A DNA stretch of 62,628 bases, the filler included, from Candidatus Woesearchaeota archaeon (lineage in GTDB: Archaea; Nanobdellota; Nanobdellia; Woesearchaeales; CG1-02-33-12), in NCBI GenBank assembly GCA_018399355.1. It is 3 parts of 3 records of this genome, joined end to end, with 100 filler letters (N's around TTAATTAATTAA, not from the genome) between each part and the next. Parts side by side here need not be neighbours in the genome. Positions count along the whole stretch, not along the records: positions 42,541 to 62,628 come from JAGYOA010000014.1; 2 more parts are not named here. One strand, given 5' to 3'. The stretch's first letter is position 1, and each line of letters begins with the position of its first letter. The position numbers and the translations under genes are program-made. The notes beneath the pieces were generated by a model that ran no database searches, had not been told where the DNA came from, and was given only the letters and a program-made list of their open reading frames with translations. Positions 1 through 62,628 of this stretch are shown piece by piece.

Positions 1-76
1 GAAAAGCCCCGCCTTTTTTCAATTTTGCGAGATTTACAGAAAATTTTTCCTTATCATAAGTTTGTCCTTTAACCAT
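1..76 (-). CDS. Ribosome maturation protein SBDS/Sdo1, N-terminal fragment (runs off window)
   Basis: Manual translation MVKGQTYDKEKFSVNLAKLKKGGAF resembles the SBDS N-terminus; GGTG SD upstream; follows psmA as in the conserved archaeal exosome/proteasome superoperon. Confidence 0.7.
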   Translation of the reverse strand, partial: MVKGQTYDKEKFSVNLAKLKKGGAF

Positions 77-85
77 TTAAGACAC

Positions 86-817
86 CTATTTCTTTTTTGC
101 CTCGTTGAATGTCCTTTCTATATCCTGTTTAGTCATCTTTTTGAATTTCTTTTCATCAGCCTTTATGTATGCTGCATCTATCCTTGAAGCATTGAATTCT
201 TTTCCAAGAGCATTGCAGAATGCATTTACTATTAGCTTAAATGCTTCATCTATTGACATTGATTCCTTGTACTTTTTATGTAGAACTTCCTCCATCTCTG
301 ATTCTTTTTCTCCTATTGCAGTTGCTTTGTACTGGAAGAATATTCCTGTTGGATCTGTTTCAAAAAGCTTAGGATTGCCGTTGTCAATCCCGCCAACAAG
401 CACCGATACACCAAAAGGCCTTATTCCTGCCTGCTGTGTTGTTATCTGTTTTAAATTGCATATATCTTTTACAACTGTTAATGTATCTATTGGTGTGTCA
501 TATGTTACCTTGTGTTGCTGTGCTTTTAGCTGAGCCATCTCTATCAAAACTCTCGCATCTGAAAGTATTCCAGCTGCTGTGGCAACTATATGATCATCTA
601 CCTTGAATATTTTTTCAATTGCATCTGAAACAACCAGGGGGTCAACTATTCTTTTGTCTGTTACAAGCAATACGCCGTCCTTGCATACTACTCCGACTGC
701 TGTTGAGCCCTGTCTTACTGTTTTTTTTGCATACTCTACTTGTAATAATCTTCCGTCTGGGCTGAACATTGCTATTGAACGGTCATATCCCATCATTTGA
801 TGCTGCATTTGTTCCAT
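86..817 (-). CDS. psmA: Proteasome subunit alpha
   Basis: GYDRSIAMFSPDGRLLQVEYA signature; start placed at ATG 817 after a GAGGTG SD. Confidence 0.97.
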   Translation of the reverse strand: MEQMQHQMMGYDRSIAMFSPDGRLLQVEYAKKTVRQGSTAVGVVCKDGVLLVTDKRIVDPLVVSDAIEKIFKVDDHIVATAAGILSDARVLIEMAQLKAQQHKVTYDTPIDTLTVVKDICNLKQITTQQAGIRPFGVSVLVGGIDNGNPKLFETDPTGIFFQYKATAIGEKESEMEEVLHKKYKESMSIDEAFKLIVNAFCNALGKEFNASRIDAAYIKADEKKFKKMTKQDIERTFNEAKKK

Positions 818-828
818 TTTCCACCTCA

Positions 829-1185
829 TCACATTGCAATATATTTTTCTGCTTTTTTTATTATTCCTGAAACACCCATGCTCTTTAGTATAATCTTCTG
901 CTTTTTGTAGTTTTCCACCAAAGCCATAGATGTTTTCAGCTTATCAACATATTTATTATTCACTTTTATCATACCCCTTTGCTTTTTTTGGTTCCATCTC
1001 TCAGCTAAAACCCATATTCCTGCCTTCGCAGTTTCAATTTCGCCTAAAAAAGATTTTGTTGAGTTCCAGATAATCTCAGAAACTTCTGAAAAGGAATTTA
1101 TGCCTTTTTTGGATATTATTTCAAAAACAACGTATCTTTTTTTCTCCCTTAAACTTGGAAGAACAGGTTTAATCCTTTTTGCCAA
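829..1185 (-). CDS. rnp2: RNase P protein component Pop5/Rpp14
   Basis: LPSLREKKRYVVFEI and SGIIKKA motifs; next to psmA; TTG start after GGGGTG. Confidence 0.9.
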   Translation of the reverse strand: MAKRIKPVLPSLREKKRYVVFEIISKKGINSFSEVSEIIWNSTKSFLGEIETAKAGIWVLAERWNQKKQRGMIKVNNKYVDKLKTSMALVENYKKQKIILKSMGVSGIIKKAEKYIAM

Positions 1186-1435
1186 TTAAAAACACCCCAC
1201 TGTGTTTCACAGAGAAAAAAGCTCTTGGCCTCTCTCTTACTTCTCTCAAGTTATCTAGAATAGATTAATTATATTTAAAGCTTTGGTTTTTATCTGTTTA
1301 TATTTAAAACCTATTTATAAGGTTCATAATTTAAAAGTAAATACAGTTGTTCAGAAAAAGAGATTAATGAATGTATACTTCTATTAACAGAAATCTTTAA
1401 AAATAATAATTCATTACCCTTATGCTAAGGGGTGA

Positions 1436-2290
1436 GTGTTTTTGAAATGGGCTTCTGGAACTCTAGAGAGGATGCTATTTAAATTAAAGGAGTCTTCTAA
1501 CGGCTTCCGCAATCCTAATGTTACCCACGAAGACCTATTAAAGATAAACAATTATTATTTTGATTCTGATAAAAGAGTTGAAAAGGCAATATCCTTTGCA
1601 AGTGATTTTTATGCAAATAAACTAAGAGATGATGAAAAAAGCTCATTTCTCAACCAGCATCTGGGAGATGTTGCCAAAAATACCCTTCTTTATACTTCAA
1701 AAAATTATAAGTGGAATATTGAGGAAATGAAAAATGCCTTTATCGCATCACTGAATCACGATTTCATAGAACATTTTCCAGAAAGAGCTCATTTTTTAAA
1801 AGAATATTTCGGCAATGAGATTTATGATATTGTGTCTGCTGTTACAATACCCAAAAGTGTTAGCAAAATAAAGTCAATAGAAAGAATTAACCATATTTCC
1901 AATGAAGCACCAAAAATTATAAAAGCAAATGATTTTGACAGCAATATAAGGTCAAGTACAAACATAGTTCTTACTCTGGCTTATAATTTAATACAAGACA
2001 GGTTAAAAAAAGATAAAGACTCTTACAAAAAGAACATGGACTTTTATGATAATTACAGGTCAAAAATTATCAGATATATAAACTATTCAGAGGATTATTC
2101 TAAGATTACAAAAAATCTGCCTGGAAATCTTGATAAAAAGATAAATCATAATGTAAAGATATTAAGAACATGCAACAGCATGTTTTATAGTATATTCAAG
2201 GAAAACTATCTAACTTCAGGATTATTGAGAAAAATCAAAATTCCGGATTTGTATCCTCCTTTGGAAAGGCTTGCAATAAAAGAAATGTAA
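1436..2290 (+). CDS. HD-domain protein, divergent Mesh1/SpoT-hydrolase-like
   Basis: AISFASDFY..R....FLNQHL.DVA, LNHDFIEH and IIKANDFDSN resemble the HD_4 motif order. Confidence 0.55.
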   Translation: MFLKWASGTLERMLFKLKESSNGFRNPNVTHEDLLKINNYYFDSDKRVEKAISFASDFYANKLRDDEKSSFLNQHLGDVAKNTLLYTSKNYKWNIEEMKNAFIASLNHDFIEHFPERAHFLKEYFGNEIYDIVSAVTIPKSVSKIKSIERINHISNEAPKIIKANDFDSNIRSSTNIVLTLAYNLIQDRLKKDKDSYKKNMDFYDNYRSKIIRYINYSEDYSKITKNLPGNLDKKINHNVKILRTCNSMFYSIFKENYLTSGLLRKIKIPDLYPPLERLAIKEM

Positions 2291-2376
2291 TTTTTAAAGA
2301 TTTATTCTATCTTATAGTTACTAATTAGTAGTTAAAAAACGAAAGATTTAAATAGTCTAAAATCTGATTAACCAAT

Positions 2377-2964
2377 ATGAAAATAACTAAAGCATACCTT
2401 CAAAGGGCATACCCAAACGAAAGTCTAAGGCGTTATGCATATAGGGGAAATATGGATAATGAACATATTAGTGAACTTCCTCTTTATCTAGGTGAACTGA
2501 TTGCATATAGTGCTGCTTTAAACTACTTTAAGGAAAGAGAAGATTATAATCTTCTTGAAAAAATAGCTGGACTTGATTTTTACAATGGGTTTAAGGAAAT
2601 GGGAAAGCAAGATATTAAAATCAAACTAGGTAAAAAAATAATTGGTTATGAAAACATATTTCATTTTGTTAATAGTGTTAAAAAAAAGGCAAAAAATTCA
2701 GGCAACCTCACAGTTAGTGATGTAAGAACCAATGAGCTTTTGAATCCTAAATCTAATGATGCTGACTTTTATAGGAGGTTAGGTAAAGTTGATAAAGTTT
2801 TAATGAACAATTACAAAAATGTTTTAAAATTTATTTCAGAAGGAAGAGGAAGAGCTAAAAATGAATACCCTTCTAACTATGATAAGGGACTTTCAGAGAT
2901 TCTTTCAGAGAGCAATATCCCTGTTAATCCAAAAAAAGAAGTATACCAGCCAAAATTATTCTAG
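2377..2964 (+). CDS. Hypothetical protein
   Basis: 195-aa ORF with BRE/TATA (CGAAAGATTTAAATA) about 25 bp upstream; no recognised motif. Confidence 0.6.
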   Translation: MKITKAYLQRAYPNESLRRYAYRGNMDNEHISELPLYLGELIAYSAALNYFKEREDYNLLEKIAGLDFYNGFKEMGKQDIKIKLGKKIIGYENIFHFVNSVKKKAKNSGNLTVSDVRTNELLNPKSNDADFYRRLGKVDKVLMNNYKNVLKFISEGRGRAKNEYPSNYDKGLSEILSESNIPVNPKKEVYQPKLF

Positions 2965-4292
2965 GAATTTATTATCTTTAAAACTTTATCCCTCATTTCT
3001 TCCATCTTTTGTTTTGTTTTGGCCTCCAGATTAAGCCTTAATAATGGTTCTGTATTGGATGGCCTTACATTGAAGTGCCAGTCATCATATTCCACTGAAA
3101 CACCATCAATATGATAAATATTGCCGTCACTAAATTCCTTCTCTAGTTTTTTCATAACCCCTTTTTTATCTTCAACTTTTATATTTGTCTCGGGAATTAC
3201 AAAATATTTTTCAGTAGGGATTAACAGTTCTGAGATAGACTTGTCTTTCTTTGATAAAATTTCAATAACCTTAAGTGCTGTTACAATACCATCCTCAAAA
3301 TATGTGTCTTTGTATCTGTAAAAATAATGGCCGCTTATCTCACCAGAAAAAGGCGAGTCAAACTCACGCATTATTTGCTTGAAAAAAGGATGCCCTGCCC
3401 TTGAGAGCTTATACTTGCCGTTATTTTTTTCAATTATATCTCTCACAAACCAGCTTGCCCTCAAATCATAAACAATCATTGATTCAGGGTATTCTTTGAG
3501 TATTTCATCTGCTATAATCCCTGTAAGAAAACCTCCATCGATAAATTTCCCTTTGTTATCTATAAAAATAGACCTGTCAGCATCTCCATCCCACATGACC
3601 CCAAAGTCTGCCTTGTTTTCAATTACTTTTTTAGATGCCTCTTGTCTTGCTTCCTCAAGCATCGGATTTGGCGGATGGTTTGGAAACTCACCGTTTGGCT
3701 CAAGATACATTGGAATCATCTCGATGTTTGTTTTTTCAAAAATATTTTTTGCTGCGATTCCTGCCATCCCGTTTGATGCATCCATAACAACCTTCAATGA
3801 TTTTATGCTGTTTAAATCAACAAAACTTAAAGCAAAGTTTGTATAGTCATCAAGAATTTCTTTTTTTATTAACTGGCCTTTTTTTTCTGATTCCTTAAAT
3901 TCGTTTTTTTCATAAATCTTTTCTATGTCTTCAAGGCCATCACCTTCATTTATAGGTATTGATTTTTCCCTTACAATTTTTAATCCATTGTATTCTTTTG
4001 GATTATGGGATGCGGTTATCATTATCCCTCCATCATAACCGTATTCAACAACTGAAAAATAAAGCATTGGTGTGCTTGACAATCCAATATCAACGACATC
4101 ACATCCCTGTTCTGTTATTCCCTTTACTAAAGCTTCGAAAAGTGATTCAGAACTTGATCTTACATCCCGGCCTATGGCAATCCTCTTTGGCTTTAAGAAT
4201 TCAACATAGGCTTTTCCTATCCTGTAAACTTTATCTTCATCTAATTCCTGGGGATAAATCCCTCTTATATCATATGCCTTGAATATTCCCAT
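2961..4292 (-). CDS. Phosphomannomutase/phosphoglucomutase
   Basis: FKAYDIRG, TASHNP phosphoserine loop, DGDADR metal loop, RPSNTEP. Confidence 0.96.
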   Translation of the reverse strand: MGIFKAYDIRGIYPQELDEDKVYRIGKAYVEFLKPKRIAIGRDVRSSSESLFEALVKGITEQGCDVVDIGLSSTPMLYFSVVEYGYDGGIMITASHNPKEYNGLKIVREKSIPINEGDGLEDIEKIYEKNEFKESEKKGQLIKKEILDDYTNFALSFVDLNSIKSLKVVMDASNGMAGIAAKNIFEKTNIEMIPMYLEPNGEFPNHPPNPMLEEARQEASKKVIENKADFGVMWDGDADRSIFIDNKGKFIDGGFLTGIIADEILKEYPESMIVYDLRASWFVRDIIEKNNGKYKLSRAGHPFFKQIMREFDSPFSGEISGHYFYRYKDTYFEDGIVTALKVIEILSKKDKSISELLIPTEKYFVIPETNIKVEDKKGVMKKLEKEFSDGNIYHIDGVSVEYDDWHFNVRPSNTEPLLRLNLEAKTKQKMEEMRDKVLKIINS

Positions 4293-4311
4293 TTTTTCTC
4301 CTTAAGAACAA

Positions 4312-5148
4312 TTAGCTTATTCCTTTCCACTGCTTTATTGCCTTTTCATACCTTTCTATGTTTCTTGTGTCAAACCACTGTCCGCTGAAAGGATATCCAT
4401 AAAGCCTTCCCATCTCAGCAAGCTTTGGAAACACATCATTTTCAAGCATTGCAAATCCATCCGGAATAAAATCAATTACCTCTGGCTCAATTATGTAAAA
4501 TCCAGAGCTTATTAATTTTGAGGGAGCCTTTTCTTTCTTTGGCTTTTCAACAAATTCAAGAATTTTTGAGCCTGATAACCTTGCAACTCCGTACTTGCTT
4601 GGGTCTTCTACTGTTGTTAGTGCAATGGTCACAAGCGCATTATTTTCTTTATGAAAATTGTACATTTCCTCTATATTTATATCCTTTAGTTCATCACCGT
4701 TTGAAACAATGAAAGATTCCTTGAATAATTTTTTTCCGAGTTTTATCGGGCCTGCTGTGCCCATGGGCTTGTTTTCCTCTATGTACTTTATTTTTAATCC
4801 GAACTTAGCGCCGTCCTTGAAATAGTCTTTTACCTTTTCCTTCATATGGCCCACGGCCATTGTTATGTCTTTTATCTCGTATTTTTTGAATAAGTCAAAA
4901 AGATGCTCTGTTAATGTTTTTCCCTGTACTGGAATAAGCGCTTTTGGTATTTCATAAGTTATAGGCCTTAGTCTTGTTCCCTTTCCACCTGCAAGAATCA
5001 CTGCCTTTTTTGGCACATTGTCTCCCATGGCCTTTACAACAAAAAGCTCAACAGCATGAGAACGGTTTTTTATATTAAAGCCGTCTACCTTTGAGTCAAT
5101 CCTTTTTATTACATCAGAATCAAGTGTTAGTGTTACCCTCTCTTTCAT
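4312..5148 (-). CDS. Sugar-1-phosphate nucleotidyltransferase with N-terminal ribbon-helix-helix domain
   Basis: ILAGGKGTRLRP.T...PK and EKP motifs; N-terminal RVTLTLDSDVIKRID...NRSHAVE is RHH-like. Confidence 0.9.
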   Translation of the reverse strand: MKERVTLTLDSDVIKRIDSKVDGFNIKNRSHAVELFVVKAMGDNVPKKAVILAGGKGTRLRPITYEIPKALIPVQGKTLTEHLFDLFKKYEIKDITMAVGHMKEKVKDYFKDGAKFGLKIKYIEENKPMGTAGPIKLGKKLFKESFIVSNGDELKDINIEEMYNFHKENNALVTIALTTVEDPSKYGVARLSGSKILEFVEKPKKEKAPSKLISSGFYIIEPEVIDFIPDGFAMLENDVFPKLAEMGRLYGYPFSGQWFDTRNIERYEKAIKQWKGIS

Positions 5149-5302
5149 ATCTAAAAATGGTTGATTTTTATATTTAAACCTTTCGTTTTGTATTACAAAA
5201 TATGATAATTAAATATTTAAGCACAAACAAACCATTTCAAAAACAGAAAGATTTATATACTAAATATGTTACTTATTAGTAATAACAATTAGGGGTTTTA
5301 AT

Positions 5303-6058
5303 ATGAATGAAAGCAATCAAGGTGAAGATATTGCTGATTATGTAAATCAAAACCACGAAGGAATGCAATTACCTAAAACAAATAAATTCAAGCAAAAAAT
5401 AGAAGGACTTTACGAAGGAGCACGTAATCTTACGTCTAGTCTTTATAGAGGATTCTTTAAGGCTTCAACAGTAGCTGGTGCTACAACTGTGTTTTGCGCT
5501 AATTATTCAACTATCAATAATTTCGTTGAAAAATATACAGGAAATGAAGATGCAATACTCAATTTTGGATTAAATGATGCTGCTATGGGTGGGTTAGCTG
5601 TTTCAACTGTTCTTGCATCTTACTTAATGGCTAAAAAATACAATCCTCTTGAGAAAATAGTAAGTGGAACAGGAAAACTAGTGTATAGTTCATCTAAATT
5701 TGGAGCTAAGTCTGTATACAATTCAGGCAAATTTTTTGTTGAGGGTACAAGAGATTTTGTTGGAGAAATAATAGTTGCTCCTGTATCACAAAAATTACGC
5801 TCAAAAATAACTACAAAAGAAACATATGAATCAAATATGGAAAGAGAAGAACAGATTTTAGAGCACAGGAGAAATAAAGCATTAAAGAAAGCAGATAACC
5901 TGCAATCTAAAATAAACAAATTGCAGAAATTAAAAATAAATTACCAAGACAACATGGTTGAAAATCCTGGACTTTACAGTGAAAAAATAGAAGATGCTAA
6001 TGAAAAACTAAAAAGCTTATATGAACAAAAAAACTCTTTAAATCCTGATGCCATATAA
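5303..6058 (+). CDS. Hypothetical membrane-associated coiled-coil protein
   Basis: 251-aa ORF with hydrophobic segments, charged C-terminus and upstream TATA. Confidence 0.6.
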   Translation: MNESNQGEDIADYVNQNHEGMQLPKTNKFKQKIEGLYEGARNLTSSLYRGFFKASTVAGATTVFCANYSTINNFVEKYTGNEDAILNFGLNDAAMGGLAVSTVLASYLMAKKYNPLEKIVSGTGKLVYSSSKFGAKSVYNSGKFFVEGTRDFVGEIIVAPVSQKLRSKITTKETYESNMEREEQILEHRRNKALKKADNLQSKINKLQKLKINYQDNMVENPGLYSEKIEDANEKLKSLYEQKNSLNPDAI

Positions 6059-7318
6059 TGTGTGATTTGTTGCTTTTGTTATTTTTACATTGATTTTTTT
6101 CCCTATTAAATTGTTTTTTGATTGAATTACAACAGGCTTGTAGCAGTAATTCCGGCCTATGAAAGAACCTTTTTGGCCCTTTTCATCAACCAAAATCTCT
6201 CCCTCCCAGTTCATCCATTTTTTGTTTCTATCAGTGCAGATTTTGTTGAATTCTTTTGTTAATATTTGGCTTCTCTTTTTTGTTATTCTTCCATGCACTT
6301 GGTTTTCCATTTTTTCAGCTTCTGTTCCTGGTCTTGGCCAGAACCTTGAAATATTCAGGACGTCTAATTTAGTTTCTTTGATTAGATTTACAGAATCATT
6401 AAATTGTTTTTCTGTCTCTCCTGGAAAGCCGCATATTATGTCTGTGCTTATTGTTATTTCAGGAATCTCTTTTCTTAGCTTTTTTATTATTTTTTTAAAG
6501 TCATTTGCTTTATAGGGCCTTTTCATTTTTTTTAAGATTTCATTATTTCCAGACTGAACAGGAATATGCAGAAATTTAAAGATTTTATCTGATTTGATTA
6601 AAGCTATTAAATTATCTAAAATCAAGATTAAGTTGTTTGGATCCATCATTCCTATTCTTACCTTGAAATCGCCTTTTACATTGATTATCTTTTTTAGCAA
6701 CGAGACAAGGTTTTTGTTTATGTCCTGGCCATAAGAAGCAGTATCCTGGGATGTAAGCCAGATTTCCTTGCATCCATCTTTAATAGCAGACTTAACTTGC
6801 TTTACAATTTCATCTTCTGGATAAGAAAATAATTTTCCTTTAGCAAGCCTTACAATACAATAAGTGCATATTCCATTGCATCCCTCTGAGATCTGTATTA
6901 TCTGGATTATGCTATTTTTTCTTTTTACCGGCAGGTTAAGCTTTGTTTCATTTCTCTTGCCTGTTAAATCAATTGAGTCTCCTCTAATTATTTTTTCAAC
7001 AGCACTAACAATTTCTCTAGTGTGATGAACTCCGACAAAAGATAATTCTGGAGAAATCTTTTTTAGCATATCTTTCTGTACTTCGGGCATACAACCGGCT
7101 ATGATTAATTTCTTTTTCAACTTTAAGAAATCCCTTATTGTTCTTTTAACCTTCTTTTCAGTAGGAAGTTTTACTGTGCATGTGTTAACTATGATTAAAT
7201 CTGCATCTTCTGGTTCGTTAACAATGTTGTGGCCCGCTTTTAACAAAAGCCCCTCCATTATCTCAGAATTGTTATAGTTTGCAGAGCATCCAAAAGTCTT
7301 TATGAATATTTTGGCCAT
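6038..7318 (-). CDS. tRNA t6A37 methylthiotransferase (MtaB/CDKAL1-type radical SAM)
   Basis: UPF0004 domain (TFGCSAN, NTCTVK, AGCMP), CNGICTYC radical SAM motif, C-terminal TRAM. Confidence 0.93.
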   Translation of the reverse strand: MAKIFIKTFGCSANYNNSEIMEGLLLKAGHNIVNEPEDADLIIVNTCTVKLPTEKKVKRTIRDFLKLKKKLIIAGCMPEVQKDMLKKISPELSFVGVHHTREIVSAVEKIIRGDSIDLTGKRNETKLNLPVKRKNSIIQIIQISEGCNGICTYCIVRLAKGKLFSYPEDEIVKQVKSAIKDGCKEIWLTSQDTASYGQDINKNLVSLLKKIINVKGDFKVRIGMMDPNNLILILDNLIALIKSDKIFKFLHIPVQSGNNEILKKMKRPYKANDFKKIIKKLRKEIPEITISTDIICGFPGETEKQFNDSVNLIKETKLDVLNISRFWPRPGTEAEKMENQVHGRITKKRSQILTKEFNKICTDRNKKWMNWEGEILVDEKGQKGSFIGRNYCYKPVVIQSKNNLIGKKINVKITKATNHTLYGIRI

Positions 7319-7377
7319 GTTTCAATAAAAAACAACAACCTTTAAATAGTTTTTTTAATTTTTTAATTTTGGTAAAA

Positions 7378-8016
7378 ATGGTGGTAAAACTTTTCTGGCA
7401 GGATCAATATATGAAAGAATGTTATTCAAAGGTTACGGCTATTGAGGACAGCAAGGTCTGGCTTGACCAGACAGTTTTTTTTGCCTTTTCAGGGGGCCAG
7501 GCTTCTGACAAGGGAACAATAAACAACATAAATGTCCTGGAAGCAGTAGCACAGGGAGAAGATGAAATCTACTATATCCTTGAAAAAGAGCCTGACTTTT
7601 CAGTCGGTGATAATGTAAAGGTAGAGATTGACTGGGAGCACCGCTTTAAGTTAATGAGACTGCACTCTGCAGCTCATATAGTCTATTATTATTTCATCGA
7701 GAAAGCAGGAAAACAAAAAGTAATTGGCTCAAATATAAGCATTGACAAAGCACGTTTAGATTTTGCGTATGACGAGTCCGTTGGTCCATTGCTTGAGGAA
7801 ATACAGGAAAAGACAAGCAAGACAATAGATGAAGGAATTGATATAAAAACCTTTGAAGATGAGAAAGATCCAACAAGAAGGTTATGGGAATGCGGAAAAT
7901 GGCTTATGCCTTGCGGCGGAACACACGTTAAAAATACAAAGGAAATTGGCCAAATAAAACTCAAAAGAAAGAATATTGGCGCCGGAAAAGAAAGAATCGA
8001 AGTAATATTAGTATAA
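7378..8016 (+). CDS. alaX: AlaX-type tRNA editing protein
   Basis: GGQASDKG, MRLHSAAH and CGGTH zinc motifs. Confidence 0.92.
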   Translation: MVVKLFWQDQYMKECYSKVTAIEDSKVWLDQTVFFAFSGGQASDKGTINNINVLEAVAQGEDEIYYILEKEPDFSVGDNVKVEIDWEHRFKLMRLHSAAHIVYYYFIEKAGKQKVIGSNISIDKARLDFAYDESVGPLLEEIQEKTSKTIDEGIDIKTFEDEKDPTRRLWECGKWLMPCGGTHVKNTKEIGQIKLKRKNIGAGKERIEVILV

Positions 8017-8178
8017 TAATATACTTTTTTCTATATTAATTTACTAAATTGATTAAAAATTTAGATATATAAAGTATAGCAATATACTAAAAAGTATACT
8101 AAATTTAAGATGAATTTTAGAAAGTTTTTTATAGCCCCAAATCAATATATGACTACCTAGTACAGGGGTGATTAAACC

Positions 8179-8472
8179 ATGGCGGAAACCATTAAGCTAG
8201 GAGGGAGTATTGAACTAAAAGGTTTTTCAGAGATTGACGGCGGTTCAATGATAATTCTTAAAAAGATTATCGGCTCTTACAGCAGAAAATTCTCTGACAA
8301 CCTGGACGGTTTTGAAAGCCTTTCTATTGAATTAAACCAACAGGGAGAGGAATCAGAGGTAACTGGAACAGTTGTTGTAAGCGGAAAAGAAAAAACAGCC
8401 AAAATAGTGGATAAAAACCTTTTTGTTGCAATTGACAAGGTCTTAAAAGAAATTGAAAAAGAAGCGCTGTAA
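8179..8472 (+). CDS. Small protein, possible HPF/RaiA-like ribosome-binding fold
   Basis: 97 aa; IELKGF start and NLFVAIDKVLKEIEK end resemble the HPF DLYAAID..KLERQ helix; strong GGGGTGA SD. Confidence 0.5.
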   Translation: MAETIKLGGSIELKGFSEIDGGSMIILKKIIGSYSRKFSDNLDGFESLSIELNQQGEESEVTGTVVVSGKEKTAKIVDKNLFVAIDKVLKEIEKEAL

Positions 8473-8473
8473 A

Positions 8474-8704
8474 ATGAAACAGCTCATACCTTTGGGAATA
8501 ATCTTCATATTTTTAGGAGTCATAATCATTATGATAGGCGCGATTACAAGCAGAGACAAGGATAAAACAGATGTTAAGTTTGGATTTGGCGGGTTTATCG
8601 GATTTATCCCTTTCGGCTTTGCAAACGACAAAAGGTTTTTGTATTTTTCTCTTGGTCTGGCTTTTCTGATGTTTATATGGGTATTGATTAATCTTCCAAG
8701 ATAG
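8474..8704 (+). CDS. DUF131/TIGR00304-like small membrane protein
   Basis: Two TM segments with GGFIGFIPFGF motif. Confidence 0.7.
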   Translation: MKQLIPLGIIFIFLGVIIIMIGAITSRDKDKTDVKFGFGGFIGFIPFGFANDKRFLYFSLGLAFLMFIWVLINLPR

Positions 8705-8714
8705 GGGTGTTTTT

Positions 8715-8954
8715 ATGAGTGGTCCGGCAAAAAGCAAAATAGAAATAAAAAATGTTAAGGTGTATTTGCATAAAAAAGATTCATCAACCAACTCTAGGAT
8801 TATGCATATTGATATTGAGAGCGAGGAACTCAATGATATTATAAAAAACAAGGAAGCCACTTACTGCGCTGGAAAGCCAGGCGGTGTTTTTATTGGCCTG
8901 AAAAAGAAAATGATTGAAAGGGCTGAGAAATTTGTTAAAGAAAAAGAAGATTAA
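8715..8954 (+). CDS. Hypothetical protein
   Basis: 79-aa ORF with GGGGTG SD, co-oriented in a small operon. Confidence 0.65.
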   Translation: MSGPAKSKIEIKNVKVYLHKKDSSTNSRIMHIDIESEELNDIIKNKEATYCAGKPGGVFIGLKKKMIERAEKFVKEKED

Positions 8955-9295
8955 ATAATCTTAATTTCATTTGCTATTATCTCAGGCTGGCCATTGAATT
9001 CATCTACCTGGCCAATAACCTGGATTTCTGTTCCTTTTTCTATTGTTAAATTATCCTCTTTAAACAAAACAACACTTATAGTGTTTGGCTGGGATACTTC
9101 AAGAATAATTATTTTTTCCTTATTATCTGCTCTTGTAACAGTTCCTCTTAATTTAACATCTTTTTCAATATCATCAATAGTTATTTCATCAATGCTTTTT
9201 TCAGGAATCTCAATTTTTTCTGATATAACAAAAAGAACAAATACTCCTAAAAAAGAAACAATCAAAGCTAGCTTAAAGAGCATTTTTTCATCCAT
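8951..9295 (-). CDS. Membrane-anchored OB-fold protein
   Basis: N-terminal TM helix; VKLRGTV...IQVIGQVDEFNGQPEIIANEI OB pattern. Confidence 0.75.
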   Translation of the reverse strand: MDEKMLFKLALIVSFLGVFVLFVISEKIEIPEKSIDEITIDDIEKDVKLRGTVTRADNKEKIIILEVSQPNTISVVLFKEDNLTIEKGTEIQVIGQVDEFNGQPEIIANEIKII

Positions 9296-9352
9296 AAGAA
9301 CTATCAATCATAAACTCTTAATAAAACCAATCCAAGAAATTTCGTAAGATTT

Positions 9353-10426
9353 TCAGGCTTTCTTTAATATTTTTTCATTCATGTCATGCAGGGCAACTAT
9401 AAACAAGGATTCTGACCAACCCAAAGGATTATTTTGATTATAGACATCTGAATTAGAGAAATAAAGCTCTGGAACACCTTCCTCTGTTGCTGTTCTCATG
9501 GCCATATTAAGAAATTTTTGTGCTTTCTCTTTTTTTTCCATGCGGTTGTATATTATTGAAAGCCAGCTTAATCCGAAAGTCCATTCTGCTTCCTCACTGT
9601 ATCCATCAGGATTTTTATTGTAATAATGGTCATTCTTGTATCTTATAACTCCTCTCTTCCTTAAAAGAAGATATTCAACATTTTTCAATATTTGGTCTCT
9701 TTGTCTTTTACTTACAATATTATAAGGGAATATCAAAGACAAAAGCGCCAAATCAACAAACTTTTTCTTTGATTCTCTTGGAAGAAGATATTTCAATGTT
9801 TCCTTGCCCTTATCTATTAATTCAACTGGAACATTTATCTCAGGAATTTTTTTTATTTCCTTTAATCCAGCAACACAGGCTCCAACAGAAGAGGCATGCA
9901 CTTCCTCATCCTCTTCCCACATTCCACTGTCCTTATCCTGCCAGTATTCAATGCTTTCAAGGTATTTTACAAGCTTATTAATTATTCTTACATGGCTTTC
10001 ATCTTTAAGCATTTTCCTTTTATGATTGTTTACTAGTCTTCCTATATTAAAAAGAATCGCTCCAATACTGTCATTCTGTTTATTTCCCCAATCTTCCCAG
10101 AATTCATCAAATGTTTCAGGGTTATACCTTGCATGGATATACTCATGCTTTTGCTGAGGTTTTTTTGATATTGCATGATCAATCTTGTATTCATGCTTTA
10201 TAAACACCTTTAACAATGCATTATATGTTTTTTCAACAGTATCCCAATCATTTATTACTTCAAAAGCCAAACATTCATAGAAATTATCTCTTAACCATGA
10301 CTTGTCATATCCTGTATCAACATCTTTTTTTGATGCAGCAAACAACCCAGAATTATACTGGAGTTTTTTAAGTATATTGAGATGCTGCTTTATTAATTCG
10401 TTATATGTGAGTCTTGGTTTTTCCAT
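9353..10426 (-). CDS. Glycoside hydrolase family 15 (glucoamylase/phosphorylase-kinase-like)
   Basis: WLRD, QNDSIG, DSGMWEE and PLGWSES motifs. Confidence 0.88.
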   Translation of the reverse strand: MEKPRLTYNELIKQHLNILKKLQYNSGLFAASKKDVDTGYDKSWLRDNFYECLAFEVINDWDTVEKTYNALLKVFIKHEYKIDHAISKKPQQKHEYIHARYNPETFDEFWEDWGNKQNDSIGAILFNIGRLVNNHKRKMLKDESHVRIINKLVKYLESIEYWQDKDSGMWEEDEEVHASSVGACVAGLKEIKKIPEINVPVELIDKGKETLKYLLPRESKKKFVDLALLSLIFPYNIVSKRQRDQILKNVEYLLLRKRGVIRYKNDHYYNKNPDGYSEEAEWTFGLSWLSIIYNRMEKKEKAQKFLNMAMRTATEEGVPELYFSNSDVYNQNNPLGWSESLFIVALHDMNEKILKKA

Positions 10427-10527
10427 TCAACTATCAATCTTTAAATTAATAAACTTGTATAAAAACATTTTGGAAAAAGCTATAAAAAAATCCAGAATAT
10501 CTAAAAAAGAAAAATAAAAGAAAAAAT

Positions 10528-10872
10528 TTATTTCTTTGTTATATGTATCAAAGAAATTAGTGCTACAACTGCTGCTGCGGGCCCTACAAAAGCTATTAGC
10601 AGTTTAAAGAAACCTACAAGGAATCCCTCTAATGCTGGTATTATTGAAAACACGTCACTTAAAGAACTAAATGTTACCATAAAAGCAATTGCTGCAATTA
10701 AGAATCTTCCTGTTTCCTTAGCTGTAACGTTCATCAACCCTACAATAAGTCCCAATACTGCCAGAACCCAAACTGCCCATGCTGGTGGTGGTGATCCTGC
10801 AAAAATAGCAATCAATATTGCTAAAATCATACCTACAACAAAGGCTATTCCTCCAATGTCTAACTTTCCCAT
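10528..10872 (-). CDS. Small multi-pass membrane protein
   Basis: Four hydrophobic helices; GGGGTGA SD. Confidence 0.75.
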   Translation of the reverse strand: MGKLDIGGIAFVVGMILAILIAIFAGSPPPAWAVWVLAVLGLIVGLMNVTAKETGRFLIAAIAFMVTFSSLSDVFSIIPALEGFLVGFFKLLIAFVGPAAAVVALISLIHITKK

Positions 10873-11028
10873 TTTTTCACCCCTCAATTTTTAATACATA
10901 GATTCTGGTATAATTAGTATAAATAAATTGCGTTTTTTAATTATAATCATAAACTAAGGTAGATAATTCTGAAAATCTTACGAAAATTTATACGAAATAC
11001 ATAAAATTTTTAAATATATCCATAAACT

Positions 11029-12231
11029 ATGTTTTTATATATCCTTTTTGCGATATTAATTGGGGTTTTGTGCGGGATTTTCACAGGCCTAATCCCTGGA
11101 ATACACATCAACCTAATTTCTGTCTTGCTTTTGAGTTTTTCCCCTTTTTTATTGCAGTACACCAATGTTGTTTCACTTTGCTGCTTTGTCATAGCAATGT
11201 CTGTAACCCACAGCTTTCTCGATGCAATTCCCTCAATATTTTTGGGAGCTCCTGATTCAGACATGGCCTTGGGTGTTTTACCAGGCCACAGGTATTTATT
11301 AAAAGGCCTTGGAATGACAGCATTAAAATTAACAGTTGTTGGCTCTTTTGGGGCCTTGATTTTTAGTGTTTTGATTTTCTTTGCATTGATACCCTTTGTA
11401 AGGTTTTTATATCCCTATATTGAGAATTACATTGTTTTTGTGCTTATTGCAGTTGTTTTTTTCATGATTTTAAGGGATAGAAAAAGATTGTGGGCTTTTT
11501 TTGTCTTCATGCTTTCAGGGGTTTTTGGAATTGTTGTTTTGAACATGCCTAATTTTGAGAATCCTCTTTTTCCACTTTTTTCTGGATTGTTTGGAACATC
11601 AACATTGATTTTAAGTTTATCAGACAATGAAAAAATTCCAAAGCAAGCTGAAAAACAATACCTTAAAGTTAAAAACTCCACTGTGTTGAAGGCATTGCTT
11701 TCAGGAAACTTTTCAGGTTTTGTAACAGCTGTAATGCCTGGATTAGGAGCGTCAACTGCTGCTGTGATGTCAATGCAGATAACAAAAAACCTTAAAGAAG
11801 ACGGATTTATGATACTTATGGGTTCTATAAATACTTTTAACTTTATTCTTTCAATTGTAACTTTTTATGTTATAAATAAGGCAAGAAACGGCTCAATAAT
11901 CGCTGTGCAAAAGCTTATTGGCTCAGTTTCAATTAATCAGATAGTTGTTTTTTTATGCTCTGCCCTTATAGCAGGCTCGCTTTCTGTTTTTTTGGCTATT
12001 TTTTTGGCTAAGGTATTTTCAAGGATTATAAGCGTTTTAAGCTACCGCAAGATTGTTTTATTTGTGATTGCATTGATAACTGCTCTTGTTTTGTTTTTGA
12101 CAGGACCATTAGGTTTTTTAATACTTTTGACAAGTACTTCAATTGGTATGATAGCGCCCATAATAAAAACCTCAAGAACTCATGCAATGGGATGTTTGTT
12201 ATTGCCAGTTATATTTTATTTTTTGCTTTGA
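11029..12231 (+). CDS. TctA/DUF112 family membrane protein
   Basis: GLIPGIH.N and IPSIFLGAPD...LPGH motifs; polytopic. Confidence 0.88.
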   Translation: MFLYILFAILIGVLCGIFTGLIPGIHINLISVLLLSFSPFLLQYTNVVSLCCFVIAMSVTHSFLDAIPSIFLGAPDSDMALGVLPGHRYLLKGLGMTALKLTVVGSFGALIFSVLIFFALIPFVRFLYPYIENYIVFVLIAVVFFMILRDRKRLWAFFVFMLSGVFGIVVLNMPNFENPLFPLFSGLFGTSTLILSLSDNEKIPKQAEKQYLKVKNSTVLKALLSGNFSGFVTAVMPGLGASTAAVMSMQITKNLKEDGFMILMGSINTFNFILSIVTFYVINKARNGSIIAVQKLIGSVSINQIVVFLCSALIAGSLSVFLAIFLAKVFSRIISVLSYRKIVLFVIALITALVLFLTGPLGFLILLTSTSIGMIAPIIKTSRTHAMGCLLLPVIFYFLL

Positions 12232-12279
12232 TTCCAAAAGCTTTTTAAATAAGCCAGATTTTCTCTTTGAAGTGAGATT

Positions 12280-12537
12280 ATGGAAGGAATAATATCTAGT
12301 TTCAGGGGAGGAAGACACACCCAGTACGGCAACCAGATGATTTTGTTAGTTGATGGTGTTGATTCCAAGGAAAAGGCAGAAAAATTAGTTGACAAGAAAG
12401 TTGTATGGTCAAGTTCTTCTGGAAAGCAGATAAATGGAAAAGTAAGAGCTGTTCACGGTGGAAAAGGTGCTGTCAGAGTTCTTTTTGAAAAAGGAATGCC
12501 TGGCCAAAGCATAGGCCAGAAAGCTAAAATTGAATAA
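12280..12537 (+). CDS. rpl35ae: 50S ribosomal protein L35Ae
   Basis: FRGGRHTQ..NQ and HG.KG.VRV.F..GMPGQ motifs. Confidence 0.93.
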   Translation: MEGIISSFRGGRHTQYGNQMILLVDGVDSKEKAEKLVDKKVVWSSSSGKQINGKVRAVHGGKGAVRVLFEKGMPGQSIGQKAKIE

Positions 12538-12539
12538 TT

Positions 12540-12890
12540 CTAAAATTGTTTTTTAAAACCATAAAATAAAGCTATTAGTCCTATAGCAATTATTATTCCT
12601 GAATAATACATTCCTGAACTTGGAATTGTGCTTGGTATCCAATCAATGCTTACTAAAAAAGGAATTAATCCTCCAAAGATAATCAATATTCCAAGAACAG
12701 CTACAATAAACTTTTGGGAACCCCATAATCCTAATGCCTTTATTCCATACCACAATGCAATTAATCCAATAATCACAATTATTCCTGAATAAATCGGGCC
12801 CGATGATGGAATAATTCCAAAGCCATTAAAAAAAGGCAGCACTCCGGCCATTATAGTCAAAAGCCCAATAAACACAATCATTATTTTCAT
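12540..12890 (-). CDS. Small membrane protein with internal duplication
   Basis: Two repeats of G.LP...IPSSG..YSGII..IGLIAL.YG. Confidence 0.7.
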   Translation of the reverse strand: MKIMIVFIGLLTIMAGVLPFFNGFGIIPSSGPIYSGIIVIIGLIALWYGIKALGLWGSQKFIVAVLGILIIFGGLIPFLVSIDWIPSTIPSSGMYYSGIIIAIGLIALFYGFKKQF

Positions 12891-12908
12891 ATTATCACCC
12901 TTTAAATC

Positions 12909-14180
12909 TTATCCTCTTCTTATTTTAGTATATTCTTGTTTATATTTAATGCTTATATCATAAAGCAGTTTTTTAATTTGTTCATTTCTTTTAACAATAT
13001 CTCTTCTTTTTTGCATAAGGTTCGTACGCATCTTTTCTTCATATGCTATTTCCCCCTCTGTCTCTTTTATATCTTTCTCAAGCTTTTCTTGTTTTTTATA
13101 GTCTATTGATGCCCATGTTCCATCTTTTTTATTCGGAACACTACCCCAACCTGGATTTTTAATGTCTTTATAATCATGTTGTGTGTTGTATATTTCACGT
13201 TTTAAATCTTCCCGTAATCCCTTAAGTGTCTTTATTTCATCAAGCCATCCATCTAATTCATCATCTATTTGTTTTATAATTTTTTGATTTTCATATCTCT
13301 CTGCTTTTAATCTTCTTATCTCTAACCTTGTCTTATCTGCTATTTCCTTTAAGAACTCTTGTTTTTCCTTGTTTTCCTGTTTTTCTATTTGTTCATTTTC
13401 ATTTTTTATTTCATTTTTTATTTCATTTTCAATATTGTTTGCTTTTTTATCTTTTCCTTCTCTCCTGAGATTTTTTATTTTTTCTCTATCTCTCTGTCTA
13501 TCCTTCTTAAGTTTATCAATGCTTTTTCTTAATTTATTTTTATCCCCGCCTGTATTAAATGGTCTTTCTGGCCTCCTAGAAGGCTCTCTTGCATACTTGC
13601 TTTTTCCTCCAAGGGCCCTCATCAAGCATGCAACTCCGAGAACTATTGAAACAACACGGCCCCATGGAGCTATTACTTCAAGGGTTTCCTGTATTTTTGG
13701 AAATTCATAAAGCTGAAGATTTGCAAGCTGGTGGAAGCACCATGCTATGAAAAAATAAAACAGGCCCCAGATAATTCCATATGACTTATGTTCAGTTATC
13801 GGAAAGTACTTATTCAAAATGAAAAGTGTTGCCCCAATGACAAACAAGACAAGAAACACAAGGCCAAGTATTCCATATGCCTGCCCAATATAATGAATAT
13901 ACTCATTTGGTATGAATCTTATGGATATAAGTGAAAATACCATTGAAAATATTGTTGCTATTCCCTTCTTGTCAAACATCTTTGATGCAACACCAAAAAC
14001 AATTGCAAACAATATTACCCATATTCCAGCTTTTAGGAATAATATAGATCCATCATCTCCAGGGCTTCCAAAGAAAAAGTTAAGAATGTTGAAAACCACT
14101 TCAGGATTTATTGGCAGTACAAATACTGTTGGCACAAAAAAAAGAAAACTAAAGCAACCTCTTTTTTCATTTAAAAGCAT
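12909..14180 (-). CDS. Membrane protein with long C-terminal coiled coil
   Basis: About five TM helices followed by a K/E-rich coiled coil. Confidence 0.7.
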   Translation of the reverse strand: MLLNEKRGCFSFLFFVPTVFVLPINPEVVFNILNFFFGSPGDDGSILFLKAGIWVILFAIVFGVASKMFDKKGIATIFSMVFSLISIRFIPNEYIHYIGQAYGILGLVFLVLFVIGATLFILNKYFPITEHKSYGIIWGLFYFFIAWCFHQLANLQLYEFPKIQETLEVIAPWGRVVSIVLGVACLMRALGGKSKYAREPSRRPERPFNTGGDKNKLRKSIDKLKKDRQRDREKIKNLRREGKDKKANNIENEIKNEIKNENEQIEKQENKEKQEFLKEIADKTRLEIRRLKAERYENQKIIKQIDDELDGWLDEIKTLKGLREDLKREIYNTQHDYKDIKNPGWGSVPNKKDGTWASIDYKKQEKLEKDIKETEGEIAYEEKMRTNLMQKRRDIVKRNEQIKKLLYDISIKYKQEYTKIRRG

Positions 14181-14286
14181 TTTACATTAATTTTGCCTGT
14201 AATATATTTAAATCTTTCTGTTGTTTAAAATTAAAATTTAAATCAAAAGGTTTTTATAATAGTATTAAATCTCTTTTTAAGTTAAA

Positions 14287-14583
14287 ATGGTAAGCAAAAT
14301 AGGTGGTTTTAGGAGGAAAACAAGGAATAAACTCCTTAAGCCAAGAAGAAGAAAAGGAAAAATAAGCATCAGCAACTTTTTCCAAGACTTTAAGGAAGGA
14401 GAAAGAGTAATCTTAAAAGCAGAGCCAGCTGTGCAGAAAGGAATGTACTTTCCAAGGTTTCATGGAAAATTAGGAATAGTAACAAAGAAAGTTGGAAAAT
14501 GCTACCAAATCTCAATCAAGGATGGAAAAAATATAAAGCAGCCAGTAGTTCATCCTGTTCATCTTAAAAAATCCAAGGTTTAA
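14287..14583 (+). CDS. rpl21e: 50S ribosomal protein L21e
   Basis: RRKTR, PRFHGK.G and HPVHLK motifs. Confidence 0.95.
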   Translation: MVSKIGGFRRKTRNKLLKPRRRKGKISISNFFQDFKEGERVILKAEPAVQKGMYFPRFHGKLGIVTKKVGKCYQISIKDGKNIKQPVVHPVHLKKSKV

Positions 14584-14585
14584 AA

Positions 14586-14942
14586 ATGGTAAATCCTGAA
14601 ATATTGTCGGAACAGCCAATCACAATGGTTGAGCTTAAAGAAGAAATTGATAAAATAAAAAAACGAGATAAAGAGCTTAATTTCAGGGTTGGAAAGACAG
14701 AAGAATATCTAAGCCATTTCAAAATACTGAGCAAGGCCAAGCACGATGAATTAATAAAAAAGATAGAGGGCCTTAATATTCCAAGACTAAAAGATGTCCA
14801 CATAAAAAAGATGGTTGATTTGATGCCAAGGACAGTTGATGATGTAAAAGTAATTCTACAAGGGTATGCCTTGACAATCAGCAATGATAACGTGAAAAAA
14901 ATTGCGGGAATTGTTGATGAGTTTGCTGAAAAAAATAACTAA
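14586..14942 (+). CDS. rpo4: RNA polymerase subunit Rpo4 (RpoF)
   Basis: Conserved rpl21e-rpoF-DUF655 order; K.VDLMP.T.DDVK.IL motif. Confidence 0.85.
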   Translation: MVNPEILSEQPITMVELKEEIDKIKKRDKELNFRVGKTEEYLSHFKILSKAKHDELIKKIEGLNIPRLKDVHIKKMVDLMPRTVDDVKVILQGYALTISNDNVKKIAGIVDEFAEKNN

Positions 14943-15015
14943 CTTAAATTCTTTTTAAGATAAACAATCTTAAAAAACAAAAATATATAAATGAGGTAAA
15001 CAAAAGAATAATAAA

Positions 15016-15576
15016 ATGGAAAGGCACGAAAGGGAGGAATATGCAACTGTGCTTGATTTTTTGCCAAACGGATACCCGTTTGACTCAAGGCCAAGCCACC
15101 AGAAGACTGCAATAGCCCAGGCTATAGGCAAAAAACATTTCGTTCTTTTAGAGCTTGTCCCAAAAAAAGAAGTATTTCTGCAGCCAAATGAGGATGTTTA
15201 CATAGGACAGGATAAAAGGGACAAGATACACCATATTAATGGAAAGCTTCAGTTCTCAAAGCTAACCCGAACTGCAAAATCAGAGCTTGATTTTGTTGTT
15301 AAAAGTATAGTTGAGAACTATGAGCAGAGGTTTGTTGATTTCTTTAACAATGCCCAGCCTTTAAGCACTAGAATGCACTCAATAGAGCTCTTGCCCGGCA
15401 TGGGAAAGAAGAGGATGTGGGAGATACTTGATGAAAGAAAAGTAGAGCCATTCAAGAGCTTTGATGATATGAAAAAAAGAGTAAGGCTGATGCCTGATCC
15501 AAAGGCAGCAGTTATAAAGAGAATTATGAAGGAACTTGAAGGAAAGGAAAAGCACTCTCTTTTTGTTGATGTTTAA
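15016..15576 (+). CDS. DUF655 RNA-binding protein
   Basis: EEYA.VLDFLP.G and RMHSIELLPGMGKK motifs. Confidence 0.92.
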   Translation: MERHEREEYATVLDFLPNGYPFDSRPSHQKTAIAQAIGKKHFVLLELVPKKEVFLQPNEDVYIGQDKRDKIHHINGKLQFSKLTRTAKSELDFVVKSIVENYEQRFVDFFNNAQPLSTRMHSIELLPGMGKKRMWEILDERKVEPFKSFDDMKKRVRLMPDPKAAVIKRIMKELEGKEKHSLFVDV

Positions 15577-15578
15577 TT

Positions 15579-15767
15579 TTACTCATTCTGACTGAAAAGC
15601 CATATTGCAAAAAGGTAAGATAAAGACAAGCTAATAATAAAAGGAATTATTATTGAGTAAATATCTATTGGCTGGAATATAAAATAAAGAATTAAAAAGA
15701 AGATTATGAAAAAGAATATGATATTTTTCATAAGGCTCGGGCCCCTCTTTTTATTGTCTTTTTTCAT
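15579..15767 (-). CDS. Small membrane protein
   Basis: Basic N-terminus plus two hydrophobic segments. Confidence 0.45.
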   Translation of the reverse strand: MKKDNKKRGPSLMKNIIFFFIIFFLILYFIFQPIDIYSIIIPFIISLSLSYLFAIWLFSQNE

Positions 15768-15863
15768 TATAGTTCATTGTTTTATAATTCATATTTAAAA
15801 CCATCGAAAACTTTAAATATACACAACAATATATTAAACAGATTAACATTATAGGGTGATAAA

Positions 15864-16061
15864 ATGAGTGAAAAAACAAAAGAAACAATAGGAAAATATT
15901 TTAAAATTTTATTCGGTCTGCTTTTAATTGTAGTCGGAGTAAGCACATATGCAACATGGGGAAAGTGGTGGCCAGAGCTTCTTATCTTAATAAAAGGAAG
16001 CTTAGGTATATTTGTTGCTTTTGTGGGCCTTATGTTTATGTTTATAGGCTTTTCAGATTAA
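15864..16061 (+). CDS. Small membrane protein
   Basis: GGGTGA SD; two TM helices. Confidence 0.7.
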   Translation: MSEKTKETIGKYFKILFGLLLIVVGVSTYATWGKWWPELLILIKGSLGIFVAFVGLMFMFIGFSD

Positions 16062-16066
16062 TTTTT

Positions 16067-17377
16067 TTATTCTTTTATTATTCCGTGGCCGATTAAACGC
16101 CATCTTGTGCCGACTCTTCTGGATATAGATACCCTTGAGTTAACTTCGGCGCAAACAGGTATTTTAAGAGCGCAATTTACTAAACCTTTTTTTATTTCAT
16201 TGACAAATCCAACTGTTGCAGCAGAATTAACATTAAGCATTAGTATCTCATTTAATTTTATTTTTTCAACTGAAATGTCCTGCTTTAACCCAACAACCCT
16301 TTTAAGAAGATGAGTTTCAAGTTTTAAGCTATACCAAACATTAGGGAGCTTTCCCTTTAACCCAACAACAGAGCCAGATAAGCTGTCTGACTTTACAATC
16401 GCAGGGTCAAGCAAAGTCATTATTCCCACTGAACCGCCTGGCAAAATTTCCTTTACATCACATCCGCCGGTCATTAAACCTGTTATTTTTGTTGTCATTG
16501 GTTCCCATAAAACCTTTCCTCCCTTATCAATTTTTCTTCCCGGCTTTATTTCTATTTCTTCACCAACAGAAAGCTTTCCTTGCTTTAAAGATCCTCCGAG
16601 AACACCCCCCCTTATTTTAAGAGGGTCAGAGCCAGGAGAATTTATGTCAAAAGACCTTGCAACAAAAAACATAGGGTTTTTTGAAGCATCTCTTTCAGGG
16701 ACTTTGAAATAATCAAGCATTGTTTTTATCAATAAGTCAATATTTGTTTGATGTTGGGCAGAGATTGGAATTATAGGAGAGTTTTCATAAGATGTTCCTT
16801 TTATGAATTCCTTTATTTCATTGTAATTCTTAAGAACCTGCTCATCTGAAACAATATCAATCTTGTTTTGCACAATTATAATGTTTTTTATTCCTGATAT
16901 TTCCAAAGCCATTAAGTGCTCTCTTGTCTGCGGCTGGGGACATTCCTCATTTGCAGCTATTAAAAGAAGAGCATAGTCAATTATCGTTGCTCCGGAGAGC
17001 ATTGTTGCCATAAGGCTTTCATGACCAGGAGCATCAACAAATGACACCTTTAACAATGGATTTGTTTCAGATTTGCATTTATTGCATTTTTTTGAAACAT
17101 TATAGCATTCAGGATCATTACATTTTGAGCATTTTCTGAAAACAGAATCAGCATAACCTAATCTGATTGTAATACCTCTTTTCATTTCTTCAGAATGAGT
17201 GTCTGTCCATTTGCCTGATAAAGCGCTTACCAAAGTTGTTTTTCCGTGGTCAACATGGCCGACAAGGCCTATGTTTATCTCTGGCTGGACTGGCTCTTTT
17301 TCTTTTTTTGTTTTTGAAACTTTAACTTTAGAGCTCTTTTTTGTTTTTTCTTTTTTTGGTTTAGCAGTTCTTGGCAT
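16067..17377 (-). CDS. eif2g: Translation initiation factor 2 gamma subunit
   Basis: GHVDHGKTT, RGITIRLGY, DAPGHE, NKID, RWRLIG. Confidence 0.97.
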   Translation of the reverse strand: MPRTAKPKKEKTKKSSKVKVSKTKKEKEPVQPEINIGLVGHVDHGKTTLVSALSGKWTDTHSEEMKRGITIRLGYADSVFRKCSKCNDPECYNVSKKCNKCKSETNPLLKVSFVDAPGHESLMATMLSGATIIDYALLLIAANEECPQPQTREHLMALEISGIKNIIIVQNKIDIVSDEQVLKNYNEIKEFIKGTSYENSPIIPISAQHQTNIDLLIKTMLDYFKVPERDASKNPMFFVARSFDINSPGSDPLKIRGGVLGGSLKQGKLSVGEEIEIKPGRKIDKGGKVLWEPMTTKITGLMTGGCDVKEILPGGSVGIMTLLDPAIVKSDSLSGSVVGLKGKLPNVWYSLKLETHLLKRVVGLKQDISVEKIKLNEILMLNVNSAATVGFVNEIKKGLVNCALKIPVCAEVNSRVSISRRVGTRWRLIGHGIIKE

Positions 17378-17380
17378 TTT

Positions 17381-17905
17381 TTATTTTTTTTCCTCTTTTT
17401 TATCTTTTGCTAAGTCTTCTGCTTTTGGAACATCTTTTTTTGTCTCTCGTTTTTTCTCTTCAGGCTTGCTTTCCTGTTTTTTCTCAGTTTTTTCTTGTGA
17501 TGGCTTTTCTTTTTCAGCAGGGTTTTCCTCTGTTTTTTCTTTTTCTACTTTAACTTGCTTTCCTCCCAAAACTTTCACATTTATCTGGGATATTTTTGCG
17601 TGTATTGTATTTCCACATACAGTTTTTCTTTGTTTTATTCCTTTTTCCTTTTTCTTTAAACCAACACCACCTACAGCAAGAATCTTTTTTCTTGCTGTTC
17701 CGCGGACATCTTTTCTCATAGGAAAGCCGCAATCATCAGAACCGCCGGTTATTTCAACTTCAATATTCCCCATATCAAGAAAATCAGCCTTTAGCTTGTC
17801 TCCTATCTTTAGCCCAAGAAATTTTCTTGCGTCTTCATCCTTTAGCTCTTTTTGATATGTTTTTCCGTTAGTAACATCTGAAACTACAATCTTAAAATCA
17901 ACCAT
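17381..17905 (-). CDS. rps6e: 30S ribosomal protein S6e with charged C-terminal extension
   Basis: ITGGSD..GFPMR.DV.G and RKTV.GN.I motifs; GGAGG SD. Confidence 0.95.
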   Translation of the reverse strand: MVDFKIVVSDVTNGKTYQKELKDEDARKFLGLKIGDKLKADFLDMGNIEVEITGGSDDCGFPMRKDVRGTARKKILAVGGVGLKKKEKGIKQRKTVCGNTIHAKISQINVKVLGGKQVKVEKEKTEENPAEKEKPSQEKTEKKQESKPEEKKRETKKDVPKAEDLAKDKKEEKK

Positions 17906-17994
17906 TTTTAAACCCTCCAAAAATTATTATTTACAATAATAGAATTTATGCCTTATATATAAAGTTTTGTGAAAATAAACAAAAATAATAAAAA

Positions 17995-19059
17995 TTATTT
18001 TAGGACATCTATTCCAAGATCTTCATTAAAACCTGAACTCTGAACTCTTTTTTCAGATTCCTTTCCCATTATCCAGGGTGAGTGTACTCCTGTCATTATT
18101 GTCATCACAGTAAGCTTTCCTTTCATATCATCATCAATCCTTGCTCCCCAAATAACATTTGCGTCCTGGTCCATTGATTCTGTTACTAGCTCACCTACTC
18201 TGTTTACTTCATCCAGAGTTAAGTCATTGCCACCTGATATATGGATTAATGCTCCTGTTGCACCTTCATAGCTTATGTCAAGCAAAGGATTGGCCAAAGC
18301 TCCTCTTACTGCCTCATCAACCCTGTTTGCTGTGTCAGAAGCTCCTACTCCGATTGCAGCTACTCCTCCGTTGTTCATAATTGCTTTAACATCAGCATAA
18401 TCAAGGTTAACTAATGATGGAACAGCTATTGTTTCTACTATACCTTTTATCATTGTTGCAATAAGCTCGTTTGCAACTGCAAAAGCCTGCTGTACAGGAA
18501 GGTTTCCTGCAATATTTACCAGCCTGTTATTGTCTATAACAATTACTGTGTCTGCATGCTGCCTTAGCTGCTGCAATCCAAACTCTGCCTTGTCAACCCT
18601 TGCGCGCTCTATATTGAATGGCATAGTTACTGTTCCAATTACAATTGCTCCGCATTCTTTTGCAACTTTTGCTATTGTTGGAGCAGATCCTGTTCCAGTT
18701 CCTCCACCCATTCCTGCGCATACAAATATCATATCAACATCTTTCAGGGAGTCTTTTATCTCGTTAATGGATTCATTTGCTGACTCTGCACCTTTTTTTG
18801 GAAATCCACCACATCCCAATCCCCGGGTTACATTTCTTCCTAGAAGTATTTTGTGGTCTGATTCAGAGATATCAAGATGCTGCTGGTCTGTGTTTGCAGC
18901 TATAATCTCAGCACCTTTTATTCCTTTTCTGTAAAGCCAAGAGACCATGTTGTTTCCTGCGCCTCCTGTTCCAAAAACCTTTATGTTGGCTTGCCCTACT
19001 ACCTGTCCGCTTAAGTTTTGTTCAGAATTCTTCAAAGCATTTTCGACAATAAAATCCAT
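17995..19059 (-). CDS. ftsZ: Cell division protein FtsZ
   Basis: GGAGNN, GMGGGTGTG tubulin signature, NLDYADV. Confidence 0.98.
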   Translation of the reverse strand: MDFIVENALKNSEQNLSGQVVGQANIKVFGTGGAGNNMVSWLYRKGIKGAEIIAANTDQQHLDISESDHKILLGRNVTRGLGCGGFPKKGAESANESINEIKDSLKDVDMIFVCAGMGGGTGTGSAPTIAKVAKECGAIVIGTVTMPFNIERARVDKAEFGLQQLRQHADTVIVIDNNRLVNIAGNLPVQQAFAVANELIATMIKGIVETIAVPSLVNLDYADVKAIMNNGGVAAIGVGASDTANRVDEAVRGALANPLLDISYEGATGALIHISGGNDLTLDEVNRVGELVTESMDQDANVIWGARIDDDMKGKLTVMTIMTGVHSPWIMGKESEKRVQSSGFNEDLGIDVLK

Positions 19060-19255
19060 CTTTTTACCTCCTTTTAATATCCAAAATTGTATACTGATAT
19101 ATTATAAACTCATCTTATATATAAATATTTCGTTTTTGTATATCGTTCTCGTCGAGAGACACTTAAACTATTTTAATTTGGTTTTGTAATACATGGTTAT
19201 ACAAAAAGCAAGATTTATATACTGGTATAATCTACTGAACTAACTGGGGGTGTAA

Positions 19256-19666
19256 ATGGTAATACTTTTTGATAGATTTAACATGCCAGATAACATATTT
19301 GATGTTATATTCGCCACAAAACAGCAGAAGATTGTTGCAGAGCTTTTAATACAGCATATGAAGGAAAATGGCGGCGAAATAGGAAAGTCAGAGATGTCGC
19401 TTTTTGCTACAAAGCTGCATGAAGGAAATCTTGTGGCAGAAATAAATGAGCCCCAGTACAAAGGAAAAAAAGTTAAGCTTTCTTACAACAAAAGGCAGTT
19501 TTATGACAGAATTCTTACACCTATGAAAAGCATGGGATTAATTTATTATGATTTGTATAAAAAAACATACAAGCTTTCAGAGTCCTTTAATAAAGAAATT
19601 GTTAGAGTTGGGCTTTTGTGGCTTAAAGAACTTAGAAAACCTCCTCTTAATATTAAGAAAAGCTAA
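19256..19666 (+). CDS. Hypothetical winged-helix-like protein divergent from ftsZ
   Basis: GGGGGTG SD; FYDRILTPMKSMGLIYYD...TYKLS resembles a wHTH wing. Confidence 0.65.
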   Translation: MVILFDRFNMPDNIFDVIFATKQQKIVAELLIQHMKENGGEIGKSEMSLFATKLHEGNLVAEINEPQYKGKKVKLSYNKRQFYDRILTPMKSMGLIYYDLYKKTYKLSESFNKEIVRVGLLWLKELRKPPLNIKKS

Positions 19667-20571
19667 TCATTTTTTGTTAATGCAATTGCCTTATTCTCTT
19701 CAACTAATATTGTGTGTTCTGCCTGGCTGACAATTCCTTTTTCTCTTTCAGACAATGGGGGGTATTCTGTTATTATGCCTGCGTTTGATAATCTCTTTAA
19801 TGCAAAATTAACCTTAAATGAAGGAAATTTTTTTTCAAGCCATGATTTTGCAAAAGGAAGCCCATTGTATTTTTCTATGTGTTTTAATATTGTTCTTGTG
19901 GTTGTATCCCTTACTGGCTTTTTGTTTGCAAGGGCAAAAACACCAGGGTTTGATGTTTCTATAACAATTCCCTCTCCATTTGTTGCAAATGGCTCAATTG
20001 CAAATACATCACCTTGTTTTAATTTTGTTGAATCTTTGTTGTCATAGTTGGGTATTGTGGGGCTTGTATGAACCTGAAATTTTCCAAGTCCATGCCCGCT
20101 TAAGTTCCTTACAGGAGCAAAACCATATCCTGTTATTGTTTCTTGTATTGTTTTTCCTATCTCGCCAAGGGTTGTTCCCGGCTTTATGATTTTTATTGCA
20201 TTGTTTAATGCATCCCTGGATGCTTTTACAAGCTCCTGGTTTTCTTTTGACAAATCAACAGTGCACGCATTGTCTCCAATAAATCCATTTATATGTGCTC
20301 CTACATCAAGCTTTACTACTTGATTTTCCAGAATTGGATTATTGTTTTTTGTCGGGCAGAAGTGCGCAGCAAGGTCATCCATCGAGATTTGGGATGGAAA
20401 TGCTATTTCTCCTCCTAAATTTATTATTTTTTTGTCAACGCTTTCTGCAATATCAAAAAGATAAACATCTTTTTTTATCAGGTTTTTTCCGTATTCAAGG
20501 GCCTGAGATGATATTTTGCACGCTTTTCTTAGGTCATCAATATCCTCTTTGCTAATCTCATTAACGTTCAT
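19663..20571 (-). CDS. map: Methionine aminopeptidase type II
   Basis: AAHF, KLDVGAHINGFIGD.A, NLSGH, AIEPFAT, SQAEHT. Confidence 0.96.
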   Translation of the reverse strand: MNVNEISKEDIDDLRKACKISSQALEYGKNLIKKDVYLFDIAESVDKKIINLGGEIAFPSQISMDDLAAHFCPTKNNNPILENQVVKLDVGAHINGFIGDNACTVDLSKENQELVKASRDALNNAIKIIKPGTTLGEIGKTIQETITGYGFAPVRNLSGHGLGKFQVHTSPTIPNYDNKDSTKLKQGDVFAIEPFATNGEGIVIETSNPGVFALANKKPVRDTTTRTILKHIEKYNGLPFAKSWLEKKFPSFKVNFALKRLSNAGIITEYPPLSEREKGIVSQAEHTILVEENKAIALTKND

Positions 20572-20686
20572 TGAAATAAATATTGAGACTTTATTATAAA
20601 AAACTTTGCATTAAGAAAGGGCGCCAGCTATTGTAATTAGCAAAACCATGAATACAACTATTAAATAAAATATTTTTTTTACCATT

Positions 20687-21184
20687 TTAGTATATTATTG
20701 CCACAAGGACTCTTGTTATCTGATTGAATCTTATTTTTCCTGGGTCCTGTGTTGGGTTGTTATCTCCCCTTGCAATGCAGTACCACCCATCCTCATCCCC
20801 TCCAATTTTTATAACCCTGTGGATTATTATTCCTTCTGCGTAATCTGATTTATAAGATATTATATCGCCAACATTTATGTCTTGAGCTGATTTAGGCACA
20901 GTCTGTATTGCATGCGCTGTTTCGTCAATAACAGGATCCATTGAGTTAGTGTTTGTGAAAGAAGCCCACTCAGGGTTTTCTATTTCTATGATAACTCGGT
21001 CATTGTAAACCTTTATCTGCTCCTCTTTTATCCAGTCGTTTGGAGAATCCTGTTCAGGAGCTGATCTTAATGGTGATAATGGAGATATAGGCATCTCTAA
21101 ATTAACTCCTGCATATGTTTCATTGATTATAACACCTAGCATAAATGCTATCATCAAACCTATTATCTGCTTTTTTTCCAACAT
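20687..21184 (-). CDS. Signal peptidase I (S26, Sec11-like)
   Basis: SMDP serine, GDII, IIHRV and RGDNN..DP motifs; N-terminal TM. Confidence 0.85.
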   Translation of the reverse strand: MLEKKQIIGLMIAFMLGVIINETYAGVNLEMPISPLSPLRSAPEQDSPNDWIKEEQIKVYNDRVIIEIENPEWASFTNTNSMDPVIDETAHAIQTVPKSAQDINVGDIISYKSDYAEGIIIHRVIKIGGDEDGWYCIARGDNNPTQDPGKIRFNQITRVLVAIIY

Positions 21185-21297
21185 TAAAAATAACCCCCAA
21201 TATAACTAAGAAGTAGTAACAATACTATATAAATCTTTCTATTTTTTTAGTATTAAGAAGTAGTAAATTTATTTTAAGAATTATAACCTGAAATTTA

Positions 21298-21504
21298 TTA
21301 AAATTTTCTACAATCTCTTTTTTTATAAGGATTTGCTTCATCGCCTGGTCTTGGTGTTAAATAATATTTAAGAATTTTTCCTATAAAGTTTTTGTCTTGT
21401 TTTGCAGATATATAATTTTCTTCCAAGGATAATTTCCTGTGTGGATTTGCTTTATCACCAATTCTAGGAGTAAACCAATATTCAAAAAAATCTGATATAG
21501 TTTC
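21298..21504 (-). CDS. C-terminal fragment of a hypothetical protein cut by the contig end
   Basis: Open frame ETISDFFEYWFTPRIGDKANPHRK...YYLTPRPGDEANPYKKRDCRKF* read manually. Confidence 0.55.
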   Translation of the reverse strand, partial: ETISDFFEYWFTPRIGDKANPHRKLSLEENYISAKQDKNFIGKILKYYLTPRPGDEANPYKKRDCRKF

Positions 21505-21505
21505 T

Positions 21506-21605
21506 NNNNNNNNNNNNNNNNNNNNNNNNNNNNNNNNNNNNNNNNNNNNTTAATTAATTAANNNNNNNNNNNNNNNNNNNNNNNNNNNNNNNNNNNNNNN
21601 NNNNN
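21506..21605. other. Artificial contig linker
   Basis: N-run with central TTAATTAATTAA (stops in all six frames). Confidence 0.98.
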
Positions 21606-21685
21606 ACAGATAATCCAGAATTGTTAAAAAAAGATATTGAAAAATTTGATTGCCCAACCGCCCTTTTGATAAAAATATAATCATT

Positions 21686-22156
21686 CTATTTTTCCCATTT
21701 GTTTTTAATGTTATATAAAGAAAAAGTAAACCCTGTTGAAAGCAAATTAAAATGATAAGTTAAATAATTATATGTTTTGATAGAAATTATATTTTTTGTA
21801 TTTTTACTATAATCTATTGTAGTACCAATAAAGTCGGGGTCTCGTTCATTTATGAGAAACTGCTGAAAACATAATCTATGCTTTTTGAATAATCCTAATT
21901 TATACTTAATTACAATATAGTGTCCTATTCTTTCTATTTTCCTATTTGAGTTTACTATCTCACCTTCTTCTTTATTATCATAGCTTAGTTCAGGTGTTGA
22001 ATCTAATAATGAATCTATGTTATTTATTAAATATTGTGCAAGGGAAAAATGTTTCTCTTTATTAAACTCTTCAGGGTTTACTTGGGTTACCCTACATATT
22101 TCATCCACTGAATTAGCTATTTCAATTTTGGTTTTTGGTTGAAGTTTTTCAAACAT
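21686..22156 (-). CDS. Hypothetical protein
   Basis: 156-aa ORF, no recognised motif. Confidence 0.55.
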   Translation of the reverse strand: MFEKLQPKTKIEIANSVDEICRVTQVNPEEFNKEKHFSLAQYLINNIDSLLDSTPELSYDNKEEGEIVNSNRKIERIGHYIVIKYKLGLFKKHRLCFQQFLINERDPDFIGTTIDYSKNTKNIISIKTYNYLTYHFNLLSTGFTFSLYNIKNKWEK

Positions 22157-22225
22157 AATAACATCCTAAAAGTTATAATATAAAAATTTTATTGATCTAG
22201 CCAAAAGAAAAGCTTATATACTAGA

Positions 22226-22259
22226 CCTATTTTTAGGATTAAATAAACCTAAAAAAAGG
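22226..22259. promoter_or_regulatory. Inverted repeat, candidate operator of the MNT-HEPN operon
   Basis: CCTATTTTTAGG-N10-CCTAAAAAAAGG (11/12 match) between the TATA box and the ATG at 22265. Confidence 0.55.
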
Positions 22260-22264
22260 ATAAA

Positions 22265-22900
22265 ATGCTGAAGAATACATATAGGATATTAAATATATTT
22301 GCAGAAAGGCCATGGAAGAAGTTCACCTTAAAAGAAATTAAAGAAATCTCAAAAAGCAAGTCTGAAAGCTACACTTATAACTCCTTAAACAGTTTTGTCA
22401 AGGAAAATATCTTATTAAAAGAAAAAGTTGGAAATGTTTCTGTTTATTCTGCAAAGCATAACCAAAAAGCTATAGCATATTTGTCAATGGCCTCTGAAAA
22501 CAATGCATGGAAAAAGAATCATATTTCAGTAAAAATTATAGAAAACTTAATTTCTAATATCCCAGCTAAATGTTTTACTTTTTTAGTAACAGGAAGCTAT
22601 GCAAAGCAAAAGCAGAAAGCTAATTCAGATATTGACGTCGTAATATTTTCGGAAATTTCACCAAAAAGAATTTATTCTGAATTAAATTATTTATGCAATA
22701 TGAGTATACCAAAGGTTCATCTTTATGTGTTTAGGTGGAGTGAATTTTTGCAGATGCTTATCAATAAGAACCCGAATTATGGAAAGGAAATCGCAGAGAA
22801 TAATTTGATTTTTGCAGGTGCAGAGCCATACTACAGGATTTTAATGCAGGCAGTTGAAAATGGACTCACTGGTGGAAATATATCTAAACAGAGCACATAA
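22265..22900 (+). CDS. wHTH-fused minimal nucleotidyltransferase (MNT antitoxin-like)
   Basis: N-terminal wHTH; GSYAK.....SDIDV Pol-beta motif. Confidence 0.88.
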   Translation: MLKNTYRILNIFAERPWKKFTLKEIKEISKSKSESYTYNSLNSFVKENILLKEKVGNVSVYSAKHNQKAIAYLSMASENNAWKKNHISVKIIENLISNIPAKCFTFLVTGSYAKQKQKANSDIDVVIFSEISPKRIYSELNYLCNMSIPKVHLYVFRWSEFLQMLINKNPNYGKEIAENNLIFAGAEPYYRILMQAVENGLTGGNISKQST

Positions 22901-23336
22901 CGAGATTATGGCCGCTGAATCATTAATCAGATTAAGCAACACAAAAAAAGACAAGCTGGAATTTAACCTTCCGGAAAATACAACGTTCTACAGCTCGGTT
23001 ATTTCACATTCATACTATGCAATTTTTTATGCAACAAAGGCAATTCTTTTAACAAGAAACGTAAATACAAAATCACCTGAGATTCATAAGAAAACCTATG
23101 ATGAATTCAAGAGATTTTTTGTTGATTCAGGATTGCTTGATGTTAAGCTACTGCAGATTTACAAGAAAATGATTGTAAGGGCAGACCAGCTTTTGCATAT
23201 AATAAAAGATGAAAAATCAAAAAGAGGGCATTTTACATACCAAACAATTCCCCAGGCAAACAAAGAGCCTGCAGATGAATCCTTAAATCATGCAAAATTC
23301 TTTGTGTCAAATATGATGAAAGTTATTGAAGATTAA
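22860..23336 (+). CDS. HEPN-domain protein
   Basis: SHSYYAIFYATKAIL and R...TY motifs; overlaps the MNT gene. Confidence 0.85.
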   Translation: MDSLVEIYLNRAHNEIMAAESLIRLSNTKKDKLEFNLPENTTFYSSVISHSYYAIFYATKAILLTRNVNTKSPEIHKKTYDEFKRFFVDSGLLDVKLLQIYKKMIVRADQLLHIIKDEKSKRGHFTYQTIPQANKEPADESLNHAKFFVSNMMKVIED

Positions 23337-25093
23337 ATTCCCCAGAGTTCGTTTTCCTTTCTCATCATCTCTGCTATTTCTTTTAGTATTGAGATTTCTC
23401 CTGATGTAAGGTATTTTTTAAGCTCTTTTAATCTTCGGAAATCGCTTTCAGGTATAACAGAATATAAAATATCCTCTTCACAAACCTGCCTTCCTATTGT
23501 GATTTTATCAAGAGAAACTGCAACTTGTTTTCCCTCCTCTGCAACTGAGATGTTTTTCTTATCCAACTGGATTCCCTTTACAGTTGTCAATGGTTCTATA
23601 TCTTTCATAAGCCTTATTCCTGTCTTTACTTTTCCTGTTAAAATATCAACTCCAACAACAGCAGGATTATTCTGCCTGAAAACATATCCCTTCATAACCT
23701 TAATCTTGCATGGCCTAACCAAACTGTCAACCTCTTCTGCCTCTCTTCTCTTTTTTTCTCCCTGAACCCATTTCTCAAAATTTTCTATAAGCTTGTATAT
23801 TATGTCATTTGTGAAAATTTTAACTTTATCAGATTTTGCATCATCGTTTATAGAAACATTAAAGCCGATTATAACTGTCTTTAAAGGATCTTTCTCATAA
23901 TTACTCTCTGCATCTATTATGTCTTTCTTTGATATGTTTCCTATTGATGCCCGCCTTATTGTTATATCACTTTCCCTGAATACCTTAACAAGCGCCTCCA
24001 AGGACCCAAGAGAATCTGCCTTCAAGATAATTCCTTCCTCATCTTTTTCTATGATTACCTGAGAAATTTGATTCTGAATAATTTCTTTTGTTTTCTCTAT
24101 ATCCTTTTCAGAGCATGACATAAGAGGCATTCCAGCAACAACTTCCTCAATGTCAGGTGCTGATATTCTCACTCCTGCTGCTGCATTCACTTCATCATAA
24201 CTTTTGAAAACAGCCTTTTTATCCCTCATTTCAGAAAGAGGCATTGGTGTAAAGAAGCTTCTTGGTTTTGTTACAATTGGCTGTTCCATTCCTCCTATAA
24301 CAAGATAATCTCCTTTTTTCAATGTTCCGTCATAAATTATCACATCAAGGGAAACTCCCATTTGTTTATCTCTTTTTACCTCGAGAACAGTTCCTTTTGC
24401 AGGGCCAGATATATCGCATTTAAGGCAGCTTTCCAGATATTTTTGCGCAAGCCCTGTAATAACCATCAAAAGCTCTGGAATACCCTCTCCTGTTTTTGCC
24501 GATACAGGTATTATTGCAACTTGTTTTGTGTAATTTTCAACGCGGTCAAATCTCTCGCTCTGGAATCCAAATTCATAAATCCTTCCAACTAATTCATAAA
24601 TTTTTGTATCAAGATGTTTTTGTACATCCTGGCTTTGCTTTGAAATGCTTTTCAAAAGATTTTCCTTATTTGTGTTCCATCCAGGCAATAAGTCAATCTT
24701 GTTTGCAGCCACAATAAAAGGTGTTTTTTCCTGTTTTAGAATTTCCAATGCCTCTATTGTCTGCGGCTTAAATCCTTCGTTAATATCAACAACAAGTATT
24801 GCTATATCTGCAAGAGTTCCTCCTCTTTTCCTTAAGTTTGTAAAAGCAGCGTGCCCTGGAGTGTCTATGAATAATAATCCAGGAATATTGAATTTTATTT
24901 TAAGGGTGTCAAGCATTGGCCCGCATATCTCTCTTATTGTCTCTAGGGGAACAACTGAAGCTCCTATTGCTTGTGTTATCGCGCCAGCTTCTCCCTTGAT
25001 AATATTGCTGTGTCTAACATAATCTAATATGCTTGATTTTCCATGGTCCACATGGCCCACAACAGTGCATATGGGCGATCTTATGCTGTTCAT
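23333..25093 (-). CDS. infB: Translation initiation factor aIF5B (IF-2)
   Basis: GHVDHGKS, ITQAIGA, DTPGHAAF.NLR.RGG, NKID. Confidence 0.97.
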   Translation of the reverse strand: MNSIRSPICTVVGHVDHGKSSILDYVRHSNIIKGEAGAITQAIGASVVPLETIREICGPMLDTLKIKFNIPGLLFIDTPGHAAFTNLRKRGGTLADIAILVVDINEGFKPQTIEALEILKQEKTPFIVAANKIDLLPGWNTNKENLLKSISKQSQDVQKHLDTKIYELVGRIYEFGFQSERFDRVENYTKQVAIIPVSAKTGEGIPELLMVITGLAQKYLESCLKCDISGPAKGTVLEVKRDKQMGVSLDVIIYDGTLKKGDYLVIGGMEQPIVTKPRSFFTPMPLSEMRDKKAVFKSYDEVNAAAGVRISAPDIEEVVAGMPLMSCSEKDIEKTKEIIQNQISQVIIEKDEEGIILKADSLGSLEALVKVFRESDITIRRASIGNISKKDIIDAESNYEKDPLKTVIIGFNVSINDDAKSDKVKIFTNDIIYKLIENFEKWVQGEKKRREAEEVDSLVRPCKIKVMKGYVFRQNNPAVVGVDILTGKVKTGIRLMKDIEPLTTVKGIQLDKKNISVAEEGKQVAVSLDKITIGRQVCEEDILYSVIPESDFRRLKELKKYLTSGEISILKEIAEMMRKENELWGI

Positions 25094-25168
25094 TTTAAAG
25101 ACAGTAATTGTATTTAACTTTTAAAACTTTCCAAAAGTTTTATATTAAGCTATAGTTTATTTTGTTTA

Positions 25169-26305
25169 ATGGAAACAATTAATGAGGGAAAGGCAAGGTT
25201 TAAATCTTATGTTGATGATAAGATATCAAAAAAGCTTCCTGTTTTTTATAATCCTGTTATGAAGCTTAACAGGGATGTTAGTGTTTTATTGCTTAATTCT
25301 GTTGAGAAAGATGATATGCAATTAGCTCTGCCATTGGCCGCAACAGGAATAAGAGGAATAAGGTTCTTGCTTGAATTGAAAAAATCAAAAATAAAAACAA
25401 TTTCATTTAATGACAAAAGTGATGAAGCGGTTAAACTAATAAAAAGCAATTTAAGATTAAATAAAATTAAACCAAAAGATAAAATAAAAATTTTTAACCT
25501 TGATGCTAATGAATTTTTACTTAATTCAAAGGGCTTTGATTACATTGATATTGATCCTTTTGGCTCTCCAAATTTTTTATTGGATAGCGCAGTTAAGAGA
25601 ATTGCCCGCAATGGAATTCTTGCAGTTACAGCAACAGATACTGCTGCTTTGTGTGGAAGCTCGAAAAACGCATGCTTAAGAAAATACTGGAGCGAGGCCT
25701 TAAAAAATGAGTTCTGCCATGAGATTGGATTAAGAATCTTAATAAAAAAAGTACAGCAAATTGCATCGCAGCATGACAAGGCCTTAATTCCAATATTTTC
25801 ATACTCAAGAGAACATTACTTCAGAATTTTTTTTGGTTGTGAAAAAGGAAAGAAAAAAGCAGATGAGATAATGAAAAAGCACGGATATGTTGTTTATTGC
25901 AACAAATGCCTTTTCAGGGAAACTGTAAATACAATATTCAACAATGAAAAATGCCCTTTCTGCAATTCAAAGCTTGATTCTGCTGGAAAGCTTTGGCTTG
26001 GCCAGCTGTGGGATAAAAAGATTGTTGTAAGTATGAATAAAGAGGCCAAAAAAATTAAAGATAAAGAGTTAATTAAACTGATGCAGATAATAACAGATGA
26101 GTCGAAGATAAACTCAGTCGGCTTTTACGACATTGCAAAGGTTGTAAAGCACAACAAGTTAAAGTATGTTCCAAAAAAAGAACTTTTAATCAAAGAAATA
26201 AAAAAGGCCGGATTTAAAGCAGCTGAAACGCATATAAGGCCAAACTCAATAAGAAGTGATATAACCTTAAAAGAATTAGTGAAAATAATAAGAAAGATTA
26301 ATTAA
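25169..26305 (+). CDS. trm1: tRNA (guanine-26-N2)-dimethyltransferase
   Basis: VFYNP.M.LNRD, IDIDPFGSP, TATD.A.LCG, zinc ribbon. Confidence 0.95.
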   Translation: METINEGKARFKSYVDDKISKKLPVFYNPVMKLNRDVSVLLLNSVEKDDMQLALPLAATGIRGIRFLLELKKSKIKTISFNDKSDEAVKLIKSNLRLNKIKPKDKIKIFNLDANEFLLNSKGFDYIDIDPFGSPNFLLDSAVKRIARNGILAVTATDTAALCGSSKNACLRKYWSEALKNEFCHEIGLRILIKKVQQIASQHDKALIPIFSYSREHYFRIFFGCEKGKKKADEIMKKHGYVVYCNKCLFRETVNTIFNNEKCPFCNSKLDSAGKLWLGQLWDKKIVVSMNKEAKKIKDKELIKLMQIITDESKINSVGFYDIAKVVKHNKLKYVPKKELLIKEIKKAGFKAAETHIRPNSIRSDITLKELVKIIRKIN

Positions 26306-26581
26306 TCACAAGTCAAAATCATCTATAAAGCCGAGGATTGTTTTGTATTTCTCAAGATAATGAAATCCCTTGTCACTTAAGGTTATATACTTTTTTTTAT
26401 TCTTATCATAAATCTCTTTTACAAATTCCTTTTTCAAAAGCTCCTGAAAGTATTCATTAAAGCTCTGACTGGAAAGGTTTGTTTTTCTTAATAATGGGGT
26501 TGGCTTTATTGAATTATGATTCTCCTGAATTATCTTCAGAAAGCCATATATCACTTCCAACCTGTCCCTTTTCTTGCTCAT
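26306..26581 (-). CDS. Winged-helix transcription regulator (HTH_45-like)
   Basis: KRDRLEVI...L, T.LLRKTNLS and Y.TLSDKG; ATGA-coupled to upstream membrane gene. Confidence 0.85.
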   Translation of the reverse strand: MSKKRDRLEVIYGFLKIIQENHNSIKPTPLLRKTNLSSQSFNEYFQELLKKEFVKEIYDKNKKKYITLSDKGFHYLEKYKTILGFIDDFDL

Positions 26582-27237
26582 TTTACCCACTTTAAAACCT
26601 TTAAGTAAACAACCACAAAAACAATTATTGAAAATGCCTGGAAAAAAATCTTAGAGCCAAATAATAATATTCTTCCGGGACTAAGTAAAAACAGGTTTAT
26701 CAGCCAAAGCACAGATATCAAAAAGTACAATGTTCTGGTGTATTTTTTTTTTGTTTTCTTATGGTCTTTTGTTGATATTACAACTGTGATTAAAAGCAGC
26801 AGAAGCTGTAGTGCAGATATTAAAATAAGAGACTTTGAACAAAATGCTATTATTGAAATAGAGATTGCAATTATATTTGAAAGAATTATAAAATATTTGT
26901 ATTTAATTTTTTTCCATATTGTGCTGTATATAAGGAAAAATATTGCCATAGTACTTAAGTAAGTTACAGGAACTGTAAAAACAGGAAGAAACATCACTCT
27001 TCTTGGTATGATAAAACTAAAAGATATACCCATAAGTATGACTATATGAAGCAAAAACCTTGATAAGTATGCAAGACCAAAAAAAAGAAAGGCACTTCTG
27101 AAGTATTTAATGCCTTGATGCTTTGTTAATTCATAAATTTCCTTGGTTTTATAGTAAACCAAAAAGCAAAGCACTACAACAATAAAAGTATACAAAAACT
27201 CTGCTTCAAAACCTTTTCCTAAAAAGTTATGCATCAT
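26578..27237 (-). CDS. Polytopic membrane protein, possible sensor
   Basis: About seven hydrophobic helices; coupled to the wHTH gene. Confidence 0.7.
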   Translation of the reverse strand: MMHNFLGKGFEAEFLYTFIVVVLCFLVYYKTKEIYELTKHQGIKYFRSAFLFFGLAYLSRFLLHIVILMGISFSFIIPRRVMFLPVFTVPVTYLSTMAIFFLIYSTIWKKIKYKYFIILSNIIAISISIIAFCSKSLILISALQLLLLLITVVISTKDHKKTKKKYTRTLYFLISVLWLINLFLLSPGRILLFGSKIFFQAFSIIVFVVVYLKVLKWVK

Positions 27238-27365
27238 TTATATCACACAAGCTTTAAGATATTTAAATGTATATAAAAAATGTGGACTTAAAGTGTACAT
27301 TTATCCTTCTTTCTGTTTAAATATAAAAACATATTTCATAGTTAAAAACACAGGAGGTATAAAAA

Positions 27366-27791
27366 ATGAATAAAACAACAATATTTGGTCTGTTGGCGCT
27401 TATAATTATAGGAATGCTTGCAACAGCCGGCCTTGTAAGTGCTTACAGGGGAGATTATTTAGTTAAAGGCCCAGAATGCAATGAACAAAGACATGACGCA
27501 ATTGAAAGTGCATTTCAATCAAAAGATTATGGTGCATGGAAGCAATTAATGACAGAAACAGGAAGAAATCCAAGAGTCTTAGATATGATTAATGAGGATA
27601 ACTTTGCAGTGTTTGCAGAAGCTCATGAAGCTGGAAAAAGCGGAGATTATGAAACTGCAGCAGCATTGAGGGCAGAACTTGGGTTAAACAACGGCAATGG
27701 TCCAAGAGATGGAACAGGCCATGGAAAAACTGAAGGAAAACAGCAAGGAATGCAGCACAACAGGCAAGAATCAAGAAAAGGAAGGATATAA
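27366..27791 (+). CDS. Secreted helical protein with Gly/Asn-rich tail
   Basis: Signal peptide ending VSA; GGAGGT SD. Confidence 0.75.
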   Translation: MNKTTIFGLLALIIIGMLATAGLVSAYRGDYLVKGPECNEQRHDAIESAFQSKDYGAWKQLMTETGRNPRVLDMINEDNFAVFAEAHEAGKSGDYETAAALRAELGLNNGNGPRDGTGHGKTEGKQQGMQHNRQESRKGRI

Positions 27792-27847
27792 TCCTTCTAT
27801 TTTTTTATTTTAAAAGTATAAATAAAAAAGTTATAAATAAAAATAGC

Positions 27848-28288
27848 TTATTCTAATTCATCCAGAGGGCTTTCACAGCTGTTTTCAATACAGCTTTTGA
27901 TGTAATTTTCTATTTCAGGGGCCCTTGAAGAAGAAAATCCTACCCAGTTCTTTTCACCAATAAAAGTTGTCGGAACTCCTCTTGCCTGAATTCCATAAGC
28001 CTCAGCTACTTCCTGAAATAAGGCTGCGTTTTCTTTGTTGCTCCATGTTTCAAATGACCTTATTTCAAGTTCAGGATATTTTTCCGCCCACTCATTCAGA
28101 TAAGGCTTCTGGCTTGTGCAGTGAGGGCATCCCTCTCCATAAAAGAAATAAACCAATACTTTATCAGAACTATTAGTTTTTTCAGCAATAACATTACCTG
28201 CCAGATTTGTCTGTGAATTATCAGAACATCCTCCCAATGATAACAATGCTAAAATAAATATAACCATATATACATTTGCAAATTTCAT
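27848..28288 (-). CDS. Thioredoxin/glutaredoxin-like lipoprotein
   Basis: Lipobox-like LGGC, CPHC active site, GVPT cis-Pro loop. Confidence 0.85.
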   Translation of the reverse strand: MKFANVYMVIFILALLSLGGCSDNSQTNLAGNVIAEKTNSSDKVLVYFFYGEGCPHCTSQKPYLNEWAEKYPELEIRSFETWSNKENAALFQEVAEAYGIQARGVPTTFIGEKNWVGFSSSRAPEIENYIKSCIENSCESPLDELE

Positions 28289-28321
28289 TTTATTCCCCCA
28301 AAAGATATGAACATGTATTAT

Positions 28322-28597
28322 TTATCCAATAGCTCTTCTGACATCTGTTACTTCAACAGAATTAACACCTGGAATTGATGCAATGTTACTTTCAAGCTTG
28401 TCTGTGCTTCCTATGTCTTCATTGCTTACAAAAACGATTTCAAGGGCCTTTAAACCAAAAGCAACCGGCTTTTCCTCTACTTTTCCTACTTCTCCACCAT
28501 ACTCTGAAACAAAGGTCTTTACTTTTTCTTCTATACATTTCAAGTCTGTCTCAACACTTTCTGGCATTATCCTTAAAGTTATGATTACGCTTGCCAT
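28322..28597 (-). CDS. ef1b: Elongation factor 1-beta
   Basis: IMPES.E.DL and PVAFGLKAL motifs. Confidence 0.96.
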   Translation of the reverse strand: MASVIITLRIMPESVETDLKCIEEKVKTFVSEYGGEVGKVEEKPVAFGLKALEIVFVSNEDIGSTDKLESNIASIPGVNSVEVTDVRRAIG

Positions 28598-28601
28598 TTT
28601 C

Positions 28602-28778
28602 TTAGTTTGGGCCTGTAAAGCCGCATTCAGGGCATTTATACTCTGCTGCTATCTCTCTGCAGTGCTTGCATCTTATTATCTCAGCTTTTCCGCAGTTAGG
28701 GCACATGAATTTTGCTGCTCCTTGTTTGTTAGTTAGCCTTTTATGGCAAGAAGAGCAAATAATTTGTTTTTCGTCCAT
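28602..28778 (-). CDS. Zinc-ribbon protein DUF1610 (58 aa, not in ORF track)
   Basis: Manual translation MDEKQIICSSC...FMCPNCG..IIRCKHCR....YKCPECGFTGPN; conserved position upstream of EF-1beta; GAGGT SD. Confidence 0.92.
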   Translation of the reverse strand: MDEKQIICSSCHKRLTNKQGAAKFMCPNCGKAEIIRCKHCREIAAEYKCPECGFTGPN

Positions 28779-28929
28779 TTTAACTACCTCAATAATTATT
28801 ATTGATTAGGGGTTTTCTTGCATTACTTAAAAAGCTTATGATTTTTATTAAGAATATTGCCATTTTTCATGTTCACTATCATGAAAGTATAACAAAGATT
28901 TTTAAATAATCAAAAAATAAGTATATAAA

Positions 28930-30405
28930 ATGACAGAAAAAACACCGAAAAGTCTGGAGCTTCCTGACCTTCCTGAATTCAAGGAAGAAAAAAGCGAAAA
29001 AGATTCGCAAGAAAAAAAAGAAAAGTCTTTTTCTGTTCCTAAGCCAGTTAAGCCAAAACTAGTGCCTGCTCCTAAACAGCAAAAGAAAAAACCTGTTGCT
29101 GGAACAAAAACAAAGCCTGTTTCTAAGCCAGCAAAACAAAAGTCTGTTTCTAAATCAAAGAAAAAGTCAATCTCTAAACCAAAAAAGACAAAGGTTGATT
29201 CAAAAACAAAGCCTAAGAAAAAAGATGCTAAAATTAAGAAGAGTTTAAAAAAGCAAAAACCAAAGATCAAACAAGAAAAACACAAAAAGCCTAAAGAAAA
29301 AGAAATAAAACAGGATACAAAAAAAAGTGGATTAAGAGGTATCATAAGCAAGGTTAATTCAAATAACATAGATAAAATCAAACAAGACAACAAAAGGTTA
29401 AGAAAAGAGCTTAAAGAGAAAAAATCAATTTTGTCTGATAAAGAAAAAGAGATAAAAAATAAGGAATCTGAAATTAAAAATATTCTCCAGGAAAAAAACA
29501 GAATAGTTAATTTAAGGGAAAAGGAAAAAGAATCCTTGAAAAAGGAAAAAGAGGTTCTGGAAAAAGAAAAGCAGGAAATAAGCAAAAAACACAGAGAAGT
29601 AGAAAAGGTTGATGAGAAGAAAAAGCATGTTGATTCAAGATATGAAAAAATAAGACATTTAGAAGAGCAGTTGAAAGAAATAGAGAAAAACAAAGAAGAG
29701 ATTGAGAAAAACAAAGAATTTCTAAAAAAAGAAGCTGAAGAATACCTCTACAAAGAGAACAAGCTGGCAGAAACAAGAAAGGACCTTGAAAAGCTTATTG
29801 ATGAAAACAAGAAATTGCAGCATGATCTTGAGCTGAAAAACAAAAAAGCTGATGAAAAAGAAAAAGAAATTAATCAAAAAAATATTGAATTAAAAAAACT
29901 GGAAAATGAGCTAAAGAAAAAGGAGCTTGAAATGCTTCAGCAAAGGAAAAAAGAAATTGAAGAGAAAAACAAAAAAATAAGTCTTATGGAAAATGAGCTA
30001 AATCTGCTTCATGAAAAAAGAGAGAATTTTGAAAAAAAGAGAGAATCAATTGAAAATGAAAACCAGGAATATCAGGAAAGGGAAAGAAAACTAAAACATA
30101 TTAAACCTAAGAAACAAAAACACGATAAAAGAATCCCTGATAAAAAAGAGGAAAGGATTGAAATAAAAGAAAAAAAGCAAATGCCTGCAACAGCAGTAAA
30201 AAAAGCAAGCAAAGAGGACATACTCATTTTAATTGATGAATTTAAGGCATGCATTTCAGCAAGGGATATCTTAGGGGCAAGAGGGGTTCTTAACATTATA
30301 AATGAGAAATACAAAGATCTAAGCAAAGAAGACAAAGACTCCTTAAAATATGAGATATTTGACTTGGAAACAAGCATAAAGCTGGCTTCTATAGCAATGG
30401 AATAA
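28930..30405 (+). CDS. Lys/Glu-rich low-complexity coiled-coil protein
   Basis: 491-aa ORF; K/P-rich N-terminus and long coiled coil. Confidence 0.7.
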   Translation: MTEKTPKSLELPDLPEFKEEKSEKDSQEKKEKSFSVPKPVKPKLVPAPKQQKKKPVAGTKTKPVSKPAKQKSVSKSKKKSISKPKKTKVDSKTKPKKKDAKIKKSLKKQKPKIKQEKHKKPKEKEIKQDTKKSGLRGIISKVNSNNIDKIKQDNKRLRKELKEKKSILSDKEKEIKNKESEIKNILQEKNRIVNLREKEKESLKKEKEVLEKEKQEISKKHREVEKVDEKKKHVDSRYEKIRHLEEQLKEIEKNKEEIEKNKEFLKKEAEEYLYKENKLAETRKDLEKLIDENKKLQHDLELKNKKADEKEKEINQKNIELKKLENELKKKELEMLQQRKKEIEEKNKKISLMENELNLLHEKRENFEKKRESIENENQEYQERERKLKHIKPKKQKHDKRIPDKKEERIEIKEKKQMPATAVKKASKEDILILIDEFKACISARDILGARGVLNIINEKYKDLSKEDKDSLKYEIFDLETSIKLASIAME

Positions 30406-30664
30406 AAAGAAAAAATGTGCGGAACTTTGGTTCTCACACAAAAAATATAGCCGAACTAATTATCAGAAAGACTATATCCTTTATAAACTTACTTATTTTT
30501 AAACTAAATCAAGGGCTTAATATGATTTATAAAACTTTATAAGCAGCTATTCTCATTTAAATAATCATAAAAAGGCTATTTAAATCTTATTTTAGTTTTT
30601 TAAGGTTTATAACACCTTATAAAATTTAGAAATATTTAAATAGTAAGAATTAAATCAGGCTATT

Positions 30665-31486
30665 ATGAAAAAGAGGATATTGATTTTATTGCTTGTATTC
30701 TTGGTTTCAATCAATGTATGCCAGGCAGCTATAATAAAAGGCGAGATTTACGACCCTGATTTAAATAAAATGACTGGCCGAGTAGAGATATGGGTTGACT
30801 CTTATCCAAGGCAGTATATGGTTTCAACTGACGGAACATACTCTTTTTTTCTTCTCGTAGGAGAGTATACAATAAATGCAAAGTATGAAGAAAGAGGCAG
30901 GGTCAAGTATGAAGCTGAGGAAAAGATAGTTATAAGGGATCAGGGAGAATTCATATATGATATTGTCATGCATTCTGTTGTTGATGAAGAAGAAAGTATG
31001 TTTAATGAAACAACAACAAAAACACCTTTATTTGAAAACAGGGGAATACTGCTTTTTATAATAATAGGATTTGTTTTTCTTGTATCCATAGTTTTGGTAG
31101 TTATAGTTCTTAACAAAAGAAAGAAAAAACAGGAGGATGTTATAAATCTTGATACAACAAAGGTTGATAATGTTGAACCTGAAAATCCAAAAGACGATCA
31201 GAGAAAAGATGATGAGATAAAGAGAGAGATAGAAAAAGAAATCCCTGAAAATCTTGATGGAGTGTTAAAAGTAATAAAGCAAAGCGGAGGAAGGACAACG
31301 CAAAAAGACATAAGAAAGAAAATTCCTCTTTCAGAGGCAAAGATAAGCCTTATGATAACAGAGCTTGAGCACAAGGGAATAGTTGAAAGGATAAAAAAAG
31401 GAAGGGGCAACATAATAATAATGAAAAAAGACCCTGGTTCTGATGAGATAAAGAATATCGAAGAAGATTTTAAACAACAAGGCTAA
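30665..31486 (+). CDS. Membrane-anchored protein with C-terminal winged helix
   Basis: Signal peptide, beta-rich domain, TM, then GGR.TQKDIRK.IPLSEAKISL.ITELE.KG. Confidence 0.8.
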   Translation: MKKRILILLLVFLVSINVCQAAIIKGEIYDPDLNKMTGRVEIWVDSYPRQYMVSTDGTYSFFLLVGEYTINAKYEERGRVKYEAEEKIVIRDQGEFIYDIVMHSVVDEEESMFNETTTKTPLFENRGILLFIIIGFVFLVSIVLVVIVLNKRKKKQEDVINLDTTKVDNVEPENPKDDQRKDDEIKREIEKEIPENLDGVLKVIKQSGGRTTQKDIRKKIPLSEAKISLMITELEHKGIVERIKKGRGNIIIMKKDPGSDEIKNIEEDFKQQG

Positions 31487-31532
31487 AATAAAAATCTTTA
31501 TAAACAGCTCTTTATTCTATAAATAGTTTAAA

Positions 31533-32588
31533 ATGATATCTGAACAGCTAAAAAAAGAATTTATTTCAAAAAAAGACCACCTTAGTGATATAATCGGACA
31601 GGAACAGACAAAAAAACAGCTAAAGTCAGCAATAATTATGGACAGGCACATAATAATAGTTGGGCCTCCTGGAATAGGAAAAACAACACTTGCAAAAAAT
31701 GTGGCTATGCTTCTTCCAGACAAAGACCTTGTTGAATGCTCATACAACTGCAGCCCTGAAAATCCAATATGCCCTGAATGCATATCAAAACTAAAAGCAA
31801 AAAAAAAGCTTGATATCAAGAAAATTAAAGGGCAAAAAAGGTTTGTAAGGGTTCAGGGAAGCCCTGACTTAACAGCAGAAGACCTTATTGGAGATATAGA
31901 TCCGATAAAGGCAATGAAATTCGGGCCATTAAGCCTTGAGGCTTTCACTCCTGGAAAAATATTCAGGGCAAACAATGGAATACTTTTCTTTGACGAGGTT
32001 AATAGATGCCCTGAAAAGCTCCAAAATGCATTGTTGCAGGTTTTAGAAGAGAAAAAAGCTACAATAGGCTCTTACAATATAGACATTGATGCTGATTTTA
32101 TTTTCATAGGGACAATGAATCCAAAGGACAGCAGCACAGAAAAGCTTTCTGATGTTTTTTTGGACAGGTTTGACATGGTTTACATGGATTACCCCGAGAA
32201 TGACAAGATTGAAACAGAAATAATAATAAAAAAAGGCAAAAAAATTGCTGAGTTCCCTGAAAAGCTTTTGAAGATGGTTGTTGCTTTTATAAGAAGCTTA
32301 AGGTACGATGAAAAGCTTGAGAAATTTCCAAGCGTAAGAGCATCTATGGGCATTTATGAAAGAGCACAGTCAAACGCTGTTATTAACTCAAAAAACACAG
32401 TCTGCTTTAATGATATCAAGGATGTTGTCGTATCTGTATTAAGCCACAGGATAAAGCTTAAGCCATCAACAAAGTACTTAATCAATCCAAAAAAATATGT
32501 TGAAGAGGAATTTGAAAAATTTGTTGAGTTGAAATATTCTGATTTAAAATCGCAGTCAAAACAATCTAGAAAAGGTGGTTGCCCGTAG
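31533..32588 (+). CDS. AAA+ ATPase (ChlI/MoxR-like)
   Basis: GPPGIGKTT Walker A, FFDEVN Walker B, QNALLQVLEE, DRF Arg finger. Confidence 0.9.
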   Translation: MISEQLKKEFISKKDHLSDIIGQEQTKKQLKSAIIMDRHIIIVGPPGIGKTTLAKNVAMLLPDKDLVECSYNCSPENPICPECISKLKAKKKLDIKKIKGQKRFVRVQGSPDLTAEDLIGDIDPIKAMKFGPLSLEAFTPGKIFRANNGILFFDEVNRCPEKLQNALLQVLEEKKATIGSYNIDIDADFIFIGTMNPKDSSTEKLSDVFLDRFDMVYMDYPENDKIETEIIIKKGKKIAEFPEKLLKMVVAFIRSLRYDEKLEKFPSVRASMGIYERAQSNAVINSKNTVCFNDIKDVVVSVLSHRIKLKPSTKYLINPKKYVEEEFEKFVELKYSDLKSQSKQSRKGGCP

Positions 32589-33753
32589 CATGCTTCCAAG
32601 CTCGCTGGAAGAAATTGAGGAAAAAAAAGGAAAGCCTGGTTCTGATTTAAGTAATGATAGATTGATGCATTCTGTTCTTGAAAATGACCGCGAAAAAATA
32701 GAAAAAGGTAAGCTTGTAAGCGAGGCAATAAACCTTGGGATTTCATCTTTTAATCCTGACATGATATTTGAAAAATTAGTTAAGGATTACAGCACAGCAA
32801 AAAATATATTCGGTGAAAAGATAATAAGGCAGATTACCGGTTATGACCCTGCCTATGTTGAAAAAAATATCAGAATTCCTGAATTCAAAAAAGAACTAAT
32901 GAAAGGAATCAAGAAGAATATTGATGCAATGAAAGATGAAAATCTTCTTGATAAAGAAAACTCTTTTACAGATGATGCTGTTTATTTGGCTTCATTAACC
33001 CTTTATTTTGAGGAAATTGATAAGCTGGCTCCAAAAGGTATTCTGGGGGAAAAGTTAAGCAGAAAATCAGACAAATACGGCATGAGGCAGAATGTAAGAA
33101 ATTTCAAGAAAGACCGATATAGAGATATAGCTATAAAAAGCTCTTTGAAAACTGCTATAAGAAGGGGGCATAAAAGCCTTAAGATTGAAGACTTAAAAAC
33201 CTATGACAGGCAGGCAAAGGGGCAATCATATATACTTTATGCATTGGATGCATCGGGCTCAATGAAAGGAGAAAAAATAGAGCAATGTAAAAAAGCAGGA
33301 ATTGCCCTTGCATTCAAGGCTATTGATGAAAAAGACAAAGTTGGCTTAATAGCATTCGGCTCTGATGTAAAAACCGAGATAATGCCTACCTCTGATTTTA
33401 TGCTGCTCCTCAAGGAAATAACAAAGATAAGGGCATCACAAGAAACAAATATTGCTATGACCTTGCAGAAAGCGATTAACATGTTTCCAAATGAAGAAAT
33501 AACCAAGCATGTTATTTTGCTAACAGATGCCCTCCCAACAATTGGGGAAGAGCCCTATAAAACAACTATTGAAGCTGCTTCATCAGCTAAAAACCATGGA
33601 ATAACAATCTCAGTGATAGGTGTTAATTTAGATAAAAAAGGAAAAGAGCTTGCTGAGAAAATTGTTGAGATAGGCCAAGGAAAGCTTTACATTATAAAGG
33701 CCCTTAAAGATGTTGACAGCATTGTACTTGAGGATTATTACAACTCTGTTTAA
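32575..33753 (+). CDS. von Willebrand factor A domain protein (ChlD C-terminal-like)
   Basis: DASGSM MIDAS, TNIA and LLTD; overlaps the AAA+ gene. Confidence 0.88.
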   Translation: MVARSMLPSSLEEIEEKKGKPGSDLSNDRLMHSVLENDREKIEKGKLVSEAINLGISSFNPDMIFEKLVKDYSTAKNIFGEKIIRQITGYDPAYVEKNIRIPEFKKELMKGIKKNIDAMKDENLLDKENSFTDDAVYLASLTLYFEEIDKLAPKGILGEKLSRKSDKYGMRQNVRNFKKDRYRDIAIKSSLKTAIRRGHKSLKIEDLKTYDRQAKGQSYILYALDASGSMKGEKIEQCKKAGIALAFKAIDEKDKVGLIAFGSDVKTEIMPTSDFMLLLKEITKIRASQETNIAMTLQKAINMFPNEEITKHVILLTDALPTIGEEPYKTTIEAASSAKNHGITISVIGVNLDKKGKELAEKIVEIGQGKLYIIKALKDVDSIVLEDYYNSV

Positions 33754-33755
33754 TC

Positions 33756-34256
33756 TCAACGGAAAAATGACCTGATTGCAAGAACAGTCCTTATTGTTCC
33801 CATTTTCATTGTTGTTCTGAAGCTCATCGACTGGTATTTTATTTTTCTTTTGTCAAGTGCCCTCTTAAATGTTCTGAACTGGTCATCTGAATTCAAGACT
33901 TCATCAAAGGTATCTTCGTCTGTGGTTATTTTAAGTGTGAATGGCTCGGTTATATTATTTAATTTTATTATTTTTCCATTAACTGTCTTCATATCTATAT
34001 TTTCAACAGAGCCGTTTCTTCTTGTTATTTTTATATTCATAACTTCGTTTCCAAAAATTCTTGCTATAAAGCTTGGAAAGGTGTTTGCCTTAAGGTTATA
34101 CTCATCTTTAAGCTCTTCAAGCTGGTTAAGCGCATCATCCAGATTATTAACCTCAATAACCCTTCCTGTGTAAGCAGGGGCATTTATCATCATTGCAAAA
34201 ATAAGCACCAAAAGAATGAATGTAAAAGAAACCAGAATCAAGTCGTTTTTTTCCAT
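33756..34256 (-). CDS. Membrane-anchored hypothetical protein
   Basis: N-terminal TM; GGAGG SD. Confidence 0.65.
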   Translation of the reverse strand: MEKNDLILVSFTFILLVLIFAMMINAPAYTGRVIEVNNLDDALNQLEELKDEYNLKANTFPSFIARIFGNEVMNIKITRRNGSVENIDMKTVNGKIIKLNNITEPFTLKITTDEDTFDEVLNSDDQFRTFKRALDKRKIKYQSMSFRTTMKMGTIRTVLAIRSFFR

Positions 34257-34349
34257 TTAATCTCCTCCAAAATTTATATTTTGCCTTATGTTTATAAATT
34301 TTTCGTACTTAGCAGAAAATTTAAATAAATTGTGTTTCTTCTAAAAGGT

Positions 34350-34940
34350 ATGAAAATATTAGCCTTTGTTGACATTCACGGCAGCTCAGCCTGCCTTAAA
34401 GAGATTGAAAAAAAATCAAAGAAAGCAGACATAATTTTATGCGCAGGAGACCTGACTGTTTTTGAGCAGAGTCTTAATTCAATTCTCGCAAGACTGAACA
34501 AGCTTAAAAAGACAATATTAGTTGTACATGGAAACCATGAAAAAAGCTCTGTGATGAGAAAAGCCTGCGCAAAGTTTAAAAATATAATTTATATTCATAA
34601 AAGAAGCTATAAGAACAATGATTTTCTTTTTTTAGGGCATGGAGGCGGCGGATTTTCAACAGAAAATAAAAGCTTTGCTGACTCTTTTCCTTTATTTAAA
34701 AAAAAGATTGATGATAAAAGCAAGGTCATATTCTTATCACATGAGCCGCCATACAAAACAAAACTGGATGATATTTCGGGAAGCTACGTCGGAAGCAAAC
34801 CTTTAAAGAAATTTATAAAGGAATTAAAGCCTATTCTTGTTGTATGCGGGCATCTGCATGAAAACGCGAACAAAACTGACAAAATCGGAAAAACAGTAAT
34901 AATTAATCCTGGGCCAAAAGGAAAAATAATAAAATTATAA
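34350..34940 (+). CDS. Metallophosphoesterase (Icc-like)
   Basis: DIHG, GDL, GNHE, HEPP, GHLHE. Confidence 0.9.
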   Translation: MKILAFVDIHGSSACLKEIEKKSKKADIILCAGDLTVFEQSLNSILARLNKLKKTILVVHGNHEKSSVMRKACAKFKNIIYIHKRSYKNNDFLFLGHGGGGFSTENKSFADSFPLFKKKIDDKSKVIFLSHEPPYKTKLDDISGSYVGSKPLKKFIKELKPILVVCGHLHENANKTDKIGKTVIINPGPKGKIIKL

Positions 34941-34952
34941 GAAATTTATAGT

Positions 34953-37900
34953 TTATTTAACATTGCCTTTTTCATTTATTTTTTTGTAAAGATTGTTAAT
35001 GTCCTTGTAAGCCCATTTTTTCTCTTTTTCTGGAAGAGCGTTATAAATCTTAAGAGTGCTAAGGTAAAGTTTTTTTGCCTCTTCTATCTTTTCATCTTTA
35101 ATAAGCTGATTTGCGCTTTCTATCTTTCCCCCTAATGCAAGGATAGATTCTGACTCCAATCCAACCTTAATGTGCATTACATTCCATTTTGCCTGTACAA
35201 AAACAAAGATTATGAAAATAGGAACACCAATAAGTATCCAGTTCCAGTTAAGCCAGCTAAGGTCAGGAGGGTTAAACTTTGGAAGCATAATTTTTTTTTC
35301 TTTTTCTAAATCCTGTAATTCTACTGGTTTTTCATTTTCCATACTATCTTTTTCAGTATCATCTTCAGGAGATGTATCTTCAACCAAAGTTGCAGTAGAT
35401 GTGCTTGATCCTCTTTCACTAGTTATTGCAAATGTTGATAATCCAGGAGATTCAGCACTGTAAAAATAGTAATCACTTCCAATGCCAATTCTTTCTGTAT
35501 CAAGCTCTTCCCAAACATTATTATTGTATCGATGCAGATTTACAGAATTAAAATCATATTTTTTGCTTTCAATCCATGATTTTTCAACCTTGAAGTTTAT
35601 CTTTACTGTTTCAATATCTTTATTGTCCATATTTGATTTTGTTATCTCTATATATTTGTAAACACTTCCTTTTTTGTTTGGAGATGATGCTCCTGATGGT
35701 CTTGATGCAATCTCAACTCTTATTTTTCCATTTGTAATCCTGTTTTTAGCCTTTAAAGCTATTCCTGTTATCAAATAAATATCTGATTCATAGAACACTA
35801 AGCTTTTAGTTGAACCCGCTAAAACAGTACCGATGTTTTTTTCCTCATAGTTTAAAGTAGGAGTGCTTACTCCTGTGCTGCTACTTCCTCCTGATGAGCT
35901 GCCTCCTGATGAGCTAGTTGTAAAGATTGTAGAGTTTGAAAAATCCATAACATTCCCTGCAGTGTCCTGGCATCTTACATAATAAGTGTATGATGTTGAT
36001 GCGCTCAATCCGCTCAAAGCACTTGAATGAGATGTTTCTCCTGTTGTGCTCAATGTGTTGCTCATAGAAAAGTATGATTCATTTGTTGTTGAGTATCTGC
36101 ATGTCGCATCTTCATTTGTTGTTGCAGTTAATGTTGCACCGCTTGAAGTAACACTTGATGATGAGATTGAGGTTATAGTTGGTTTTGTTGTATCATAATT
36201 TATCATTATTGAATCAGAATAATCTCCATTTTGATATCCATCATTAGGGATTATGTAAATTTCATAAGTTCCTTCTTCTAAGGGAGAATAAGTACAGTTA
36301 AGGTCTGTGGTAAAGCACGCCTGTGTATTGTTAAACATCACGTAATAAGAAACTGTATCCAAATCATCATCAATGCCTTCTGTCCAGTTGACCAGGATAG
36401 TTGTGTTTGTATAGCTGTTGTTTAAAGGATAAGTTATATTTGGTTTTGTGGGTGCTGAGTTTCCTATCTTAAATGTCTGGTTTCCTGTGCTATTCCAATT
36501 GCCTGCTGTATCATTTGCATAAATATTCCATACTACAATGGACCCATTTGTTGCATTGACTTTCTTTGTTATATTTGACCATAAAGTTAAAGACATGGCC
36601 GTATCATTTTCCATTGTTCCGCTGTTATTCCAGCTAAAAACATAGTGAGAGAGTCCAGCAAGATTGTCTGCCCAAAATGAATAAAATAAAACAGTATCAT
36701 TAACTTCAACAAGTGAAGTGTTTTTTCCAAAATCTGAATAAGAAGGAGCGGTTGTATCATAAGTGTAAAAAAATGATTCAGATGTTGTTCCATTAACATA
36801 ACCATCGTAAGGAGTTACATTCCATTGGTAAAAGCCTTCTGAGGGATAATAAGTACAGTTTAGGTCTGATGTAAAGCATGCATCTGTACCATTAACTAAA
36901 ATATAATAATAAACTATATCTCCATTAGCATCATAAGATTCATTCCATGTCATGTTTATCAAATTTATGAAAGAATTATTTGATGGACTAATTAAGGTTG
37001 TTTGATTTGGAGAGGTGTTATTGAGAGCCATTATAGCGGCATAAATATCTATTCTTGAGTAATTTCTTCCTGTATTTGCAGTATCATCAATTTCTTTTCC
37101 TGTTAAATTTAATATATTTTCTATTTCTGCAGGAAGTATATCTATGTTGTTTTTTAGCCTCATAAACTGCTTTATTATAGCAGCTGCGCCAGCGACATGA
37201 GGTGCGGACATTGATGTTCCTGTTTTGTCAACAAAACCTCCTCCAAGCTGCATTGAATGTATGCTGTTTCCGGGTGCTACAAGATCAGTTATATTATTCC
37301 TATTGGCAAAAAGGTAAATTGAATCTCCAGATGATGAAGAGACACTTGTTGAATTATAAATACATGCAGGAGAAGATATGCCTGTTGTGCTTCCTAGATT
37401 GCCAGTTGCAACAACAACAGTTATATTCTTGCCAACAGCCCTATTTATTACATTTGAGGTTAAAGGGTCTTGATCATCACAGTAACCTGAAAATAATTCT
37501 TCTGAACCAAGACTCATACTGATAACAGATATATTATACCTTTCACTATTATTAATACACCAGTCAATGCCTGCAATTATATCAGAGGTCCATCCATCTC
37601 CATTATTATCGAGTGATTTCACAGATAAAAGATTTGATCCTGGTGCAACTCCTCTATATGTAGAATCTGTTGATGCAGCAATTCCAGCACAATGAGTCCC
37701 GTGACCATCATCATCCATTGGATCGCCGTCATTGTTTACAAAATCCCATCCGTCTATAACCTTAGAGCAGTCTGTCCAGTTATATGTGGTGTTTGTTGTT
37801 CCATTTAAAATATAATCAATATAAAACCCATAATCTGTAAAAGAGATGTCAGTTATTAACCTTATGTATATAGTATCACCTTCTGAATGAGGTGTCCAAA

Positions 37901-38702
37901 TATTTTCCATGATTCCATTTATTCCATGATAGTGGGCTATTTCAGTAAATTCAGAGTCATAGATAATTATCCTGTCATAAGTATCATAACCTAAAAGTTC
38001 ACCCTGATATTCAAGGCTTATGTTTTTAAAATGAACTGCAATACTGCTGTAACCTGGCTTTGTTATGTTCCATGTGTAATCAAAATTATTAGAATAGTTA
38101 TGGTCTGACTCAAGAATATAACTTTCATTTATACCTTCATAATTGAATTCAGTTATTGTACAATTGCCCAATGCTTCATGCGTGTAATCAATACCTGAAT
38201 CAATAATACATATTGTTTCACCAGTTCCTGTAAGATTTATTGAATCAACTTGTAATTTCCATGTGTTTGTTGCGTTAACAGTTTCAACACTCTGATCAAG
38301 GAAAGAATAAACTTTCCTATCTAAATAAACTGCTTTAACATCAGGGTCATTCATAAGTTTTGTTAATCCATCTTTAGTAACTTCTCCAGAAAACCCATTT
38401 ACTGTGCTAAATTTATTTCCAATTTTAAAGTCAGTTTGTTTTTCATATTCAGAGATATCTTTACCTCTTGTATTCATCTTGGAAAAAACCTTGTTTTGTG
38501 ATTCCTTTATAAGTTCTTCATCAAAAAAATTTGCTGAAAATCCTTTCTTTGAAGAAATATCATTTAGAACAACAATAACGCGTGCGTTTTCTTTTTCATT
38601 GACTTCTTTGAATACATCTTGTTGTATTTTCGCAGAAATCAATGTAGTTGATGCAAGAAATATAATAAACATTGCTGTTAAAATAATCAGCCTCTTTTTC
38701 AT
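34953..38702 (-). CDS. Surface-anchored S8 subtilisin-like protease with CUB-like insert, Ig/FN3-like repeats, PGF-pre-PGF-like domain and TM
   Basis: IIDSGID, HGTHCAG, GTSMSAPHVAG triad; YSAESPGLSTFAI; C-terminal TM. Confidence 0.9.
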   Translation of the reverse strand: MKKRLIILTAMFIIFLASTTLISAKIQQDVFKEVNEKENARVIVVLNDISSKKGFSANFFDEELIKESQNKVFSKMNTRGKDISEYEKQTDFKIGNKFSTVNGFSGEVTKDGLTKLMNDPDVKAVYLDRKVYSFLDQSVETVNATNTWKLQVDSINLTGTGETICIIDSGIDYTHEALGNCTITEFNYEGINESYILESDHNYSNNFDYTWNITKPGYSSIAVHFKNISLEYQGELLGYDTYDRIIIYDSEFTEIAHYHGINGIMENIWTPHSEGDTIYIRLITDISFTDYGFYIDYILNGTTNTTYNWTDCSKVIDGWDFVNNDGDPMDDDGHGTHCAGIAASTDSTYRGVAPGSNLLSVKSLDNNGDGWTSDIIAGIDWCINNSERYNISVISMSLGSEELFSGYCDDQDPLTSNVINRAVGKNITVVVATGNLGSTTGISSPACIYNSTSVSSSSGDSIYLFANRNNITDLVAPGNSIHSMQLGGGFVDKTGTSMSAPHVAGAAAIIKQFMRLKNNIDILPAEIENILNLTGKEIDDTANTGRNYSRIDIYAAIMALNNTSPNQTTLISPSNNSFINLINMTWNESYDANGDIVYYYILVNGTDACFTSDLNCTYYPSEGFYQWNVTPYDGYVNGTTSESFFYTYDTTAPSYSDFGKNTSLVEVNDTVLFYSFWADNLAGLSHYVFSWNNSGTMENDTAMSLTLWSNITKKVNATNGSIVVWNIYANDTAGNWNSTGNQTFKIGNSAPTKPNITYPLNNSYTNTTILVNWTEGIDDDLDTVSYYVMFNNTQACFTTDLNCTYSPLEEGTYEIYIIPNDGYQNGDYSDSIMINYDTTKPTITSISSSSVTSSGATLTATTNEDATCRYSTTNESYFSMSNTLSTTGETSHSSALSGLSASTSYTYYVRCQDTAGNVMDFSNSTIFTTSSSGGSSSGGSSSTGVSTPTLNYEEKNIGTVLAGSTKSLVFYESDIYLITGIALKAKNRITNGKIRVEIASRPSGASSPNKKGSVYKYIEITKSNMDNKDIETVKINFKVEKSWIESKKYDFNSVNLHRYNNNVWEELDTERIGIGSDYYFYSAESPGLSTFAITSERGSSTSTATLVEDTSPEDDTEKDSMENEKPVELQDLEKEKKIMLPKFNPPDLSWLNWNWILIGVPIFIIFVFVQAKWNVMHIKVGLESESILALGGKIESANQLIKDEKIEEAKKLYLSTLKIYNALPEKEKKWAYKDINNLYKKINEKGNVK

Positions 38703-38757
38703 GTTATAGATATATTTAATCAAATCATTTAAATATTTTTACATATTTTAATTTTAT

Positions 38758-39096
38758 ATGATAAGGAATGCAACAAAAAAAAGAATTATAGCTGATGCAC
38801 ATTATGATTTCAAGAGTCCTTTTTCAAAGGCCCTTGGCTTAATGTTTGCAATGAATCCTAAAAACCTTGTTTTCTATTTCAAAAAGGAAAAAATAATTCC
38901 ATTGCACATGTTTTTTGTCTTGTTTCCGATTGATGTTTTATTTCTTGATAAAAACAAGAAAGTAGTTGAAATAAAGGAAAATTTCAGGCCATTTACATGT
39001 TACACACCAAGAGCAAAAGCGAAGTATGTCATAGAGCTTTCAAAGGGAGCTGTAAAGAAATCAAAAACAGAAATAGGAGATATAATCTCATTCTAA
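38758..39096 (+). CDS. DUF192 family protein
   Basis: GLMF, HMFFV.FPIDVLFLD and YVIEL motifs. Confidence 0.88.
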   Translation: MIRNATKKRIIADAHYDFKSPFSKALGLMFAMNPKNLVFYFKKEKIIPLHMFFVLFPIDVLFLDKNKKVVEIKENFRPFTCYTPRAKAKYVIELSKGAVKKSKTEIGDIISF

Positions 39097-39139
39097 GAGC
39101 AACATATTTAAATAATGAGCTAATCCTTTGTTTGTATGC

Positions 39140-39255
39140 GGGGGCGTCGTATAACCTGGCTATTATAGCCGGCTCCAGTAAGTGGAGCGATGAGCCTTTT
39201 GGCGATGATTACTCGAAGAAACCGGCTGATTGGGGTTCGAATCCCTACGTCCCCA
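39140..39255 (+). tRNA. tRNA-Trp(CCA) with 42-nt intron at position 37/38 (39179-39220)
   Basis: Acceptor GGGGGCG/CGTCCCC, anticodon stem GCCGG/CCGGC, CT-CCA-G loop, T-arm TGGGG-TTCGAAT-CCCTA; CCA end not encoded. Confidence 0.93.
39179..39220 (+). ncRNA. tRNA-Trp intron carrying a box C/D-type guide
   Basis: TGGAGC is complementary to tRNA 31-36, then an ATGA D'-like box, a GCC-TTTT-GGC hairpin and a GATGA C'-like box; the +5 rule points to C34. Confidence 0.7.
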
Positions 39256-39320
39256 TTTTTTCTTTTAGCAATATTTAAATAATACATGCATTATTTTAAA
39301 CTAAAAGAGGTGGTTTTGTC

Positions 39321-40448
39321 TTGAGCAAAGTTTTTGGACCCGCAGCAACATTAATCGGCTGCATAATAGGAGCAGGAATTCTTGGAATACCTTATGTTGT
39401 TTCAAAGGTCGGCCTTTTGGCAGGAATAATTGAAATAATATTAATTGGGATTGCGATTTTATTTCTTAACATTTATCTCGGGGAAATTGCAGTTAAAACA
39501 AAAGACAGGCGCCAGCTTGTTAGATATGCTGAAAAATACCTTGGAAAAAATGGGAAAGGTTTAATGTGGGTTTCAATGGTTTTAGTGATATATGGGGCGC
39601 TGGTTGCATATACAATTAAAGAAGGTGAGTTTATAAATGCCCTTGCAAGCCCTTTTTTTGGGGGAAGCCCTTTAATATACAGCACCATATTCCTTTTTTT
39701 AATGGCTGTTCTTGTTTACTTTAACCTGAATTTTATTGAAAAAACAGAGTCACTTATTGTTGTAATTCTTATGTCAATAATCCTCTTCATTTCTGTTTTG
39801 GCAATGCCCCATATAAATAAGGCTAATTTCACACAATTCAATCCTCAACAAATTTTTGTTCCTTATGGAGTTGTATTATTCTCTTTTTTGGGTTTTGTTG
39901 CCATACCTGAAATGAAAGAGCAGATAAAGAAAAACAAGGAAATGCTGAAAAAGGCAATTATTATTGGAAGCATAGTGCCGATTGCAATATACATATTGTT
40001 TGCTTTTGTTGTTGTAGGTGTAACAGGAAATAATACCTCTGATGGGGCCATACTTGGGCTTGGAGAAATTCTTGGCTATGAAATGCTTGTATTCGGAACA
40101 TTGTTTGGTATAATGACAATGATGAGCTCTTTCATAATCCTTGCTTTTTCCTTAAAGAAAATGTATGAATATGACTGCAGCATTAACAAAAATTTATCAT
40201 GGTTTTTAACCTGTACTATTCCTTTAATAATAATCCTTCTTGGGGCAAAAAGCTTTGTAAAAACAATAGGATTCAGCGGCTCACTTGCAGGAGGTTTAAT
40301 GGGAATACTTATAGCCTTGATGTATATGAAATCCAGAAAACAAAAGAAAGTCACAAAAGAAAAAATAATTTGCGGGATACTTATTTTATTATTCTGCCTA
40401 GGAATACTTTATGAGATACTAAGTGTTCTTAGATTAATTAGCATTTAA
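39321..40448 (+). CDS. Aromatic amino acid permease (Mtr/TyrP, HAAAP-like)
   Basis: LIGCIIGAGILGIP motif; about 11 TM helices; TTG start after GAGGTG. Confidence 0.85.
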   Translation: MSKVFGPAATLIGCIIGAGILGIPYVVSKVGLLAGIIEIILIGIAILFLNIYLGEIAVKTKDRRQLVRYAEKYLGKNGKGLMWVSMVLVIYGALVAYTIKEGEFINALASPFFGGSPLIYSTIFLFLMAVLVYFNLNFIEKTESLIVVILMSIILFISVLAMPHINKANFTQFNPQQIFVPYGVVLFSFLGFVAIPEMKEQIKKNKEMLKKAIIIGSIVPIAIYILFAFVVVGVTGNNTSDGAILGLGEILGYEMLVFGTLFGIMTMMSSFIILAFSLKKMYEYDCSINKNLSWFLTCTIPLIIILLGAKSFVKTIGFSGSLAGGLMGILIALMYMKSRKQKKVTKEKIICGILILLFCLGILYEILSVLRLISI

Positions 40449-40506
40449 GATCTTTAATTAAATAAGAAAGTATAAAAAAGAAAAAGGTTAAAAAAATAAA
40501 AAAAGT

Positions 40507-41784
40507 TTAGTAGTAAGTCTCGCCTTTCTCGTGGTCTTCAACATCTTCGTCTTCGCTTTCTCTAAGCTTGCTGAAACCGATTATCAAGCCAAGTATAACA
40601 AGCAATACTACCAGGATTATTACTCCTATTTCAAGCCCTCTCTTTAGGCTTATCATTCCTGTTTCTGCTTCTTCCTTGACATCTCCTTTAAGGCTTATCT
40701 GCTTCAAGGTATTGTCTCCTGAGCTTACTGAAACAACGAACATATGCTCTCCTACTGTTGCATCTTCTTTTGCAGTTACTGAAACAAATACTTGTTTTGA
40801 CTCTCCTTTGTTGAGAACAACAAGATTGCTTGGTGTTACTTCAACATTTGCCCATGTATCTGCTCCATCAACACTTACAACATATGTTCTTGCAGTGCTT
40901 CCTGAATTCTCAATTATTAGAGGATATGTGACAGTTGCTCCCTTTTCAACTGATTGTGATTCAGGACCTACTGTTATTATTGTCTTTTTCTGAACGTCTT
41001 CTTCATCTTCAGCACAAACATCTCCTGTTACAAGTATGCTGTATTCCTCTGTGGTTGTTTCATAGCCTTCATCATATTCAAGTGATACTTCTACTGTATA
41101 TTTTTTAGGCTCAATGCACTCTGGTATTCTCATGTACAGCTCTTCTGAAGTCACTGACTCGTCTTTGTCTTTGCCTTCGATTTCATCAACATATTCTGAT
41201 GCTGATAATCCAAGCTCTGGAATGCTTACTCTAACCCTAACACTTTCTTGATCTTTCTCTCCTATGTTTTGGATTCTTACTGTTGTAAGCAAAGCTCTTC
41301 CAGCTTCAACGCCATACTCTGGATAAAAGATTACATCTTTTATTATAAGCTTGTGTCTTATTCCTTTAAGGTGAAGTGGGTAAAGTGCCTCGAATGCTTC
41401 TCCTTTCCTTGTCCCAACAGTTACCCTTAAGTCATAATAGTCTTTGTCCATTTTGTAAGGTAGTTTTATTGAAAGATCCTTATAAGTTGTGTCTCCAGCA
41501 TCAAGGTCAAATACATGTGCTCTGTCATAAAGGTCTGATTCCCTATCACTGTATTCATATCCTAAAACTTCTGCTGTTACTTCAACGTTTTCTTCATCAA
41601 CATCTGATGACATCTTAACCCTTATGTCAAGCTCTTCTCCTCTTACAACTTCTAACTGGTCTCCTGCCTCAAATTCATCTCCATTTAGTTTAATGGACTC
41701 TACAGTAGGCAATGCACTCACTATCCCTACGGACAGAAAGCTAACCAAAAATATTGCCAATAAAACATTTATTGCATTCTTCAT
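40507..41784 (-). CDS. Acidic surface/S-layer-like protein with Ig-like (CARDB/NEW3-like) domains and C-terminal TM
   Basis: Signal peptide, VRIQNIG and IENSGS Ig-like motifs, TM and acidic tail ending YY. Confidence 0.75.
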   Translation of the reverse strand: MKNAINVLLAIFLVSFLSVGIVSALPTVESIKLNGDEFEAGDQLEVVRGEELDIRVKMSSDVDEENVEVTAEVLGYEYSDRESDLYDRAHVFDLDAGDTTYKDLSIKLPYKMDKDYYDLRVTVGTRKGEAFEALYPLHLKGIRHKLIIKDVIFYPEYGVEAGRALLTTVRIQNIGEKDQESVRVRVSIPELGLSASEYVDEIEGKDKDESVTSEELYMRIPECIEPKKYTVEVSLEYDEGYETTTEEYSILVTGDVCAEDEEDVQKKTIITVGPESQSVEKGATVTYPLIIENSGSTARTYVVSVDGADTWANVEVTPSNLVVLNKGESKQVFVSVTAKEDATVGEHMFVVSVSSGDNTLKQISLKGDVKEEAETGMISLKRGLEIGVIILVVLLVILGLIIGFSKLRESEDEDVEDHEKGETYY

Positions 41785-41923
41785 TTTTTTACCCCCAACT
41801 TTTGTTGTTTCATTATAAGAGATTATGAAATCTCTGTGTTGCTATTATGTAATAGCAACTTATATTTAAATGTTTCGTTTTTTTAGTTATTCTTAAGTAG
41901 TTACTAAAACAACTATTCATTTA

Positions 41924-42440
41924 TTATCTAATATATATCTCCCTGTGTTTCACTCTTCTTATGTCGTCACCGACCGCTGACGCTCTTATGTCATAATATC
42001 CTGCACTCGCCCATAAAGGGATATCAAGCATAATTAAGCTTGTTTTTTGGTCATTTCTTTTCAGGTCAAAAGGACCTACTCTTCTCATTAAACCTAATTC
42101 AGGAACAGTAAATGTTATCCTTATATTTTTTAGTTCATTGTCGCCTGAGTTTTCAAATGTTGAAATTATAATCATTGTATCTCCTGGCTTTAGGTAATCC
42201 TCATTAAGTATTACAAATCTTGTCATACCTAACTTATCTTTGTATTCTTCATCTTCTATAATTCCTGTGCACCTTGGGTCATTGTATGAGATGTCATATT
42301 CTGTGCATGTATTTTCTTCGCATGTACAGTCGCCTAAGCAGGCATTAAAGACATCATGATAATCATAATAATCATTTCCATAGCATCCGTCAAGGTTATC
42401 GCATTCTGTATCTGCACATGGGTTTTCTGCATCGCATTCT
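41924..42440 (-). CDS. C-terminal part of a Cys/Asp-rich surface protein (start lost in gap)
   Basis: Frame stays open upstream of the listed ATG: ECDAENPCADTECDNLDGC...CLGDCTCEENTC...; Ig-like C-terminus. Confidence 0.7.
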
Positions 42441-42540
42441 NNNNNNNNNNNNNNNNNNNNNNNNNNNNNNNNNNNNNNNNNNNNTTAATTAATTAANNNN
42501 NNNNNNNNNNNNNNNNNNNNNNNNNNNNNNNNNNNNNNNN
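42441..42540. other. Artificial contig linker
   Basis: N-run with central TTAATTAATTAA. Confidence 0.98.
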
Positions 42541-43454
42541 CCGCAGGTATCGTTCTGGTGAGGCCATATCCTTAAGCATTTTTCAACTTCTTTATTATAT
42601 ATCTGGCCATCAAATTCCTTAATTACTGGGCCGTGTTTTATATCTAAATTAATTTTTTCCAGTTTTGCATTATCATATTTATTTAATAAAAAGTCAATAA
42701 TTGCCTCATTTTCCTCTGGCTCTAATGTACATGTGGAATATGTCATGACTCCTCCCTGTTTTAAGCATTTAAATGCTGTTTCAATTAATTGTCTTTGCGT
42801 ACCCGCAATCCTCTTAACCATGTTTGGATTCCACATCTTTAAAGTCTTTAAACTCTTTCTTATAGTTCCTGTTCCAGAGCATGGAGCATCCAGCAAAATT
42901 TTGTCAAAGGGATTCTTAAAAAATCTTCCTTCCATCAATGTTGTTATTGTGTTTGTTGCTCCTGCTCTCTGCAGATTAAAGCTTAATGGCGCCATTCTTT
43001 TGTAATCGGCATCATTTGAAACTAAAGCTCCTTTGTTTTTCATCATTGCCGCAAGCTGTGTTGTCTTTGAGCCAGGGGCAGAGCACATATCCAAAACATT
43101 TTCATTTGGTTTTGCATCAAGAACAACAGGAGGAATCATTGATGCTGCTTCCTGTACATAAAAATAGCCAAGATTATGCTCAAGCAAGTTTCCAATATCT
43201 CTTCTCTCTTGTTTTTTATGTTCAATAAAAAAGCCTTCGTTGCACCATGGAATCTGGGTTAGCTTCCATTCTTTCTCAAGCCTTTTCTTAAGCTCTTCAA
43301 CAGAAATCTTTAATGTATTAACTCTTATGCTTTTTCTCATGAATGATAAAGATGCTTCTATGAACTTTTCATAATCTCTGCCCAATAAGATTTTATACTT
43401 CTCTTCAAAACTCTCTTTTATCTCAATATCCTCTGTTCCAGGTATTCTTTTCAT
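42541..43454 (-). CDS. NOL1/NOP2/Sun family RNA m5C methyltransferase (3' end truncated by gap)
   Basis: QEAASM, DMCSAPGSKT, DAPCSG, YSTCT. Confidence 0.93.
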
Positions 43455-45163
43455 TTTAATGTTTTAACCATATAAGGGCCTTGTTTTTTATATCCTAGTC
43501 TGCGGTAATAATTTCTTACTCCTATGCCTGATATTACAATCATTTTATTTTTTTTGTTTTTTATTGCTGTTTCTTCTGCTTTTTTCAAAAGTTTTTTTCC
43601 ATATCCTGCATGCTGTATCTTTCCTTTTTTTCCAATCTCAACAGCAGAGCCAAAAACATGAAGCTCTCTTATTATTGCGCTATCTTTCGTTATCTCTTTT
43701 CTTAAGTATTTTGAGGGAAACCTTAACCTGCAAAATCCAATTAGTGCATCATTTTTCTCGTCATCAAAACTTATGAAAAACTCCTTTCCATTGCTTGCAC
43801 CATATTTAAAAACATTTAGTTTTATATCTTTTGGATTGACTTTTATATTCTCCTTTTTTAGTTTATGACCAATCTCCCTGCAGCGTATGCAGTTGCATTT
43901 TATTTTCTTAATCTTTAATTCCTTTTCAACATACTGCCTTAGATTGTTTCTGTCAACTCCTGCCTCTGTAAGCTGTGTTGGGATATCTCTTTGCACCCTC
44001 ATTATCCTTACATATCTTGGAACAATTTTTTTTATTTCTGTTATTATATCAACTGCTTTCTCTGTTGTTATTGGCCTGTATTTTCTATTTTTCCACCAGT
44101 TGTATGCTTTTGTTCCCTTTAAGACCATGCAGGGATAAATTTTCAGCATGTCTGGCTTAAAATCACTGTTTTCAAACAATTTTTTAAATGAATTTATGTC
44201 CTTTGTTTTGCTTGAGCCAGGCAATCCAAGCATCATATGGTAGTTTACTTTAAACCCTGTATCTTTTAATGCTAAAGTTGCGTCAATTGAATCATTAACA
44301 GAATGGCCTCTTTCAATTTTCTCAAGAACATCGTCATAAGCGCTTTGAACTCCAAGCTCAACCCTTGTTGCTCCCAGTTTAAGCATCTGGTTTGCATGTT
44401 TCAGTTTTGCATAATCAGGCCTTGTCTCAATTGTCATGCCCACGCATTTTATTTTTGATTTTTCATTTTTCTTCTGCTCTTTTTCAAGAGTTGTTTTTGT
44501 TTTATTTTTCAGTTTAATTAACTTTTTTTGGATTCTTTTAACCCTTTTATCATCCTGAAAATCACCTGGCATCTCAAAGAATTCCTTAAATCTTTCAAGG
44601 TTAAGTTCATTTTTCCTAAAGAAATAAGATGAAAAGTCATTCATTGCCTTTATTGAATATTTTACAAAATCATTCTGGTATTTTATCTCAAATGAAGGAA
44701 ATGTTCCACCCATTATTATAAGCTCTATTTTTTCAGGAATCTGCCCTATCATAACATACTGCTCCAATCTATTCATTACCTGAAGATATGGATCAAAATT
44801 ATTTCTTGATGCCCTTCTTGCAGCTGGCTCTTTTCCTGTATAGCTTTGTGGTGTATCCCCAAAGGCCGAGCTTGGCCCGCCGGGACAGATTGCGCACTTT
44901 CCATGAGGGCATTTAATCGGCTTAGTCATTATTGCACAAACTGCAACACCAGAAATAGTCCTTGTTGGTTTTGTAATTAAATGTTTCAATAATTTACGGT
45001 CTTTCACATCAGCATTCAATAAAATCTTTATGTCAGTTGGTATGTTTATGTGGTATTTCCTGCATAACTTTATCTTAAGCTTGGAAATATCCTGTTTTGA
45101 AAGCTTTTTCTTCTTCAGTTCTTTCAAAATTTCATCATAATATTTTTTTTCATGACTGTCCAT
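43451..45163 (-). CDS. elp3: Elp3 tRNA wobble-uridine acetyltransferase (radical SAM + KAT)
   Basis: RTISGVA, CPHGKCAICPGG, ETRPD, RVQRDIP, RELHVFG, ISGIGVRNYY. Confidence 0.96.
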   Translation of the reverse strand: MDSHEKKYYDEILKELKKKKLSKQDISKLKIKLCRKYHINIPTDIKILLNADVKDRKLLKHLITKPTRTISGVAVCAIMTKPIKCPHGKCAICPGGPSSAFGDTPQSYTGKEPAARRASRNNFDPYLQVMNRLEQYVMIGQIPEKIELIIMGGTFPSFEIKYQNDFVKYSIKAMNDFSSYFFRKNELNLERFKEFFEMPGDFQDDKRVKRIQKKLIKLKNKTKTTLEKEQKKNEKSKIKCVGMTIETRPDYAKLKHANQMLKLGATRVELGVQSAYDDVLEKIERGHSVNDSIDATLALKDTGFKVNYHMMLGLPGSSKTKDINSFKKLFENSDFKPDMLKIYPCMVLKGTKAYNWWKNRKYRPITTEKAVDIITEIKKIVPRYVRIMRVQRDIPTQLTEAGVDRNNLRQYVEKELKIKKIKCNCIRCREIGHKLKKENIKVNPKDIKLNVFKYGASNGKEFFISFDDEKNDALIGFCRLRFPSKYLRKEITKDSAIIRELHVFGSAVEIGKKGKIQHAGYGKKLLKKAEETAIKNKKNKMIVISGIGVRNYYRRLGYKKQGPYMVKTLK

Positions 45164-45268
45164 AAAGCAAGAAAAGTATTGTTTGTATTTAAATATTGGT
45201 GAAAATTAGAAATATTTCGAAATAATTTCATAAAGATTTATAAATAATGATTGCTATCACAATAAATA

Positions 45269-45361
45269 ATGGATATAGAAAAGATTCTTTATTGGGCTGT
45301 TGGTATTATATTAATAATAGTAATAATATACTTAATAGTTTCAGGAAGAGGTTTCACATGA
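45269..45361 (+). CDS. 30-aa single-TM microprotein (not in ORF track)
   Basis: MDIEKILYWAVGIILIIVIIYLIVSGRGFT*; about 25 bp after TATA; stop overlaps next ATG (ATGA). Confidence 0.55.
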   Translation: MDIEKILYWAVGIILIIVIIYLIVSGRGFT

Positions 45362-45609
45362 AAGCAAATAACCTAGCTAATTTGATTGCATTGATTTTGA
45401 TAGTTCTTGGAGTTATATTTATAATCTGGAAGTTGATTGGAGGAAGCCCAACAGAGTTCAGTATATTAATCACTCTTACATCAGGGATTTTGTTTAAGAT
45501 TATTGCCTTAAGCAGTGATTTGTCAACATTAAAAGAGAGAATAAAGAATATTGACTTTAAGTTTAATGCATTAGCACATGATTTTAAAGAGCATATTAAG
45601 AAAAAATAA
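45358..45609 (+). CDS. Small membrane protein with coiled-coil tail
   Basis: 83 aa from ATG 45358; two hydrophobic segments. Confidence 0.65.
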   Translation: MKANNLANLIALILIVLGVIFIIWKLIGGSPTEFSILITLTSGILFKIIALSSDLSTLKERIKNIDFKFNALAHDFKEHIKKK

Positions 45610-45620
45610 ATTTTTCAGTT

Positions 45621-46319
45621 TCAATAAATCAAAAGTTTTTCTAAATTAATCCAATGTCCCAATGGATTTTTGTAAATTCTTTGGATATTTGGATGTTTAT
45701 TTATTTCTTTAACTATACCTTTATCTTCCTGTCTATTCCAGTTGTAATCAAAAAGATAAACCTTTATGTTATTATCAGCTAGGCTTAAGGCAGTTTCCTC
45801 CCTGTCCTCAATAAAATGTGTTATTCCTTTATCCTTTGCTATCTTAACTTTGTCTCCATCAATGATAATTCTATCATTGTATTTTTCTATCTTGTTTTTT
45901 ATGAAACAATTGAATGTTTGCTCTTCTGCATCACCTGGCCTTGCTGTTACAAAATAAAAATAATAAAGTTTCTCCAGCTTATTAAGAATATTTAATGCGT
46001 TAGGCAATAATTCCAAACTTAGATATTTTTCTTTTTTTACCATTTGCTTAAAAAGCTCATCAACTTCATCATCCTTTAATGGAGTGCATTTTCCATAATC
46101 AAAATCAGTTATATCTTCCTCAGTTAATGGCTTTTCAAGAACTTTTTTGTAATAATGATTTAGATGATGATACATTTCATTTGCTAATTCCAATATCGCT
46201 GGATTTGTGTCTGTAACACAGTTGTCAACATCAATTCCCAGAATTGTCTTTTTTTTATTGTAATCATCAATAAGTTTTTCTATGGTTTTCATCCTTATAA
46301 TTGATTTTGCTGTTGTCAT
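45621..46319 (-). CDS. HAD-family 5'(3')-nucleotidase-like protein
   Basis: GIDVDNCV, VTAR, K, FIEDR and YNWNR motifs. Confidence 0.85.
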   Translation of the reverse strand: MTTAKSIIRMKTIEKLIDDYNKKKTILGIDVDNCVTDTNPAILELANEMYHHLNHYYKKVLEKPLTEEDITDFDYGKCTPLKDDEVDELFKQMVKKEKYLSLELLPNALNILNKLEKLYYFYFVTARPGDAEEQTFNCFIKNKIEKYNDRIIIDGDKVKIAKDKGITHFIEDREETALSLADNNIKVYLFDYNWNRQEDKGIVKEINKHPNIQRIYKNPLGHWINLEKLLIY

Positions 46320-46388
46320 GTTATTTCCAGAAATATCAGATTATATAAAGATTTGCCTGACCCAATAAAATGATTGATGAATATAAAA

Positions 46389-49019
46389 CTAATCATCTGC
46401 TACCTTGTTTTTTAAAAGTTTCATAATTTCAGCAATTATAAACACTGTGCTCGAAACTGCAAAGGCATAAATCCATCCTGTAAATGAAAGAGGCACTACC
46501 TTGAAAAAATTTGATAAAGGAGTATGAACCACTAAAAACTGCAATGCAACAGACAATATTATCGCTCCCACAAGATAAAGGTTTGAGAAAACACCTATCC
46601 TGAAAAGAGAATTTTTCTCTGAGCGGCAGTTCAGCACATTAAACATCTGGAAGAGCATGATAGTGCAGAAAGCCATTGTCCTTGCATATGCTAAATCTTC
46701 TATGTAAAGATTAAAAACAAAAAGCGTGCCTATGCACATTATTGCTCCTACAAAAAACATTCTTAAAAAATTGCTTCTTGAAAAAATTGCACTGTTCTTT
46801 TTTCTTGGATTTCTCTCCATAATTCCGGGCTCTTTGGGATCAACGCCTAGAGCGAGGGCAGGAAAGCCGTCTGTAACAAGGTTAATCCAAAGTATCTGCA
46901 CTGCGATAAGCGGCAATGGAAAACCCAATATCATGGCAATAAAGATCACAAGTATCTCTCCTAGATTGCATGACAAAAGATATTCAACAAACTTTTTTAT
47001 GTTGTCATAAATTCCCCTGCCCTCTTCAACTGCATTGACTATCGAGGCAAAGTTATCGTCTGTTAAAATCATGTCTGATGCCTCTTTTGAGACATCTGTT
47101 CCAGTTATTCCCATTGCTATTCCTATGTCTGCTTTTTTTAATGCAGGGGCGTCATTTACGCCGTCGCCAGTCATTGCAACAACATTGCCCTGTTTTTTCA
47201 GGGAATCAACTATACTTATCTTGTCTTTTGGCGAGATTCTTGCAAAAACATTAACCTCATTAACAATCTTGTCTAGTTTTGAATCTGAAATACCCATAAT
47301 CTCTTTTCCTGTAACAACATCTTCATCTTTTTCTATAAGGCCGATCTGCAGAGCTATTGCCTTGGCTGTTGTTCTTTGATCGCCTGTAAGCATCATGACT
47401 CTTATGCCTGCCCTTCTGCACAATGCTATTGCCTGTTTTATCTCTGGCCTTGGAGGGTCAATCATCCCTGTAAAACCAACAAAAACAAGATTTTTCTCTA
47501 TTTCTTTTTCCGAGTATTTTATGTTGGAAGGGAGTTCACGGTAGGCCATTGCAAGAACCCTTAATGCTCTTGAGGCCATCTCCCTGTTTTTCTCAAGAAA
47601 TTCCTCTTTTTTGTTTTTGTCAAGCTTTTTCAGTTTTCCTTCTTCATAATAGTGGGAGCATTTTTCAATTATTATTTTCGGGGCTCCTTTTGAGAATGCA
47701 AATTTTTTTCCTTTATGTTCATTCACAGTTGTCATCATCTTTCTGTCAGAGTCAAAAGGAATTTCATATATTCTTGGATAGTCTTGCTCAAGATTTTCTC
47801 TTGATATATCTGCTTTTAAAGCGCAGACAAGCAATGCAGTTTCAGTTGGGTCTCCAAAGGTTTTGTTTTCATGTACTGCTGAATTGTTGCATAAAGCTGA
47901 TATTTTAACAAGAAATTCATAATCATCGGCAGTGCTGTCAACAAATATTCCTTTTTTTGAATATCCATGGCCTGTAACATTTATTGTCTTGTTGTTTGCA
48001 AAAATCTCTTTTACAGTCATTTCATCTTTTGTTAAAGTGCCTGTTTTGTCTGTACATATGACATTAGTGCATCCTAATGTTTCAACAGACTGGAGCTTTC
48101 TCATAAGGGCGTTTTTTTTCACAAGCCTTGTAACTCCTAGGGTAAGTGTTATTGTAACAACTGCTGGCAATCCTTCTGGTATTGCTGCAACAGCCAAAGC
48201 TATTGCATTCACAAGCATATCCACAAGAGGGTTTCCCCTTAATATTCCCAATGCAAATATTATTGAGCATATCAGCAAGGCTGCAATACCAATCCATTTC
48301 CCAAGGTTTCCAAAGGTCTTTTGCAAAGGAGTTATTTTTTCTTTTTCCTCATCCATCATGCCTGCTATCTTTCCTATTTCTGTTTTCATTCCTGTCCTTA
48401 GCACAACTCCCTTTCCTCTTCCTTTTGAAATTACAGTTCCTGAAAAAACAATGTTTGACTGCGAGGCAATATCCTTTTTTCCTTTTAATACATCTGTATT
48501 TTTGCTTACAGAAGTTGACTCTCCTGTTAATGCTGATTCATGAGTCTGCATGCTTATTGACTCAATAACCCTTGCGTCTGCAGGAATTTTTTCCCCTTCC
48601 TCTAAAAGGATTATATCTCCGGGAACAAGGTTTTTTGCATCAATAACCTGCTCTTTTCCATTACGAAGCACTGTTGCCTTTAAGCTTGAAAGTTTTTTTA
48701 ATGCCTCAATTGATTTTTCTGCCTTGTACTCCTGGACAAATCCAAAAACTGCATTAAACAAAACAATTATTGAGATAAGTACGACATCTGTGTATTCACC
48801 TATGAGTGCTGTTGCTGCAATTGCAACAAAAAGAATTATTATAAGAGGACTCTTAAATTGGCTAAGGAATATGGCAAAAGGGCTTATCTTTTTCTTTTCT
48901 TTTATTTCATTAAGCCCGTATTTTTCAATGCGTTTATGTGCTTGTTTGGTTGAGATTCCCTTCTCAGAAGTCTTAAGCTCATCAAATATTCTTTTAACAG
49001 AGTAATTATAATAGTTCAT
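46389..49019 (-). CDS. P-type ATPase, type IIA (Ca2+-transporting-like)
   Basis: TGES, PEGLP, DKTGTLT, TGDGVNDAPALK. Confidence 0.96.
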   Translation of the reverse strand: MNYYNYSVKRIFDELKTSEKGISTKQAHKRIEKYGLNEIKEKKKISPFAIFLSQFKSPLIIILFVAIAATALIGEYTDVVLISIIVLFNAVFGFVQEYKAEKSIEALKKLSSLKATVLRNGKEQVIDAKNLVPGDIILLEEGEKIPADARVIESISMQTHESALTGESTSVSKNTDVLKGKKDIASQSNIVFSGTVISKGRGKGVVLRTGMKTEIGKIAGMMDEEKEKITPLQKTFGNLGKWIGIAALLICSIIFALGILRGNPLVDMLVNAIALAVAAIPEGLPAVVTITLTLGVTRLVKKNALMRKLQSVETLGCTNVICTDKTGTLTKDEMTVKEIFANNKTINVTGHGYSKKGIFVDSTADDYEFLVKISALCNNSAVHENKTFGDPTETALLVCALKADISRENLEQDYPRIYEIPFDSDRKMMTTVNEHKGKKFAFSKGAPKIIIEKCSHYYEEGKLKKLDKNKKEEFLEKNREMASRALRVLAMAYRELPSNIKYSEKEIEKNLVFVGFTGMIDPPRPEIKQAIALCRRAGIRVMMLTGDQRTTAKAIALQIGLIEKDEDVVTGKEIMGISDSKLDKIVNEVNVFARISPKDKISIVDSLKKQGNVVAMTGDGVNDAPALKKADIGIAMGITGTDVSKEASDMILTDDNFASIVNAVEEGRGIYDNIKKFVEYLLSCNLGEILVIFIAMILGFPLPLIAVQILWINLVTDGFPALALGVDPKEPGIMERNPRKKNSAIFSRSNFLRMFFVGAIMCIGTLFVFNLYIEDLAYARTMAFCTIMLFQMFNVLNCRSEKNSLFRIGVFSNLYLVGAIILSVALQFLVVHTPLSNFFKVVPLSFTGWIYAFAVSSTVFIIAEIMKLLKNKVADD

Positions 49020-49120
49020 TATTCGCCTCTTTTATTAATTTAAAATTATTATTGTTTAAAAATATTATGATTTTGCAATAAAAAGATATTTATATAAATC
49101 ATATGCTTTTGTTTATTTTG

Positions 49121-49480
49121 ATGAAAACAAAAAAAGAGGCCATACTGCTTGTATTGATCTGCACTTTTTTCACTTCTGTTGGCCAGCTGTTTCTTAAAAT
49201 CGGCTCAAAAAATCTAAGCTTTGATATAATTGAGCTGTTAACCAACTATCCTTTAATAATCGGGTTCTCGCTTTATGCAGTAGGTGCTTTGATTTTAGTG
49301 CTTGCGCTTAAGAATGGAGAGCTTTCCATACTTTATCCTTTTATAGCAACATCTTTTGTTTGGGTAAGTGTTTTATCAGTGATTTTTCTTAATGAGGTTA
49401 TGAATGTGTGGAAATGGTCTGGTGTTTTAGTTATAATTCTGGGCATGGTATTTATTGGCAAGGGGGGAAGCTTGAAATGA
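49121..49480 (+). CDS. EamA/SMR-like four-TM transporter subunit
   Basis: GQLFLKIG and GELSILYP motifs. Confidence 0.85.
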   Translation: MKTKKEAILLVLICTFFTSVGQLFLKIGSKNLSFDIIELLTNYPLIIGFSLYAVGALILVLALKNGELSILYPFIATSFVWVSVLSVIFLNEVMNVWKWSGVLVIILGMVFIGKGGSLK

Positions 49481-49827
49481 AAACAGAGCTCTGGGCAATA
49501 ATCTTTGTCTTAATTGGAACGATAATAGGAAGTTTTGGAGCACTCTATATTAAAATAGGATCTAAGGATTTTTCATTTAAAATATTAAAAATATTAAAAA
49601 ACCAAAGGCTGATTCTAGGAATTGTTTTTTATGCACTTTCATCTGTATTTTATGTTATTGCACTAACAGGAGGAGAGCTTTCTGTTATTTATCCTGTTGC
49701 ATCAATAAGTTATGTATGGGTTTGCCTGCTTTCTGTCTGGTTTTTAAAAGAAAAGATGAATATTTTTAAGTGGGTCGGCATAGCAACAATAATATTTGGA
49801 ATAACTTTAATAGGAATAGGTGGTTGA
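49477..49827 (+). CDS. EamA/SMR-like four-TM transporter subunit (paralog)
   Basis: GELSVIYP and FLKEK motifs; ATGA-coupled pair suggests a heterodimer. Confidence 0.85.
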   Translation: MKTELWAIIFVLIGTIIGSFGALYIKIGSKDFSFKILKILKNQRLILGIVFYALSSVFYVIALTGGELSVIYPVASISYVWVCLLSVWFLKEKMNIFKWVGIATIIFGITLIGIGG

Positions 49828-50506
49828 TATGGAAAAAATAATAGTAATATCATTAGGCGGCTCGATAATAGTGCCCAATGAAATAAATGTAGAATTTCTT
49901 AAGGGTTTTAAAAGATTGATAAACAATTTTGTTGAAGATGGGAACAAAGCAATAATTGTTTGTGGAGGAGGAAGCACTGCAAGAAAATACCAGTCAGCTG
50001 CAGGAAGAATAAGCAATTTAAGGGATGATGACCTTGACTGGATGGGGATTCATACAACAAGATTAAATGCACAGCTTGTGAAAACTTTGTTTTTAGGAAA
50101 AGTGCATGAGTTTATAATCCACAATCCTAATGATAAGATTGATTTCAAGGAAAATATTCTTATTGCAGCTGGATGGAAACCTGGATGGAGCACTGATTAT
50201 GATGCTATTAGATTAGCGCATAACTTTAATGTCAAGGCTGTTTTAAATGTAAGCAACGTGCCTTATGTTTATGACAAGCCGCCAAAGGAAAACCATGATG
50301 CAAAACCAATTAAGAATATGTCATGGAAGGAATTAAGAAAATTAGTCGGAGATAAATGGGATCCCGGGCTTAGCGCTCCTTTTGACCCAATTGCTGCAAA
50401 AGAAGGAGAAAAACTCGGCATAGAAGTTATAGTTTTAGGCACCGACTTAAAAAATCTTGAGAATTATTTAAATGAAAAAGAATTTAATGGGACTGTTATA
50501 AGCTAA
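49820..50506 (+). CDS. pyrH: UMP kinase
   Basis: [29 protein letters not shown]. Confidence 0.95.
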
Positions 50507-51411
50507 CACATTTTTGATTTGTTTTTCTCAAGGTCAAGAAGCTTTTGCCAGTTTTCATCAACATTTTCCTGAATTTCTTTTATTTCACTTTCATTTAAAT
50601 GCTTGAATCTACCCTGAGATTTAAGATATTCATCTACAGGAATAACTTTAGACGGCTTTTTTGAAATCTTAACAACACCTTTTTCAATCTCATACAAAGG
50701 AGTTATATTTGATTCAACTGCGAGTCTTGCAATTTGAATTGTAAAACCTCCTCCTAATTTCCATCCAGTAGGGCATGTGGAAAAAACCTGTATATAAGCA
50801 GGACCATTGAACGCAAGTCCTTTTTTAACCTTCTCAATAAAATCAAGAGGAAATGCAATATTTGCTGTCGCAACATAAGCGCCATGCGCAGCCATTATAA
50901 AAGGCATTGGCTTTTTGAATTCTGTCTTGCCGTGAATCTTTGATCCTGCTGGACTGGTTGTTGTTGAAGCATATTTGGGTGTTGCGCCTGAGCGCTGTAT
51001 TCCTGTGTTCATATAAGCCCCATTATCATAACAGATATAACAAAAGTTATCTCCTCTTTCAGCAGCTCCCGATAATGCCTGAAATCCTATGTCAAATGTT
51101 CCGCCGTCTCCTCCAAAAGCCAAAACATTTACATCTTTTCTTTTTCCCAATGATTTTAAAGCCCTGTCCACTCCTGAAGCTATTGCTGCTGCATTCTCAA
51201 AAGCGCCGTGTATCCATGGAATTTTCCATGCTGTTTCAGGATAAGGTGTGCTGAATACTTCCAAACAGCCGGTTGCGTTTACAACAATTGTGTTTTTTCC
51301 AGCTGCCTTTAAAGCAAGCCTTGCCATTAAAGCAGCACCACAACCAGCGCATGCCCTATGACCTGATGCAAAATGCTCTTCTGTTGTTATTCCGGCAATC
51401 TTATCATCCAT
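50503..51411 (-). CDS. porB: Pyruvate:ferredoxin oxidoreductase beta subunit
   Basis: [24 protein letters not shown] motif, [14 protein letters not shown]. Confidence 0.96.
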
Positions 51412-51661
51412 TTTTTTCTACCTTTTTTTCAAGTGATTCTTTTCTTAATTTTTTGCTTTCTCCATTCCAGTAATCATGCCCAGAGCCCTGAAAGTCAACC
51501 TTAACCCTGTTTTTCTTTCTACAATTTGGGCATTTAATTAACTTGTAATGAAACTCAGTTTCAAACTCTGAATCCCATGCCTTCCCATTAAACTCTGTTC
51601 CGCAATATGTGCATGTTTTTTTTGAATGTATCTCTTTTACTATATGATGAACTGCTGTAAT
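51404..51661 (-). CDS. 85-aa zinc-ribbon protein with probable ATT start (not in ORF track)
   Basis: AGGTGA SD then ATT; CTYC...CPNC; stop overlaps porB start; fills the porA-porB gap. Confidence 0.65.
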
Positions 51662-51671
51662 CTATATCACC

Positions 51672-52850
51672 TTAACTTAGCCACTCTGTCTGATTTGTTT
51701 TTCCTGTTCTTTCAAATGCCTTTTTTATATGCTCTTTGGTCACATCTCTTCCGCCAAGACCAGCAACAAAACCATTTATTATTGGCTTGTTTTCTTGATT
51801 GTAAAATGCTGACTTAAATTCCGTAAATAATGCCCCTTCATTTCCTAAGGATATATTACGGTCAATTACTGCTATGTTTTTGATGTTTTTGCAGCAGTTT
51901 GTTATCTCTTCTTTTGGAAATGGCCTGAAACATTTTATCTTGATTAGTCCTACTTTTTTCCCTTCTTTTCTCATTTCATCAACAACAACCCTTGCAGTTC
52001 CGCATATTGTTCCCATTGCCACAACAGCATATTCAGCGTCCTCAATTTTATAAGTTTCTAATACTCCATCTCCGTATCCGCGATTAAATGATTTTTTGAA
52101 TTCTGTGTTTGTTTTCTTTATAATTTCTTTTGCCCTTATTATTGCTTCATGTGTTTCTTGTCTGAACTCCATATAAGTGTCCGGAAACCCTATAGGTCCC
52201 ATTGTAACCGGCTTTTTAGGGTCTAGCTTAAATAGAGGATTGTATTTTGGAAGAAATTTATTAACATCTTTTTCATTTGGGATATCAACAGGCTCAAATA
52301 CATGGCTTAATGTAAATCCGTCAAGGCATACCATTACCGGAAGAAGAACTTCATGATTTTCCGCAATCTTGTATGCCTGTATTATTGTATCAAGGGCCTC
52401 CTGCGCAGATTCAATGTAAAGCTGTATCCACCCTGTATCTCTTTCTGATATGGAATCCTGGTGGTCGTTCCATATGTTTATAGGAGCGCTTAAAGCACGG
52501 TTAGCAACGGCCATAACAACCGGAAGCCTCATGCCTGCAACAATAAATAGAATCTCATGCATTAAAGCAAGGCCTTGTGATGCTGTTGCTGTGAATGTTC
52601 TTACTCCAGTTGCCTCAGATCCAATAGCTGCTGAAATAGCGCTGTGCTCTGACTCTACATGAATCATTTCTGCATTAAGCTCGCCGTTGTTGATAAACTC
52701 TGCAAGGCGCTCGACAATGTGCGTATCCACTGGTTAAGTATTTACTTAAACCAACTGTGGTGTTATAGGGTACATTGGTATTACCCTTGGTTCACATAGT
52801 TTAGCGCCCAAAGCAACGGCAGTGCTTGCCTCAATTACTTTCCTTACCAT
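51672..52850 (-). CDS. porA: Pyruvate:ferredoxin oxidoreductase alpha subunit, split by a 30-nt intron: join(52755..52850, 51672..52724), 382 aa
   Basis: Exon 1 MVRKVIEASTAVALGAKLCEPRVIPMYPITPQ; exon 2 THIVERLA...ESEHSA...TATASQGL. Confidence 0.92.
52725..52754 (-). other. Putative BHB/BHL-type mRNA intron in porA
   Basis: Minus-strand TTGGTTTAAGTAAATACTTAACCAGTGGAT; two in-frame TAA; CCAC/GTGG helix with AG^T and AT^A cut sites; removal restores YPITPQTH. Confidence 0.85.
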
Positions 52851-52924
52851 AAGATTAAGGCAATATAAGAAATATTTAAATATATTCTTTTTTACCATTT
52901 TAAATGTGGGTGTTAAACAGATAA

Positions 52925-54094
52925 ATGGAAAAGGTTGGGTTTAAAGGATTAATTAAGTACAATGTTTATATTAAATTAGATAAGGAAGCAGTAGTCTTAA
53001 TCCTTAACATAATAAAAAAATCGGGCCTTTTGTTGGATGAAGAAACAAAAGAAAATCTATATAGACTCTCAAAAAATAAAAAAATCTCATTAAAGTTTAT
53101 GAAAAAATTGTCTGTTCTATTAGATATTCCATATTCTTATTTTTATAAACATATCTTGCTGATAACTAGTGTAAAAAATACAAATATAGGAATAAGGGAT
53201 CCAAAACTTCCGTTTAATCTTGGTAATGTTTCTGGAGCAAGATTTATTGGTGCAATCATGGGGGATGGAGAAATAAACAGTCAAATTCAAGTAAGGTATA
53301 ACAACCAAAATAAGGATTTAATAAACATAATAATTCATTGTGCTAAAGATTTGTTTGGTGATGTTGATTATAAGATATACTTAAGGAAAGATAAAACATA
53401 CCAATTGCACTTCCCAAAAATCGTTGGGTTGATTATGATTGAATTTGGTTTAAAACACGGCTATAAATCAGAAAATAGCTATAAAATTCCTGATTTTATT
53501 TTCAAAAAAAATGAGAAAATAAAATCTGCATTAATAAGGCAATTTTTTAATGATGAGGGAAATGTAAGAATCAAAGACAGAAGATTGCAGGTTAAACAAA
53601 CATCAAAGGTTAAGGTTTCAAAAGTTGTTTGCAAAGAAAAATCAAATGAAATTGCACATAACTTTTTAATTGGTATAAAAAAATTGCTTAAGTCTTTGGG
53701 AATTGATTCAAATATAAGCCTTGGCGCTTATAGGTATAAAAAAGCTGATTGGGAGCTTTCTGTTTATGGAAAAGAAAATCTTGTTTTATATAAAGAGAAG
53801 ATTGGTTTTGATTTATATGAAAAAACAAAAAAGCTGGATGATGCAATTAAAAGCTATAAATTTCCTTCTGCCCCAAGAAATAAAAAGCTTGATTTTGCAA
53901 TAAATAAATTTAAAGAAGTTGAAAAAAAATATGGATATGTAACAAAATATCTTCTTGCTAAAGAATCAAAAAGATCTTTAAAAACAGCTGTTTACTATCT
54001 TGTTGATTTAAAAAAGATCAATAAAATAAAAGAAGTTGAAAGGCCAAAGGATAAAAAAGGCCATTTTTTACCAAGAAAATATAAGTCAGTTTAG
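52925..54094 (+). mobile_element. Free-standing two-motif LAGLIDADG homing endonuclease gene with flanking HTH-like domains
   Basis: ARFIGAIMGDGEI and SALIRQFFNDEGNV motifs; intein-EN-like LLKSLGIDS and YKEKIGF; no intein splicing termini; antisense within por operon. Confidence 0.85.
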
Positions 54095-54370
54095 CTACTT
54101 TTCCTCTTTCTTCATAATTATTGCCTTTACAGGACATTCATTTGCGCATATTCCACATCCTTTGCAATAATCATAATTAAACTCAAACTCTCCTTTCTTG
54201 TTTTTTCTTATAGCATTGTCAGGGCAGGAAGCCCAGCATTTTCCGCATTTTATGCACTTTTCCTGGTTTATCTCGGGCCTAAAAGATCGCCATCCACCTG
54301 TTTTGTTTTTTATAGTGGAGCCTGGCTCATCTATTACCGCTCCTATGCTAACCTTTTTTTTCTTGTTCAT
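54095..54370 (-). CDS. porD: Pyruvate:ferredoxin oxidoreductase delta subunit
   Basis: KTGGWRSFRP; CIKCGKCWASCP and YCKGCGICANECP. Confidence 0.96.
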   Translation of the reverse strand: MNKKKKVSIGAVIDEPGSTIKNKTGGWRSFRPEINQEKCIKCGKCWASCPDNAIRKNKKGEFEFNYDYCKGCGICANECPVKAIIMKKEEK

Positions 54371-54915
54371 TTTGTCTGGTTGTAAACAGCTGTTATTGCT
54401 TTCTTGTTAAGCTCAGCTATTTTTTTTCCTTTTGTTTTTAAAAAGATATCATCAATTGCCTTTACTAATGATTTAAGTGAAATCTCATTTGTTATTTTAG
54501 AGAAAGCCCCAAGCACAGCAGTGTTTACAATCGGCTTTCCAAAGATTTCAATTGCAATAGATGTTGCATCAACTGTATGAACATCAAACTTTCCATTTAT
54601 TTTAATTTCTTCTGGCTTTTTGTTTGTGTTTATTATTATTTTTCCATTATCATTTAATCCGGATGTAACATCCACTGATTCCAGCAATGAGAAATCAAGA
54701 ACAACAACAACATCCGGGTTGTATATCTGGCTTCTTATGTTTATCTTTTCATCAGAAATTCTTGCAAATGCCTGTACAGGCGCTCCTGCCCTCTCAACTC
54801 CAAACATGGGAAATGTCTGGCTTTGTTTGCCGTCATCAAAAGCAGCTATCGCCATTATTTGGCCTGTTGTAACCGCTCCCTGTCCACCCCTTCCATGGAT
54901 TCTTATATCTACCAT
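54367..54915 (-). CDS. porG: Pyruvate:ferredoxin oxidoreductase gamma subunit
   Basis: IRIHGRGGQGAVT, FGVERAGAPV, NTAVLGA; start at ATG 54915. Confidence 0.96.
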   Translation of the reverse strand: MVDIRIHGRGGQGAVTTGQIMAIAAFDDGKQSQTFPMFGVERAGAPVQAFARISDEKINIRSQIYNPDVVVVLDFSLLESVDVTSGLNDNGKIIINTNKKPEEIKINGKFDVHTVDATSIAIEIFGKPIVNTAVLGAFSKITNEISLKSLVKAIDDIFLKTKGKKIAELNKKAITAVYNQTK

Positions 54916-55004
54916 CTTTTTATGATAATAGGAATGATTGAAACTATTTATATCTTTTTGTTTTGCTGAAAACATTTATAAAGCAATAATTTAATCTTTA
55001 GTTT

Positions 55005-55160
55005 ATGAAATGCGAAATATGCAAAAAAAGGATTGATGAAACGTTTTTGAAGAAGATAATTGGAACTTATGTTAAGGATGAAAAAGGCAAAAAGCATTCA
55101 ATATGCTTTGAGTGCCAGAAAAAGTTTCCAAGCAAGGAAGAACTTCTCAAAAATATATAA
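55005..55160 (+). CDS. 51-aa zinc-finger microprotein (not in ORF track)
   Basis: MKCEICKKRIDETFLKKIIGTYVKDEKGKKHSICFECQKKFPSKEELLKNI*; TATA upstream. Confidence 0.75.
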   Translation: MKCEICKKRIDETFLKKIIGTYVKDEKGKKHSICFECQKKFPSKEELLKNI

Positions 55161-55161
55161 T

Positions 55162-55234
55162 GCCTCGGTAGCTTAGTTAGCAGAGCAGCAGATTCGTAAT
55201 CTGCAGGTCGGGGGTGCAACTCCCTCTCGAGGCT
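55162..55234 (+). tRNA. tRNA-Thr(CGT)
   Basis: Acceptor GCCTCGG/TCGAGGC, anticodon arm GCAGA-TTCGTAA-TCTGC, U discriminator; atypical T-loop TGCAACT. Confidence 0.9.
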
Positions 55235-55236
55235 TT

Positions 55237-56055
55237 TTAATTATTAGAAAAATCCCTTATTTTTTTCTTGATTTCTGGAAGGGCCTTCTCAGCAGCTTTT
55301 TCTCCTTCTTCTATAAAATGCTTAACCTGCCTGAACTTAAAGCCGTCTGCCTTGTCAGAAAGGCTTCTTGTAACAGGCCTTATCACAACCTGGTTTTTCA
55401 CAGAATGCAGATTTAATCTTGTAAGCTCTGACCTTAAAATGTAAAATGACTGCATAAGAGTATTAACCATGTTTGGCTCTTTGATTTTGACTTCCTCGCT
55501 TGTTGTCAAGTCAACTGCAATTAAAATATCAGCCCCCATTTTTTTCACAACATCAACAGGAGTTGGATTTATTAAAGCACCGTCAACAAGCCATTTATTT
55601 TTTATCTTAACTGGATAGAAAATTCCGGGAACGCTTATACTTGCCCTAACTGCATCAGACAAATCTCCTTTTTTGATATGAACTTCTTTTCCACTTTCTA
55701 AATCAGTTGCAATTATTGTAATAGGTATTTTAACATCATTAAAGCTTCTGTTTTCAAATGATTTTGATATTTCCTTTTTTATCTTATCTCCTTTTATAAG
55801 CGCTTTTTTCGGGTTAATAGGATCAATAAAATTTATTATCCTCTTTTTGCTGATTTCATAGCTTATTCTCTCGAATCCTGAAATTTCATTATTCAAAGCA
55901 TAGTATGCTCCCACTAAAGCGCCTGCGCTTGCCCCTGCAATAAAATCAACAGGAATCTTGTTTTTAATTAGAACTTTCAAAACACCTATATGAGATATTC
56001 CCCTTGCACCTCCTCCTCCTAGTGCAAGACCTATTTTTGGTGTTTTAGATTTCAT
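55237..56055 (-). CDS. Patatin-like phospholipase
   Basis: GGGGARG, GASAG nucleophile elbow, DGA motif. Confidence 0.92.
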   Translation of the reverse strand: MKSKTPKIGLALGGGGARGISHIGVLKVLIKNKIPVDFIAGASAGALVGAYYALNNEISGFERISYEISKKRIINFIDPINPKKALIKGDKIKKEISKSFENRSFNDVKIPITIIATDLESGKEVHIKKGDLSDAVRASISVPGIFYPVKIKNKWLVDGALINPTPVDVVKKMGADILIAVDLTTSEEVKIKEPNMVNTLMQSFYILRSELTRLNLHSVKNQVVIRPVTRSLSDKADGFKFRQVKHFIEEGEKAAEKALPEIKKKIRDFSNN

Positions 56056-56133
56056 AGTAAAAACAACAAGTTGATGAGTATTTAAAATTTTCTTTAAAAA
56101 CCGAAAGATTTATATGAGTAAGGGTTGTTTTCA

Positions 56134-56157
56134 TTTAAAAAGGCCTTTAAAAAGGCC
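56134..56157 (+). repeat. Tandem 12-bp repeat TTTAAAAAGGCC x2 in tbp leader
   Basis: Exact direct repeat read from the sequence; also self-complementary GGCCTTT/AAAGGCC. Confidence 0.8.
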
Positions 56158-56169
56158 ATGGGGGTAAAA

Positions 56170-56712
56170 ATGGCAAAAGGAATAAGAATTGTCAATATGG
56201 TTATATCCACGGAGTTCAAGCATCCTTTAAACCTTGAGAAAATAGCATCTTCAATACAGGGCACAGAGTACAATCCAGAACAGTTTCCTGGTCTGGTTAT
56301 AAGGCTGAAAAACCCAAAATCTTCTGCACTTCTATTCACAACAGGCCGTGTTGTATGCACAGGAGCCAAAACAATGAAAGAAGTAAAAGAGGCTATACAT
56401 AAGATAATGAAGCTACTTGAAAAAGTAAAAGTAAAAATAGACATTGAGCCAGAGATACATGTCCAGAATATGGTGGCATCAGGTGCTTTAGGTTTTGCAT
56501 TAAATCTCAATGACCTTGTTATGAAATTAAGGAATGTTGAGTATGAGCCTGAGCAATTTCCCGGGCTGGTTTATAAGATAAAAGATCCAAAGGCAAGCTT
56601 TTTGCTTTTCTCAAACGGAAAGATTGTATGCACAGGAGTGAAAAGCAAGAAAGAGGCTGATATAGCTGTTGAAAAGCTTGAGGAAACACTTGCCAATCTA
56701 AAGAAAAAATAA
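56170..56712 (+). CDS. tbp: TATA-binding protein
   Basis: Two repeats of EY.PEQFPGLV...LLF..G..VCTG. Confidence 0.97.
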   Translation: MAKGIRIVNMVISTEFKHPLNLEKIASSIQGTEYNPEQFPGLVIRLKNPKSSALLFTTGRVVCTGAKTMKEVKEAIHKIMKLLEKVKVKIDIEPEIHVQNMVASGALGFALNLNDLVMKLRNVEYEPEQFPGLVYKIKDPKASFLLFSNGKIVCTGVKSKKEADIAVEKLEETLANLKKK

Positions 56713-56713
56713 G

Positions 56714-56935
56714 ATGAAAGAGCTTAAAGAACATGATCTTGAGGAGATGAATAAGGCTTTTCTCTCTCTCAAGTCAAAAAGAATAGAAATAAGCGAAAAA
56801 GACTTTTCGAAGGCAATGCGCTGGAAGCTTGATGAGACAGTTGAAGCCTTAAAGGCAATATTCAACAATCCTGAAAAGTACAAAACTATTTTTTACGTTC
56901 TTTTAAGCTCAGACAACAGATTTTTTTTAAGATAA
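56714..56935 (+). CDS. Hypothetical protein
   Basis: 73-aa ORF directly after tbp. Confidence 0.55.
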   Translation: MKELKEHDLEEMNKAFLSLKSKRIEISEKDFSKAMRWKLDETVEALKAIFNNPEKYKTIFYVLLSSDNRFFLR

Positions 56936-57841
56936 TTCTTTTATTTCCTGAAAAGAATTATCATCTATTATTCTATAAAACTTTAATCCGCCAAGAAATC
57001 CTGCCTTGAAGTCATCAGGATTTTCAATTTCATTCCTGCTCATCATGTTTGCGATAAGCAAATCTTTATCTTTGATACTGAAAAAAAGCAGCTCATTTTT
57101 AAATTTTTTAAATGAATTTATCTTCATATAATAGAACCCTTTTCTTGGATAAGGAATTGTTTTAAATCCCAATGATTTTTTAAAGAGGTAAAGGCCAGTG
57201 GAAAGGTGGTTTCCGTATATGTTTATGTCCATCCCTCTTAAAACAAGTTTAATGCCCTTTTCTATAGCGTGGTTGATTAGATGATAGTTTAAAAGCTCAT
57301 TTATCCCCAATATCATAAAAGCTTTTTTTGTTGATGAAAATCCGATAGACCATCTTTCCTTGAAATAATCATTTTCAGGCATTTTCTTAAATACTATTCC
57401 GCCGATTATCTTGCCTTGTTTTAATGCAAAGATCCCTCCTTTTCTTTCATTATTGGTGTCAAACCATGATTCATCAACATGAAACTCTTTTTTTTCTTTT
57501 AAGCTGATATTTTCCCTGTAAACATCAATCCACTCAAAAAAATGCTGTTTTTCTAAGGGAAACTCAAAGCAGAAATCAATGTTATCGTCTTTTGCTTTTT
57601 TCAGTGATTTTTTTATTTTTTTTCTTTTGTTTTTTGAAAGTGAATTAAGGTAATCCTCTTCTGTTTTCGGAACATCAAACTTGTAGGTTACTTTGTAAGA
57701 AAGGTAAAAGAATTTTTCTGTATCTTTGGGTTTTTCCTTGATGTAGATTATGTCTGTATCCTTAAGGTTTTCCTTGTTAAGCTCGCTTTCTTTATCAGAG
57801 AAAAGCAGGTTAAGTCCGGCAGATGTTTCCTTGTGAATCAT
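56927..57841 (-). CDS. GNAT/FemAB-like acyltransferase-fold protein
   Basis: EDYLNSLSKNKRKKIKKSLKKA and GLYLFKKSLGF patterns. Confidence 0.65.
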   Translation of the reverse strand: MIHKETSAGLNLLFSDKESELNKENLKDTDIIYIKEKPKDTEKFFYLSYKVTYKFDVPKTEEDYLNSLSKNKRKKIKKSLKKAKDDNIDFCFEFPLEKQHFFEWIDVYRENISLKEKKEFHVDESWFDTNNERKGGIFALKQGKIIGGIVFKKMPENDYFKERWSIGFSSTKKAFMILGINELLNYHLINHAIEKGIKLVLRGMDINIYGNHLSTGLYLFKKSLGFKTIPYPRKGFYYMKINSFKKFKNELLFFSIKDKDLLIANMMSRNEIENPDDFKAGFLGGLKFYRIIDDNSFQEIKELS

Positions 57842-57919
57842 GGAAAAAATTACAGATACTGCCCCTATATAAATCTTGTTAATGGATAAATTTAAAAATA
57901 AGCTATCTTTACTTTTTTT

Positions 57920-58291
57920 ATGGACGAATTAGAAGACAAGATTATTCTTGGGCTTGATGAGTACATAACAATAATAGACAAGAGCGGAAATGAAAAGAGG
58001 TTTCTTGCAAGAATAGACTCAGGAGCTGAATCAAGTTCAATTGATGAATCAATATATGATGACCTTTTTTTGGGCCCTGTTGTAGGAACAAAACTGGTAA
58101 AGTCTGCATCAGGCAAGAAAAGAAGAAAGGTTGTAAGAATAAAAATAAAGCTTAAAGGCAAAGAGTTCAAGGAAAAATTCACAATAGCAGACAGAAAAGA
58201 TTTAACTTATAAGGTTCTTATCGGCCATGACATTCTAACCAAGGGTTTTATGATAGACCCTTCAATAGAAAGAATAAGAGAAAGAGTATAA
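57920..58291 (+). CDS. RimK-associated retropepsin-like aspartyl protease family protein
   Basis: ARIDSGAESSSID, VKSASG...R and DR..LTYKVLIG motifs. Confidence 0.8.
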   Translation: MDELEDKIILGLDEYITIIDKSGNEKRFLARIDSGAESSSIDESIYDDLFLGPVVGTKLVKSASGKKRRKVVRIKIKLKGKEFKEKFTIADRKDLTYKVLIGHDILTKGFMIDPSIERIRERV

Positions 58292-58299
58292 AAAAATAA

Positions 58300-59073
58300 T
58301 TATATTTTGTTGAATAATTTTTTTAGTATATCCAATGTGTAAAGGGTTATTGCATATGCCTGCTGCCTTGTTGGAAAAAATGCTTCTTTTTTCTTGTGAA
58401 CCGAAGAGATTCTTACTTTGTTGATTAGATGAATCTGGTCTTTTATAGCAGGGTCAAAATCTATCTTATCATTAAGCTTTCCTATAAGGTTGCCTAATCC
58501 TATGCCTGGACTTGTTTCAAGAATATCCTTTCCTGTAACTTCATAATATTTTCTGTGCAATGCTGTCTCAAGAACCCTGCCGCATAGTATTGTCACAGAG
58601 CGATAGCATTTTGCATTAAAACATCGCTTAAGTTCGCGAATATCTGCCTTTACATCTGACTCAATGCTTAATGGAAGTGAGGGAATCTCAAATTCAATAT
58701 ATTCCTCTTTTTGTGCTCCTGACTTTAAAGAAGAAATTTTTTCCTGTATTTCATTAATGTATGACAACACATCTTCAAAATTAGACATATTATACTTTTG
58801 CTCTGCTTTAATTGCAAGGTCAAGTATCTCAATTATATTTTTTTCATTTGATTTCTTTAGGTTATGTATTCTGCATAAAGACCACGCAGAACTGTTAAAC
58901 TGCTTCATTGAGGATGAAAGTGAGCTCTTAAGGTAATCTGTCCTGTTCTGTCTGAAATCATATATCCTTTTTGGTGATTTCTTTTTAAGGTCTATATTCT
59001 TTGACATAGCATTTTCAAGACTGGATTTAAGATCTTTAATGCTTTTTTTGAAATCAAGAATTGGATCGTGCAT
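58300..59073 (-). CDS. DUF4145 (HEPN-like) domain protein
   Basis: E..RCF...CYRS..ILCGR.LE, LGNLI and R...VH. Confidence 0.75.
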   Translation of the reverse strand: MHDPILDFKKSIKDLKSSLENAMSKNIDLKKKSPKRIYDFRQNRTDYLKSSLSSSMKQFNSSAWSLCRIHNLKKSNEKNIIEILDLAIKAEQKYNMSNFEDVLSYINEIQEKISSLKSGAQKEEYIEFEIPSLPLSIESDVKADIRELKRCFNAKCYRSVTILCGRVLETALHRKYYEVTGKDILETSPGIGLGNLIGKLNDKIDFDPAIKDQIHLINKVRISSVHKKKEAFFPTRQQAYAITLYTLDILKKLFNKI

Positions 59074-59176
59074 AATAAAAAGATAATGACTGCAGCTTAA
59101 TAAAATTTTTGAAAAGCTTTCAGAAACGTTTAAATAATAAGCTTATTTACTAAAAACTGTTAAAAGGAGGTTTTAA

Positions 59177-59407
59177 ATGAAAATCACTATTGACACAAAA
59201 GAGGATTCTGTTGAAGAGTTGAAAAAACTGATAAAGATGCTTTCAAGCATTGTTGGGGAAGAATATGAAACAAAACAGGAAAGTGAGGAAATCCCAGAAG
59301 TTACTGAGGGCACTTTCAACATGTTCAATTATTCAAAAACAGAAGAAACAAAACAACCAGAGCAAAAGCAGGATGAATTTGATCTAAACAACATAGAAAC
59401 CTACTAA
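59177..59407 (+). CDS. Small acidic hypothetical protein
   Basis: GGAGG SD; first gene of the archease-rtcB operon. Confidence 0.7.
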   Translation: MKITIDTKEDSVEELKKLIKMLSSIVGEEYETKQESEEIPEVTEGTFNMFNYSKTEETKQPEQKQDEFDLNNIETY

Positions 59408-59408
59408 A

Positions 59409-59822
59409 ATGGAAAAATACAAGTTTATAGAGGATTTAACGTCAGATGTGCTTTTTGAGGCTTATGGAAAAGACTTAAAAGAGCTTTTTGAAAATTCTGC
59501 AGTTGCATTATCAAGTGTTGTATGTGATATTGAAAAAGTTGAAAAACAAAAATCATTCAGTGTTGAGCTTCAGGGTGAGTTTGTTGAAGACCTTATGATA
59601 AACTGGCTTCAGGAAATAATTGCTCTTGTTGACACAGAGGAGATTTTTTTGTCAGGTTTTGAAATAAGTGAAATTGATCAAAATCATTTAAAGGCAAACC
59701 TTTACGGTGAACCAATAAGCCCTGAAAAAGCAGGCGTAGTTGTTAAAGGAGTCACCTATTATAAGATGAAAATAGAAAAAACAAAAAAACAATTAAAGGC
59801 AACCATAAGCCTTGACATATAA
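59409..59822 (+). CDS. Archease
   Basis: YKFIED.TSD, AYG..L.ELFENSA, VKGVTYY and terminal LDI. Confidence 0.93.
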   Translation: MEKYKFIEDLTSDVLFEAYGKDLKELFENSAVALSSVVCDIEKVEKQKSFSVELQGEFVEDLMINWLQEIIALVDTEEIFLSGFEISEIDQNHLKANLYGEPISPEKAGVVVKGVTYYKMKIEKTKKQLKATISLDI

Positions 59823-59823
59823 A

Positions 59824-61218
59824 ATGAAAGAAAAAATTCAAAAAATAAATGATTATGAATGGCTTTTGCCTAAAAGTGCAAGAGATAAGATGAATGTAGA
59901 TGCAAAAATATTTGCAAATAAAAAAATCCTTGATGATATTGAGGATGATGCTGTACAGCAGCTAACTAATGTTGCTTGTCTTCCAGGTGTTATTGAGCCT
60001 GTTATTGGATTGCCGGATATGCACTTCGGCTATGGGTTGCCGATGGGTGCTGTAAGCGCATTTGATTCTGAAAATGGGGTTATATCTTCTGGATTGTGTG
60101 GTTTTGATATAAACTGCGGAATTAATTCAATAAGAACGAACTTAACTTATGATGAAGTAAAGGAAAAATTAAATGAACTTATCCCTGCTTTGTTTAATGC
60201 TGTTCCATGCGGAGTAGGCTCAAAGGGAAGGCTAAGATTAAATTATGAGCAACTTAATGGGGTTATGACCCGTGGATTAAACTGGGCTGTTGAAAATGGT
60301 TATGGGACAAAAAAAGATATTGAAAATACAGAAGAAAAAGGATGTATGCCTGATGCAGACCCTTCAAAGGTTTCTGATTTGGCAAAGAAAAGAGGGCTTC
60401 CACAACTAGGAACACTGGGGGCAGGAAATCATTTTCTTGAGATACAGAAAGTGAGTGATATTTATGATGAAAAATTTGCAAAAAAACATGGCATAGTTGA
60501 TAAAGACCAGGTTATGATAATGCTTCATTGCGGTAGCCGCGGTTTAGGTCATCAGATTGCAAGCGATTATCTAAAAATACATGAAAAGGCCGTAAGAAAG
60601 TACAACATATGGATTCCAGACAGGCAGCTTGCATGCGCTCCTGTTAATTCTCAGGAAGGCCAGGATTATTATGCTGCAATGAAATGTGCTGTTAATTATT
60701 CATTTACAAACAGGCTTGTTATGACCCATTGGATAAGGGAAACATTTGAGAAAGTTTTCAAAAAATCATGGGAAGAAATGGATATGCAGACAGTTTATGG
60801 AATCTGCCATAATATTGTAAAATTAGAAGAGATAAAAGGGAAAAAATATTATGTACACAGAAAGGGAGCAACAAGGGCCTTTCCTAATTTGCCTGTTATT
60901 GTTGCAGGAACGATGGGGACTGCATCATATATTTGTAAGGGAACAGAAACTGCACTAGATAAAACATTTGGAAGCTCTTGCCACGGCTCTGGAAGGGCTA
61001 TGAGCAGGAATGCTGCACTGAAGAAATTCAGGGGAGAAGAAGTAAATGACCAACTAAAAGTCAAAGGAATAATAGGCAAGGCAGGCAACTGGAAATCATT
61101 TGCAGAGGAAGCCCCTGACTGTTATAAAGATGTTGAGCAGGTTGTTGATTCTGTTGATAAAGCAGGAATTTCTCCTAAGGTTGTAAGAATGAGGCCAATG
61201 GGCGTTCTAAAGGGTTAA
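59824..61218 (+). CDS. rtcB: RNA-splicing ligase RtcB
   Basis: PDMHFGYG.P.G, GFDINCG, GTLGAGNHFLE, HRKGATRA, SSCHGSGR, EEAP..YK. Confidence 0.97.
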   Translation: MKEKIQKINDYEWLLPKSARDKMNVDAKIFANKKILDDIEDDAVQQLTNVACLPGVIEPVIGLPDMHFGYGLPMGAVSAFDSENGVISSGLCGFDINCGINSIRTNLTYDEVKEKLNELIPALFNAVPCGVGSKGRLRLNYEQLNGVMTRGLNWAVENGYGTKKDIENTEEKGCMPDADPSKVSDLAKKRGLPQLGTLGAGNHFLEIQKVSDIYDEKFAKKHGIVDKDQVMIMLHCGSRGLGHQIASDYLKIHEKAVRKYNIWIPDRQLACAPVNSQEGQDYYAAMKCAVNYSFTNRLVMTHWIRETFEKVFKKSWEEMDMQTVYGICHNIVKLEEIKGKKYYVHRKGATRAFPNLPVIVAGTMGTASYICKGTETALDKTFGSSCHGSGRAMSRNAALKKFRGEEVNDQLKVKGIIGKAGNWKSFAEEAPDCYKDVEQVVDSVDKAGISPKVVRMRPMGVLKG

Positions 61219-61838
61219 ATCTCAATTATTTTTCCTTTTCTTCCAACATTTATTACTTTTGTTTTTCCTATTTTTTCTTCAATTCCTTCTGCCTCATGAA
61301 CATGAGAGCAAAGCAATATATCAGGCTTAAAAGTTTCTATTGCCTTTCTTAATCCTTTTGAACCTGGAAAAAAATTTGTGAATTTTTCCATTTTTGTTCC
61401 AGAAGGATGCACATGGCTAATCATTATTTTCTTGTCTAAATATTTAATTTTATCAAATCCTTTTTTTAAAAGGTCAAATATCTCTTTCTCGCTTAACTGG
61501 AATATCCCAATGTTTGCTCCGCCGCAGCCAAACAATCCAACATCTTTATATTTAACAGAATATCCATGTAGATTTTTTGCCCCATAAAGCTCTGCAAGAA
61601 AGTCAGCAGTTGCAACAGTCTCATGGTTGCCGGGAATTAAGATTACCTTTTTCTTTCTTTTAACAAACGGACCTATAAGATTAGATGTACTCTGCTCAGC
61701 ATAAGTCATATCACCGCATAAAACAACCAAATCAACTTTTTCTTTTTCAGCCTTTTCAGCAAGTTTTTCAGCCAATCCAGTATCGCCGTGAATGTCGCCA
61801 GAAGCAAGAATTTTAAGCTTTTTTGTTTTTTCGATCAT
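61215..61838 (-). CDS. Metallophosphoesterase
   Basis: GDIHG, CGD, PGNHE, HVHP, SHVHE. Confidence 0.9.
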   Translation of the reverse strand: MIEKTKKLKILASGDIHGDTGLAEKLAEKAEKEKVDLVVLCGDMTYAEQSTSNLIGPFVKRKKKVILIPGNHETVATADFLAELYGAKNLHGYSVKYKDVGLFGCGGANIGIFQLSEKEIFDLLKKGFDKIKYLDKKIMISHVHPSGTKMEKFTNFFPGSKGLRKAIETFKPDILLCSHVHEAEGIEEKIGKTKVINVGRKGKIIEI

Positions 61839-62407
61839 CTTTTTATTATCTTTGTCTTTTCTTTTGTTAAATCAACTATCTTGGAGGGCCTTCCTTTTTT
61901 GGGACCTTCATAAACCATAAAGTCAATCTTTCCAGTTATTTCCGGGTCAAGGTCATCTATATTGGTCATAAAATCTTCTCCTGAGATGTTTGCGCTTGTG
62001 GTAACAAAAGGAACATTTGCCTTCTGAACAAGGTATGCAAACCAATGCTTTGGAATTCTCACTCCTAAAGTATCCCAGCTGTTGTTAACTGATTTTGATA
62101 CTGCTTTTTTATTTTTTAGCTTAAGAATAAGAGTGTATCTTCCGGGAAGTTTATTTATCCACTTTTCAACCTCTTCATCAACAACGCAGTTGTCATATAT
62201 CCACTGCTTTGAAGGGGCCATTACAGAAAAAGGCATTGTATCTCTTTTCTTGATTTTTCTTATTTTGTTTACTGCTTTTGTGTTTGTTGCATTGCAGCCA
62301 ATGCCATATATTGTATCAGTAGGATGCACTATTATAGAGTCATCCCTTATTTTTTCAATTATTTCATCTTTCCTTAAAAGGGTTTCTTCCTTTATGTATA
62401 CTTCCAT
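61835..62407 (-). CDS. Threonylcarbamoyl-AMP synthase (Sua5/TsaC)
   Basis: PTDTIYGIGC, K.R....P, GVRIP, TTSANISG, PS.IVDL. Confidence 0.94.
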   Translation of the reverse strand: MEVYIKEETLLRKDEIIEKIRDDSIIVHPTDTIYGIGCNATNTKAVNKIRKIKKRDTMPFSVMAPSKQWIYDNCVVDEEVEKWINKLPGRYTLILKLKNKKAVSKSVNNSWDTLGVRIPKHWFAYLVQKANVPFVTTSANISGEDFMTNIDDLDPEITGKIDFMVYEGPKKGRPSKIVDLTKEKTKIIKR

Positions 62408-62461
62408 ATTTAGCATAAAACAATCTTTGTTTAAATATTTTATTGAAATTTAAAAGAAAAA

Positions 62462-62479
62462 CCCCTCCTTTTGGAGGGG
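62462..62479 (-). terminator. GC-rich hairpin followed by a T-tract on the minus strand
   Basis: CCCCTCC-TTTT-GGAGGGG perfect stem; A-run at about 62452-62461 on + strand. Confidence 0.5.
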
Positions 62480-62628
62480 CAGAGGTGTAAATGGACTAAG
62501 TATTTCTTATACTTTGTCTGTGAACGCCCTGTTGCCAGTAAAAGTATTCTAAAAAGTCTACTCTGGCCTTGTATTCATTCCATTCCATGAAACTTTTATT
62601 AAATATTTTTTTAATTATATTAAATTTA

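Follow-up and report, generated by a model that had tools for sequence, protein, structure and literature searches.

The window analysed here, a 62,628-nt stretch of DNA from the Candidatus Woesearchaeota assembly GCA_018399355.1, contains a porA gene in two pieces on the minus strand, which codes for the alpha subunit of pyruvate:ferredoxin oxidoreductase. Exon 1 (52755..52850) supplies 32 codons (MVRK...YPITPQ), and exon 2 (51672..52724) consists of 350 codons and a stop, begins THIVE, and matches Pfam POR_N (E 9e-67) and PFOR_II (E 2e-34). Between them, at 52725..52754 on the same strand, lies a 30-nt insert, TTGGTTTAAGTAAATACTTAACCAGTGGAT, a putative relaxed BHB mini-intron that splits the YPITPQ codons from the THIVE codons and contains two in-frame TAA codons. 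A free-standing LAGLIDADG homing-endonuclease gene encoding 389 aa (Pfam LAGLIDADG_3, E 2.7e-7, above the cut-off) occupies 52925..54094 on the plus strand; it lies outside the insert and starts 171 nt from it, close to the 170 bp given in a preliminary description of this locus. On its other side the stop codon of porD (54095..54370, minus strand), which encodes a ferredoxin-like delta subunit, abuts the endonuclease-gene stop and forms the left edge of the proposed cassette. The endonuclease gene is therefore wedged between porD and porA, and the porGDAB operon is split; in relatives with neither the endonuclease gene nor the intron, the porD stop overlaps the porA ATG. DNA contigs from other metagenomes have the same locus layout, and the insert and the endonuclease gene are each single-copy in the genome. 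In X4 there is a weak joint that skips 52909-54119, roughly the endonuclease gene; as one of its sides has only 24 nt, it is given no weight here. The 74-nt divergent intergenic region (52851..52924) contains TTTAAATA (52875-52882), a TATA-like palindrome some 30 nt upstream of the porA ATG, and TTTAAATATTT is kept in all five aligned endonuclease-bearing loci. This region probably acts as a bidirectional promoter carried by the cassette.

The PITPQT block into which the insert falls was found in 30/30 porA loci examined, which bears out the earlier placement of the intron in the most conserved codons of porA, and the insert occupies the same codon boundary in every carrier. Eleven insert variants measure 27, 27, 29, 29, 30 (five variants), 31, and 32 nt; since four of them are not multiples of three and shift the frame, removal from the RNA is required. 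All 11 fold freely into a CCAC/GUGG helix, a bulge, and a hairpin, the 4-bp helix between exon CCAC and intron GUGG being invariant, and 6 of 7 hairpin pairs have compensatory changes on both sides (RNAalifold). Where a BHB motif calls for bulges of 3 nt on both sides of the central helix, on opposite strands, the 5' bulge (AG|U) has 3 nt in nine variants, 2 nt in G038, and an irregular form in G184; the 3' side shows the trinucleotide A(U/G/A)A, which is not enclosed, with the 3' cut in AU|A. Under the rule that cuts fall after the second bulge nucleotide, as quoted for cbf5 in the accessible part of PMC2738675, the predicted cuts AG|U and AU|A give CCACAG|ACGCAC, or YPITPQ|THIVE, in 11/11 variants. 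The reading frame is restored by the exon junction proposed previously, ATAACACCACAG|ACGCAC. The proline codon is CCA in 11/11 intron-bearing alleles versus 6/22 intron-less alleles (Fisher 9e-5).

In a canonical hBHBh' motif the exon-side bulge is closed by an outer helix, h, with two or more Watson-Crick pairs (PMC7714728). No conserved outer helix was found at the 3' bulge of the porA variants, where it is absent or has 1-2 pairs, so that the motif is of the relaxed HBh' type and not canonical. An Rfam search returned sub-threshold chance matches only (U12, 23.7 bits versus a cut-off of 53). DPANN EndAs with an L3 loop have been associated with disrupted tRNA genes (PMC5829648). The preliminary description assigned removal of the intron to host EndA and RtcB, and both genes are indeed present; a contig end truncates the EndA gene, and the gene for the RNA ligase RtcB, which serves the ligation step in BHB splicing, lies at 59959..61215 on the plus strand (PF01139, E 7e-158; G000:C6:17419-18675, window coordinates being contig coordinates plus an offset of 42540). 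The insert has the shape of a relaxed BHB intron and is putatively spliced.

It is very improbable that the 30 nt are something other than an intron, whether porA is split (into a 34-aa peptide and a 352-aa protein that restarts from the GTG in GTGGAT, which is in frame), is a pseudogene, or is translated by ribosomal bypassing like T4 gene 60. In 11/11 variants the GTG shares the reading frame of exon 2 and an in-frame stop is reached no more than 3 codons past exon 1, and the MobA-linked 50-nt bypass insert offers a precedent, going by the available part of the preprint (bioRxiv 10.1101/2022.08.31.505936). However, a split gene would have no use for the invariant CCAC/GUGG helix, the unvarying CCA codon, or the covarying hairpin; its break would moreover hit the most conserved block, and no ribosome-binding motif precedes the GTG. 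Bypassing is disfavoured by the lack of matched take-off and landing codons in most variants. A pseudogene is unlikely because exon 2 is under strong purifying selection (dN/dS 0.06-0.13) and the por operon is otherwise whole in all carriers.

The AlphaFold model of the 389-aa protein (pLDDT 89.7) has a double LAGLIDADG core at about residues 100-300, flanked by N- and C-terminal helical HTH-like domains. Foldseek matched it at probability 1.00 to TliVMA, PI-PfuI, I-DmoI, and I-Tsp061I, and the model, Foldseek, and Pfam agree on the alpha-beta-beta-alpha-beta-beta-alpha double-domain fold; the endonuclease alignment, used as a sequence profile against the PDB, found 0 matches at E <= 1. The two LAGLIDADG motifs read FIGAIMGDGE (D114) and IRQFFNDEG (E211), and both IMGDGE (D114, E116) and QF[FY]NDEG (D210, E211) are invariant in 10/10 lineages. 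D114 and E211 occupy the catalytic positions of the LAGLIDADG motifs, and the enzyme looks catalytically intact. The gene is under purifying selection (dN/dS 0.11-0.18 in all pairs), no decayed copy occurs among 17 loci, and no relative of the endonuclease was found on viral contigs.

The absence of decayed copies, together with a dN/dS as low as that of porA, fits a host-useful protein and frequent homing equally well. Gene and intron might thus be an old linked pair that descended vertically with many losses, homing being over and the protein domesticated as a WhiA-like DNA-binding regulator or serving as a mere porAB promoter donor. Such a history could draw on the additional HTH-like domains, on WhiA as the fifth-ranked structural match (E 1e-6), on the conserved TATA-like box before porA, and on an endonuclease divergence that roughly follows porA divergence (79/80%, 58/64%). 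We nevertheless consider it improbable. Both catalytic acids are invariant, whereas WhiA has lost the LAGLIDADG catalytic acids, and the distribution of the pair described below speaks against it as well.

Among relatives and metagenomes, 17/17 endonuclease-bearing loci, representing 10 lineages at about 50-90% protein identity, carry the intron in the same head-to-head layout, with the endonuclease gene each time placed between porD and porA; this count overstates the support since kin are not independent. The co-occurrence at porA predicted in the preliminary description was therefore observed, and no locus (0/17) has the endonuclease gene without the intron. Within the order, 5 of 401 genomes have the endonuclease gene, and all five of these have the intron. 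Intron-only alleles occur in at least four genomes (G002, G006, G009, and G184), and such counts are lower bounds because the search pattern required GTGGA(T/G) and missed G311, which has GTGGAA. G011 was left out of the intron-only group, as its contig stops in exon 1 and L054, 100% identical to it in exon 2 and downstream, bears the endonuclease gene. A remnant search found no convincing likeness to the cassette in the 60-nt porD-porA spacers of G002 and G009 and no blastx match below E 1.4 between the endonuclease and the 480-nt spacer of G184. The ORFs in the G184 spacer, judged by eye, are tautomerase-like and CutA-like.

On a porA tree of 36 rows, intron state changes at least 11 times and endonuclease state at least 10 times, and a single clade is rejected (p-AU 0.0003, for a group chosen after tree inspection). 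This counts against vertical descent, as does the presence and absence of the cassette on backbones that are 91-94% identical. The latter is seen in L058, which has the cassette, and G008, which does not: L058 has an insertion of 1257 nt placed exactly behind the porD stop, 26 of 96 nt differ in exon 1, and the differences in exon 2 run from +6 to +18, with the next at +108 (Fisher 1e-6). A further argument against domestication is that dS of the endonuclease gene is discordant with that of its flanks in both directions (0.041 vs 0.28; 0.32 vs 0.16), the first contrast being between the endonuclease gene and porA exon 2 in L054 versus L055. The enzyme accordingly looks catalytically intact and is patchy rather than simply vertical in its distribution; a dead, vertically conserved protein was one of the outcomes that could have spoken against the earlier interpretation. 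In G006, the sequence is G007-like upstream of about -50 and G009-like from -48 to +212, intron included, so that intron presence flips between the close alleles G006 and G007. Conversion-tract-like mosaics near the site, which the earlier interpretation had led one to expect, are thus found, with the caveat that the tracts were delimited post hoc from few related sequences; the three inferred tracts share only about -48 to +18, within which the intron site lies. Judging from these comparisons, the endonuclease gene, porA exon 1, and the intron are swapped as one block, and recombination seems frequent over the entire por operon. A linked mobile cassette is well supported by the co-occurrence, the scatter on the porA tree, the mosaics, and the intact enzyme under selection.

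We propose, with a probability of roughly 0.55, that the por operon of these Woesearchaeal (DPANN) archaea carries a composite selfish cassette whose enzyme breaks cassette-less por alleles; splicing, DNA cleavage, cut position, and immunity are what we infer from sequence. The cassette would comprise the free-standing LAGLIDADG gene, a divergent promoter belonging to that gene, porA codons 1 to 32, and the 27-32-nt BHB mini-intron that closes the block. The enzyme would make a double-strand break in por alleles without the cassette, and repair off the cassette-bearing allele would copy the intron and exon 1, plus the endonuclease gene if the tract is long; short tracts would leave intron-only alleles. 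EndA and RtcB, the host tRNA-splicing enzymes, would excise the intron from porA mRNA, so that porA would stay functional. Most likely, the enzyme recognises a site that extends across the point of intron insertion, in the conserved YPITPQ|THIVE codons; the intron would then split this site and protect the carrier, much as in phage F-CphI/psbA collaborative homing. True collaborative homing, with the cut at the intron site and the carrier protected by the intron, has about even odds in our analysis. Insertion of the endonuclease gene also disrupts the porD/porA junction, and immunity could conceivably arise without the intron.

The enzyme could instead be an active mobile endonuclease of the MobE type whose cut falls at another place in the por region, for instance where the porD stop meets the porA start or in exon 1, the mini-intron 96-126 nt away being a co-converted passenger that gives no immunity. 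We judge this unlikely but deserving of weight: the cassette sits exactly at the porD/porA junction and destroys the ATGA overlap, intron-only alleles are known, and MobE/nrdB offers a precedent for a cut that is not at the intron site, as stated in the accessible part of PMC2790892. It would also agree with the paralogues of this family. Free-standing LAGLIDADG genes lie directly upstream of leuS (three), glmS (two), and cysS (one), and all six neighbours are single uninterrupted ORFs (0/6 interrupted), from which it follows that the two-part layout is not general for this LAGLIDADG family and that the family can persist without a protective intron. Set against a cut outside the intron site are the absence of endonuclease loci without the intron (0/17) despite the intron flip between G006 and G007, the G006 tract, which includes the intron and leaves out the porD/porA junction at -96, and the junction itself, which varies across the order and differs so widely among cassette-bearing families that it would be a poor long-term target, whereas the intron site is invariant. 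On balance, the data fit a cut at the intron site better than one at the porD/porA junction. The paralogues also correct the preliminary description, which had archaeal LAGLIDADG genes normally lying inside rRNA BHB introns or inteins: free-standing ones are not unusual in this order. The search it suggested, of conserved genes beside other free-standing LAGLIDADG ORFs, turned up no interruption in these six. Overall, its interpretation is partly supported.

A broader version of the composite-cassette model is more tentative, and we would sooner bet against it than for it: free-standing LAGLIDADG cassettes may quite generally drive the creation and spread of BHB mini-introns in archaeal protein genes, the intron being an immunity patch at the seam. 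An invariant coding site would be targeted, the cassette would supply a replacement gene end and its own promoter, and the mini-intron would be tolerated because the tRNA-splicing machinery takes it out. Intron-only alleles would then be fossils left after endonuclease-gene loss, which could cover orphan introns such as those of cbf5.

We found no published description of the porA endonuclease/mini-intron pair. Established spliced protein-gene introns in archaea comprise the cbf5 family only, according to the available text of PMC2738675, and one further mRNA substrate of the splicing endonuclease has been mentioned (PMC7714728). With the putative porA intron, a BHB-type intron would be known from a second protein gene, one unrelated to cbf5 and from another superphylum, and the neighbouring homing endonuclease is a plausible vehicle for its spread, which suggests that mini-introns spread into archaeal protein genes via a paired endonuclease. 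If the cut is at the intron site, this would be the first cellular and the first archaeal counterpart of phage collaborative homing, with a host-spliced rather than self-splicing intron, and a single protein with two DNA substrates would suffice to put the origin and movement of archaeal mRNA introns to a direct test. The por locus is well suited to such work, since nature offers alleles with the cassette, with the intron only, and with neither on backbones that are almost identical.

Several known systems share parts of this arrangement. The bypass insert of T4 gene 60 has reportedly been given an immunity role in work by Bonocora et al. in 2011. As described in the accessible part of the preprint, T4 MobA and the 50-nt gene 60 insert (bioRxiv 10.1101/2022.08.31.505936) resemble the por pair: an essential gene holds a short insert that codes for no protein, and together with the free-standing endonuclease gene beside it this forms a single mobile cassette. 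The gene 60 insert, however, is skipped by the ribosome, whereas the por insert has the anatomy of an RNA-spliced intron. T4 MobE mobilises the nrdB intron with its defunct I-TevIII and is likewise a neighbouring free-standing endonuclease that co-converts a non-autonomous intron, close spacing being important, to go by the portion of PMC2790892 available. WHO elements, which home into yeast FBA1, also place the endonuclease gene outside the target and upon integration swap one end of the target gene for the element's copy (exon 1 in por); unlike the por cassette, they replace the 3' end, have no intron, and are eukaryotic and intein-derived, at least in the part of PMC7282813 at hand.

Among archaeal systems, the BHB introns of crenarchaeal cbf5 are similarly short (16-44 bp), relaxed, placed in a conserved codon of a protein gene, and cut between the second and third bulge residues; they are gained and lost among relatives, and their origin is called unclear. 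They differ from the por intron in gene and phylum and, in the accessible part of the same source (PMC2738675), in having no associated endonuclease. LAGLIDADG enzymes of rRNA BHB introns, such as I-DmoI and I-Tsp061I, share the fold and the splicing machinery but are encoded within the rRNA intron, whereas the por gene lies outside, on the opposite strand, 171 nt from a putative mRNA mini-intron. A parallel in both layout and proposed logic is cyanophage S-PM2 psbA, where free-standing F-CphI lies beside an ORF-less group I intron and the two undergo collaborative homing (Zeng, Bonocora and Shub 2009, as partly relayed in PMC6083498). In both systems a free-standing endonuclease gene adjoins a conserved gene with an endonuclease-less intron in a conserved site, and in both the intron would block self-cleavage while the enzyme mobilises the two parts. 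The por system resides on a cellular archaeal chromosome rather than in a phage, its 27-32-nt intron is a predicted protein-spliced BHB element rather than a self-splicing group I ribozyme, and its enzyme is of the LAGLIDADG type, whereas F-CphI is Endo VII-like.

The por region of the window's genome, a 0.92-Mb assembly that is 97.5% complete, lies on the single contig C6 (window coordinate = contig coordinate + 42540). The window itself joins several contigs, with C4 at positions 1-21505 and C6 forming the last 20088 bases, so features cannot be linked across its joins. The por operon runs on the minus strand through porG (54975-54367), porD (54370-54095), porA exon 1 (52850-52755), a 30-nt insert (52754-52725), porA exon 2 (52724-51672), and porB (51411-50503). 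Between porD and porA, a LAGLIDADG ORF of 389 amino acids with a match to Pfam LAGLIDADG_3 is encoded on the plus strand (52925-54094), its stop abutting that of porD and its start lying 74 nt from the porA start. The preliminary description had placed the porA insert and the nearby ORF correctly in every coordinate. Both are present once in the genome, where the only other LAGLIDADG match is a domain pair within a 1260-aa ORF (contig C23, 23745-24284), a probable intein. The gap between porA and porB holds a small zinc-ribbon ORF with two CxxC pairs (51413-51661, minus strand), which has no ATG, GTG, or TTG start and begins with ATT directly after a TAG, 5 nt past GGTGAT; 18 of the 20 por loci examined have a homologue (33 to 63% identity) in the corresponding position.

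Among 30 porA loci from 101 relatives, eight are interrupted, all exactly between the codons for YPITPQ and THIVE, and 22 are uninterrupted. Additional carriers were drawn from metagenomes and wider genome searches, and the 11 distinct insert variants measure 27 (two variants), 29 (two), 30 (five), 31, and 32 nt. Four of the lengths are not divisible by three, which rules out rescue of porA by read-through. The variants share an exon 1 end of CCACA(G/A), an insert end of GTGGA(T/G/A), and an exon 2 start of AC. Free folding gives every variant a common architecture, in which a 4-bp CCAC/GUGG helix is followed by a bulge, 3 nt long in nine of the 11, and an inner hairpin. RNAalifold, run on an unrefined MAFFT alignment, found changes compensated on both sides in six of seven hairpin pairs, with the 4-bp helix invariant. 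Cuts placed behind the second nucleotide in both trinucleotides (AG|U, AU|A) produce exactly the exon junction needed for the conserved protein. The proline codon forming part of the helix is CCA in all 11 intron-bearing variants, whereas intron-less alleles have it in only 6 of 22 cases (Fisher 9e-5, kin not being independent). The outer helix expected to close the 3' bulge is absent, which makes the motif one of the relaxed kind. The genome encodes RtcB, 7 kb downstream in the window, and EndA, whose sole match (contig C56, 29057-29182; locus L052) is truncated at a contig end; an association between L3-loop EndAs of DPANN archaea and disrupted tRNA genes has been reported (PMC5829648). From its sequence and predicted fold, the insert is best interpreted as a relaxed BHB intron that would be spliced out. 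Read on from exon 1, all 11 variants reach an in-frame stop no later than the third codon (nine have TAA as the third, two have TAG as the first), which may end translation of unspliced porA RNA early.

Orthologues of the 389-aa protein from ten lineages, 51 to 90% identical to it, keep the motifs IMGDGE and QF[FY]NDEG without exception. Its AlphaFold model is confident (pLDDT 89.7) and in Foldseek matches the archaeal intein and intron LAGLIDADG enzymes TliVMA, PI-PfuI, I-DmoI, and I-Tsp061I, with WhiA lower in the list. Extra helical domains flank the LAGLIDADG core; in a paralogue, both ends have Pfam HTH matches below the cut-off. The dN/dS of the gene is 0.11 to 0.18 (seven pairs with unsaturated dS) versus 0.06 to 0.13 for porA exon 2, and no stop codons or frameshifts were found in it among 17 loci, the copy of relative G082 being split over two contig ends. 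In relative G140, the ORF (L074, 1705-2976) extends about 35 codons beyond the usual C terminus with a hydrophobic tail, its stop codon probably having been lost.

Endonuclease orthologues occur in five of the 101 genomes (G000, the window's own, G001, G012, G038, and G082), in G140, G311, nine metagenome contigs, and one additional MAG; an order-wide search found them in 5 of 401 genomes. At all 17 endonuclease loci examined, the gene stands head-to-head with porA, about 65 to 80 nt from its start, and porA carries the insert. The insert is present without the endonuclease gene in G002, G006, and G009, all of one family, and in G184; G011 was left out of this list because its contig ends within exon 1. 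An order-wide pattern search found the intron in 8 of 401 genomes and missed G311, making the intron-only count a lower bound. All five loci aligned have a palindromic, TATA-like TTTAAATATTT box between the endonuclease and porA starts. Also upstream, ATGGTAAAAAAG (52887-52898, minus strand) lies in frame with porA, 48 nt ahead of its start; it looks like the start that porA has in relatives (ATGGTGAAAAAAG...) and may be left over from a duplicated gene start now flanking the TATA-like box on both sides. One contig from sequencing run X4 joins 52908 to 54120, skipping 52909-54119, approximately the endonuclease gene; with a side of only 24 nt, this joint does no more than hint that the sample contains an allele free of the endonuclease gene.

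Carriers are scattered in a porA exon 2 tree of 36 rows, which requires at least 11 changes of intron state and at least 10 of endonuclease state. A tree constrained to unite the window's family and all other carriers in a single clade is worse by 82 log-likelihood units (p-AU 0.0003, on a quick tree and with the group defined once the tree was known). Locus L058, with both elements, and G008, with neither, are 91 to 94% identical in porD, exon 2, and porB. L058 has 1257 additional nt exactly after the porD stop; exon 1 has 26 differences in 96 positions, almost all of them synonymous, and exon 2 differs at +6, +9, +12, +15, and +18 (counted about the intron site) and next only at +108. Loci L054 and L055 are 98.6 to 98.9% identical from the endonuclease gene through exon 1 and 92 to 95% in the flanks, with synonymous divergences of 0.041 for the endonuclease gene and 0.28 for exon 2; G000 and G001 have the opposite imbalance (0.32 versus 0.16). 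The intron-only G006 matches intron-less G007 upstream of about -50 (no differences in 41 nt), and between -48 and +212 it agrees with G009, also intron-only (4 differences over 260 nt versus about 10% elsewhere). These three mosaics indicate that the endonuclease gene travels as one block with exon 1 and the intron, which is also able to move alone on a short tract. The anticipated linkage at porA is borne out, as are mosaics resembling conversion tracts near the intron site, and the endonuclease and intron are well supported as one linked, mobile, two-part cassette.

Collaborative homing, one of two published layouts applicable here, in which the endonuclease would cut at the intron site and the intron would shield its carrier, is plausible but unproven, and we put it at about even odds. 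It is favored by the overlap of the three mosaic tracts only around -48 to +18. The rather unlikely alternative is trans-homing as in MobE/nrdB (PMC2790892), in which the enzyme would cut nearby with the intron a passenger. In favor of this alternative, the cassette itself destroys the porD/porA junction, and free-standing LAGLIDADG paralogues directly upstream of leuS (three genomes; L007, L008, L009), glmS (two; L015, L018), and cysS (one; L016) leave those reading frames unbroken, none of the six neighbors being interrupted. Against trans-homing and in favor of collaborative homing, the intron accompanies the endonuclease gene at all 17 loci, even though close alleles can differ in intron presence; the G006 tract leaves out the porD/porA junction; and that junction is highly variable among the families in question, while the intron site does not vary.

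The paralogues are distant (26 to 34% identity) and lie in different families of the order, with EndA (L014), DNA ligase (L020), and Nre (L006) as further neighbors. In G089, the LAGLIDADG ORF upstream of glmS (L080, 1211-2383) opens with about 33 codons duplicating the glmS start (MCGIIAYKG...) and is followed by a complete glmS (2317-4155); there the cassette has apparently captured the old start and provided its replacement. An RtcB gene of G095 (L017, 766-3720) has an intein containing a LAGLIDADG domain.

Open-access papers and preprints on protein-gene BHB introns, splicing in DPANN archaea, and free-standing archaeal LAGLIDADG genes yielded the cbf5 work and one Haloferax mRNA substrate; among them we found no report on porA, on DPANN mRNA introns, or on an archaeal endonuclease-intron pair. 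WHO elements (PMC7282813) and MobA with the gene 60 insert (bioRxiv 10.1101/2022.08.31.505936) were considered as analogues of the cassette. The porA insert itself is like the cbf5 intron, for which the rule described is a cut after the second bulge nucleotide, and the same rule gives the frame-restoring junction of porA (PMC2738675).

Follow-up and report, generated by a model that had tools for sequence, protein, structure and literature searches.

A candidate protein-spliced mRNA intron in the porA gene of a Woesearchaeales archaeon and the free-standing LAGLIDADG gene beside it

The intron in the pre-mRNA of archaeal cbf5 was reportedly the subject of earlier studies by Watanabe in 2002 and Yoshinari in 2006, and the collaborative homing of F-CphI and psbA was reportedly treated by Zeng in 2009. 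In extracts of a paper from 2020, cbf5 is given as the only known case besides that paper's own; the latter is a BHB element that Haloferax HVO_1309 carries in its 5' UTR, a substrate of the splicing endonuclease EndA in an mRNA but outside the coding region (PMC7714728). Other introns are mentioned as predicted and unconfirmed in extracts of a further paper, which also state the rule that EndA cuts the bulge between its second and third residues (PMC2738675). Cleavage of relaxed motifs has been ascribed to EndAs of the (alpha-beta)2 and epsilon2 types that possess a special loop, and the alpha4 EndAs of DPANN archaea have been associated with more disrupted tRNAs (PMC5829648). Collaborative homing, according to the extracts available, has been described for phage group I introns (PMC3984707, PMC6083498). 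In extracts of a preprint on 208 complete Nanobdellota genomes (10.64898/2026.05.13.725050) the word intron appears once, for a tRNA, and PMC12397907 served as background only. Within the titles and abstract openings of the open-access literature, subscription journals being outside the scope, neither a porA intron nor archaeal collaborative homing was found, and cbf5 was the only archaeal coding-region intron named there.

In the tiny archaeon studied here, the only gene for porA, a core energy-metabolism subunit, is split by a tRNA-intron-like insert of 30 bases. The window, i.e., the whole stretch of 62,628 nucleotides that was analyzed, consists of three joined contigs of this Candidatus Woesearchaeota genome, and the porA locus resides on contig C6 of a 918-kb assembly (97.5% complete, 85 contigs). 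The relevant features are:

50503..51411, minus strand: porB, TPP-binding subunit
51672..52724, minus strand: porA exon 2, 350 codons from THIVE, with POR_N and PFOR_II
52725..52754, minus strand: the insert (predicted intron), 30 nt with two in-frame TAA, comprising in order the hairpin, GUGG (helix partner) and two bulge bases
52755..52850, minus strand: porA exon 1, 32 codons, ATG at 52850, C-terminal end YPITPQ
52873..52880, minus strand: TATA-like box TTTAAATA, located 30 nt ahead of the porA ATG
52925..54094, plus strand: free-standing, two-motif LAGLIDADG endonuclease gene, 389 aa, Pfam LAGLIDADG_3
54095..54370, minus strand: porD, 4Fe-4S subunit
54367..54975, minus strand: porG, POR gamma
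59959..61215 (G000:C6:17419-18675), plus strand: rtcB RNA ligase, uninterrupted

The porA gene is part of a porG-porD-porA-porB cluster and provides the sole POR_N match of the genome. The sequence agrees with the preliminary description of this DNA, which had placed an ATG at 52850 ahead of 32 codons leading to YPITPQ, 30 nt with two in-frame stops and then THIVE, while the ORF caller starts porA at GTG 52730. The terminal bases of exon 1 read CCAC-AG and represent the 5' strand of the central helix plus two bulge bases. The insert falls one codon past the YPITP motif, which extracts of the literature describe as substrate binding, with most of the activity lost in single mutants (PMC5020499), and its boundaries cannot be slid by even one base. 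Exons 1 and 2, when joined, encode 382 aa, and most full-length homologs have about 379-385 aa.

For the copy in the window, the minimum-energy fold reproduces the 4-bp CCAC/GUGG helix, the 3-nt bulge and the intron hairpin drawn in the preliminary description. The exon-side closure by CAAUGU/ACAUUG proposed there held in part, being present in a 69-nt fold, absent from an 88-nt fold and not conserved. Taken singly, the fold does not stand out from chance (z = -1.3, with 23 of 200 shuffles equally good; p = 0.053 for the insert interior alone), an Rfam search returned only a weak U12 match far below cut-off, and a genome-wide scan yielded 5705 such candidates under loose and 77 under strict rules, with the porA insert ranking third. 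As both single-sequence fold and scan are weak, the case was built on comparison with other genomes.

The de novo scan for mRNA introns gave nothing else convincing among the 13 candidates inspected (11 of the 77 strict ones and two from the longer list), most of which sit inside an already open frame. One candidate (G000:C85:16237-16266), the best-folding of those inspected, outscored porA; its almost perfect hairpin lies where a transposase-like, presumably IS481-like, frame begins, and it is more likely an element end than an intron. The genes rnhB, gatE, cbf5, rtcB and pcm of this genome are open through their expected motifs, and a search for that of carB gave no match. The assembly yielded only 15 tRNA genes. 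The introns of tRNA-Trp and tRNA-Leu(CAA) (G000:C5:17535-17650 and G000:C23:2300-2430) share GATGAGC...GGCGATGATT with ATGA boxes and are possibly related guide or kink-turn RNAs; the TGGAG at the beginning of the tRNA-Trp intron could form pairs with the anticodon loop. At G000:C57:3409-3522, ARAGORN reports tRNA-Ser(aga) where the arm reads like tRNA-Ile(GAU) and the intron has a poor central helix.

A search with exon 2 in 61 genomes detected 30 loci, seven of which, including that of the window's genome, carry an insert at this boundary; close relatives, G004, G007 and G008 among them, have none there. A pattern with fixed flanking codons and free insert sequence of at most 40 nt matched with an insert in six of 401 genomes of the order, in eight genome contigs and in 17 metagenome loci, these sets being overlapping. 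Together with three found via the endonuclease, this amounts to 20 distinct inserts of 21-33 nt, all located at the identical codon boundary, with interiors that share 27-96% pairwise identity (median 56%). When a looser pattern was applied to 341 genomes of the class, its 11 matches consisted of the window's genome, intronless genes and chance hits and thus contained no new insert, and the porA junction was not found in viral contigs. Record titles of related loci name Woesearchaeota, Nanoarchaeota or Nanoarchaeia in seven of eight titled cases. One contig, L042, is titled uncultured Methanosarcinales archaeon; its positions 2788-7818 feature the por cluster, a pyrH-like gene and small membrane genes in a Woesearchaeales-like layout, its G+C content amounts to 34%, and the PorA of this contig clusters with that of a Woesearchaeales genome. 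L042 is therefore probably mislabelled or misbinned, and no spread of the intron to methanogens is claimed. In another locus, L017 (G023:C166:682-685 region), porA is intronless and its frame is broken some 40-50 codons after the start of exon 2.

The reading frame is broken in all 20 variants, nine of them by frameshift, while stops are present in 11 of the 11 in-frame inserts, and removal at the predicted bonds gives back the host frame and the intronless protein. All 24 intron-bearing loci that were examined have an ATG at a distance of 31-32 codons ahead of the junction. In comparisons of unaligned codons, synonymous differences outnumber the non-synonymous ones in 20 of 23 cases for exon 1 and in 21 of 23 for exon 2, such that both exons look conserved by selection.

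Exon-1 positions -6 to -3 and the four bases that end two ahead of exon 2 form the 4-bp helix, which is kept in 19 of 20 variants, and the intron-side strand ends two bases before exon 2 in every one of them. In L060 both sides of the helix have changed to a compensatory CCTC/GAGG, and in L042 there is a single U-U mismatch with GTG kept. Across the alignment, 88% of cells pair as compared to 32-50% with slid partners, nine of 13 pairs change on both sides, and none of 500 shuffles, which ignore kinship, reaches 88%; these figures are not probabilities because the window's copy served as the template for the structure and the variants are kin. RNAalifold arrived unaided at the identical helix, bulge and stem, and 15 of the 20 inserts fold better than shuffles (p <= 0.05). 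CCA encodes the proline in 18 of 20 intron alleles vs. seven of 29 intronless genomes, a bias in line with the need for pairing with the intron. In the aligned porA genes of related genomes the insert is thus present or absent, its helix and bulge are kept and its hairpin covaries.

A dead gene or an assembly error might be suspected in a metagenome-assembled genome of 85 contigs, belonging to an order of which many members lack this porA. However, the same insert recurs with compensatory changes in independent assemblies, contradicting the artefact that the preliminary description had considered as a refutation, the exons are conserved in 24 loci, and porA is the only POR_N gene of a 97.5% complete genome with an intact por cluster. 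Based on the comparative evidence, i.e., variants, stem covariation, CCA bias and exon conservation, artefact and dead gene were rejected and appear to us exceedingly improbable.

The main rival to splicing is a split gene whose translation would begin anew at the in-frame GTG of the insert; a 34-aa YPITP peptide and the chain beginning at this GTG would then assemble into PorA. A GTG in frame with exon 2 is indeed present in 19 of 20 variants, L042 breaks one helix pair yet keeps it, gene callers predict such chains (27 of 120 listed PorA homologs lack YPITPQ, nearly all starting at or just past the junction), and Nanoarchaeota are stated to have split genes in extracts of PMC3655853. Clusters of three such truncated PorA proteins contain no full-length member. 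On the other hand, L060 swaps GTG for GAG along with the pairing exon base, the GTG is buried in a stem and is accounted for by its pairing with exon CAC, and a split gene leaves both the CCA codon bias and the stem covariation unexplained. The latter favours splicing; the split gene was rejected and is considered very unlikely.

The same variants bear on ribosomal bypass, for which T4 gene 60 is the type case and by which the insert would be skipped in translation. A stop codon and a hairpin do follow the last exon-1 codon, and six of the 20 variants, the window's included, offer a second in-frame CCA as a possible landing codon; such a CCA is missing from the other 14, a matching terminal Gln codon occurs in none of the 20, and neither exon pairing nor the fixed 2-nt offset is necessary for a hop. 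With no conserved landing codon, bypass was rejected as scarcely credible.

Splicing, the reading we prefer, depends on host enzymes, and both EndA and RtcB are encoded by the genome. The EndA gene is not part of the window; it is found on contig C56, whose end truncates it, and its single PF01974 match indicates an enzyme of one unit. EndA is full length in four of five intron-bearing relatives, the genome without an EndA match being 89% complete. The full-length EndA of G002 has no obvious loop insertion in comparison to that of M. jannaschii, and its best match is the catalytic subunit of N. equitans. The lack of such a loop speaks against cleavage of relaxed motifs by this enzyme; the association of DPANN alpha4 EndAs with disrupted tRNAs and the relaxed look of at least two host tRNA introns speak for it. 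The geometry of the porA insert agrees with the EndA cleavage rule. A 3-nt bulge at the 5' site is closed by an intron helix of 4-6 pairs in 15 of 20 variants, among them that of the window, and of 0-1 pairs in five. On the 3' side, the helix next to the bulge amounts to 0-2 pairs in each of the 20 variants and to none in the window's copy, in line with the relaxed exon side noted earlier, so that the motif is assigned to the relaxed class HBh' rather than to canonical BHB (hBHBh'), as named in PMC5829648; the exon-exon helix that would close a canonical 3-nt bulge at the 3' site was not seen in any of the 20. Introns of the host tRNAs look relaxed as well, with three of four helix pairs and no intron helix in tRNA-Trp and one intron pair in tRNA-Leu(UAA).

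Judged by its sequence, the porA insert thus displays the testable features of a relaxed, not a canonical, BHB-type intron. The earlier proposal of an intron of the EndA/RtcB type finds support because the position is fixed, the helix offset constant, the stem change compensatory and the frame broken in every variant, with exons conserved and both enzymes encoded. We are highly confident in the predicted course of splicing: in the transcript, CCAC of exon 1 would pair with intron GUGG above the hairpin, EndA would cut each 3-nt bulge after its second base, and RtcB would ligate the exons to yield a 382-aa PorA with YPITPQ-THIVE. A protein-spliced archaeal mRNA intron with a relaxed HBh' motif is, with good confidence, the best explanation for the insert.

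The preliminary description, while recognizing the insert, had missed the LAGLIDADG gene that starts 75 bases upstream of porA, head-to-head with it and inserted between porD and porA. The GDG and DEG motifs with their acidic residues are invariant in 28 homologs of this endonuclease. A structure model (pLDDT 93) matches homing endonucleases of inteins and introns, e.g., I-Tsp061I and I-DmoI, with the non-cutting regulator WhiA as a fold match at similar rank. Two LAGLIDADG helices, acidic catalytic residues and the family fold were all found in sequence and predicted model, the latter featuring extra N- and C-terminal helical domains. A profile of the endonuclease found no sequence-level match in the PDB, and relatives were not detected in viral contigs.

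Among the 401 genomes of the order, six match the endonuclease, and the five matches at 50-100% identity all flank an intron-bearing porA, the sixth (33%, in G143) being located elsewhere. The genomes G140, G311 and G082 had been missed by the porA pattern and were found by the endonuclease, adding new inserts of 29, 30 and 27 nt, respectively. Further homologs occur in eight of 17 metagenome loci and three of eight genome contigs. Altogether, 13 of the 20 intron variants are accompanied by the endonuclease, and seven lack it in the available locus sequence. Wherever the match reaches the N-terminus, a distance of 162-174 nt separates the start of the gene from the junction, and the gene, on the opposite strand, is free of stops; no endonuclease inside the intron was seen with patterns allowing inserts of up to 40 nt. 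The free-standing gene was found beside the intron allele in five of five cases and in none of 29 intronless genomes, although kin are not independent. Fisher's test for five of nine intron-bearing vs. none of 29 intronless genomes yields p 0.00025, three of the nine having been found through the enzyme itself; pattern-found genomes only (two of six vs. none of 29) give p 0.025, with the same reservation about kinship. Omission of G345 and G381 from the intronless set leads to p 0.028; these two genomes, which are also included in the tree, and G143 are unpublished.

The TTTAAATA box is present at -30 to -33 from the porA ATG in 13 of 14 endonuclease-bearing loci, in none of 11 intron-only loci and in none of the 28 intronless loci with a start found, one of which has the box at -42. 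By archaeal promoter spacing, the box 30 nt before the ATG is probably a promoter. Since it is confined at that spacing to loci with the endonuclease, it is probably a porA promoter brought along by the endonuclease cassette.

Beyond the por locus, proteins P0035-P0070 form a more distant endonuclease clade (about 42-50% identity, 390-435 aa) with two clusters labelled Aenigmarchaeota. Weaker homologs in other orders (L105-L108 from G411, G425, G507 and G567; E about 1e-44 to 1e-50) are situated immediately ahead of a nuclease gene with which they overlap; the frame of this neighbor looked open, and it is presumably of the PHP type. At L110, L112, L115, L118 and L119, weak homologs adjoin genes with HMGH/HVGH motifs, which we take to be aminoacyl-tRNA synthetase-like, and at L111 and L113 the neighbors are presumably Nre-like genes. 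Free-standing LAGLIDADG genes seem to favour conserved neighbors in this class.

For 12 endonuclease-bearing loci, obtained by dropping L061 with its partial endonuclease and reducing near-identical loci to one, similarity of the introns correlates with that of the endonucleases (r 0.51, p 0.0003; partial r 0.48, p 0.0007) and more weakly with that of PorA exon 2 (partial r 0.21, p 0.11). In a test of eight windows on these loci, the 30 nt on each side of the intron likewise follow the endonuclease (before: 0.42, p 0.0015; after: 0.34, p 0.0085), while the segment from -90 to -30 of exon 1, which lies between endonuclease and intron, follows the distant host PorA (p 0.017 and 0.005) and not the endonuclease. 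A single conversion tract from endonuclease to intron does not predict this, and the pattern needs two short tracts or later recombination. That the intron and its flanks track the endonuclease fits homing at this very site. On a quick tree of PorA exon 2 (59 rows, four of them less than half filled), 16 changes, with at least eight forced by strong branches, are required to account for the presence of the intron, which is no more clustered than shuffled labels (80 of 500 as low); this pattern cannot separate gain from loss.

Alternatively, the intron may be spliced as proposed while the LAGLIDADG protein is a divergent WhiA-like regulator or a bystander and the patchiness reflects one old gain followed by many losses. 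Such a reading is favored by the head-to-head layout with a shared intergenic TATA box, by the match of the fold to WhiA, by the lack of an endonuclease signal in the middle of exon 1 and by the weaker homologs (E 1e-26 to 1e-50) that adjoin other conserved genes with frames that looked open. It is opposed by the invariant acidic residues of both motifs, by the close homologs never being seen beside an intronless porA and by the intron and its immediate flanks following the endonuclease, and we consider this alternative unlikely, albeit one to be taken seriously.

We rate it as probable, on comparative grounds, that the intron spreads by collaborative homing. The LAGLIDADG enzyme would cut intronless porA at or near the conserved codon boundary, the intron would shield its own allele from the endonuclease, and repair would copy the intron plus about 30 nt of flank. 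The cassette would give porA a promoter while separating porA from porG-porD, and later loss of the endonuclease in some lines would lead to intron-only alleles. More tentatively, and with only a modest leaning in its favor, we propose that archaeal mRNA micro-introns are a class of mobile elements: a hairpin that borrows the host tRNA-splicing enzymes may act as the immunity tag of a free-standing LAGLIDADG gene, and the pair may home between families of symbiotic Woesearchaeales, carry a promoter for the host gene and convert intron and endonuclease sites in two separate short tracts.

The candidate intron would make porA the second gene, after cbf5, with a coding-region intron. This gene comes from a different phylum and functions in central metabolism, its insert exists in 20 natural variants, a candidate mobilizing enzyme accompanies it, and the porA system makes the origin and spread of such introns testable. 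Gene callers truncate these PorA proteins, and gene inventories of DPANN archaea may hide more introns of this kind. If the proposal is correct, a mobile class of micro-introns explains the origin and spread of introns too short for a nuclease of their own, and an enzyme of central carbon metabolism is under the control of EndA.

Among known systems, the archaeal rRNA introns with I-DmoI and I-Tsp061I share with porA a BHB-type intron and a two-motif LAGLIDADG fold, as far as extracts of PMC2738675 go. There, the enzyme is encoded inside the intron of an rRNA, whereas in porA it lies outside, on the other strand, and possesses extra helical domains. According to extracts of PMC6083498 and PMC3984707, F-CphI and the psbA group I intron of cyanophage S-PM2 resemble porA in that an optional free-standing endonuclease gene is located beside a conserved gene with an ORF-less intron and is absent from intronless alleles. 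The porA system differs in its cellular archaeal chromosome, the LAGLIDADG family and a 30-nt intron that is predicted to be spliced by proteins instead of a ribozyme. The cbf5 pre-mRNA intron of Desulfurococcales and Sulfolobales (Yokobori, 2009; PMC2738675, in extracts) is likewise a short coding-region intron (16-44 nt vs. 21-33 nt in porA) at a catalytic motif, with a mostly relaxed BHB and a variable interior; it is cut after the second bulge base, as predicted for porA, and both introns are present in some lines and absent in others. By analogy, the porA insert very likely works like the cbf5 intron as regards splicing, which has been demonstrated for cbf5 and is predicted for porA. The two differ in gene and phylum and in the enzyme, cbf5 being associated with an (alpha-beta)2 EndA and the porA host with a single-unit EndA. 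Finally, a single ancestral gain is given for cbf5, whose intron was called too short to encode an endonuclease and of unclear origin (PMC2738675, in extracts), whereas the porA intron is patchily spread and has an endonuclease partner.
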